NCBI GenBank assembly: GCA_031264715.1
Contig: JAISDP010000138.1
Coordinates: forward strand, 1-37,906
Source: Bacteroidales bacterium
GTDB taxonomy: Bacteria; Bacteroidota; Bacteroidia; Bacteroidales; UBA4181
DNA length: 37,906 nucleotides
Direction: 5' to 3'
The notes below the pieces were generated by a model. It had not been told where the DNA came from and did no database searches. It worked only from the letters and a program-made list of their open reading frames with translations. Of this stretch, positions 1 to 37,906 are shown in pieces. The position numbers were made by a program, and so were the translations under genes. The stretch's first letter is position 1; each line of letters begins with the position of its first letter.

Positions 1-260
1 GCGATGTTCTGGTAATAGCCAAGCAAGGCGTCGGGGCTTGTTTCCAGCGGAATATATTTTACGGATTCGATCACGTCCGACGATTTGACCAGGTCTTCGG
101 CTTTCCCGATCACAATAACCTTGGCCCGGGAGGAATCCGTCGGGACAGTCTTCGATTCCTCCAGATCATCGGGAGTGGGGAAACCGGAACTCCGGCGCAT
201 GTTCTGCACGCATCCCCATAAAATACCAACAACAGTCAAAATTAAAAATGCCTGTCTCAT
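1..260 (-). CDS. Lipoprotein, N-terminal part only (gene continues past window start); probably a 6-bladed beta-propeller (BF3164-like) family member
   Basis: My own reverse-complement translation from the ATG at 260..258 gives MRQAFLILTVVGILWGCVQNMRRSSGFPTPDDLEESKTVPTDSSRAKVIVIGKAEDLVKSSDVIESVKYIPLETSPDALLGYYQNI. It has a lipobox (LWGC). It is absent from the ORF track because no stop lies inside the window. The 'KYIPLET..DALLG' segment resembles the start of Bacteroidales beta-propeller lipoproteins that usually neighbour NVEALA genes (recalled from memory). Confidence 0.5.
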   Translation of the reverse strand, partial: MRQAFLILTVVGILWGCVQNMRRSSGFPTPDDLEESKTVPTDSSRAKVIVIGKAEDLVKSSDVIESVKYIPLETSPDALLGYYQNI

Positions 261-333
261 ATTGTTTCTTTTAATTTTTAAAGATGTTTAAAGGGTTGTT
301 TCCAAAACATGGAAACAACCCATGTAAACTCAA

Positions 334-873
334 TTATTGCGCGTTACATTCGGGCGTACACGAGAATTTCTCCCAACCATCACGACATTCGTACGTTTTT
401 CCTGAATAAGTGATGGTTGTAGTAGTACTCGATGACGAGCCGCCTGATGCACCTCCGCTTATCGGAGTGTCCGGTATGGGAATGTTTATAGACCCTGTCC
501 CGCAACTGCCACCAGTGGTGGTAACAGTTTTTGTACAGTCCGTCTCAGTTTTTTGCAACTTCCAAAGCCACGGATTAAAAAGTCCGCCTGAAGTGGAACC
601 GCTACCACAGCCACTACCGCTACCACAGCCACTACCAGTACAACTACCGCCACTACCACAGCCACTGCCACTGCCGGTACTACCATCGCCACTGCCGGTA
701 CTGCCACCGCCGGTGCAGCTGCCGCCGCTACCGCATCCGTTGGTTTGCGCCAGCACTTCCACATGGAGTTTGCTGTCGCGAATGCCATAGTCATTCATTG
801 CGTGCCTGAAATTCAACGCTAAGGCGAATAACAGGGCGCCAACGCCCATCATTGCCAATTTAAAACTTTTCAT
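334..873 (-). CDS. Secreted or membrane-anchored NVEALA-like protein with a long Gly/Ser/Cys/Thr-rich low-complexity region
   Basis: N-terminal hydrophobic segment MKSFKLAMMGVGALLFALAL, then 'SKLHVEVLAQ', which resembles the NVEALA family motif at its usual position. After that come GCGSGGSCTG (twice), CGSGSGCGSGS, a Thr/Ser-rich tract and a Cys-containing C-terminus (YECRDGWEKFSCTPECNAQ). It is co-oriented with both neighbouring genes. Confidence 0.65.
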   Translation of the reverse strand: MKSFKLAMMGVGALLFALALNFRHAMNDYGIRDSKLHVEVLAQTNGCGSGGSCTGGGSTGSGDGSTGSGSGCGSGGSCTGSGCGSGSGCGSGSTSGGLFNPWLWKLQKTETDCTKTVTTTGGSCGTGSINIPIPDTPISGGASGGSSSSTTTTITYSGKTYECRDGWEKFSCTPECNAQ

Positions 874-932
874 CTTATTATGATTTTTTGTTTAATTAAT
901 TTAATTACAATTTAAAAATATTCATGCCAAAT

Positions 933-970
933 ATCGCCATATTACAGCCCCAAGCGGGGCTTTCGGCGAT
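933..970 (-). terminator. Imperfect compound stem-loop downstream of the GT-C-like gene
   Basis: ATCGCC..AGCCCC-aagc-GGGGCT..GGCGAT lies 34 bp after the stop at 1004. Only a weak U-run (AUUU) follows on the minus strand. Confidence 0.3.
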
Positions 971-1003
971 ACGAACAGTATACATAATATAAAGGATGTT
1001 TGC

Positions 1004-2287
1004 TCATTGTTCTTGGGGTTTATAGTCGTCACGCTGTTTCAACAAATCCCGCATTTCTTTTTTAAGGGTATCCGTATCATGCCAGGCATGTATCCTCATG
1101 CCGGAATATATACCCAGGTAGAGCACATAGCAGGCAAATAAAGTGCAAACAGCTATTTTGCCGGGAGGTTTCATTTTTTGACAGATCAGGAAATACGCTG
1201 TGATAAAACCAATACCCATGAGCGCCACATACAGGTACCGGTCGGCAATAATTGAAAACCGGGAGAGTTCTACCACATTCAATACAATGGCCATGTGGAT
1301 CAGGAAAAAGAGTAATCCGAACTTCAGCGCCCAATGAGATAAAAATTTCCATAAACAGACCACTATGACTATGAGCAATGCCGGATACAAAAGTAACCAT
1401 TGCGGAAGCGGATCGCCTATGGCAGACGGGAATGGATACAGGTATGACAGTTTGAAGGGGAAAAGGGATTTGGAGAGGTATTCCATCAACGAATAACAGC
1501 CATAAACTCCCCGTTGCCAGAGAGGGTATGCCGGGGCGTCGGTCAAGACGCCCTGGCCGCTGACCGATTGCGACAACATGGTTACAATCCCGAAAACCAA
1601 TGATAATACGAAAAAGGGTATGGTTGTTTTCCAGACAGGTTTATCGGTCAACTTGAAGTTTAAAAACCAGTAGACAAGCAGCATCCACAAAGGGAAAGTA
1701 ACTGCCTGGTCTTTCCCCAGGAACGACAATACGTAAAGCAGCGCCGTCCAAACATAATAGATGCTTTTCCTTTTTTCGATATAGAGCAGGAAGGTATAAG
1801 TAGCGCCAAAATAAAACAGGGCATAAACCAATACCTTGGAGGCGCTCATCCAGGCAACGGATTCCACATTACAGGGATGGACGGCAAAAATGAGGATGGT
1901 AAGGAATGACAGGATATTTACGTTTTTACGGTCAACCCTGCCGCTCAGGATCAACAGTTTCCTGAGTGTCGCGTATGCCAGGCCGATATTGGCGACATGC
2001 AACAGCATGCTTGCCAAATGAAAGTGAAAAGGGTTGTATCCGAAAAACTCATACAGCGCCAGGTAGAGATATTCATTCAGGGGTGCGTACTGGCCGTGGT
2101 AGAATTCGGTTAAAATGCGCCATAGATTGTGCAAATGAAAACCGCCTTCGGTGTATTCGTTCATTACTGCCCACTGGTCGTCCCAAAAATCGAGCAACTG
2201 GTTCTTCAACAAAGGAAGATAAAGTATGACCCCTACAAACAACAATAAAACAGGATATATGTAATTTTTGAGTCTGGTATATTTCAT
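1004..2287 (-). CDS. Polytopic membrane protein, GT-C-fold glycosyltransferase-like (PMT/TMTC-type), without a TPR tail
   Basis: 427 aa with roughly 10 or more hydrophobic helices. The first loop carries 'LLDFWDDQWAVMNE', resembling the 'F(V)WDD' acidic loop of bacterial PMT_2/TMTC-like (DUF1736-type) mannosyltransferase homologues. The protein ends soon after the last helix. Confidence 0.6.
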   Translation of the reverse strand: MKYTRLKNYIYPVLLLFVGVILYLPLLKNQLLDFWDDQWAVMNEYTEGGFHLHNLWRILTEFYHGQYAPLNEYLYLALYEFFGYNPFHFHLASMLLHVANIGLAYATLRKLLILSGRVDRKNVNILSFLTILIFAVHPCNVESVAWMSASKVLVYALFYFGATYTFLLYIEKRKSIYYVWTALLYVLSFLGKDQAVTFPLWMLLVYWFLNFKLTDKPVWKTTIPFFVLSLVFGIVTMLSQSVSGQGVLTDAPAYPLWQRGVYGCYSLMEYLSKSLFPFKLSYLYPFPSAIGDPLPQWLLLYPALLIVIVVCLWKFLSHWALKFGLLFFLIHMAIVLNVVELSRFSIIADRYLYVALMGIGFITAYFLICQKMKPPGKIAVCTLFACYVLYLGIYSGMRIHAWHDTDTLKKEMRDLLKQRDDYKPQEQ

Positions 2288-2334
2288 TATTTAAATTCTT
2301 TCCTCTAACTCTAACCCGTCACAATATAAAAGGG

Positions 2335-2365
2335 CAATATTAGACTGCTTATATCACAGTTGCAA
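2335..2365 (-). promoter_or_regulatory. Candidate Bacteroidota sigma-A promoter for the GT-C/NVEALA-like/lipoprotein operon
   Basis: The minus strand reads cTTGCA-N-TAATATTG, with 20 nt between TTG and TA. This compares with the consensus TTTG-N19-21-TAnnTTTG. The -7 box ends 47 bp upstream of the ATG at 2287. The same module recurs at 3438-3468. Confidence 0.45.
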
Positions 2366-2373
2366 GGAAAAAA

Positions 2374-2446
2374 TTCCCAACGTAGCCATTTTGTATCCCT
2401 AACGTCGAAAAAAGTTCCCAACGTAGCTATTTTGTATCCCTAACGT
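2374..2446. repeat. Four phased decamers TTCCCAACGT / TCCCTAACGT (a 32-bp unit repeated with a 41-bp period)
   Basis: The decamers start at 2374, 2396, 2415 and 2437, giving spacings of 22, 19 and 22 bp. They lie directly upstream of the candidate promoter. A fifth copy (TTCCCAACGC) sits at 3477-3486 in the second promoter module. Confidence 0.7.
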
Positions 2447-2569
2447 AGACTTGTTAAGACGTTGCGGATAAAATTGCTCCCATACATTACCGTGCATATC
2501 ATATAATCCATAATTATTTGCAACCTGTCAGGCTGCAAAGCTGCCGACAGGGTTGGAACGGCTAACGGG

Positions 2570-2606
2570 AAAAAGCACGTAGAGACGCGATGCATCGCGT
2601 CTCTAC
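2570..2606 (-). terminator. Intrinsic-terminator-like perfect palindrome downstream of the 223-aa gene
   Basis: GTAGAGACGCGATGCATCGCGTCTCTAC (2579-2606) is a perfect 28-bp palindrome. On the minus strand it is followed by GTGCTTTTTCCC. Confidence 0.45.
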
Positions 2607-2622
2607 ATTACCCGTCAGGGGT

Positions 2623-2654
2623 TTCTACCGATCTGTCATCCCCCTGACGGGATT
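2623..2654. repeat. Copy of the ~31-bp repeat family TTCTACCrATnTGTCATCCCTGACGGGrTTT
   Basis: Sequence ttctaccgatctgtcatcccctgacgggattt. The upstream CCCGTCAGGGG (2611-2621) is the inverted complement of CCCCTGACGGG (2641-2651). Confidence 0.7.
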
Positions 2655-2721
2655 TTAGCCGGGTGTGTCGCACCGACCAGGCCTGTCAGGGTCAAAAACT
2701 CGAAATCCAAAACTCGAAACT

Positions 2722-3393
2722 TTATTCTTCGCTTGTTGGCGGCTCTTCGTCATCCTTGTGCGGCGACGTTCTGCTCGACATTTTCGGGAAAATGCGGTCG
2801 GCAAGCGATGCGCCGAACTCCTTGCGGGCTTCCAGCCAATTGTTTTCGTACTGTTTCCGCACGGCCAGCTTGGTCAATTCCTCCGAAGCCTGAATCGCTT
2901 TTAGCCGGTTAATGGCTTGCTGGTACGCGTCCCACGCGGCTATGGAGGCATCCGCCTTTTCCTGCAGGATTGCAGCCAATGGTTTCAACTGGTGGCCATC
3001 CTCCAACTGGTTAAGCTTTACTACTAAATTTTTTACTTCCTGCGGCTCTTTGGAAAGCGACATCTGCACCAGATCGGAGAATCGGCCGGTAGGGAACAGC
3101 AGTTCGAGCGCCTGCGAGAGATGGTCGCGGTCGTATTGCCGGGTTTGCTCAAATGTGGTACGCACAGCATTATCCAGATCGGTGTCGCACAGGATCACAT
3201 CATCATAAGCATACTCGCGGTCGTCCGAAGCGTTTTCCCGTTCTTTTTCCTTTTCCTTCAACTGTTCCAACACCTGTTGTATAGCGGCGGCGTATTTTTT
3301 GGTGTGCGCCAGCCGTCCGCATAATCTTGTATGCCGCTTTGCCATCCTGAGATGCATGGCGGCAGAATCCTTTTGTAAAATCATTTTTGCCAT
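2722..3393 (-). CDS. Hypothetical protein, 223 aa, charged and helical, no signal peptide
   Basis: Longest ORF in this interval. It is preceded by the duplicated promoter module and followed by the palindromic terminator candidate. I recognise no family. Confidence 0.55.
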   Translation of the reverse strand: MAKMILQKDSAAMHLRMAKRHTRLCGRLAHTKKYAAAIQQVLEQLKEKEKERENASDDREYAYDDVILCDTDLDNAVRTTFEQTRQYDRDHLSQALELLFPTGRFSDLVQMSLSKEPQEVKNLVVKLNQLEDGHQLKPLAAILQEKADASIAAWDAYQQAINRLKAIQASEELTKLAVRKQYENNWLEARKEFGASLADRIFPKMSSRTSPHKDDEEPPTSEE

Positions 3394-3437
3394 GGTGGTA
3401 ATTTTTTTCGATTGATGATAATATTTATAAAAAAAAG

Positions 3438-3468
3438 CAATATTAAACTATTTATCTCACAGTTGCAA
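3438..3468 (-). promoter_or_regulatory. Second copy of the candidate promoter module, upstream of the 223-aa gene
   Basis: Same cTTGCA-N-TAATATTG arrangement on the minus strand. The -7 box ends 44 bp upstream of the ATG at 3393. The 29-nt core tcacagttgcaaggaaaaaattcccaacg is identical to 2354-2382. Confidence 0.45.
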
Positions 3469-3601
3469 GGAAAAAATTCCCAACGCAGCATATTTTACAT
3501 CCCCAGCCACTACTGTCCGGTAAAATTTTATGTGGGTGCAATTGCCTTCCGACATCCGATCGCAAGCACGAAACATTCCGTGCGTATTTTGCCCGTCAGG
3601 G

Positions 3602-3746
3602 CATTCATAGCAATAGAATCGATGCGAAAGACATCAACCAATCTCTGTAGGAGATTCATCATGTGAAACCCCATACGGGGTTTTGATCCGGTGGCGGTGC
3701 ATATTTTTTCTATTTTTTCTATTGATATGGTTTCCCTGACGGGAAA
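3602..3746 (+). repeat. Copy A of a ~140-bp repeat with two hairpins, the second terminator-like (MITE-like or small-RNA-like)
   Basis: A ~105-bp block (aatctctgtaggagattcatcatgtgaaaccccatacggggttttgatccggtggcggtgcatattttttctatt...gatatggtttccctgacgggaaa) is shared with 3947-4083. Copy A carries an extra 9-bp duplication (ttttctatt). Hairpins are ATCTC-tgtag-GAGAT and AAACCCC-atac-GGGGTTT followed by T (3666-3684). CCCGTCAGGG (3591-3600) is inverted relative to CCCTGACGGG (3734-3743). Confidence 0.7.
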
Positions 3747-3769
3747 TATATTCGATCGACCTGTCATCG

Positions 3770-3915
3770 TCTACCGGTCTGCCATCCCCGACGGGATTTG
3801 GTCGATATTAACCGATATGGCTTCTACCAATATGTCATCCCTGACGGGGTTTCCGCTACAGGGAAAAACAGGCGGCGCATGTTTTTCTACCGATATGTCA
3901 TCCCTGACGGGGTTT
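3770..3915. repeat. Three further copies of the ~31-bp CCCTGACGGG repeat family
   Basis: Copies at 3770-3799 (degenerate: tctaccggtctgccatccccgacgggattt), 3822-3852 (ttctaccaatatgtcatccctgacggggttt) and 3885-3915 (ttctaccgatatgtcatccctgacggggttt). Confidence 0.75.
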
Positions 3916-3946
3916 CCGCCGAATGATGGAACGTTGTCCGGCAGGA

Positions 3947-4083
3947 CATTCATAGCAATAGAAATCAATACGAAAAACATCCGTTAATCTCTGTAGGAGA
4001 TTCATCATGTGAAACCCCATACGGGGTTTTGATCCGGTGGCGGTGCATATTTTTTCTATTGATATGGTTTCCCTGACGGGAAA
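3947..4083 (+). repeat. Copy B of the ~140-bp hairpin-bearing repeat
   Basis: Identical to copy A over the 3' ~105 bp apart from the 9-bp indel. The 5' ~35 bp has diverged. The terminator-like hairpin lies at 4012-4030. Confidence 0.7.
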
Positions 4084-4148
4084 CAATGTTGATAGACCCT
4101 GACAGGTCATAAAATTCCTTTCCTTTGATTGCGTCAAGTACTTTGTGA

Positions 4149-4442
4149 GGCCAAAAAGTACTCCGCTCTGCCGCGGCGGATGCTTTATAAGGCAAAAAAG
4201 CGCTCCGCTCTGCCGCGGCGGATGCTTTACAGGGCAAAAAAGCGCTCCACTCTGCCGCGGCGAATGCTTTTCAGGGCAAAAAAGCGCTCCACTCTGCCGC
4301 GGCGAATGCTTTATAAGGCAAAAAAGCGCTCCACTCTGCCGCGGCGGATGCTTTGCAGGGCAAAAAAGCGCTCCGCTCTGCCGCGGCGGATGCTTTATAA
4401 GGCAAAAAAGTACTCCACCCTCCGTCGCGAACGTTTTTCAGC
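4149..4442. repeat. Tandem array, 7 x 42 bp
   Basis: Units start at 4149, 4191, 4233, 4275, 4317, 4359 and 4401. The consensus is ggcaaaaaagcgctccRctctgccgcggcgRatgctttNNNN. The first and last units are degenerate (gtactcc). There are no spacers between units. Confidence 0.9.
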
Positions 4443-4512
4443 AACCACATGCCGGCAAAACTTGCGAAAGACGCCATCCTCTCCCCGCGGGCAGGCGCAG
4501 GCTCGCAATGCT

Positions 4513-5949
4513 TCAGTCCGTTAAGCTCCCCATATCCACCAGTTCGGCTTTCATCAGGAAGACATTGTAGGGCATCCACATGGACATCAGGAAATACAGG
4601 TTGTCGCCGGTTACCGACAGCGGGTGGAAAAACGAGCCGTACAGCTGCGCATATTCCTTGCCTGCAGCCAATTCATACGGTTCGCTCCACGGGCCGGTTA
4701 TATCCGCCGCCGTCCGCATGGTGATGTTGTACCGGTCGCCGTTGAAATAGGCAATGATCCATTTTTGATGCCGACTGTTGTATATGAAGGACAATTCGCC
4801 CACTTTATCGCTGATGATGTTAGTCGCCCTGTATTCGTCGCCCACGACCCACTGTCCGGTTGCGCCATTCCAATATTCGTAGCGGTCGCGGTCTTCCATG
4901 TCCGGTTCACGGAAGCGGGACAGGCGCGCATTGCTGTCGCGCCCCGTTTCGGTGCCGATCATGTACACATAGCCGTCCTTCTTGAAATAGCCGACTTGCC
5001 CGAAATTGCTGTAAGGCGTGAAGGATACGCTTTCGCATTTGGTCCATGTCAGGCCATTATCCGCAGACTTGTACAGGCCGGAATAATTCGTGATCCATCC
5101 CGTCCAGTTTTTTATATTGAAATAATGTACATAATCGATGCCGTTGGCGCGGATCGCCGCCGTGGGGATGGACGTCCAGTCGCCGTAGCCCGATCCGTCC
5201 TTTCCGCCGTATACAATTTCGCGGGCGTCTCCCCTGCCGTCGGTAGCCATGCTGCTGAAAGCGAGCCCGTCGTCCAGGTCGCCGTCGTTTGAAAAAGCCA
5301 GGACGTTGCTTCGCCAACTGCCGCCGTTAGGCCCGGGGCTGGCCTGATTGGGGACAAAATCGCGTCCGAAGGTGTCGCCAAAGAAAATTCCATACTTTCC
5401 CGGGTCCATTTCCCATACAATACCCAGGTCGGTTCCCCCCACATTCCATCTTACCGCCGTATTGTTCGGGCTGGGGAAAGATTCGCCCGCCGTTGCCGAT
5501 CCCGTAACACGGGCTATGCGGCTTATTTTGCGGATAAAGAATCCCCACCGGTTGTCGATATTCAGGGAAAGGTCTTTGGATTTGTTCCCGTCCCGGTAAT
5601 AAGCGCACAGTATTAATTTGAAGGATACGGGATCGGATTCCCGGATGGTATATTTGAACACATACGATGATGAGAGTTCGCTCCGGCTTATTTTAGCCGC
5701 GTAGTTATCGCCCCCGCTTATCCTGACCGCCAGATAGTCGATATCGTCAAGATTCTTGAAAGTCAGCGTGGTCGATACGGCTTTTGTATTCTTATCCGGG
5801 AAAAGGCCGGTTTCCAAAGATGTGATTTCGTCAATGGGTACGTAAGCCTCTTCGTCCGAATCCTTACCGCATGAAGACAATAGCGCGTAAAGGACAAGCC
5901 CCGCGCAAAGCATATATTTTCGGGCCGTTTTTCGTTTCATTCTTTTCAT
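4513..5949 (-). CDS. DUF4185-family glycoside hydrolase (GH183-type, candidate endo-D-arabinofuranase) lipoprotein
   Basis: Motifs WNVGGTDLGIVW, FFGDTFGRDF, WRSNVLAFS, SGLYKSADNGLTW, GPWSEP and WMPYNV are typical of DUF4185. I place the start at MKRMKRKTARKYMLCAGLVLYALLSSC (lipobox), not at the track's 6018. Confidence 0.8.
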   Translation of the reverse strand: MKRMKRKTARKYMLCAGLVLYALLSSCGKDSDEEAYVPIDEITSLETGLFPDKNTKAVSTTLTFKNLDDIDYLAVRISGGDNYAAKISRSELSSSYVFKYTIRESDPVSFKLILCAYYRDGNKSKDLSLNIDNRWGFFIRKISRIARVTGSATAGESFPSPNNTAVRWNVGGTDLGIVWEMDPGKYGIFFGDTFGRDFVPNQASPGPNGGSWRSNVLAFSNDGDLDDGLAFSSMATDGRGDAREIVYGGKDGSGYGDWTSIPTAAIRANGIDYVHYFNIKNWTGWITNYSGLYKSADNGLTWTKCESVSFTPYSNFGQVGYFKKDGYVYMIGTETGRDSNARLSRFREPDMEDRDRYEYWNGATGQWVVGDEYRATNIISDKVGELSFIYNSRHQKWIIAYFNGDRYNITMRTAADITGPWSEPYELAAGKEYAQLYGSFFHPLSVTGDNLYFLMSMWMPYNVFLMKAELVDMGSLTD

Positions 5950-6045
5950 TCTGATAAAAGTACAAGGTAATGGGATGATAAGTCCGCCAAAGAAATATTT
6001 TCCCCGACGGACTGTCATCTAATCAACAAAAAATACAAACAGCGA

Positions 6046-6456
6046 TTACCGGATTTCAATCACCCGGCTTTGGGAATATACCTCCTCGGGCCAGCCCGTT
6101 TCTGCGGCATCATCGGTTAACTGTCCGTATAACCTTACCACAAAGCGGTATTCCTTACTTGCGTCAATGTCGATATCGGCAGAAGCAATTTCATTCCCGA
6201 CGGTAACAATATTCTTGTAAACATCATTCTCCACTACTTGAATTTGCGTCTCCAGCGGTCTTTTAAAATCAGCCGGTATGTTTGCCGGTATTTGCCATGT
6301 TAAATGAACCTGATTTGCCTGTTTCGTATAATTCAAGTTCTCTATTTGAGGCAGAGAATAATCAAATTCTTTGTGATCAACCACATCCCGATCATAACAT
6401 CCGGCAAGCAGGATCGCGGCATATACTGCAATAAACGCTTTTACACTATTTTTCAT
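6046..6456 (-). CDS. Small surface lipoprotein (single beta-sandwich, SusE/F-position accessory protein)
   Basis: MKNSVKAFIAVYAAILLAGC lipobox. It sits immediately downstream of a SusD gene. The start was trimmed from 6513 to 6456 to remove overlap with susD. Confidence 0.6.
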   Translation of the reverse strand: MKNSVKAFIAVYAAILLAGCYDRDVVDHKEFDYSLPQIENLNYTKQANQVHLTWQIPANIPADFKRPLETQIQVVENDVYKNIVTVGNEIASADIDIDASKEYRFVVRLYGQLTDDAAETGWPEEVYSQSRVIEIR

Positions 6457-6473
6457 AAACATAAAATTTAATA

Positions 6474-8234
6474 TTAATATCCTGGATTTTGCGTGTAATT
6501 TCCCTTTGCCCACTTTATTTGCGGCTGCGGTATCGGGAAAAATTCGTCGCGTCCGGCGGTGAAGCGCGCATTATCCATCCACGAGAACCTGTCTTTTTCT
6601 GCTGTAAAATAACTGTTCATGGTTGGCTCCAAAATTCCCCAGCGTTGCAGATCGAAAAAACGGCGTCCTTCGCAAGCCATTTCAAGGCGGTTTTCCCATT
6701 GCATGGCTTTCCATGCAAACTCTTTATCCCAGGTACAGTTTACACCCGGCTGGTATTCTTTGCATTTATAATTCAATATGGGGGTTCCGTCCGCTTTTAC
6801 CAAAAGCGCCGTACTGTTTGCAGCGCGCCGGCGGATTCTATTGATCAATTCCAGGGACTCATTCCACCTGTCCAGCTGAATCAGCGCTTCCGCTTTCCAC
6901 AGCAGCACCTCATCGTAGCGGATCATCCTTTTATTCATGGAATTGAACTGCCATCCGTCATACATCAGGCAACTGCAGCCGGGATGCGGCAATTCCTTCA
7001 CAGATTTGAAATAACCGTATTCGGGGATATTGCGCAGCCCGCGTTCTTCAAAGATCAAATGCGGGTCGTATTTCCAGGGATGCCCCGGCATACCTATCGT
7101 ATGGCTGAAACGCGGGTCGAATGTGTTTTGCCCGAAATACGCATCTACGCCGTCGGCAATGCTTCCAACATTGTATGTATCGAACATCGGCAAACCGTCA
7201 GACCCGGTTTTGAAGGCATTTCCCATCGTGTAGCTCACATGGTGAAACCCGCAGCACTGGAATCCGCCCCAGTTCCACGGATGGTTCAAACCTTCGCTTC
7301 TGTTTATTTTACCCCCGGTGGAACTGCCGTCGTCAATCGAATACTGGATTTCCCAGATGGACTCCCGCGTGTTGTTGTCGGATTCGGCGACAAAGTTATA
7401 ACCGAAATCATCACATAACTCAAGGCCTGTACCATCCTGACCGGTCAATTTATTCAGATACGTCAACGCTTCGCTTAACTTTTCCATATCGACGCTTACC
7501 ACCTGGTGTTTGTCGTCCTGCACGTACGCCATAAACATCAGCGTCCTTGCCACCATGGCTGTTGCAGCATTTTTGCTGACCCGCCCCTTTTCGGTTTGAA
7601 CTTCGGGCAGGAGCCCTTCCGCATCCTTAAAGTCGGCCAGAATCCTTTCCCACAAATACTGATCGTTCGGCTGATCTTTTACCCTGTTGGGAACGGCTTC
7701 AAATTCGGCGGTCGCGCCTGTCACCTGTTCATCAATATAAGGCATATATTTGAAGAACTGTTTGAGCCTGAAGTGAACAAAAGTACGGATAAATTTCATT
7801 TCGCCCAATCGTGCGTTTTTCACCGGGAAGTCTTCTTCAGAGATGGTCTCCAGCCTTTGTATGGCTGTATTGCATCTCTGGATGACCTGGTACGATACGT
7901 ACCACGGGAAATCAAGCGGCCATCCGTTGGGGGTTAGATTAACAAAAGTTTCCATATAGCCCCATCCGTCGCCGCCATCCCAGGTTCCTCCTCCGCCTTT
8001 GTAGGAGTCGTCGGAACGTAATGATCCCGACCACCAGGGGGAGAACGGGGAATCCCAGGACGGTATATCCGTCATCCTGGCATATGCCGCTGTTACAAAG
8101 CCTTCCATATCACCGGGCTTGGTAAGCAGCGCCTCGTCTAAAACCTGCTTGGGATTGACGTCAAGCACATCGGAACAGCTCATTGCCGCCAATACCAGGG
8201 CAAAAGCGTATACGATCAATTTAAGCCTTTTCAT
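6474..8234 (-). CDS. SusD/RagB-family outer-membrane glycan-binding lipoprotein
   Basis: Lipobox LAAMSC, 586 aa. It has the C-terminal SusD-type motif WENRLEMACEGRRFFDLQRWG and lies directly downstream of a SusC gene. Confidence 0.9.
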   Translation of the reverse strand: MKRLKLIVYAFALVLAAMSCSDVLDVNPKQVLDEALLTKPGDMEGFVTAAYARMTDIPSWDSPFSPWWSGSLRSDDSYKGGGGTWDGGDGWGYMETFVNLTPNGWPLDFPWYVSYQVIQRCNTAIQRLETISEEDFPVKNARLGEMKFIRTFVHFRLKQFFKYMPYIDEQVTGATAEFEAVPNRVKDQPNDQYLWERILADFKDAEGLLPEVQTEKGRVSKNAATAMVARTLMFMAYVQDDKHQVVSVDMEKLSEALTYLNKLTGQDGTGLELCDDFGYNFVAESDNNTRESIWEIQYSIDDGSSTGGKINRSEGLNHPWNWGGFQCCGFHHVSYTMGNAFKTGSDGLPMFDTYNVGSIADGVDAYFGQNTFDPRFSHTIGMPGHPWKYDPHLIFEERGLRNIPEYGYFKSVKELPHPGCSCLMYDGWQFNSMNKRMIRYDEVLLWKAEALIQLDRWNESLELINRIRRRAANSTALLVKADGTPILNYKCKEYQPGVNCTWDKEFAWKAMQWENRLEMACEGRRFFDLQRWGILEPTMNSYFTAEKDRFSWMDNARFTAGRDEFFPIPQPQIKWAKGNYTQNPGY

Positions 8235-8254
8235 GAATATATGATTTAAAATAT

Positions 8255-11200
8255 TTAAAATGTAACGTTAAGTCCAAAAGTAAATGTGAAGGGTGATAAA
8301 TAGCCATAGGCGAACATTTCGGGATCGAAACCGGTATATTGATCTTTTCCCCATCCCTTTTTAAGCGTAAAAACATTCCGCGCCGAAGCGTAAAATCGGA
8401 GATGCTGCATGGACAGTTTGCCTGATATTTTTTGGGGAAGCGTATACCCAAGTTCTATATTTCTTAATTTCAGATAAGAACCGTCTTCCACATAATAACT
8501 GGAAAAGACATTCTCGGAATTTTGCGTTGAGTTGGTGATCGCGGGAATATCGGAATCCGGGTTATCAAACGACCATGCGTCTAAAATCCGGGTATCGTGA
8601 TTCTTTCCTGCAGGAACAGATATATTCCAGAAATCGGATTGATACTTCCAGTCGTTTTTCACCTTATTGCCGTAAATACCCTGGAAAAACATATTCAGGT
8701 CGAATCCCGCATATCTGAGGTCAAAGGTGATCCCGCCAAAGAAATCAGGGTCGCTAATCCCGATATACGTCCTGTCATATAATTCGTTAACCACGCCATT
8801 GCCATCCAGGTCCTTATAGCGTACGCGGCCAACGGCCTTTCCCGTTTGCACGGCATGGTTATCCACTTCTTCCTGGGTTTTGAATATGCCATCTGCCACA
8901 AGGCCATAATGAATATTCGGGGTTCTGCCCACAACAAAATCGCGCATGCCGTCGCCCGGATATTTATTGATGACATTTTCGGGCAAACTGACCAGCTTGG
9001 TTTTATAGGTTCCGATGTTGGCCGAAACGGTATACCGGAATTCTGCCGAAGGGTGATTGCTGTAATGGAGTTCAATTTCGAATCCCCGGTTGTTCATATC
9101 CGCACCGTTGATCCATGGTTCGCCCCCTTCGCCCATAGCTGCGATGTAAGGCGTTTGCACCAGGATGTCCTTTGTCTTCTTGAAATAATAGCCCAGCGTT
9201 CCTGTGAGCTGCTGGTCCAGGAAGCCGAAGTCGACAGCCAGGTCGGTTTGCGTGGTGGTTTCCCATTTAAGATCAGGATTTCCCAACCAGGTTCTTCTAT
9301 AGCCCGAATACAGGGGGCCCGTTTCATTACCGTCAATCGGATAGGAAGTATCGAAATAACTGGTCGTAAACGGGGTGGAGGTATATCCCCGGGGCAAGCC
9401 CTGCACGCTTCCGTTCGATCCCCAGCTGGCGCGCAGTTTAAGATCGGACAAAAAACTGACGTTCTGCATAAACGATTCGTTGCTGATCCTCCATCCGCCC
9501 GAAACAGCAGGAAACAACCCGTAGCGGTTATTTTCACCGAAGAGCGACGAACCGTCGCGACGCAAGGTGAAGGAGAACATGTACTTTGAATGATACACAT
9601 AATTGGCTTTACCGAACAGGGAAAAATAGGTATACTCGTCAGCCGAACTGCCCAGCGAGTATTTCGAACCCGTTGTTACGCCTATGTGGGCAAAATCACG
9701 CTCTTCGAGGTAAATCCCCTCCCTTCTTGCAGAGAATCCTTCCTGTACGTATCTTGTATATTCCGTTCCGAATACGGCATCGAGGCTGTGTTTGCCCGTA
9801 TTGAGCGTGTACGACAGGGTATTGGTCCATACATAGCTTAACGGATGGGATTGATAACTCGCCACATAATTTTCCCCATCGCTGTTCCTGGCGCCGGTTT
9901 CGGACCATATTTTTTCAACCGCCCTGTTATATGCGTTCCCGTAATCAACGCCGAATTGTGTACGCGCCGATATCCCTTTCCAAATATCAAGGTCGAGAAA
10001 AATATTACCAATGACTTTGACGTAATTGTTGATATTGTCTTTATTGTCCGTCAAGACACGCACCGGGTTGGTAAAATCGTCGAAACCGGCAGCGCCGGCC
10101 CAGTTCCCATTGATGTCGCGCACAGGGGCGGCAGGAGGATTAATCATTGCATACCATGTTGGGTTTGGATCCCTCTGATCCCTGTATTGCAAGTAAGATA
10201 CAGCCAGGTTTTCACCCACCTTCAAATGGTTGTTGATCAGGCTGTATTCGGTATTGCTGCGTACCGAATACTGCCTGAAAAATGTATGTATCTGTGTTCC
10301 CTGGTTATTATAATACCCCAACGAGAACAAGCTTTTTGATTTATCTGTTCCGCTCGAAACCGTCAGTTGATGCTCTGTCATGATCGCTGTCCGGAAAATT
10401 TCATCCATCCAGTCGGTATCCGCTCCGGGTACGGTTTGCTCCGGGTTGAGCCATTCCTTAACCTGTGCATTGTCCAGTACGGCTATCCCGCTGTCATCCC
10501 TGTGCCATGTGAAATCGTAAGCGGCAGGAAGCGACATGGGGATGCCGTATACCTGTTCATCATACGATTGCGCTCTGAACGCCGCCACTCCATATTGCGC
10601 GGCGTTCATCAGTTCCGGCCTGTTCCGCACAGAACTGACCGAAATGCTGCCATTGTAGTCAACAGACGTTTTTCCGGCTTTTCCCTTTTTGGTCTGTATC
10701 AGCAATACGCCCCCGGAGGCCCGCGCTCCGTATATACTGGCCGAGGCAGCATCTTTCAGCACCTGTATGGATTCAATATCGGCCGAGTTGATGTCGCGGA
10801 GGTTCAAGTTTTGGGTAGGCATCCCGTCCAGCACAATCAGGGGCTGTATGTCGCCGGCCAGAGAGGTCTTTCCACGTACCTGTACGCCCACGTCTTCGGA
10901 CGGGTTGCCTCCATTGGTGGTGATATGAACCCCCGAAAGTTTTCCCTGAAGGGATTTCATTGCATTTGCCGAAGGATTTTTCCCGATGTCGCTTGCGCCT
11001 GCTATCGCTATGGATCCTGTTACATCAGCTTTCCTCTGGGTCATATAACCCGTATAGATCACTACTTCCGAAAGTGCGGTTGCATCGTCCTCCAGGGTCA
11101 CATCGATTATGGTTAAGCCTCTGACGGCGCGCTCTTCAGTTTTTTTGCCGACAAAAGAAAATACCAGTATGGCGTCTTCCGAACCGGTATTGATTTCATA

Positions 11201-11398
11201 TTTCCCATCTATGTTGGTTACCGTACCGGTTGCAGTCCCTTTGATATATACGCTAACCCCAACCAATGGCTCATCGGCGCCTTCCTCCAGAACTGTTCCC
11301 CGTATTACTTTCGTTTGCTGCGCGCTGGAATAGAGCGCAAAACTCAAAAGCAAACAGGTTAATAAGGTCTTGTTTATTTGATGAATTAAATTTTTCAT
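8255..11398 (-). CDS. SusC/RagA-type TonB-dependent transporter
   Basis: 1047 aa. It has a carboxypeptidase-regulatory-like N-terminus (GTVTNIDGKYEI), a plug signature (IQVLKDAASASIYGARASGGVLLIQTKKG) and a terminal aromatic residue (NVTF). Confidence 0.95.
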   Translation of the reverse strand: MKNLIHQINKTLLTCLLLSFALYSSAQQTKVIRGTVLEEGADEPLVGVSVYIKGTATGTVTNIDGKYEINTGSEDAILVFSFVGKKTEERAVRGLTIIDVTLEDDATALSEVVIYTGYMTQRKADVTGSIAIAGASDIGKNPSANAMKSLQGKLSGVHITTNGGNPSEDVGVQVRGKTSLAGDIQPLIVLDGMPTQNLNLRDINSADIESIQVLKDAASASIYGARASGGVLLIQTKKGKAGKTSVDYNGSISVSSVRNRPELMNAAQYGVAAFRAQSYDEQVYGIPMSLPAAYDFTWHRDDSGIAVLDNAQVKEWLNPEQTVPGADTDWMDEIFRTAIMTEHQLTVSSGTDKSKSLFSLGYYNNQGTQIHTFFRQYSVRSNTEYSLINNHLKVGENLAVSYLQYRDQRDPNPTWYAMINPPAAPVRDINGNWAGAAGFDDFTNPVRVLTDNKDNINNYVKVIGNIFLDLDIWKGISARTQFGVDYGNAYNRAVEKIWSETGARNSDGENYVASYQSHPLSYVWTNTLSYTLNTGKHSLDAVFGTEYTRYVQEGFSARREGIYLEERDFAHIGVTTGSKYSLGSSADEYTYFSLFGKANYVYHSKYMFSFTLRRDGSSLFGENNRYGLFPAVSGGWRISNESFMQNVSFLSDLKLRASWGSNGSVQGLPRGYTSTPFTTSYFDTSYPIDGNETGPLYSGYRRTWLGNPDLKWETTTQTDLAVDFGFLDQQLTGTLGYYFKKTKDILVQTPYIAAMGEGGEPWINGADMNNRGFEIELHYSNHPSAEFRYTVSANIGTYKTKLVSLPENVINKYPGDGMRDFVVGRTPNIHYGLVADGIFKTQEEVDNHAVQTGKAVGRVRYKDLDGNGVVNELYDRTYIGISDPDFFGGITFDLRYAGFDLNMFFQGIYGNKVKNDWKYQSDFWNISVPAGKNHDTRILDAWSFDNPDSDIPAITNSTQNSENVFSSYYVEDGSYLKLRNIELGYTLPQKISGKLSMQHLRFYASARNVFTLKKGWGKDQYTGFDPEMFAYGYLSPFTFTFGLNVTF

Positions 11399-11415
11399 AA
11401 CATTATTTTTGATGA

Positions 11416-12615
11416 TTATTCATTTCCCCAAAGCTTAGGATCGTTTCCTTTACTTTTCCTCCATTCATTACGCCATTTATGGATTTCGCTTACGCCGATA
11501 AAGGGTTTCAGCTTCCGGTCTTCCTTTGAAGGAGCGGGCGGTAATTTACAGGCTTCCGACTGATACCAGTATGCTACGGTGGCCATGTCGAGCGTCAGGT
11601 TATTCGCATGACCGTGTTCTATCGTTGCTTTCAGGCTTTTTTCAAAGAAAACGGGATCGTTGATGAAGAACCGGTAAACATGCGTCCGTCCCAACCAGCC
11701 GATGTCGTCGTTTACACGGGGATAGCCGAAATGAGGATGCGAAAATTTCTCTTTCGGACACCAGGACGTATTAAAGAAATCTTCGGTACCCGTGCCGATC
11801 AGCGAAGGCATTTTTTCCCCGTCGATAAACCACATGTCGTCGCCTTCCCCGTACCACATGGGAGTAGGACAATGGACGTAATAGTTGATCCCCACAAAAT
11901 GACCCTTGCCTTTTATATCGGCAAAAACATAGTTATTGGCGCCATCCCTGTTTTCGCGCTGCGGGCCGATAACCGCCCATTCTGTTTCCCCTTCGGGGAG
12001 GGCTTCGGTCAGTTCATGGTTGTACCATGCATGAAAGCGTCCCATATCATCGGGCAGCTTCTTCATTTCATAATAGTCCACATAGAAATAGAACGCGTCG
12101 ATTTGATGGTCGGCCTGGTTCTCAATCTCTATTTTCGCGCCTTTTGCAAAAGGCATGGCGAAGTAGGATGAAAGCCCGGTGCCGTTGCCGGGCCCTGCCG
12201 ACAGGGGCAGCGACGCATAATTATACTGTTCGTTCCATCCCTGCCCGAAGAACGGGCCAACAGGCGACTCTACCGAAGGGTAATCGCTGCCGTCCCAATA
12301 CATCCGGATAATGATGTCGTTACGGTTCAAGCGACGGGGATCGGGAGCAATGGTTATCCAGATGTGGCTGATCATGCCGGTACCGGATATTTCGGCTATT
12401 GTACGGGTTTCGCCCGGTTTAATATTGCTGAGGTGATCCCTGTTCCCTCCTGTCTGGTCGTAACTGCTGATGCGTTTGTTGCGCATACCGTTTTTCAGCT
12501 TGGCAAGATCATACATCTCGCTCGAAAAATTATCCTGAGCTCTTACATTTGCCGGAAACCATGACATGGCCCCGAATAGCAGGATACACAAAGTAAATTG
12601 CCTGATTGTCATCAT
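11416..12615 (-). CDS. DUF2961 / GH172 glycoside hydrolase (candidate exo-alpha-D-arabinofuranosidase)
   Basis: Signal peptide present. The hallmark motifs ISSYDQTGGNRDH, GMISHIWIT, IRMYWDG and GTGTEDFFN match the DUF2961 pattern. Confidence 0.8.
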   Translation of the reverse strand: MMTIRQFTLCILLFGAMSWFPANVRAQDNFSSEMYDLAKLKNGMRNKRISSYDQTGGNRDHLSNIKPGETRTIAEISGTGMISHIWITIAPDPRRLNRNDIIIRMYWDGSDYPSVESPVGPFFGQGWNEQYNYASLPLSAGPGNGTGLSSYFAMPFAKGAKIEIENQADHQIDAFYFYVDYYEMKKLPDDMGRFHAWYNHELTEALPEGETEWAVIGPQRENRDGANNYVFADIKGKGHFVGINYYVHCPTPMWYGEGDDMWFIDGEKMPSLIGTGTEDFFNTSWCPKEKFSHPHFGYPRVNDDIGWLGRTHVYRFFINDPVFFEKSLKATIEHGHANNLTLDMATVAYWYQSEACKLPPAPSKEDRKLKPFIGVSEIHKWRNEWRKSKGNDPKLWGNE

Positions 12616-12657
12616 AAAAAATATAAATTTGTTAATTATTACTTGTTAATTATTGAC

Positions 12658-14436
12658 TTAATGATACAATGCCCCATAAGTTGCACAAGCCCTGTAATCG
12701 GAGCTTTCATCGCATGAGCCGTATGCAGCCCAGGCAGACGGACGGAATATCTTATTTTCATCCACATTGTGCATGCAAACAGGTATCCGCAAAGTTGAGG
12801 CAAGCGTAATCAAATCCGCGCCGATATGCCCGTAACTGATGGCTCCATGATTGGCTCCCCAATAATTCATCACGGAATAAACATCTTTAAACCGTCCCTC
12901 GCCCGTTACCCTCGGTACAAAGAATGTTGAAGGCCAACCCGGATCGGTACGCCGGTCGATGATGCTAAAAACGTGTTCGGGAAAGCGAACCGTCCAGCCT
13001 TCTGCTATTTGCAGAACAGGGCCTAAGCCTCTCAGCAGGTTCAAGCGACACATGGTAACCGGCATCCCTTCGCGGGTAAGGAATTTGGACGAGAAACCGC
13101 CTCCGCGCATGTATTCCAGCCCGGCAGGCGACCATGTTGTTGCTTCCAGCATCTTTTCAACCTCATCTTCGGTGATTTCCCAGAATGGCTTCATCACAGG
13201 GTTGCCATCTTCGCCGGACTGCTGCCCCGTGCCATCCAATGTGCACGAGCCCGAATTGATTAAATGGATGGCCCCGCCTTGCAACATGCCGTCGGGTTTC
13301 CATCCCGAAACCCTTTCGATTGCTTCGGGGCTCCAGAACGTACGCACATCGGCAAATATTTGAGATGTATTGGTCAGCAGTTTGTTGAACAACATGCTGA
13401 TACCGTTCAAGTGATCATCTTCGGTGGCAAAAACAAACGGTTCGCGGATTCCGTTCCAGTCGAACGAGGTGTTGAGCATGGCTTCGGAGAAATCGCCGTC
13501 GGGCATGAAATCGGTCCACTGGCGCTGTCCCTGGAAACCTCCCGCAATCGCATTGTGTCCGTTGGCTTCTTCTTTAAATCCCATCTCATCGAGTTTTTCA
13601 TTGCCAATCATCAAATCGCGCATAATGATGGTCATCTTCACCACAAATTCCCAATCCAGGTCCTTCTGCTGACGGCTGCGCCTGATCGATTCCCTGTTCA
13701 GATCCTCGCCCTCGTTTTTCATGCAATGCCTGCGAGTCCATTCCATTGCTTTTGCAAATTCGTCCCTGTCATAAATTTCCTGTTGGACACGGCGCAATAT
13801 TTCGGAACAATCGACATATTCGGTGCGGATACCGAGATATTCACGGAGAAAATCAGGATTTACGATCGAACCGGCAATGCCCATGGATACGGAACCAATG
13901 GCCAGGTAGGATTTTCCGCGCATGATCGCCACTGCCAAACCTGCCCTGGCAAAACGAAGCAGTTTCTCCCGGACATCGGCAGGGATCGTATGGTCGTCCA
14001 AATCCTGGACATCCCGCCCGTAAATGCCAAAGGCGGGCAAGCCGAACTGGTTGTGTGCAGCCAGGGCAGCCGCAAGGTAAACAGCGCCGGGACGTTCCGT
14101 GCCGTTGAACCCCCAAATGGCTTTCGGGATCAGCGGGTTCATGTCGATGGTTTCGGAACCGTAGCACCAGCACGGCGTGACGGATAACGATAATCCGACG
14201 TTTTCCCGTTCAAATTTTTCAGCGCATTTGGCGGCTTCTTTCACGCCGCCTATGCAAGTGTCGGCAATCACGCATTGCACAGGGCTGCCATCGGGATAGC
14301 GGAGGTTTTCGAAATAAAACCGGGCTACATTTTTCGCCATTCCCATTGTCTTGTCCTCCAGCGATTCGCGGATTCCCTTGCGGCGGCCGTCAATGATGGG
14401 ACGGATACCAATTTTCGGATAACTTATTTGCTCCAT
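12658..14436 (-). CDS. fucI: L-fucose / D-arabinose isomerase
   Basis: Colinear by eye with E. coli FucI along the whole length ([72 protein letters not shown]). The start is set at [10 protein letters not shown] (14436). Confidence 0.95.
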
Positions 14437-14485
14437 ATTACTGTTTTTAAATGATAACATACTGAACTTGATGATCTCAATTGGT

Positions 14486-14520
14486 AAAATCCACTCCGAA
14501 AAGCAACTTCCCGGAGTGGA
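14486..14520 (-). terminator. Terminator/attenuator-like hairpin between the Big_2 lipoprotein gene and fucI
   Basis: TCCACTCCG (14490-14498) pairs with CGGAGTGGA (14512-14520), a 9-bp stem. On the minus strand it is followed by UUUU (plus-strand aaaa, 14486-14489). Confidence 0.4.
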
Positions 14521-14538
14521 CGCTATTCATTATTAATT

Positions 14539-14552
14539 ATTAATCGATTAAT
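14539..14552. promoter_or_regulatory. Candidate LacI-family operator (perfect palindrome ATTAATCGATTAAT)
   Basis: Perfect 14-bp palindrome with the LacI-family core AAnCGnTT. It lies 102 bp upstream of the fucI ATG and is related to the 14-mers at 28169 and 29262. Confidence 0.45.
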
Positions 14553-15501
14553 CAATAACACCGGGGATTTGCATGTCATATCCCTCAGGCGTTATCACGA
14601 TTACATTTACGCCGTAGAATCCCGACCAAAAGTTATTTCCGGGGCCCATTCCCATCATAATGGTAATTTGAGCGTCGCCATCGGGAAAAATATTTTTCAC
14701 CCTGTAAATACGGTCTGTATTACGACTGTTATCAACCACGACTGTTCCTTCGTTGCCGCCCTTTATCCGGAACTCTGTTTCTACAATGCTGTGGACATCG
14801 TTGTCAAGCGATCCGTAAATATAGAAATCATAGCTTTGGGCTTTTTTCAGGTTTGAAATAACAAAACCCGACTCGGAGACAGGAGGATCACCTAAACGAC
14901 CGTCATTAAAAAAGCAATCGTTGGCGGCTTGCCACGGGATTCCAAAAACGTTTGGATTACTGACGGCAAGAGATAGAAAACCCGTCAAATTCGATATTGA
15001 ATATTCGGTATTTGTACCTTCGTCATCCAATAAATCCGACACTGTGGCGCCTCTTTCGATTTTTTGAATAACATTGAACGGAGGATCCGATACGTCGGCA
15101 ACGCCGAAATCAAGATAAACGGGCCGTGTCAACTCATATACATTACGGACATGCAATATTGAAAAGTATTTGAGTTTTCCATCTTCGGATTCAATTGCGA
15201 TGGTTGTTGAACCCGCTTCGATTCCGGTAATGGTTGCCGTGCTGTCATTGACTCGCGCGATAGAAGCAACGGCAGTATTCAATATGCGCCAGTTAAACTT
15301 TTGGCTTGCTGTTTCCTGGCTGTCAAAACTTGCCTTTACCGTGTAATCCTCCCCTTTCTGGATGGAAACGGTTGCTTTACTGATACGCACAAACTTCCTG
15401 TTGGCGTATTCTGTTCTTGGGTCGCTTCCTTCATCGCAGGCATTCAAACCAAGCGCTAACAGCATGATATAAAATACCGATTGGATATTGAAATTTTTCA
15501 T
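14548..15501 (-). CDS. Surface lipoprotein with a Big_2 (bacterial Ig-like) domain; probable surface glycan-binding protein
   Basis: Lipobox LGLNAC. The segment VSIQKGEDYTVKASF...ATITGIEAGSTTIAIES is Big_2-like. It sits directly downstream of a SusD gene. Confidence 0.65.
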   Translation of the reverse strand: MKNFNIQSVFYIMLLALGLNACDEGSDPRTEYANRKFVRISKATVSIQKGEDYTVKASFDSQETASQKFNWRILNTAVASIARVNDSTATITGIEAGSTTIAIESEDGKLKYFSILHVRNVYELTRPVYLDFGVADVSDPPFNVIQKIERGATVSDLLDDEGTNTEYSISNLTGFLSLAVSNPNVFGIPWQAANDCFFNDGRLGDPPVSESGFVISNLKKAQSYDFYIYGSLDNDVHSIVETEFRIKGGNEGTVVVDNSRNTDRIYRVKNIFPDGDAQITIMMGMGPGNNFWSGFYGVNVIVITPEGYDMQIPGVID

Positions 15502-15529
15502 ATGATATTTTTATTTTAAAAATTTTAAA

Positions 15530-17428
15530 TTAATAACCGGGCGCCTGCCGCAAATTGGGATTGATATCCATCTGCACCTGAGGAACAGGCCACACATACA
15601 TTTTTTTGTTAAAAAACCTGTTTTTGTAGAAGGTACGCTTGTAAAAAGCGCTCGGATCGTTTTCGTTATCGCTTTTTGTACCATAGAAACGCATTCCGAA
15701 CAATCGTGTGTTCAGGTATTCCTCTCCGAGCTTCCAGCGTCGCAAATCATTGAAACGTATTCCTTCACAGTTAAATTCTACCCGTCTTTCCTGCTGAATG
15801 GCCGCTCTCATCTCATCCTGCGACAAACCGGATACTAAATCGGGAATACCGGCTCTTTCCCTGACCAGGTTTACATATTGATATACATCGGCATTCGGGG
15901 TATCATAGTATTCGTTAAGGGCTTCAGCGTAACTCAAATAAGCTTCCGCCAAGCGATAAAGAATACCCGGCTGGTATGTACGCCTGTTCTCCCTCGGAAA
16001 GGTTTCCAGTTTGATGCGTTTCCGAACATTGTAACCGTTTTGCGGAGCATCAAAAGACTGTTGGGTATCCGCTCCGCCCTGATAGAAATCAACTCTCCGG
16101 TTAGCCACGCCGAGCCATGCTTCATTGAATATTACGGAAACATAGAAACGGGGTTCGCGGTTGCAATACATATTGTAGGTATTGGGCAGGGTAACCTCTC
16201 CTACGATAGCCCCTCCCCCGTTCCATTTCGTATTTCTTTGTTCAACATCAGCGGAGAATCCTTTTTCTACATATCCCGATTCAGGATTAATGATTGGAGA
16301 GCCGTCAGCATTATAGCCTGTGATGGGCGCAATACCGTTCTTCATGTAAAAAGCGTCAACCAGTTCCTGCGTAACGCCCATCCCCGAGTTCCCGCCAATG
16401 CCTCTGGGCAGGTGATGGTTTTGAAAATTTCCCCAATCTTCGTTTGCGACATTCCTGCCGAAAAGAATCTCTTTATTGCCTTCATGAAAGAGTTTCAACG
16501 ACATGTTGTAATACGACATGAACGGGTCAATGGAATTGTCGTTATTATATTCCTTATACAGTGCGTACTCGCCGGCATGAGCCGCGTCTATCAGTTCCTT
16601 ATGGGCGTCGGCGGCTCTTTTCCACTTTTCGCGGTCGAAACCGGCTTTGAAAAGGTTCACTTCGTCGGCATTTTTCCAGTCTTTAAGGTCCTGATTCCCG
16701 TTAAACAGGGGGCTTGCGGCAAACAACAGGGTTCTCGCCCTGACAGCCAACGCCATTACGCTTGTGGCCCTGCTCCAGTTGGAATTATCGGCATACACGG
16801 CCGGGAGATAGTTGGATATTTCCTTCAATTCCGTATCCACCCAGTCCACAATTTCATCGTAAGGCGTCTGAGTGGTCAATAATTCGGACGCAGAAGCATT
16901 AACATCATAAAGAACGCCCGGACTAAACGGGAACGGACCGTATATTTCCAGCATCAGCGAATAATAGTAAGCGATCAGAAATCTCACTTCATATTTCATC
17001 TGCGCTACATATTCTTCAGTCAGGCCTATCGATGGAATAACACGTACTTCTTTCAGAAAGATCAGCCCGGTACGGATTCTTCTCGGGAGTTGGAGCCAGT
17101 AATACGGATTCCATCCCGAAGCGGGATTCCAATTTGCGGTGGTATAGTTATACACATTTTCCCATCCAAACTGCATCCATTCCTGCGGGATGGTCATATC
17201 ATCGCCCATGATGTTATACCCCTGGTCCTTAAAATAGCCCCACATCGGGCTCGGTATCGAAGAATAAACGCTTGCCAGCCAGTCTTCCGTCCGAATCTTA
17301 TCGGTGAAAATCATTTCCATAGTCAACTGGTCGTCCGGCATTTTGTCCAAATAATCGGCACAGCCTGTAATATTCGGCAATATAAGTGCAGCTAATATTA
17401 CTTTTATCAATATTTTTTTCATTTTCAT
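15530..17428 (-). CDS. SusD/RagB-family outer-membrane glycan-binding lipoprotein
   Basis: MKMKKILIKVILAALILPNITGC lipobox. The SusD-type motif QQERRVEFNCEGIRFNDLRRWK is present. The start was trimmed to 17428 so the gene follows the susC stop at 17439. Confidence 0.9.
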   Translation of the reverse strand: MKMKKILIKVILAALILPNITGCADYLDKMPDDQLTMEMIFTDKIRTEDWLASVYSSIPSPMWGYFKDQGYNIMGDDMTIPQEWMQFGWENVYNYTTANWNPASGWNPYYWLQLPRRIRTGLIFLKEVRVIPSIGLTEEYVAQMKYEVRFLIAYYYSLMLEIYGPFPFSPGVLYDVNASASELLTTQTPYDEIVDWVDTELKEISNYLPAVYADNSNWSRATSVMALAVRARTLLFAASPLFNGNQDLKDWKNADEVNLFKAGFDREKWKRAADAHKELIDAAHAGEYALYKEYNNDNSIDPFMSYYNMSLKLFHEGNKEILFGRNVANEDWGNFQNHHLPRGIGGNSGMGVTQELVDAFYMKNGIAPITGYNADGSPIINPESGYVEKGFSADVEQRNTKWNGGGAIVGEVTLPNTYNMYCNREPRFYVSVIFNEAWLGVANRRVDFYQGGADTQQSFDAPQNGYNVRKRIKLETFPRENRRTYQPGILYRLAEAYLSYAEALNEYYDTPNADVYQYVNLVRERAGIPDLVSGLSQDEMRAAIQQERRVEFNCEGIRFNDLRRWKLGEEYLNTRLFGMRFYGTKSDNENDPSAFYKRTFYKNRFFNKKMYVWPVPQVQMDINPNLRQAPGY

Positions 17429-17438
17429 TTCTATTTTT

Positions 17439-20400
17439 TCAGTTATTAAAATTGACATTCAATCCTATTGAGAAAGATTTCATTTGCGGATATCTTAACC
17501 CGTCGGAGGTTTCCAGTTCGGGATCCCACATTTTGAATTTTGAAAAAGTCAATACATTGGCGCCTCTTACAAAGATCCTGCAATCGCGGATACCTATTTT
17601 GGCAGTCCACTTGCCAGGGAATGTATAACCCAATTCGACGTTTTTCAACCGCAAAAAACTCATGTCTTGCAGCCACCATGTTGACGCCTGTGTGTTATTT
17701 GAGACGGTCATGTCGCCTAACCTGGGCCAGAATACATTCTGACTTGGATTTTCAGGCGTCCAGCGGTCATCCACATTGTACCAGATATTCCCTGCACCCT
17801 GTACCGATCCGGGCAACCAGTTTTCGCCGCCCAGCAAGCGATATGCTTTTCCGGCGCCCTGAAAGAAGACCCCGAAATCAACCGCTTTGTACTTTACATT
17901 AACTCCAAAACCGTAAATAATTTCAGGTATGACCGTTCCGCCTATGGATGTTTGGTCATTGATATCAATGGAGCCGCTATTGTCCATATCGCGGTATTTA
18001 ATATCACCGGGTCTCAAATTGGTCACTTCGCTGTAATTTTGAATCGGAATACCATCTTTCAGCGCTCCATTTACAAAATCGTCCTCGGTGAACAGTCCTT
18101 CGGCAATCAAACCAAATATTTGCCCAATAGGTTTCCCCGTTTGCGCACGGTACGTACCCACTTTTCCAAGCGGTTCATCCAGTTCGGTTATTTTATTGCG
18201 TGCGTATGTATAATTTGCCATTACGGAAACGAACCAGTCGTCATTGATTTGTTTGTTCGCGTTCAGCGACATGTCAATACCCCTGTTTTCGACTTTGCCG
18301 AAATTAGCCCAAGGCGCCCTGATGAAACCTGCAGAACCCGGAAGATTCGTCCTTTCAAGGAAAATATCCCTTCGTTTTTCCATGAATATGTCTACGGTAT
18401 AATTAACGGCATTATTCCAAAGCCCGATGTCCATCCCCAGGTTTGATTTTGCGGATGTTTCCCAAGTCAAATCGGGTATAGCGATTTCACCTTCGGCTCT
18501 TCCCAGCCTGTACACATAAGGAGTTGCAGAACCCCAGTCGACGCTTCCCAGGCTGGCTATTGTAGCAAGGTACGCAAACCGCCGTCTGACAGAGCCATCC
18601 GGGTTGCGACCTATCTCGCTGTTACCGGCTTCACCCCATGAACCTCTTATTTTCAGGTTGGAGACAACCGGTTTAAGCGGTTCCATGAAACTTTCCTGGG
18701 ACACCACCCAACCTGCCGCTACGGCAGGAAAAAATCCGTAACGTTTTCCCTTGGCAAAGTTTTCCGATCCGTTGTAGCCGAAATTAAATTCAGCCACATA
18801 TTTCCTGTCATACGAATAGGACAGACGTCCGGCAAATCCCTGAGTCCTGAAAGGCTGTGCGGATCCGTTGTCGAAACTTCTCTGGTTGTACAGCGCCATT
18901 GCGTTGATAGCGTGTACCGAGTAAAATGTCCTGTCGTAAGCAAACATCCCTTCAAGATAAACGCTTTGGTCGCCCCAGTTAGCGCCAACGGAGTGTCCCA
19001 GAAACTGTTCCCCATTTGCCTGGATGTTCAGTATCAGGTCGCCGTTTTCATCACGTGCTGTAGCGGGAATGTAATAATCCGGATTTTTGGATCTTGTTAC
19101 CCAGTTGCCTGAAAATCTATCAAACGAAAAGGTAAGTTTTGCACTTAATCCGGGCGTTACAAATTTCAAATCCTGTTCCAGGGCAGTCAATGATTCTATT
19201 TTGCTGTTATTCATCCGTTCATACCCTCTCTGGGTAGCCCATGCATATGGATTTTCCTTGGCAAATACGCGGGGGATACTCCCATCCGAATAAACCGGAG
19301 GATGAATATAAGGCGGAATCCTCATTGCCTGGAAGAAGATACCCAAATTGGTTTCGTCATTTCCCGGAGGGGCGTTTTTCGTTTGCAGGAAGCCTCCGAG
19401 GTTCACTCTCAAAAGCGTTGTGGATGTAACATTTACATCAACATTGGTACGCACGGTATACCTGTTCACTTTCAGTGACGAATCCCATTCCTGGTTGGGG
19501 TCTACTTCAGTGATCCCGTCTTCGTGGAAATATCCCAATACCATTGAATAGCGAAGGAAATCGTTTCCCCCGTTGACACTGAGGTTGGCCTTCGTACCTT
19601 TGGAATAATCTTTTGATACCACATCCCACCAGTCTACGTCGGGATAAAGTTCAGGATCGGTTTGATATTTGTAGTTCAACAGCGTAGCCTCATCAATAAA
19701 CGGAGCTCTACCGCTGTCAAGATACATTTCGTTCATCAATTCCAGATACTTCACACTTCCGACATAGTCCGGTATTTTGATGGGCGTGCTGACCGACTGT
19801 TCAATACGGAAATTCACCTGCGGCTTGCCGATATTTCCTCTTTTGGTATTGATCATGATTACCCCGTTAGCGCCTCTCACTCCGTAAACAGCGCTTGCAG
19901 CCGCATCTTTCAATACCGAAAATGATGCAATTTCTTCCGGATCAAGGTCGTGTAAGGACCTTTCGATACCATCCACCAAAACAAGGGGAGTTGCGACCGA
20001 ATTGAAGGTGCTGATACCCCTGATCCAGAAATCGGAGTTGTTGAACCACGGGTTACCGCTACGCTGTACCGCAATCACGCCGGAAACCATGCCCGCCAAA
20101 TTATTACTCAGCGACCGGCTTGGCGATCTCTGCAAAAGTTCCGGAGAAATACTGGAAATGGAACCCACAACAGAGGCTTTTTTCTGGGTGCCGAATCCAA
20201 CAACTACAACCTCGTCCAGCATTTCCAGGTTTTCATCAAGGGTTACGTCTATAATGCCCTCTTTCTTGACTTCTACTTCTTTCGCTTTGAATCCTACGTA
20301 TGAAAAATTCAGGACAGGATTCTCTGTCGTCAGCCGCAACACATAGGTTCCGTTCACATCTGTTACGGTTCCGTTCAATGTATTGGCTTCTACCACATTT

Positions 20401-20534
20401 ACACCAACAAGCAATTCGCCGTTGATGTCCATTACACGTCCCGTAACCTGCTTTTGCTGTGCCTGACAGACATTAAAACAAGCTGAGACACCTAAAAACA
20501 GCAAGGTCAATAAAATTTTGATATTATTTTTCAT
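17439..20534 (-). CDS. SusC/RagA-type TonB-dependent transporter
   Basis: 1031 aa with a carboxypeptidase-regulatory-like N-terminus (GTVTDVNGTYVL) and a plug signature (FSVLKDAAASAVYGVRGANGVIMINTKRG). Confidence 0.95.
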   Translation of the reverse strand: MKNNIKILLTLLFLGVSACFNVCQAQQKQVTGRVMDINGELLVGVNVVEANTLNGTVTDVNGTYVLRLTTENPVLNFSYVGFKAKEVEVKKEGIIDVTLDENLEMLDEVVVVGFGTQKKASVVGSISSISPELLQRSPSRSLSNNLAGMVSGVIAVQRSGNPWFNNSDFWIRGISTFNSVATPLVLVDGIERSLHDLDPEEIASFSVLKDAAASAVYGVRGANGVIMINTKRGNIGKPQVNFRIEQSVSTPIKIPDYVGSVKYLELMNEMYLDSGRAPFIDEATLLNYKYQTDPELYPDVDWWDVVSKDYSKGTKANLSVNGGNDFLRYSMVLGYFHEDGITEVDPNQEWDSSLKVNRYTVRTNVDVNVTSTTLLRVNLGGFLQTKNAPPGNDETNLGIFFQAMRIPPYIHPPVYSDGSIPRVFAKENPYAWATQRGYERMNNSKIESLTALEQDLKFVTPGLSAKLTFSFDRFSGNWVTRSKNPDYYIPATARDENGDLILNIQANGEQFLGHSVGANWGDQSVYLEGMFAYDRTFYSVHAINAMALYNQRSFDNGSAQPFRTQGFAGRLSYSYDRKYVAEFNFGYNGSENFAKGKRYGFFPAVAAGWVVSQESFMEPLKPVVSNLKIRGSWGEAGNSEIGRNPDGSVRRRFAYLATIASLGSVDWGSATPYVYRLGRAEGEIAIPDLTWETSAKSNLGMDIGLWNNAVNYTVDIFMEKRRDIFLERTNLPGSAGFIRAPWANFGKVENRGIDMSLNANKQINDDWFVSVMANYTYARNKITELDEPLGKVGTYRAQTGKPIGQIFGLIAEGLFTEDDFVNGALKDGIPIQNYSEVTNLRPGDIKYRDMDNSGSIDINDQTSIGGTVIPEIIYGFGVNVKYKAVDFGVFFQGAGKAYRLLGGENWLPGSVQGAGNIWYNVDDRWTPENPSQNVFWPRLGDMTVSNNTQASTWWLQDMSFLRLKNVELGYTFPGKWTAKIGIRDCRIFVRGANVLTFSKFKMWDPELETSDGLRYPQMKSFSIGLNVNFNN

Positions 20535-20853
20535 TTGATCAAGTTTTAAGGTTAAGAATTTTAAAAAATTTTATTCATTTGTTTATTATTATTTCAATGA
20601 TCTTTTTATTTGAAATATCATGTTTAGAGTTTTAACAGGCTTTAGCCTTTTTTCAGAAGGTTTTAGCCTGTATACGGACGTTTGGTCCGTGTCGCCTTTT
20701 AGAACCCGTAACATTATCACTGGTTCGTTAAAAATTAAGTGACAATATTACCGGGATTCAAATCATTATACACTGCGCGTGCGCGCGCGATTATATTGTG
20801 TGTCGCGGGTACATTATACTTTTTCCATATTTATTGTTTTAAATGATTATTGA

Positions 20854-22794
20854 TTATTGTTTTTCAAGTATGATTCGGTCAAAATGGAATTTTGAACCCA
20901 GACCGGTTTTTTTGAATCGTATGGTAATGGAATTTGTATGGCGGGTAATATTGATCATCCCGATTTCCTTTCGTTCCATGAAAATTTCATCCTTGCTGTT
21001 CACATCCTGCCAGTCGGAGATCATTTTTTGGCGGTTCCATACCGAAAAGGCTCCTCCGTCGGGTGTTTTGAAGTAGGATAACTTCAATTTGTACATTCCT
21101 TCGGGAATATCGTCCAGCATGATGCGAACCATCGATTCGCCATTGGTGGCGGCGATCAATCTCCCCCTGTTTTCGATCGTTCCGTCCCAACCAATCGACA
21201 GATTCATTAACTGCGGGAAAAATACATGCGTTGTCGGAGCATAAACCGTGCGCAGTTTTTCGACAGGCTCGACCACGCTACCCGAAGGCTCAACGCCGTA
21301 ATAAAAAGCCACGGAGGTATAATCAACGGGGAAACGGTTCTTTTCGGGCCCGTGCTCCATGGTAAACAGCAGATCGTTCTCAAATGTCAGCTTGTCGGTC
21401 ATGTAAAAACGGTAGCCTCCTGTCCGGCACATTTGCAGGGAATAATCGAGCGAGCCATGTATCGGGAGGCTTACGCCCCTGTCCCACCGGTCGAGCAAAG
21501 CATACCAGCCCCCGTTGTAGAGGTCTTCGGAGCCTGTTCCGTGCATCCTCATCTTTCCGTCTACCGCTATGGAATCATCGCCTTCGAAAAAAAGCGTCAT
21601 GCCGGGAATCAAGCCCTGTGCCTGATGTACTATGCCCACAAAATGTCCCTTACCCGATGTTTTTGCCATTAAATAAGGCTCAAATTCTTCAGGTTCGATC
21701 TCGCGACGCCAAATGGTATATAAACGCCCCTCTTTGTCGGGATTTTGCGCTACATCGGAATAATAGACTCTGGTTTTCAATTCTACCTTAGGCTGGTCTT
21801 CTGCACGTTTCGCATAAGTAAACTTCAAATCGGCCTTTTTCCCGAAAGGCATCGGCAGGTACGAATAATTGACGCCCCGGCTGTTTCCGGCAAGAATACT
21901 TTGCATGGCAGGCTTCCCGAACGCATACCCGAAAAAATCGGCGGCAGGACTGTTGATCGCCGGAGCATTGTCATCGTCCCAATACGCCTGCAATAAAATA
22001 TCCCTGTTGTTCCCCGACAAGGCTTCCCCACAATCGATCTCCATCCCTAAAATACGTCCGCCGCTGCTGCGCGAGAAAAAAGGAACAGACTCTCCGGGAG
22101 ACAAAACGATCGTTTTGGTTTCCGTTTTAACATCCGGCGCAAAATTTTGCGGTATAGTTAAAGGATTAACTTGCCGTTGCCAAAAAACACAAGCGGCAGC
22201 TAAAGACGATTTTTGTGCTTCCGTCCAGTTCATCGAGAAAGATTCAACATTCGTTTTGGCAGGATACGTACGGTACTGTATCTGGTGAAATTCGATTTTC
22301 GGGCCAACATACATGATCTTGCACGATTTTTTGTACTGAATCGGGATGTAACAGTAATATCCCCCCACCTCATTGCCGCAAACAGGATTCACAAAAGGAT
22401 ATACTTTCCCCGAAAACAGGTCGATAAACGGGATGCTGATCCGGGGCGTCTTTTCACCGTCAATGTAAAATTGTATGGTATCCCTTGCAGGAGTGGGCGT
22501 CCAAATGCGATTAACGACCCCGGGCCCTTTCAAATCGGCAAGAACCAGTTTATTGCCTTCTTTCCGTATATACGAATATTTACCGGAGAAACCGTCGTCA
22601 TTGCCTCCCGTCCGGTCATAGCTCGACATCTGTTCAACGATTCCCTGACGGTATCCGGACAATAATTCGGGACGAAACAATTGTTCCAGTTCCGATTCCA
22701 TTGTAATACTGTTGTCTTTTCTGGTTTGAGCTGTCAACAAAAGCGAATGCGACAAAAGAACAACAATGGGTACGATATAAAATGATTTTTTCAT
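20854..22794 (-). CDS. DUF2961 / GH172 glycoside hydrolase with a ~130-aa C-terminal extension
   Basis: Hallmarks MSSYDRTGGNDDG, GPGVVNRIWTPTP and HGTGSEDLYNGGW. The start is set at MKKSFYIVPIVVLL (22794). The track's 22875 start would overlap the upstream gene. Confidence 0.8.
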   Translation of the reverse strand: MKKSFYIVPIVVLLSHSLLLTAQTRKDNSITMESELEQLFRPELLSGYRQGIVEQMSSYDRTGGNDDGFSGKYSYIRKEGNKLVLADLKGPGVVNRIWTPTPARDTIQFYIDGEKTPRISIPFIDLFSGKVYPFVNPVCGNEVGGYYCYIPIQYKKSCKIMYVGPKIEFHQIQYRTYPAKTNVESFSMNWTEAQKSSLAAACVFWQRQVNPLTIPQNFAPDVKTETKTIVLSPGESVPFFSRSSGGRILGMEIDCGEALSGNNRDILLQAYWDDDNAPAINSPAADFFGYAFGKPAMQSILAGNSRGVNYSYLPMPFGKKADLKFTYAKRAEDQPKVELKTRVYYSDVAQNPDKEGRLYTIWRREIEPEEFEPYLMAKTSGKGHFVGIVHQAQGLIPGMTLFFEGDDSIAVDGKMRMHGTGSEDLYNGGWYALLDRWDRGVSLPIHGSLDYSLQMCRTGGYRFYMTDKLTFENDLLFTMEHGPEKNRFPVDYTSVAFYYGVEPSGSVVEPVEKLRTVYAPTTHVFFPQLMNLSIGWDGTIENRGRLIAATNGESMVRIMLDDIPEGMYKLKLSYFKTPDGGAFSVWNRQKMISDWQDVNSKDEIFMERKEIGMINITRHTNSITIRFKKTGLGSKFHFDRIILEKQ

Positions 22795-22828
22795 TTTGAT
22801 ATGCATTAATTTTGTGTCCACCTCCAAG

Positions 22829-24052
22829 TTAAAAAACTGCTTTAGTGAGCGAAATCCCGAACAGTTTTTCGGCAATCGGATTCAAATCATTCTCTTCTCC
22901 CACAAAATGAAAGACGGTATGACGATGGCTCAACGATTCGGCGGATTTCAGGAATGCGGCGGGCGATACGCTCTCTACTTCGAGGAAAGGCCCCATGATG
23001 CTGCCGTCTTCTAACGGCCCGTCGTTATAGGCATTCATAGCATCGCCCAACAACGGATCTTTCGCGGGATTCCATTCCTGATTCAAATAAGTGGCATTTT
23101 TATCCACATCGAAGACAGTAACAGTCAATCGCCCGGAATCGGGATCGTAATTACCCGCGATGGCTTTGACCCTTTTGCCGTTCATCCCCATCTTGCTCCT
23201 GTATTTCCCGTCGGTTTTCAGATAGAGCATGCCGTCTTTTATTTTTAACCTGTCGGCCGGTATTTCACCGAAATAATCGGTAGTGGCGATTTTTCCCAAT
23301 CCGGCCTCATCGCCTTCGTTAAACGGGATGAATGTAAATGCCCTGGGAGCGGGGATAAACATGTCGAGTATCCAGATGCAGATGGTTCCCGTTTCGGTGT
23401 TCCATTCAAAATCGTTCAGGTTCGTGATCTGATGATCCGTTACGTATGCCACGGCGTTGATTTTATCGCTCAGGCCGATTCCCAATATGCCTGTTATTTG
23501 ACTGTTGTCAATCAGTTCGATTTTCCTGTCCACATTCAGTTTTAATTGATACCCCCTGTAATTGGTCACCGTCATTTCCTTTTTCAGGACGGCCTGTTTT
23601 TCATTGGAAGAAACAACATCCCAAGGCTCAATGTCAATGGGCTTCGGAGTGTGCCAATTGTCATACGCCTGTTCCTGTCCCTTTTCAAAATAAATCGAAT
23701 ACTGCCCGCCTTCAGGACCCAGCCAGAAGCGATTTTCGCCGCCATACCCGTTCATGTGCTCATCAATGACATTGGAATTGAGCACATCGTGATTGACAAA
23801 CCCCAGACTGTTTCCATCCGGTCCATTGGCGGTACTCGTAAACACTTTTGCCTGGTATTTGGGGGAAACAATCACTTCCGCCCCATTACCTCCCTTCAGG
23901 ACAATCAAGCTACTGTCTTTCTCTTTCAGAAATTGAAGGTCATAACCATAGGCGCCTTTTCGGTAAAAATACATACTTTTCTTTTTAGAATTGTTACAAT
24001 TTAATAATGTCAACACAAACAAAGCGGTTAACAAAACAGTGATCCTTTTCAT
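22829..24052 (-). CDS. Lipoprotein of unknown function, 407 aa
   Basis: Lipobox LTLLNC. The motif GYGGENRFWLGPEGGQYSIYF is reminiscent of mutarotase-like beta-sandwich DUF families, but I cannot assign a family with confidence. Confidence 0.65.
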   Translation of the reverse strand: MKRITVLLTALFVLTLLNCNNSKKKSMYFYRKGAYGYDLQFLKEKDSSLIVLKGGNGAEVIVSPKYQAKVFTSTANGPDGNSLGFVNHDVLNSNVIDEHMNGYGGENRFWLGPEGGQYSIYFEKGQEQAYDNWHTPKPIDIEPWDVVSSNEKQAVLKKEMTVTNYRGYQLKLNVDRKIELIDNSQITGILGIGLSDKINAVAYVTDHQITNLNDFEWNTETGTICIWILDMFIPAPRAFTFIPFNEGDEAGLGKIATTDYFGEIPADRLKIKDGMLYLKTDGKYRSKMGMNGKRVKAIAGNYDPDSGRLTVTVFDVDKNATYLNQEWNPAKDPLLGDAMNAYNDGPLEDGSIMGPFLEVESVSPAAFLKSAESLSHRHTVFHFVGEENDLNPIAEKLFGISLTKAVF

Positions 24053-24105
24053 ACCTTAAATAAATAATAATTTTAAACATTTTAAATTATCCGGTTAAAC
24101 ATTGT

Positions 24106-26664
24106 TCACAGCGCTGCTTCGTTTCCCGAAACCATGCACTTTTTCACATCAATAACGCCATACTTCACATCGACAAACGGTTTTCCGTTTTTCAGCCCGA
24201 CATTTCCAAACCCCGTGCCGGTCGATAAGAATGAAACAAAGTCATTTCCAACCCGCGAGTTGATATACAGCGTTTTATCAACCGCATCGTAACGCACTCC
24301 CGTCAATCCCTCGATCAGGGCGTAACTTGCCATTGCCCGCGCATACCACGCACCGCACTCATATTCGTTGAACGGATTGCGGATACGCCCGTCATACCTG
24401 TCCCTGCAAGTACGAACAATGTCCAGACCCTTTTCTACTTCGCCTTCGAACATCAAGTGCGATGCCGCCTGGTATTCAATGCCTGTCCATACCTCGTCGC
24501 TGTATACAAAGGGCAGGCTTAGCTTTCCGCCTTTAGGCCAGCTACACAACAACAGGCCGCCATCCTCGCCCAGCGCAAAGGTTGGCCGCTGCGGATTGGC
24601 ATGGTTTTGCAAGTCCTTTTTCAGGTTGTATTTGTGTACGGATTTCAAGTGACTGGCGATCTTTTCAGGATCGATCACTTCGGGCATCCCGCATACCAGG
24701 GACATCCACGAACCAAGGACTCCGTCGGACAGGCAGCCTTTGCCGTATTGGTATTTGGGGCCTTCCTTTTCCAGTAATTTAAGCGCTTCGGCGGAATAAT
24801 GAGTATGGAAAGTCTGGGCTTTTGTTGGGTCGGGAGCGTTCAGGCCTTTCCAGCGAATATCATGAATAAAATATTCTCCGTCGTAGAGTTTGTTTTCCAT
24901 ATAATCTTTGCTTTTGGCCAGCAAGTCTTCATATTCGGAAACGTTTTCATCCAGCGCTTTTCCCATCAAGACCGCGGCCTGCAATGCTCCCGAATAAAAA
25001 CTGTTGATCATCCCGTTCGGCCCCCAAAATTCAATGTCGTAGGTATTGTGATGAGGTTCTTCAACTGCTCCTGTTTTCCTGGGGTCCCATGTCCCGATAC
25101 AATAGTCCATGCTCGATTTCACATACGGATAGATGGTTTTTAACCAATCGGCGCTGCCGGATATTCTCCATTCGCGGTACACTTTCATGATCCCGCCTAA
25201 CTGTCCGTCAGCCGCCGAATGAAAGTCATGGATTACGGGGCGTATGGGCAAATTGCTACGGAATGTCTGGTGTCCCTCCGTATTTTGGCTTACGAAAAAT
25301 TCCGTTTCGCGCAATGTCCTTTCCATGGCTGGGAATAAATGTGGAACGGCCTGTGCATAATTCCACACATGCGTACAGGAACCGTGGCAAGAACCCCATG
25401 TATCGCCGCACCCTTCCCAGTTCCACATCCGTCCGTCGTACTGGCGGAAAACGGTGGGGGATTTTAATATGGTCAGGTTTGCCGCAACCGCTTCGATAAC
25501 TTCAGCGGGTAGCGTGCTCCTGTAAAAAGCATCGCTGAAAATTTCCGATTTCGCTTTCAGGTCTTTATAATGATCCATCCAGTAAGCGGCGACTTCGCCT
25601 ACGTCATTGAATTTGCTGCCATACCAGGGACGGTAATTGCCTTCGCCTTTGTTGTCGTACGGATAGCATGAGTTGGCGCTGTCGGCGCAAGCAGGAGGAT
25701 TGGGAACATCCGTATTTGATTTGGGCTCTCCTCCTATCCTCAAATGGGAATAAGGCACATACCAGGCCATGTAAAGCTTTACGGTCTTCGATTCGCCGGG
25801 CTTCAGCCCGAAGGGAACAAACAGCGATGCGCCGGGAGCGCCGGGCTCCTTTTCGGGACAGGTATTCATCACGCCTTCGGTCAATTCGTTCCAGCACATG
25901 GTTAAAGGATCGAACCAGGCTCCCCTGAACCAGCAGTGGTTGACAACAGTTTCGGGATTATCGGTGTAAATTGCGAAATTTCCCTGGTGGAAAGGCTCTT
26001 CTTCAGTTCCTGTCTGGCAAAGGACAAAACCGTTGTTCATGGAACTTATGTACGAATTTCCTTTGCCATGAACATACATGAAATTACGGGTGTTGCAGGA
26101 AAAAATTGCATCTATTTCCGTATTGCCCGTATTACGGAACTCATACTCCAGCCCTCCGACAGGCAGGCTTGAGTTATCGGCATCGGTGGGGATAAAGGGA
26201 TTCCACGCCGTTAACTTGACTTCAACGGGCATGTCGCTGTCTTTCAGCTCCAGTTCGGCAAAAGGGAAACGCGCCGTGAATGAGTTTTCTTTAAAACGCG
26301 GCAATCCCCAGGTTCCGCCGCCACCCAATGCGGAATGGGGCATCCCGAATTTTTTCCAGTCCGGCAGGAGACCTTCCAGGATTTTGGTTCCGTTTTCAAC
26401 GCCTTTGACATGCAGCGCCGCAAACATGGTTGGTTCATGGAACACATCGGGACGATGCCTTACGGACATGTTGGAGATGGCTCCGCTACCCTCGACACAG
26501 AACATTCCCGTTCCAAGACCTCCTATCGGAAAGGCAATCCTGGCCAAATGTTCTCCTTCATATTTGCCGTTAAATTTACGCGCTTTTGATGTGTCATTTT
26601 TACAACAGGCTCCCAACAATAAAATTGAAAGAACCGTGACCGAAATAATGAATGGTTTCTTCAT
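24106..26664 (-). CDS. GH116-family glycoside hydrolase (GBA2-type; candidate exo-beta-D-arabinofuranosidase) lipoprotein
   Basis: 852 aa with lipobox LLGAC. The GBA2-type N-terminal motif HLARIAFPIGGLGTGMFCVEGSG is present. The length and the C-terminal (alpha/alpha)6-like region fit GH116. Confidence 0.8.
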   Translation of the reverse strand: MKKPFIISVTVLSILLLGACCKNDTSKARKFNGKYEGEHLARIAFPIGGLGTGMFCVEGSGAISNMSVRHRPDVFHEPTMFAALHVKGVENGTKILEGLLPDWKKFGMPHSALGGGGTWGLPRFKENSFTARFPFAELELKDSDMPVEVKLTAWNPFIPTDADNSSLPVGGLEYEFRNTGNTEIDAIFSCNTRNFMYVHGKGNSYISSMNNGFVLCQTGTEEEPFHQGNFAIYTDNPETVVNHCWFRGAWFDPLTMCWNELTEGVMNTCPEKEPGAPGASLFVPFGLKPGESKTVKLYMAWYVPYSHLRIGGEPKSNTDVPNPPACADSANSCYPYDNKGEGNYRPWYGSKFNDVGEVAAYWMDHYKDLKAKSEIFSDAFYRSTLPAEVIEAVAANLTILKSPTVFRQYDGRMWNWEGCGDTWGSCHGSCTHVWNYAQAVPHLFPAMERTLRETEFFVSQNTEGHQTFRSNLPIRPVIHDFHSAADGQLGGIMKVYREWRISGSADWLKTIYPYVKSSMDYCIGTWDPRKTGAVEEPHHNTYDIEFWGPNGMINSFYSGALQAAVLMGKALDENVSEYEDLLAKSKDYMENKLYDGEYFIHDIRWKGLNAPDPTKAQTFHTHYSAEALKLLEKEGPKYQYGKGCLSDGVLGSWMSLVCGMPEVIDPEKIASHLKSVHKYNLKKDLQNHANPQRPTFALGEDGGLLLCSWPKGGKLSLPFVYSDEVWTGIEYQAASHLMFEGEVEKGLDIVRTCRDRYDGRIRNPFNEYECGAWYARAMASYALIEGLTGVRYDAVDKTLYINSRVGNDFVSFLSTGTGFGNVGLKNGKPFVDVKYGVIDVKKCMVSGNEAAL

Positions 26665-26676
26665 AATGGATACATT

Positions 26677-26690
26677 TTTAATCGTATTAT
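26677..26690. promoter_or_regulatory. Weaker operator-like site TTTAATCGTATTAT
   Basis: Shares the TTAATCG half-site. The AAnCGnTT core matches 7 of 8 positions. It lies 12 bp upstream of the GH116 ATG. Confidence 0.25.
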
Positions 26691-26722
26691 TTTAACAATT
26701 CGGGCTCATACCTGTTCAATAT

Positions 26723-28141
26723 TCATTCCGTTTGTTGCTTGCGGCAAATCGTAATACTGTACCAGGCAATGATCGCAAATGCAATGGCAGGCACCCAATA
26801 AGCGACCGTAATATTGGCTAAATCGGACAATGTACCCTGAATCTGCGTCAATACAGCGGCTCCGGCAATCGCCATGACCATACCGGCGCCTCCGATCTTG
26901 GTATCTTCGCCCAGGCCTTTGATGCCCGTTCCGTAAATCGTGGGGAACATTAACGACATGCAACCGGTAATACACATTAATGCATATACGCCGACCACTC
27001 CTTTCCCGTAAATCGTGATCAAACAAAATACAACGGCTGCAACGGCAAGCGTGGTCAATATCTTATCCATCCGGATGTATTTCATCAGCCAGGTGCATAC
27101 AAAACGCATGATCACAAACAATATCAACGACATGATGTAGTATGTGGCTCCTGCCTGTTCCGATGTCCTCGGCAACAGATCATCCAAGCCTGTAAATTCG
27201 CAGAAATTGTAGAATCCCGCGGCAACAGGCTCAACCGAACGGAGTGCGGTGATAATTTCGCCCGAAGAAGCATTGGCTCCCAATGATGCCACAACCGAGT
27301 CGAAATGGAGTTCCTGCATGGCGTAACGAATGATAAACGACCATACGGCTATTTGTGCGCCCACATAAAAGAATTGGGCAGCAACTCCCCAGACATAATT
27401 TTTATTTTTCTTCAACCGCTTAAAGGTACCGCCAAAATCAAGTTTCTGTCCGCCTTCCCGCAGTTTCGGCATTTTAGTAATAGCGATGCCCAGTAACAGT
27501 ACTGCCATAAAAATACCCAGCCATACATAAGTCATGGTAACAGCATTCAATTCCGCTCCCTGGATCGTTGCAAGCTCCTCAACGCTGATCGTTGCTCTTT
27601 CGGATGCCGTCAGCGTATTTAACTGCGACAGGATAAACACCTGACTGATGACCACGCCGCTAATAGCTCCGAAAGGATTAAACGACTGCGAAAAATTTAG
27701 CCGCCGTGTTGCTGTTTCCTCGGGCCCGATCGCATATACATAAGAATTAGCCGATGTTTCCAGCACGGAGAGTCCCGCAAAGAGAATGAAAATGGCAAAC
27801 AAATACATAATGAAGCTGATGTTGGCATTAACCTGCAGGCAAAGCATGGCAGGATAGAACATGAGCGCGCCCAGGATATATAATCCCAATCCGGCCATGA
27901 CACCTGCCTTGTATGTATACCTTTTGATAAACAGCGCGCCGGGAACAGCACAGCAACCATATCCCAACAGGTAACAAACAACTTGTATCCAGGCGGTTTT
28001 TGAGTCGGAAAGGCTCATGATGCGCTTGAAAGCCGCAAGCATCGTATCTGTTAAATTATTGGGAATCGCCCATGCAAAAAACAGGGTGGTCAACAGAATA
28101 AAAGGCCATACCAGGCTGCGCGTAATAATTTTCTTCTTCAT
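26723..28141 (-). CDS. fucP: MFS sugar:H+ symporter of the FucP family
   Basis: Matches E. coli FucP by eye (LFFAWAIPNNLTD, YKAGVMAGLGLYILGA, LETSANSYV, AAQFFYVGAQIAVWSFIIRYA, PTIYGTGIKGLGEDTK). Confidence 0.9.
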   Translation of the reverse strand: MKKKIITRSLVWPFILLTTLFFAWAIPNNLTDTMLAAFKRIMSLSDSKTAWIQVVCYLLGYGCCAVPGALFIKRYTYKAGVMAGLGLYILGALMFYPAMLCLQVNANISFIMYLFAIFILFAGLSVLETSANSYVYAIGPEETATRRLNFSQSFNPFGAISGVVISQVFILSQLNTLTASERATISVEELATIQGAELNAVTMTYVWLGIFMAVLLLGIAITKMPKLREGGQKLDFGGTFKRLKKNKNYVWGVAAQFFYVGAQIAVWSFIIRYAMQELHFDSVVASLGANASSGEIITALRSVEPVAAGFYNFCEFTGLDDLLPRTSEQAGATYYIMSLILFVIMRFVCTWLMKYIRMDKILTTLAVAAVVFCLITIYGKGVVGVYALMCITGCMSLMFPTIYGTGIKGLGEDTKIGGAGMVMAIAGAAVLTQIQGTLSDLANITVAYWVPAIAFAIIAWYSITICRKQQTE

Positions 28142-28168
28142 ACTAATCTATTTATTTTCATGTTTCAC

Positions 28169-28182
28169 ATTAATCGTTTAAC
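28169..28182. promoter_or_regulatory. Candidate LacI-family operator ATTAATCGTTTAAC
   Basis: This 14-mer is identical to 29262-29275. It has the AAnCGnTT core and lies 27 bp upstream of the fucP ATG. Confidence 0.5.
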
Positions 28183-28203
28183 TTACATCAACAAAATTAT
28201 TCA

Positions 28204-29214
28204 TTATTCTTCTGTACTTAACTTGGCAAACAGCTCTACTTTACTGGGAATGACCGTTCCTTTCACTATTTGATTTATCAATACATCAACGGCTAATTTT
28301 CCCATTTCGGGAATAGGCTGTAACACGCACGGAACAGGAGACTCCATTAGATCAAACGCATCGCTTTTATCAAAACAAATGGCCTTAACATCTTTAGATA
28401 CTTTGACCCCTCTTTCGAACATATATCTCAAACCGTGCAGTGCAATGCTATTCGTTGCGAAGAAAATCCCATCCGGTTTTTCGTTCTTTTCATTGAAGAA
28501 AAGGTCATCCAGCGCTGTTTTGATGTCCGCGTCAATGCTGATATAATTAATATCTTTAATCAGGTTTTCATCAAACAGTCCCGCTTTCTTCACCGTATCC
28601 ACATAACCCCGCTTTCTCTCCTGCATGTGTGGCAAATCGATCGTGTAACCAAATAATGCTATCCTTTTACATTTTTTATTGATCAGATGCTGCACGGCAG
28701 TTTTTGATGCCTGGTAATTGTCGATAACGACATAGCAAGTCTGCAATTCAGGATACCAGCGGTCAAGCAAAACCAGCGGGAAGTCCTTTTTGACGAGCTC
28801 TTCAATGGCAGGTTTACCATGTTCGGTGGGCACAATAATCAATCCATCCACCTGATGGCCAATTAGCACATCCAGAATCTTCACCAGTTTAGCGTCCGAT
28901 TCATTGGTATTGGTGATGATAACAGAATAACCGAATTTTTCGGCATATTCCTGAATATGAAATGCAAGATTCGCAAAAAACGGGTTCGATATATCGGCTA
29001 CTATTAAGCCTATGGTTTGGCTTTTCCCCATTCGCAGCCCCCGGGCCAAATGATTAGGCTCATAATTCAAGTCTTTGGCTACTTTCCTGATTTTTTCAGC
29101 CATTTCGCGACTTACGCGCCCTTCTTTATCTTTATCATTCAACACCAATGAAACCGTCGCGTTGGAAATGCCAACCTCTTGAGCTATAGTCTTTATGGAT
29201 ATACGCTTTTTCAT
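28204..29214 (-). CDS. LacI-family transcriptional regulator
   Basis: N-terminal helix-turn-helix IKTIAQEVGISNATVSLVLN, followed by a periplasmic-binding-protein-like sugar-binding domain. 336 aa. Confidence 0.9.
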   Translation of the reverse strand: MKKRISIKTIAQEVGISNATVSLVLNDKDKEGRVSREMAEKIRKVAKDLNYEPNHLARGLRMGKSQTIGLIVADISNPFFANLAFHIQEYAEKFGYSVIITNTNESDAKLVKILDVLIGHQVDGLIIVPTEHGKPAIEELVKKDFPLVLLDRWYPELQTCYVVIDNYQASKTAVQHLINKKCKRIALFGYTIDLPHMQERKRGYVDTVKKAGLFDENLIKDINYISIDADIKTALDDLFFNEKNEKPDGIFFATNSIALHGLRYMFERGVKVSKDVKAICFDKSDAFDLMESPVPCVLQPIPEMGKLAVDVLINQIVKGTVIPSKVELFAKLSTEE

Positions 29215-29261
29215 CTATCAAGAACAGGGTATCAACTAATATTTTTGCAAATAAAAGAATA

Positions 29262-29275
29262 ATTAATCGTTTAAC
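29262..29275. promoter_or_regulatory. Candidate LacI-family operator ATTAATCGTTTAAC (autoregulatory position)
   Basis: Identical to 28169-28182 and 47 bp upstream of the lacI-family ATG. Confidence 0.5.
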
Positions 29276-29486
29276 CAAATATTTTTGAAAAAAATTACTG
29301 CCGTCTATCCACACCAATCCGTGCGATGGCTGTCGGCGGTGTTTACAACAATGTTTTGCGCGATGTCAAAGTCAGCGTCTTTAGCGGGAATACTTCTTTG
29401 TGATTTCATTTTAATAAAATATAAAAGGTTATGAAATAATTGATTTTCAGGTTTGAAGTTATTATTTACGCATACGTGTATATGAT

Positions 29487-29603
29487 TCGCAGACGCGTGT
29501 TTTTATCTCGCAGACACGTGTTTTTGTCTCGCAGACACGTGTTTTTGTCTCGCAGACACGCGTCTGTGTCTCGCAGACGCGTGTTCGCGACTCGCAAGTT
29601 CGC
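29487..29603. repeat. Tandem array, ~5.5 x 21 bp (TCGCAGACACGTGTTTTTGTC)
   Basis: Units start at 29487, 29508, 29529, 29550, 29571 and 29592 (the last is partial). Each unit carries a palindromic core: ACACGTGT, ACGCGT or AGACGCGTCT. Confidence 0.9.
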
Positions 29604-29824
29604 TATTTTAATGTCCATATGCGCATATTTCATGCGCATAAATATATAAATACTTGTGAAAAAAAATGTTTACTTTGCGCATTATTTATGCATGTTCGCC
29701 AGTATGCATGTTTTGCAGGAAAAGTTACAATTTGGTAATCAACGTAATGTAAAAATAAATCGAAAAAAACGTCTGAATTCTTGGATATATTTTAGAATTT
29801 CGCGTTCCATTAAACGCCAAAACT

Positions 29825-30934
29825 ATGTCCCATCAAAAAATACTCGAATCCAAACCTTATTATGATGTGTTAGACGGGCTCCGGGGAACGGCAGCCATCG
29901 TTATTTTAGTATTTCATTACTTAGAAATGATTTATCCCGAAGAGTACTCGGAAAACTTTATGGGACACGGTTTTCTTGCAGTTGATTTCTTTTTCTGCCT
30001 GTCCGGGTTTGTCACAGGGTTTGCTTACGACAACCGTATCAAAACTATTGGGATAAAAAGCTTTTTCGTCAACCGGTTGATTCGCCTGCATCCATTGGTA
30101 GTGTTGGGTAGCATCATCGGTTTTGCCGGTTTTGTGCTCAACCCCTTTGTCGATGGTATCCGGGAAGCCGGCTGGGGAAATCTATTGCCGGCGCTTGCCT
30201 GCTCCATGCTGTTGATTCCTGCCCCGTTTCTTCCTCTTCGCGGCGGCGGTCTGTTCCCATACAATACCCCTTCGTGGTCGCTGTTTTTGGAATATATTGC
30301 CAATGTGGTATATGCCCTGGTACTGTGCCGCATCAAGAAACCGGCGCTGCCTGTTTTAGGATGTATCTGCGCTGTCTGGCTGATGTACACTTCCTGTAAG
30401 GCGGGCTGGCTCATCAACGGGTGGGATATCAAAACCATCGGCGATGGCTTTCCCCGCGTTGGTTATTCCTTTACTGCCGGCTTGCTGATATTCCGTTACA
30501 GGCTGATATTACGCAACAGGATGGGATTTGTGCTGCCTTTTATCTTATTGATGAGTGTGTTTATGTATCCGCATGTCAATAACGACTGGTTTACCGAGGC
30601 GCTGATGGTGATCGCAGTGTTCCCGCTTATCATCAGCATCGGTGCAGGCGCTGATGCTACCGGACGGATGAAGAAATTCTGCATCTTCATCGGGAAACTG
30701 TCGTACCCGCTGTACATGACACACATCACAACCGTATGGATTTTCGGCGATTACTACTGCAAGGCTAAACCGCAAGGCATGGAATTAGTCGGTCTGGTTG
30801 CCTGTTTGTGCCTTTTCAACCTTGTGTTTGCATATGCTGTTATGCGGCTGTATGACGAGCCTGTCCGCGCGTGGTTGACGCAGAAAGCGAACAGATTGAA
30901 AACTTTGAGAAACAGTCTGAATAAGCAACGGTAA
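29825..30934 (+). CDS. Acyltransferase family 3 (OafA/YrhL-like) integral membrane protein
   Basis: LDGLRGTAAIVILVFHY and HGFLAVDFFFCLSGFV are typical of the family. About 10 transmembrane helices, 369 aa. Confidence 0.85.
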   Translation: MSHQKILESKPYYDVLDGLRGTAAIVILVFHYLEMIYPEEYSENFMGHGFLAVDFFFCLSGFVTGFAYDNRIKTIGIKSFFVNRLIRLHPLVVLGSIIGFAGFVLNPFVDGIREAGWGNLLPALACSMLLIPAPFLPLRGGGLFPYNTPSWSLFLEYIANVVYALVLCRIKKPALPVLGCICAVWLMYTSCKAGWLINGWDIKTIGDGFPRVGYSFTAGLLIFRYRLILRNRMGFVLPFILLMSVFMYPHVNNDWFTEALMVIAVFPLIISIGAGADATGRMKKFCIFIGKLSYPLYMTHITTVWIFGDYYCKAKPQGMELVGLVACLCLFNLVFAYAVMRLYDEPVRAWLTQKANRLKTLRNSLNKQR

Positions 30935-30953
30935 TCCGCAGGAATTCATCACC

Positions 30954-32420
30954 CTACCGGCCGGCAGCCCTGAACATCCGGGTCAAGCGGATATTGAACG
31001 GGAAATTCTTTTCCTTATTCAGCGACAGCCATACGAATCGTGGCGCACCCACAATATGGTCTTCCGGCACGAATCCCCAGAAACGCGAATCAAGCGAATC
31101 GTGGCGATTGTCGCCCATCATCCAGTAATAATCCATCTTGAAGGTGTAACTGTCGGCCTTTGCGCCATTGATATAAATGTCGCCGCCCTGTATTTTCAGT
31201 TCGTTCCCTTCATAGGCCGTGATGATGCGCTCGTAGAAACTGATGTTCAAAGTATCAATCCTGACGGTAACGTCTTTTTTCGGTATCCACACCGGCCCGA
31301 AATTATCCAGGTTCCAGGAATAATGCCCGTTGTGCGGAAATATTTCGCTGTCGTAAACACCCTGAGGCCTCACCCTTTTTTCAACCGACCGCACATTTCC
31401 CAACTTCTCGAGTTCCTCGACATTTGCAGCGATCAGTTGTATTTCGTACAACCCGTCGCTCAACGGGTGCACATCATCCTTATATATGTCCAATTTTTCG
31501 AGTGTACGGGTATTGATGCGCGAACCGTCGGTTTGTACTATATATCGGAACTGTATTTTTGGAAATTGCTTCTGGGGTTTGCCGTTCACGTATACCTGGG
31601 TGTTAACGATCTTTAAGGTATCGCCGGGAAGGGCGACACAGCGTTTGATGTAGTTATCGCGTTTGTCAACCGGGCGAACGGTAATTTCGTTGTGGGCAAG
31701 CACATACTTTCGAGCCATATCCATGTAATGATCAAAATGTTGAAGCGACTTGCCGGCCATTTTATCCTGACCTTCAAACTCACCCGCTACTCGCCGCAAT
31801 TGCAAATAATAGCTGTCCGACTGGTATTGCACGAGTACCGTATCGCCTTCGGGAAAGTTAAAAACCACAATATCATCATTCTTAATGTGCGTAAAACCCG
31901 TCAACCGCTTGTAAGGCCACTGTATCCATTCCAGGTACGATTTAGTATCGGTTGTCAACGGCATGGTGTGCTGCGCAAACGGGAAAGAAAGCGGCGTGTT
32001 GGGTATTTTTGGACCATATTTCAACTTGCTTACAAACAGGTGATCGCCTATTTGCAGGGTTTTTTCCATGGAACCGGTTGGGATTTTATAGTTCTGGAAC
32101 ACAAAGATATTGATCAGTGTTACCGCGATAACAGCGAAAATCAATGCATCAATCCATTCCACCACTTTGCTGTTGGGGCCTTCGCGCTTTTTCCAGAAAG
32201 TCCAGTTGACTTTTTTCGATACATAAATGTCAAACAGGACAGGCACACCTGCCAGCAACCACCAATTACCTACCCAATACGCCCAAAGCAGGTACAGGAA
32301 AGTGATCAATCCGAATTTGAAATATTTATTGGATAATACCTTTACAAATTGTGGAATCTCCTGCTGCCTCTTTGCAGTATCTTTCTTTGTTTGGATATCT
32401 TTATTCTTTGCGTCTTTCAT
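30954..32420 (-). CDS. lepB: Signal peptidase I (long Bacteroidota form)
   Basis: Catalytic boxes GSMEKTL (Ser), YIKRCVALPGD (Lys) and MMGDNRHDSLDSRFWGFV, with an N-terminal membrane anchor. Confidence 0.9.
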   Translation of the reverse strand: MKDAKNKDIQTKKDTAKRQQEIPQFVKVLSNKYFKFGLITFLYLLWAYWVGNWWLLAGVPVLFDIYVSKKVNWTFWKKREGPNSKVVEWIDALIFAVIAVTLINIFVFQNYKIPTGSMEKTLQIGDHLFVSKLKYGPKIPNTPLSFPFAQHTMPLTTDTKSYLEWIQWPYKRLTGFTHIKNDDIVVFNFPEGDTVLVQYQSDSYYLQLRRVAGEFEGQDKMAGKSLQHFDHYMDMARKYVLAHNEITVRPVDKRDNYIKRCVALPGDTLKIVNTQVYVNGKPQKQFPKIQFRYIVQTDGSRINTRTLEKLDIYKDDVHPLSDGLYEIQLIAANVEELEKLGNVRSVEKRVRPQGVYDSEIFPHNGHYSWNLDNFGPVWIPKKDVTVRIDTLNISFYERIITAYEGNELKIQGGDIYINGAKADSYTFKMDYYWMMGDNRHDSLDSRFWGFVPEDHIVGAPRFVWLSLNKEKNFPFNIRLTRMFRAAGR

Positions 32421-32868
32421 GGGAATGAATGATTTATTTTAATGAAAAAGCTATCGCCGATAGCCTTTTCCAGCCACAAAAATAGTAATTATCGTCATAA
32501 GTATTGCGTAATTTTTCTCACATCAGGTATTTCTAATTTATAAACACTTATTATTTATAGATTTATCTCAAATTTATTATTTTCGTTTAAGATCGTGTAC
32601 GCACACGCAAGTATCAAACCAATTATTTCGTACTTTCGCCGTTTCATTATTGATTATTGAATACAGGTTTTGCAAGAATAAAAGCAAATGAATACAAGTA
32701 ATAAGAATGACCATCCGTTTGAACTGATTGGATATATAATATTGATAATAATTTGTGTAAGTATATAGGTAGAAAGTAAATAAATGTGTAAGGGCAATCC
32801 TGCGTGGTTGCCCATAACCAATAAATAATCAATAAAATGCATACAGATAAAATTAAATACATATCAAA

Positions 32869-33381
32869 ATGAATACAAATAATAGTAGTGGTAGACCTGT
32901 GTGTATATCAATAACAGGTATTATATTGTCAGCTAAAGAGGTTGCTGACTTGTTGAACTATAAGAGAACCATCAATTATTATCTTGTGCCAGGCATACAA
33001 GAAGCAAATGAATTGGTTTCGTTCGATTTATATGACCATAGATCAGGCGTTGGAGATGTTGTTGTGGTTAGCCAATACAATAGCAATATAAAAGTAAATC
33101 AATACAAATATATTTTTGTCATTGATCCTGAAGGTATAGATCAGACTAAAGTCAAAGACTTAAGCAATGATCATGTATTGAGTTATGTAATCAGGTGTGA
33201 AGACTTTCAAGAGGTTAAAAAAATAGGCTGGACTGAAAGGGACGCTTACAGTTATGAAGTCGTAGATGATTACTCAGATGATTTGAACATTGTCTATACA
33301 TGGTTTGATGATGGCTATGAAAAGTCAATGATCAAGTCATTAGCGAGGGATAGATATGTTAAAAGTGGTTGGGATTGTTAA
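32869..33381 (+). CDS. Hypothetical acidic cytoplasmic protein, 170 aa, inside an AT-rich islet
   Basis: A 170-codon ORF is unlikely by chance in such AT-rich DNA. I recognise no motifs. It stops 25 bp before the hdrA-like ATG. Confidence 0.5.
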   Translation: MNTNNSSGRPVCISITGIILSAKEVADLLNYKRTINYYLVPGIQEANELVSFDLYDHRSGVGDVVVVSQYNSNIKVNQYKYIFVIDPEGIDQTKVKDLSNDHVLSYVIRCEDFQEVKKIGWTERDAYSYEVVDDYSDDLNIVYTWFDDGYEKSMIKSLARDRYVKSGWDC

Positions 33382-33406
33382 TAGTTAAAAGCCAGAATAT
33401 ATCCGG

Positions 33407-34522
33407 ATGTACGATGTAGCAGTGATAGGTGCGGGCATTGCAGGGATAGAAGCCGCAACCCAACTTGCGCAGATGGGTTATGAAGTGCTGGTTGTTGAGA
33501 AAGACGGGCGGGCAGGCGGACACGTGGCCGGATGGGACAGGCTGTTCCCCTTCCGGCGGAATGCTGCCGGCCTCACAGCCGAAATGCTGAAAATGATGGA
33601 CCGGGGAAAAGCAGTAAATATACTTGCCGGTACCACCGTGGCCGATGTTCAGCGCGACGGGCAGCAATTCAGGATATGGCTTTCGGACGGACAGGGTATT
33701 ACTGTTTCGGCGGTACTGATCGCTACGGGCTTCAAGCTGTTCGATGCCCGTCGCAAGGAAGAGTACGGGTATGGCATCTACGACAATGTAATCACCTCGG
33801 CCGACCTCGAACAGATGTTCGCTTCGGGTAAACCCGTCGTAACCAAAAAGGGCGAACGTCCCAAACGGGTTGCTTTCATCCATTGCGTGGGATCGCGCGA
33901 CGAAAAAGTCAACAATCGCCACTGTTCCAAGGTATGTTGCGCCACTGCGGTCAAGCAGGCATGTGAAATCAAGCAAATGTACCCTGACGCGGAAGTATAT
34001 TGTTTCTATATGGATTTGCGGATGTTCGACCGGCATTTCGAAACCATGTATTTAGATGCACAGGCGCAGTATGGCGTCATCTTTGTGCGCGGACGCCTGT
34101 CGGAAGCTGCCGAAAGCATCGACGGGCGCGTCACCGTCAAGGCCGAAGATACCCTCATGGGCAAAATGCTGAAGATATCGGTGGACATGGCAGTGCTGAT
34201 GGCGGGCATGGAAGCCGCCGAAGAAACGGACAAATTAGCCGCCATGCTGAAAGTGACCGTGGGGAAGGATGGATTCCTGAATCCGGCTGACGAATGTCTG
34301 CAAAGCAACTTCACGCGCGAAAAGGGCGTATTTGTGGCAGGCGCCTGCACCGGGCCCAAAACCATTCCCGAAACCCTGGCCGACGCAAGAGCTGCCGCTG
34401 TATCGATTGACGGGTACATAAGAGTCGGAAGCGAAGAAAAAAGCCTGAGGGAAGAAATTATCGGAAAAATAAGAAATAAGCGGGAAGAAATCAGAAGCAG
34501 GAGAAGCAGAAGTGAAGAATGA
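33407..34522 (+). CDS. HdrA/QmoA-like FAD-dependent oxidoreductase (no ferredoxin domains)
   Basis: Rossmann motif DVAVIGAGIAGIEAA. The HdrA-type Cys motif HCSKVCC is present, as is the C-terminal FVAGACTGP. The tail is highly charged (REEIIGKIRNKREEIRSRRSRSEE). Confidence 0.75.
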   Translation: MYDVAVIGAGIAGIEAATQLAQMGYEVLVVEKDGRAGGHVAGWDRLFPFRRNAAGLTAEMLKMMDRGKAVNILAGTTVADVQRDGQQFRIWLSDGQGITVSAVLIATGFKLFDARRKEEYGYGIYDNVITSADLEQMFASGKPVVTKKGERPKRVAFIHCVGSRDEKVNNRHCSKVCCATAVKQACEIKQMYPDAEVYCFYMDLRMFDRHFETMYLDAQAQYGVIFVRGRLSEAAESIDGRVTVKAEDTLMGKMLKISVDMAVLMAGMEAAEETDKLAAMLKVTVGKDGFLNPADECLQSNFTREKGVFVAGACTGPKTIPETLADARAAAVSIDGYIRVGSEEKSLREEIIGKIRNKREEIRSRRSRSEE

Positions 34523-34555
34523 AGAGGTAAGAATGAAGAGAAACATGGGAAACAT

Positions 34556-34900
34556 ATGGATTTCGGATATAGCATCAACCAAAGCAGCAAAATAGATATG
34601 GACAGGGCATCGGGGGATATTGCCGCGCAAGTGTTGCGGTATGAGCCGTCGTTTGCCGTCTGTATCGGGTGCGGCGCCTGTATGGCTACCTGTTCGGCCG
34701 GACGGTTTACACCGTTCAACCTGCGCCGGCTGCAGTTGATGGTGATGCGCGGGCAAACGGACAGTGTTCACGCCGAAGCCGAAAAATGCATGCTTTGCGG
34801 CAAATGCCGGCTGATATGCCCGCGAGGGATCAATACACGGAATGTGTTACTCGCCATACACCATTTTACCGCACCCGCACCAACCCTTGATATCCGATAG
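34556..34900 (+). CDS. Small 2x[4Fe-4S] ferredoxin-like protein (HdrC-like)
   Basis: Two cluster motifs: CIGCGACMATC and CMLCGKCRLICP. Confidence 0.75.
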   Translation: MDFGYSINQSSKIDMDRASGDIAAQVLRYEPSFAVCIGCGACMATCSAGRFTPFNLRRLQLMVMRGQTDSVHAEAEKCMLCGKCRLICPRGINTRNVLLAIHHFTAPAPTLDIR

Positions 34901-36679
34901 ATGCGCCAGCGTTTCATATACGACCCCTTCGTACTGCCGTTCATGGCCGGCTTCGTCTTCATCATCATATACCTCGTTGCCGGTATCATCAGCGCCATCA
35001 GGGAACTGCCCTGCGAAGACCGCAAGAAATTGGGAAAAAGCATTTTCAGCCGTAAAATATTTGTTTCCGCCAGGGAAATATTCATGGAATGTCTGATTCA
35101 TCGCAGGATATTCCGGCGCAACCGCATGTTGGGATTCATGCACATGAGCATCGCCTTCGGGTGGTTTCTGCTTATCGTACTGGGACATATCGAGGTGCGG
35201 CTGTATTGTCCCGAGCGGGTCAATCTGCCTTATTTCCCGATCTTTTTCCGCTATTTTATGATGGAAACCGACTCGACACTGAAAGGCTCGCTGCTCTTCT
35301 TCCTCATGGATGCCGCGTTGTTGATGGTATTGACAGGGATCGGCCTGGCCTTGTACAAGCGCATCAATTCCCGCCTGATGGGTATGCGCCGCACAACTAA
35401 ACTGAAACTGGGCGACCGCATTGCCATGTACACGCTTTGGGCGGTCTTCCCGTTACGATTGCTGGCGGAAAGCTTCACATCGGGTATCAGTGGCGGCAGT
35501 TTCCTGACGCGCGGCTTTGGTCTGGTTTTCGAATCGTTCGTTTCCAACGAAGCGCTGATACGCCCCGCCTGGTGGGCATATTCCGTCGCACTCGGCACAT
35601 TCTTCCTTGCAATGCCGGTATCACGCTACATGCACATCCCTGCCGAGATGCTGCTCATCGTCCTGCGTAATGCAGGCATCAAAAGCAAGAAAACCAACGC
35701 GGGGTACGGCAACATAGAGCTGTATTCGTGTTCGCGTTGCGGCATCTGCATTGATGCTTGCCAGATGTCGGCAGCAGCGCGGCTCGACCGGAAGACCACC
35801 GTGTATTTCATGCGGATGCTTCGCCGGCAGGAGGGCGACATTGAGGCCGCAGCCCGGCAATGCCTGATGTGCGGGCGCTGCGTACAGGCTTGTCCCGTAG
35901 GCATCGATTCGTGCCGCCTGAAACAGAATGTACGCCGTTCCGAATCGTTCTTTTCGCCTGTGCAGTACCGGTACTTTCCGCCAACGGAAACCATCCGCAC
36001 CGACGTGCTGTATTTTGCCGGGTGCATGACGCACCTCACGCCGGGAATCGGTAAAGCGATGCAAACCATCTTCGGGCGCGCCGGCGTTAACTACCGGATG
36101 ATGGACGAAGGCGGCGGCATCTGCTGCGGGCGGCCGCTCATGCTGTCAGGCCAGGAAAAGTCGGCAGCCATCATGATCGAAAAGAATACGGACATCATCC
36201 TGCAATCGAACGCGGAACTTCTGGTAGCATCGTGTCCTGTCTGCTACAAAATATTCAACGAAGAATACAGCCTGCCGATACCTGTGATGCACCACACGCA
36301 GTATATCGAACAGCTAATTGACAGGGGCGCCGTCACTGTCGGCCACACGGGGCTATCGGCCGTTTACCACGACCCGTGCGACCTCGGCCGCAACTCGGGC
36401 GTATACAATCCGCCGCGCCAAGTGCTCCGCCAGGTAGCCAACCTCATGGATACCAGCCACGAACGCGGGGAAGGACTTTGCTGTGGAGGCAGTGTGGGCA
36501 ATGCTGTGCTCACCGGTGACCAGCGCAGGAAAATAGCCCGGGACGCCCTGTATAAATTGACCGGAGAAAAGCCGGACATACTGGTTACCGCATGTCCGTT
36601 GTGCAAGAAAACATTTGCAGGCGCAGGCTTGCAACAGGTTGAGGACATTGCCCAGGTGGTAGTAAAGGCAATGGAATAA
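34901..36679 (+). CDS. Fusion of a NarI/DsrM-like membrane domain with an HdrD/DsrK-like Fe-S/CCG protein
   Basis: The N-terminal ~270 aa has 5-6 hydrophobic helices and conserved His residues (FMHMSIAFGWFLLIVLGHIE, SRYMHIP). Next come CSRCGICIDAC and CLMCGRCVQACP, then two CCG motifs (GGGICCGRP, GEGLCCGGS). The ATG abuts the preceding TAG stop. Confidence 0.8.
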   Translation: MRQRFIYDPFVLPFMAGFVFIIIYLVAGIISAIRELPCEDRKKLGKSIFSRKIFVSAREIFMECLIHRRIFRRNRMLGFMHMSIAFGWFLLIVLGHIEVRLYCPERVNLPYFPIFFRYFMMETDSTLKGSLLFFLMDAALLMVLTGIGLALYKRINSRLMGMRRTTKLKLGDRIAMYTLWAVFPLRLLAESFTSGISGGSFLTRGFGLVFESFVSNEALIRPAWWAYSVALGTFFLAMPVSRYMHIPAEMLLIVLRNAGIKSKKTNAGYGNIELYSCSRCGICIDACQMSAAARLDRKTTVYFMRMLRRQEGDIEAAARQCLMCGRCVQACPVGIDSCRLKQNVRRSESFFSPVQYRYFPPTETIRTDVLYFAGCMTHLTPGIGKAMQTIFGRAGVNYRMMDEGGGICCGRPLMLSGQEKSAAIMIEKNTDIILQSNAELLVASCPVCYKIFNEEYSLPIPVMHHTQYIEQLIDRGAVTVGHTGLSAVYHDPCDLGRNSGVYNPPRQVLRQVANLMDTSHERGEGLCCGGSVGNAVLTGDQRRKIARDALYKLTGEKPDILVTACPLCKKTFAGAGLQQVEDIAQVVVKAME

Positions 36680-36699
36680 TATCACAAAAGCATCGCCGT

Positions 36700-37437
36700 T
36701 CACCTTGCGTCGTCCAGCACAGTGGTGCAGCGCTTCAGGTATTTCAGGACGAGGTAGATGAGCAGTGAGCCCGCGGCGGCGAAAAGGATATAATAATTGT
36801 AATCGTGTTTCGCCTGCAACAGCTTGCCGGATACGTGAAACAGGGCAAAAAGCAGGAAAAGCGCACAAAAGCCGTTCTTCTCCTTCCTTAATACCTTCTT
36901 CACGCTGAATGACAAGTCGCTCCGACGGAATTTCCGCAAGCCGGGAAGAAATGCCGGTGTATTTTCCGCCCAGCGGAGGTAAGTGTCGCCGAACTTTCCC
37001 CTCAGATACTGTTCTTCGGCAAACATAATGCGCTCATAATAGAGCCAGTATGCCAGCGAATACACGATAACAAACCAGGCGTTGCAGGTCAGCAGGGCAA
37101 ACCCCGTCCACATAAAATAGTTACCCAGATACAGCGGATGCCGCACCATGCTATAAATCCCGGTAGTGTTGAGGCTGTCGGCCAGCTGTCCGGAAGTGTT
37201 TCTGTCCGACGTGTTTTTGGCCGTGTAGCCTACCGTGAATATTCTGATGACCAGTCCGATTACGCTGAAACACAAGCATCCCGTTTCATACCATGTCTGG
37301 TACTTGACCTGACGGACACCGGGCGCGTTATCCAGAAAGTAAAGCGCCAGGCCACCCAGCAGGCAAAAAAGCGGCAGGTAGCCCCTGCGCTTGAAAAGCC
37401 ATCTACCCTGTTTTTCAAATTCTTCTTGCAGCGCCAT
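36700..37437 (-). CDS. Isoprenylcysteine carboxyl methyltransferase (ICMT/PEMT-like) family membrane methyltransferase
   Basis: Motif SMVRHPLYLGNYFMW plus YERIMFAEEQYLRGKFGDTY. Multi-pass membrane protein, 245 aa. Confidence 0.75.
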   Translation of the reverse strand: MALQEEFEKQGRWLFKRRGYLPLFCLLGGLALYFLDNAPGVRQVKYQTWYETGCLCFSVIGLVIRIFTVGYTAKNTSDRNTSGQLADSLNTTGIYSMVRHPLYLGNYFMWTGFALLTCNAWFVIVYSLAYWLYYERIMFAEEQYLRGKFGDTYLRWAENTPAFLPGLRKFRRSDLSFSVKKVLRKEKNGFCALFLLFALFHVSGKLLQAKHDYNYYILFAAAGSLLIYLVLKYLKRCTTVLDDAR

Positions 37438-37677
37438 ATTATTTTTATTTTGGGGGTTTTAAATATTATATAAATGATTCTAATGATATATTTAGATGTT
37501 TCAATTTCGAGATAAGTTAACACACAAGCCGTTTCTCCGGAAAATTCTTCCGGCGCCGGAGAAACGCATGGCCTGAACAATTGTACATTCTGCTGGATTT
37601 AAATGCTTGTGAATTGGACGGCAAATGTAATATTTTTTTGAAACAAAAAAAATTTCATGCCATAAGGGGGACTTGCG

Positions 37678-37906
37678 CATGTAAATGACGTTCTGATGCA
37701 TGTAAATGACATTCTGGCGCGTGTAAATGGCATGCTGGCTCGTGTAAATGGCATGCTGGCTCATGTAAATGGTGTGCTGGCTCGTGTAAATTGCGTGCTG
37801 GCTCATGTAAATGGCATGCTGGCTCATGTAAATGGCGTGCTGGCTCGTGTAAATTGCGTGCTGGCTCATGTAAATGGCATGCTGGCTCATGTAAATGGCA
37901 TGCTGG
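37678..37906. repeat. Tandem array, at least 11 x 21 bp (CATGTAAATGGCATGCTGGCT), running off the window
   Basis: Units occur every 21 bp from 37678. The last six units form two copies of a 63-bp higher-order repeat (37783-37845 and 37846-37906). Confidence 0.9.

What the first reader, a model, noticed from the sequence alone, without database searches (positions are those of the whole stretch)
1..2287. Three-gene cluster: GT-C-like membrane protein, atypically long NVEALA-like Gly/Ser/Cys/Thr-rich protein, beta-propeller lipoprotein
SEEN: the three genes are co-oriented behind one candidate promoter (2335-2365). The middle protein has a hydrophobic leader followed by 'LHVEVLAQ'. The downstream lipoprotein begins like Bacteroidales 6-bladed beta-propeller lipoproteins. 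The upstream protein has a PMT/TMTC-like 'FWDD' first loop. ESTABLISHED: NVEALA proteins are normally ~70-80 aa and recurrently sit next to 6-bladed beta-propeller/BF3164-type lipoprotein genes in Bacteroidales. The function of that pairing is unknown. PMT/TMTC GT-C enzymes O-mannosylate Ser/Thr-rich secreted substrates. INFERENCE: the GT-C-like protein may glycosylate the Ser/Thr-rich NVEALA-like protein, and the propeller may process or bind it. That would be an uncharacterised secreted-peptide modification system.
Basis: partly seen in the sequence, partly recalled or inferred. Interest (0 to 1): 0.7.

Follow-up and report, generated by a model that had tools for sequence, protein, structure and literature searches.

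The report
Bacteroidota secreted-peptide maturation cassette
The three genes are the start of a widespread, unstudied Bacteroidota gene cassette. It pairs a family of very variable, cysteine-rich secreted mini-proteins with their own membrane sugar-transferase, propeller lipoprotein, disulfide enzyme and signal peptidase, which points to an undescribed way of making modified secreted peptides.

Summary
Three co-oriented minus-strand genes sit at 2287..1004 (427 aa), 873..334 (179 aa) and 260..1 (cut by the contig end).

The 427-aa protein has a GT-C glycosyltransferase fold. The 16 best PDB fold matches are all GT-C enzymes, W35-D36-D37 is invariant, and Pfam PMT_2 is below threshold for this copy but matches 11 of 21 relatives.

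The 179-aa protein is not a Pfam NVEALA member (0 of about 150 family members match). It belongs to an unannotated family of at least 580 clusters, median length 130 aa. Each member has a conserved N-terminal signal-anchor leader ending [V/I]-L-A|Q, then a Gly/Ser-rich tract, then a hypervariable domain that usually has an even number of cysteines. True NVEALA proteins share this architecture and similar neighbours, so it looks like a sister system.

The linkage is strong. 23 of 24 close GT-C orthologue loci carry the leader gene, against 0 of 55 distant ones. The usual order is GT-C, precursor, DUF5128 propeller, ResA-like thioredoxin, S26 signal peptidase, often followed by GtrA, GT22 and decaprenyl-phospho-arabinose-type donor genes.

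Best reading: a periplasmic maturation pathway (glycosylation, disulfide formation, leader cleavage) for polymorphic secreted peptides. The chemistry and the product's function are inferred, not shown. The held paper library contains no paper using the NVEALA or propeller family names.

The parts
2577..2608 (-). Intrinsic-terminator-like hairpin that ends the upstream 223-aa gene. It marks the 5' boundary of the cluster's transcription unit.
   Evidence: 14-bp stem (7 G-C pairs), 4-nt loop, then GCTTTTTCCC.
2367..2449 (-). Two tandem 41-nt direct repeats just upstream of the promoter-like block. Possibly a regulator binding array.
   Evidence: TRF period 41, 2.0 copies, 95% matches. Family D7, 93% identity. 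Function not tested.
2324..2386 (-).
   Evidence: Read directly from the sequence. The 63-nt block recurs at 87% identity at 3427-3489, before the next gene. Not picked up by the sigma-70 scan.
1004..2287 (-). GT-C-fold, PMT_2-like membrane glycosyltransferase, 427 aa. W35-D36-D37 is invariant in the first periplasmic loop. No TPR domain.
   Evidence: More than 1400 homologues. Invariant residues listed. AlphaFold2 pLDDT 82, pTM 0.86. Foldseek PDB ranks 1-16 are all GT-C enzymes. PMT_2 E=0.0048 here; it matches 11 of 21 relatives, best E=8.9e-8.
748..873 (-). Leader of the precursor (aa 1-42): MKxx, TM helix, LNxxHAxxDYG, xxxNKLHVEVLA. The predicted cleavage site is A42|Q43.
   Evidence: Leader profile finds 580 representative clusters at E<=1e-3. 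Residue counts: -3 V/I in 103 of 106, -1 A in 101 of 106, +1 Q in 102 of 106.
583..747 (-). Gly/Ser/Thr/Cys-rich low-complexity tract (aa 43-97), starting at Q43. In this genome it is expanded by a DNA tandem repeat.
   Evidence: TRF arrays of period 18 and 21 at 598-711. Relatives lack about 50 of these residues. Across the family the first 25 core residues are 51% G+S, against 21% in the last 40.
334..582 (-). Variable C-terminal domain (aa 98-179) plus stop codon. It is the recurring core type W-L-W...T-x-C-T...TYxG...C-x-DGW...C...C with four invariant Cys.
   Evidence: Alignment with P0181, P0200 and P0211: C113, C163, C172 and C176 invariant.
286..329 (-). Strong stem-loop immediately after the precursor stop codon. 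Probably an attenuator or transcript stabiliser between the precursor and propeller genes.
   Evidence: 12-bp perfect stem, -24.5 kcal/mol, z=-5.5, 0 of 200 shuffles fold as well. Unrelated hairpins of <=-15 kcal/mol lie within 15 nt of the stop in 12 of 26 other precursor genes.
1..260 (-). 5' part of a DUF5128 6-bladed beta-propeller lipoprotein gene (86 codons; the contig ends inside the gene).
   Evidence: Pfam DUF5128 E=2e-5, 24.4 bits against a cutoff of 22.9. Lipobox ILWGC. Full-length orthologues score 1e-36.

Best explanation
The window holds the first three genes of a conserved Bacteroidota cassette that makes and matures polymorphic, Sec-exported small proteins in the periplasm.

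Proposed pathway:
1. The 179-aa precursor inserts into the inner membrane by its N-terminal signal-anchor, with the rest facing the periplasm.
2. The adjacent GT-C enzyme glycosylates it there from a polyprenyl-phosphate sugar, most likely on Ser/Thr of the Gly/Ser/Thr-rich tract that follows the leader.
3. A membrane-anchored ResA-like thioredoxin forms or shuffles the disulfides of the Cys-rich C-terminal domain. It is encoded next to the propeller in orthologous loci.
4. The propeller lipoprotein acts as the substrate-binding partner.
5. A cassette-encoded S26 signal peptidase cuts at V-L-A|Q. This releases a product with N-terminal Gln, which can cyclise to pyroglutamate as in other Bacteroidetes signal peptidase I substrates.

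The hypervariable core and the multiple copies per genome with identical leaders suggest a bacteriocin-like or signalling and recognition role.

Shown here: gene family assignments, leader and core anatomy, and synteny. Inferred: every biochemical step and the biological role.
For: Synteny:
- In 23 of 24 close GT-C orthologue loci a leader-family gene is present, and in 20 it is the very next gene.
- The usual order is GTC-LEAD-PROP-TRX-S26, with or without GtrA and GT22. None of these occur in 55 loci of distant GT-C homologues.
- A 65%-identical relative shows the full set GTC-LEAD-PROP-TRX-S26.

GT-C:
- Confident model (pTM 0.86) whose 16 best PDB matches are STT3, Pmt4, Pmt1/2, PglB, ArnT and PimE.
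- Invariant WDD in loop 1. PMT_2 matches 11 of 21 relatives.

Lipid-linked donor context:
- GtrA (7.8e-29) and GT22 (4.6e-40) lie in the cassettes.
- Homologues of decaprenyl-phosphate phosphoribosyltransferase (1.1e-55), DprE1 (7.6e-105) and DprE2 (5e-47) lie inside the Proteiniphilum cassette. UbiA and an SDR lie in the cassette of the 73%-identical relative.

Cleavage:
- -3 V/I in 103 of 106, -1 A in 101 of 106, +1 Q in 102 of 106. This fits the signal peptidase I -3/-1 rule and the Bacteroidetes Q-rule (PMC5837995, PMC10653852).
- The cassette S26 proteins keep all catalytic boxes and pass TIGR02227.

Disulfides:
- The CxxC protein profile matches ResA (4nmu), E=2e-5, with the CxxC aligned.
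- Cores have an even Cys count in 83 of 106, mode 4.

Dedicated glycosylation:
- The general Bacteroidetes O-glycosylation motif D[ST][AILVMT] is nearly absent from cores (1 occurrence in 26 cores).

Parallel system:
- True NVEALA loci carry a propeller, an S26 and a Wzy_C/TPR membrane protein.
Against: - No experimental data exist for any member. The held library has no paper that uses the family names NVEALA, PF14055, DUF5128/PF17170 or PF15869 for such a system.
- The window itself stops inside the propeller gene, so TRX and S26 are unverified for this genome.
- The V-L-A|Q site lies about 23 residues after the hydrophobic segment, much further than in ordinary signal peptides.
- S26 is missing within the available flanks of several loci (L006, L007, L013, L019, L025).
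- Sphingobacteriia-type loci have only GT-C plus a 48-53-aa 'leader-only' protein with D/N at -1. This suggests the conserved N-terminal part has a role of its own with the GT-C.
- One orthologue (L086) has GTC-GT22-S26-GtrA with no precursor within 9 kb.
- The acceptor of the GT-C is not identified. It could be a glycan, a lipid or the lipoprotein.
Confidence: 0.45

Rival explanations
1. The small protein is not the glycosylation target. It is a single-pass membrane partner, or specificity or regulatory subunit, of the GT-C enzyme. The GT-C then modifies something else: an envelope glycan or lipid, or the propeller lipoprotein. On this view the conserved TM plus juxtamembrane motif is the functional part.
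For: - The GTC-LEAD pair is the most conserved unit.
- In L014 and L017 the small protein is only 48-53 aa, essentially the conserved leader. Its residue at -1 (D/N) does not fit signal peptidase I, and no PROP, TRX or S26 lies nearby.
- GtrA, GT22 and decaprenyl-phospho-arabinose-type genes are typical of glycan and envelope modification pathways.
Against: - It does not explain the hypervariable, even-Cys C-terminal domains, or the several precursor copies per locus with identical leaders.
- It does not explain the tight PROP-TRX-S26 linkage, or the near-invariant V-x-A|Q site.
Confidence: 0.2
2. This is a bacteriocin-like peptide system in which the GT-C, with GtrA, GT22 and the donor genes, provides self-protection. 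It would do so by decorating the producer's own envelope, as ArnT does for lipid A. Only TRX, S26 and the propeller would act on the peptide.
For: - ArnT is among the structural matches.
- RND efflux sets flank the cassette in L002, L012 and L086.
- Core hypervariability is typical of antagonism loci.
Against: - Where a locus carries several GT-C copies, a precursor gene directly follows two of the four in L023 and both in L007 (a third L023 copy has one 332 nt from its ORF start; the fourth runs off the locus end). That does not look like an envelope housekeeping function.
- A conserved Gly/Ser-rich tract immediately after the cleavage site has no role in this model.
- No antimicrobial activity is known for any member.
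Confidence: 0.15
3. The 179-aa ORF is a spurious or low-complexity ORF, and the adjacency of the three genes is coincidental.
For: - Low-complexity, repeat-encoded middle region with overlapping ORFs on other frames.
- No Pfam or NCBIfam match.
Against: - The leader is conserved across genera, with 169 clusters at E<=1e-10.
- Synteny holds in 23 of 24 loci.
- The C-terminal domain has homologues with four invariant Cys.
Confidence: 0.02

Closest known systems
NVEALA (Pfam PF14055) small proteins with neighbouring 6-bladed propeller genes in Bacteroidales (annotated, uncharacterised)
   Same: - N-terminal MKK plus TM helix, then a conserved L-x-[NH]-V-E-[AV]-L-A motif at about residue 40, a short Gly/Ser stretch, then a variable Cys-containing tail.
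- Neighbours include 6-bladed propellers and an S26 peptidase homologous to the one in this cassette (1e-28), plus a periplasm-facing glycan-handling membrane protein.
- Profile-profile score 35.6, against 9.9+-2.3 for column shuffles.
   Different: - Not detected by the Pfam model in about 150 members.
- Cores are much longer (median total length 130 aa against 50-83 aa).
- A distinctive LNxxHAxxDYG motif is present.
- The partner enzyme is a PMT_2-like GT-C plus a ResA-like thioredoxin, not Wzy_C/TPR plus a transglutaminase-like lipoprotein.
- The propeller is DUF5128 rather than mainly TolB_like.
Protein O-mannosyltransferases PMT/TMTC and bacterial PMT_2-family GT-C enzymes (GT39/GT83-like)
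   Same: - GT-C fold, an acidic DD motif in the first extracytoplasmic loop, a PMT_2 profile match, and a presumed polyprenyl-phosphate sugar donor.
- PMTs act on Ser/Thr-rich stretches of Sec-translocated proteins (established knowledge).
   Different: - Only 427 aa, with no MIR or TPR domain.
- Below the Pfam threshold for this copy.
- Sugar and acceptor are unknown.
- Encoded next to its putative substrate.
Pseudomonas aeruginosa TfpW-PilA (group IV pilin arabinosylation)
   Same: - A GT-C enzyme encoded beside the gene of the small secreted protein it O-glycosylates, using decaprenyl-phospho-D-arabinofuranose made by DprE1/DprE2/UbiA homologues (bioRxiv 10.1101/2020.04.19.049825).
- The Proteiniphilum and L087 cassettes carry such homologues.
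   Different: - The substrate is not a pilin, and there is no prepilin peptidase.
- The cassette adds a propeller, a thioredoxin and S26.
- The donor genes are absent from the part of the cluster seen in this window.
tapA-sipW-tasA of Bacillus subtilis (operon-encoded dedicated type I signal peptidase)
   Same: A paralogous S26 signal peptidase is encoded with the specific secreted proteins it is thought to process (my own knowledge for SipW; for this cassette).
   Different: - Gram-negative periplasmic setting.
- The cleavage site lies about 23 residues beyond the TM segment.
- The products are small Cys-rich polymorphic proteins, not amyloid fibre subunits.
Glycocins and other leader-containing modified bacteriocins (RiPP-like)
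   Same: Conserved leader plus variable Cys-rich core, a glycosyltransferase and a thiol-disulfide oxidoreductase in one cluster, and a hairpin after the precursor gene.
   Different: - Modification would be periplasmic, by a GT-C using a lipid-linked donor, not cytoplasmic by a GT-A/GT2 using a nucleotide sugar.
- Export would be by Sec, and leader removal by signal peptidase I rather than a C39 ABC transporter.

Membership tests
NVEALA (Pfam PF14055) | Match to the Pfam NVEALA profile at or near the gathering score | tested here: not met
   No hit at E<=1 for the 179-aa protein or in NCBIfam. No hit in any of 20 leaders at E<=10. NVEALA is not among the families matched by 129 full-length members. 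True NVEALA proteins fetched as a control all carry PF14055.
NVEALA (Pfam PF14055) | Length of about 50-90 aa | tested here: not met
   179 aa here, and the family median is 130 aa with a range of 47-199. True NVEALA proteins are 49-83 aa.
NVEALA (Pfam PF14055) | N-terminal TM helix followed by an invariant N-V-E-A-L-A motif | tested here: inconclusive
   H-V-E-V-L-A-Q sits at the equivalent position. hhalign probability is 92%, score 35.6 against 9.9+-2.3 for shuffles. The post-TM part alone scores only 12.1 against 6.85+-1.43, with a shuffle maximum of 10.9.
NVEALA (Pfam PF14055) | Adjacent 6-bladed beta-propeller gene | tested here: met
   DUF5128 gene is next downstream. True NVEALA loci show TolB_like and DUF5128 neighbours.
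GT-C glycosyltransferases, PMT_2-like (GT39/GT83 type) | GT-C membrane fold | tested here: met
   AlphaFold2 pTM 0.86. Foldseek PDB ranks 1-16 are all GT-C (STT3, Pmt4, Pmt1/2, PglB, ArnT, PimE), with probability 0.85-1.00 and TM-score (query-normalised) 0.34-0.52. E-values are modest (4e-3 to 0.16).
GT-C glycosyltransferases, PMT_2-like (GT39/GT83 type) | Pfam PMT_2 above the gathering score | tested here: inconclusive
   The window protein scores 17.6 bits against a cutoff of 26.1. 11 of 21 family members match at E<=0.1, best 8.9e-8. Some relatives carry a precomputed PF13231 hit or are named 'glycosyltransferase family 39' by NCBI.
GT-C glycosyltransferases, PMT_2-like (GT39/GT83 type) | Conserved acidic residues in the first extracytoplasmic loop | tested here: met
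   W35, D36 and D37 are invariant in 21 sequences of 46-73% identity.
GT-C glycosyltransferases, PMT_2-like (GT39/GT83 type) | Transfer from a polyprenyl-phosphate sugar to a periplasmic acceptor | not testable with these tools
   Context only: GtrA, GT22, and UbiA/DprE1/DprE2 homologues in orthologous cassettes.
TMTC-type O-mannosyltransferases | C-terminal TPR domain after the GT-C core | tested here: not met
   The protein ends at residue 427, right after the last TM helix. No TPR hit in Pfam.
DUF5128 6-bladed beta-propeller lipoproteins | Pfam DUF5128 above the gathering score, plus a lipoprotein signal | tested here: met
   24.4 bits against a cutoff of 22.9 on the 86-aa fragment. Lipobox ILWGC. 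Orthologous full-length genes score 1.1e-36.
Signal peptidase I substrates following the Bacteroidetes Q-rule | Small or aliphatic residues at -3 and -1, and Gln at +1 | tested here: met
   V/I at -3 in 103 of 106, A at -1 in 101 of 106, Q at +1 in 102 of 106. The rule is described in PMC5837995.
Signal peptidase I substrates following the Bacteroidetes Q-rule | Cleavage site a few residues after the hydrophobic core | tested here: not met
   The site lies about 23 residues beyond the end of the hydrophobic segment. Actual cleavage cannot be tested here.

The most novel reading that the evidence does not exclude
This cassette and the NVEALA clusters together form a previously undescribed class of ribosomal peptide pathways specific to Bacteroidota. 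Precursors are exported by Sec as membrane-anchored pro-forms. They are modified entirely in the periplasm: O-glycosylation by a GT-C (or a Wzy_C-type enzyme) from lipid-linked sugars, and disulfide formation by a dedicated thioredoxin/propeller pair. A dedicated type I signal peptidase then releases them at a distal V-x-A|Q site. The result is families of polymorphic glycopeptides used in competition or communication between Bacteroidota, including gut Parabacteroides and Bacteroides.
Probability: 0.3. Interest if true: 0.85.

Novelty: new variant of a known kind. Interest (0 to 1): 0.66.

Why it matters
If the model is right, Bacteroidota, including human-gut Parabacteroides and Bacteroides, have a widespread and unstudied route to glycosylated, disulfide-rich secreted peptides. 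The leader family has at least 580 sequence clusters.

The route would work outside the cytoplasm and use parts not previously seen together:
- a GT-C enzyme,
- a dedicated signal peptidase I,
- a thioredoxin/propeller pair.

That would give three things:
- a function for the unexplained NVEALA-plus-propeller gene neighbourhoods;
- a natural acceptor substrate for an orphan bacterial PMT_2-like GT-C family;
- a new class of polymorphic molecules to test in microbiome competition.

The cassette occurs in cultivable strains, so the prediction can be tested directly.

Tried and rejected
- **Extending the window past position 1.** Exact-protein look-ups for the 179-aa and 427-aa proteins found only one extra contig, 2.4 kb long and ending at the same place. 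The rest of the cluster had to be inferred from orthologues.
- **NVEALA membership.** Pfam and NCBIfam scans of the protein, of 20 leaders and of 129 family members gave no hit.
- **Word-indexed search with the leader profile.** It returned only 41 short proteins and no annotation. The exhaustive HMMER search was needed to size the family.
- **Sequence search of the GT-C against PDB.** Neither the single sequence nor the profile found anything. Only the fold comparison was informative.
- **Sigma-70 consensus scan.**
- **General Bacteroidetes O-glycosylation.** Rejected as the explanation for the Ser/Thr richness, because the D[ST][AILVMT] motif is nearly absent.
- **Propeller as a plant-type glutaminyl cyclase.** No such Pfam hit appeared; the propeller matches only DUF5128 and DUF4934.
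- **Literature.** Searches for NVEALA, DUF5128, PF14055, PF15869 and combinations of GT-C, precursor peptide and propeller found nothing relevant.
- **Hairpin between the GT-C and precursor genes (931-972).** Not significant (z=-1.9), so not claimed.


Full report
**1. What is in the window**

Three co-oriented minus-strand ORFs occupy 2287..1004 (427 aa), 873..334 (179 aa) and 260..1 (86 codons, cut by the contig end). The window comes from a Bacteroidales MAG; the 427-aa protein has locus tag LBL24_04915.

A strong terminator at 2608-2577 ends the preceding gene. It fails the sigma-70 scan. It is one mismatch from the Bacteroides -7 consensus, by my own knowledge. It also sits in a 63-nt block that recurs at 87% identity before the next gene.

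Everything upstream of the cluster is ordinary polysaccharide-utilisation and housekeeping content. The cluster therefore starts at the GT-C gene and runs off the contig.

**2. The three proteins**

*The 427-aa protein.*
- It has more than 1400 homologues, and W35-D36-D37 is invariant in loop 1.
- Pfam PMT_2 is below threshold for this copy (17.6 vs 26.1 bits). It matches 11 of 21 relatives, best E=8.9e-8.
- A confident AlphaFold2 model (pLDDT 82, pTM 0.86) has STT3, Pmt4, Pmt1/2, PglB, ArnT and PimE as its 16 best PDB matches, all of them GT-C enzymes.
- PDB sequence searches were empty.
- There is no TPR or MIR domain. It is a minimal PMT_2-like GT-C, not a TMTC or PMT proper.

*The third ORF.* It has a lipobox (ILWGC) and passes the DUF5128 gathering score.

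*The 179-aa protein.* It has no Pfam or NCBIfam match at all.

**3. The small protein belongs to an unannotated family**

Orthologous loci show the same kind of gene right after the GT-C gene. A leader profile searched exhaustively finds 580 representative clusters at E<=1e-3 and 169 at E<=1e-10. Lengths run from 47 to 199 aa, with a median of 130.

Each member has three parts:
- **Leader.** MKK, a TM helix, LNxxHAxxDYG, then xxxNxLHxEVLA.
- **Junction.** A near-invariant site with V/I at -3 (103 of 106), A at -1 (101 of 106) and Q at +1 (102 of 106).
- **Core.** A tract that is 51% Gly+Ser, followed by a hypervariable domain with an even number of Cys in 83 of 106 members, mode 4.

Paralogues within one genome keep identical leaders but have unrelated cores.

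The window's core is a recurring type with four invariant Cys (C113, C163, C172, C176). Its unusual length is a roughly 50-residue expansion of G-S-G-C/T units encoded by an 18/21-nt tandem repeat.

**4. Relation to NVEALA**

No member matches the Pfam model. To compare the families, I fished out real NVEALA proteins using a synthetic bait alignment. Every listed hit carries PF14055 and is 49-83 aa long.

They have the same architecture: TM helix, L-A-N-V-E-A-L-A, a short Gly/Ser stretch, then a variable Cys tail. Profile-profile comparison gives 92% probability and a score of 35.6, against 9.9+-2.3 for column shuffles. Most of that signal comes from the TM part. The motif region alone scores 12.1 against 6.85+-1.43, with a shuffle maximum of 10.9.

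True NVEALA loci contain TolB_like and DUF5128 propellers, DUF1573, and an S26 peptidase homologous to the one in this cassette (1e-28). They also contain lipoproteins whose conserved Cys/His stretches look transglutaminase-like to me (by eye only; no profile match) and a Wzy_C+TPR membrane protein.

The two are therefore best seen as sister systems. 'NVEALA-like' is fair as a description of how it works. 'An NVEALA protein' is not supported.

**5. The cassette**

I built HMMs from the orthologous loci and searched all fetched loci. A leader gene is present in 23 of 24 close GT-C loci, and it is the next gene in 20 of them. The exception, L008, starts at a contig edge just before a propeller gene.

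The typical order is GTC-LEAD-PROP-TRX-S26, often followed by GtrA and GT22. None of LEAD, PROP, TRX or S26 occurs in the 55 loci of distant GT-C homologues (25-32% identity), most of which are labelled as other phyla.

Component identities:

| Component | Evidence |
|---|---|
| Propeller | DUF5128, 1.1e-36 |
| Signal peptidase | Peptidase_S26 1.8e-32 and TIGR02227 above cutoff; all catalytic boxes present |
| CxxC protein | N-terminal TM anchor; profile matches ResA (4nmu), E=2e-5, with the CxxC aligned; AhpC-TSA or Redoxin hits in some members |
| GtrA | 7.8e-29 |
| GT22 | 4.6e-40 |

In Proteiniphilum the cassette also holds homologues of decaprenyl-phosphate phosphoribosyltransferase, DprE1, DprE2 and a HAD phosphatase.

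The closest relatives of the window's GT-C show these orders:
- 65% identity: GTC-LEAD-PROP-TRX-S26
- 73% identity: PROP-TRX-GTC-S26-UbiA-SDR
- 60% identity: GTC-GT22-S26-GtrA-RND pump

.

A strong hairpin follows the precursor stop codon in the window (-24.5 kcal/mol, z=-5.5). Unrelated hairpins follow 12 of 26 other precursor genes.

**6. Mechanism**

Every component is predicted to face the periplasm:
- the precursor after Sec insertion (N-terminus in, by the positive-inside MKK);
- loop 1 of the GT-C;
- the TM-anchored thioredoxin;
- the S26 catalytic domain;
- the lipoprotein, which has no acidic residues just after its lipidated Cys.

The most economical model has four steps:
1. The GT-C glycosylates the Gly/Ser/Thr tract using a lipid-linked sugar.
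2. The thioredoxin forms the disulfides, with the propeller as its partner.
3. The dedicated S26 releases the product at V-L-A|Q.
4. The new N-terminal Gln can cyclise, as in other Bacteroidetes signal peptidase I substrates (PMC5837995, PMC10653852).

The general O-glycosylation motif is nearly absent from cores, which fits a dedicated enzyme. All of these steps are inferred.

Points against the model:
- The cleavage site is unusually far from the TM segment.
- Several loci lack S26 within the available flanks.
- Sphingobacteriia have 'leader-only' 48-53-aa versions with D/N at -1 and no PROP, TRX or S26.
- One orthologue has no precursor within 9 kb.

These points keep two rivals alive. In one, the small protein is a partner of the GT-C rather than its substrate. 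In the other, the GT-C modifies the envelope to protect the producer.

**7. Comparison and novelty**

The parts are familiar: a PMT_2-like GT-C, signal peptidase I, a ResA-like thioredoxin and a DUF5128 propeller. Partial analogues exist. TfpW-PilA pairs a GT-C with its adjacent substrate and uses a DPA donor (bioRxiv 10.1101/2020.04.19.049825). From my own knowledge, tapA-sipW-tasA and the glycocins are also comparable.

The combination, the leader family and the periplasmic logic are not described in any paper of the held library. I rate it a new variant of a known kind (dedicated maturation cassettes for secreted peptides or proteins). There is a real chance (about 0.3) that, together with the NVEALA clusters, it represents a new class.

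**8. Verdict**

Linkage, the GT-C and the propeller hold. NVEALA membership does not. The chemistry is unproven.
- Interest is 0.66.

Noticed in passing
window 2367-2449 and 2324-2386 / 3427-3489: Two tandem 41-nt repeats, each holding two CTACGTTrGGrA-like half-sites, lie just upstream of the cluster's promoter-like block. That 63-nt block is duplicated at 87% identity in front of the 223-aa ORF 2722-3393(-), which has no Pfam hit. This suggests a shared regulatory module.
   Followed up: partly
window 3580-4470: A dense nest of repeats in a non-coding stretch: a 98-nt pair (3617 and 3963), six copies of a 35-nt unit containing CCCTGACGGG, several inverted pairs, and a 42-nt tandem array of 6.6 copies at 4141-4418. 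It looks like MITE/REP-type elements.
   Followed up: no
window 30954-32420 (-): A long (488 aa) S26 signal peptidase lies 30 kb from the cluster. I read it as the housekeeping LepB type because of its length. It is distinct from the short (about 205-290 aa) S26 paralogues found inside orthologous cassettes.
   Followed up: partly
L014 11220-11366; L017 11308-11469: In the two loci labelled Bacteroidota bacterium (L014) and Mucilaginibacter (L017), the gene after the GT-C encodes only a 48-53-aa 'leader-only' protein. It has D or N instead of A before the conserved Q. No propeller, thioredoxin or S26 lies nearby, which hints that the leader part has a function of its own.
   Followed up: partly
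L002 15076-20229; L087 2916-4525: Homologues of decaprenyl-phospho-arabinose pathway genes lie inside the cassette in Proteiniphilum: a UbiA-type phosphoribosyltransferase, DprE1, DprE2 and a HAD phosphatase. UbiA and an SDR also lie in the cassette of the closest relative of the window's GT-C. This suggests an arabinofuranose-type lipid-linked donor.
   Followed up: partly
L002 637-9775; L012 14053-19105; L086 12911-19305: A tripartite RND efflux set (MFP, RND permease(s) and, in L002 and L086, an outer-membrane factor) directly flanks the cassette in three genera. It is a possible route for the periplasmic product across the outer membrane. The components are Pfam-confirmed only in L086; in L002 and L012 they are read from gene order and N-terminal sequences.
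   Followed up: no
L081 5643-14557; L083 5610-15195: True NVEALA clusters contain an S26 signal peptidase, DUF1573 proteins, 503-641-aa lipoproteins whose Cys/His stretches look transglutaminase-like by eye (no profile match) and a Wzy_C+TPR membrane protein (O-antigen-ligase or O-oligosaccharyltransferase type). The held paper library does not describe this for NVEALA neighbourhoods.
   Followed up: partly
L085 2548-2832: In the 65%-identical relative's cassette, the precursor has Cys instead of Gln right after V-L-A (…LRIEVLA|CGDD…). This is a rare exception to the Q at +1.
   Followed up: no
L006, L007, L012, L023 (whole loci): Cassettes are multiplied within single loci, with up to four precursors, eight propellers and four GT-C copies. 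Leaders are identical, cores differ, and some precursor copies are truncated to 55-56 aa. This indicates rapid turnover by duplication and recombination.
   Followed up: partly
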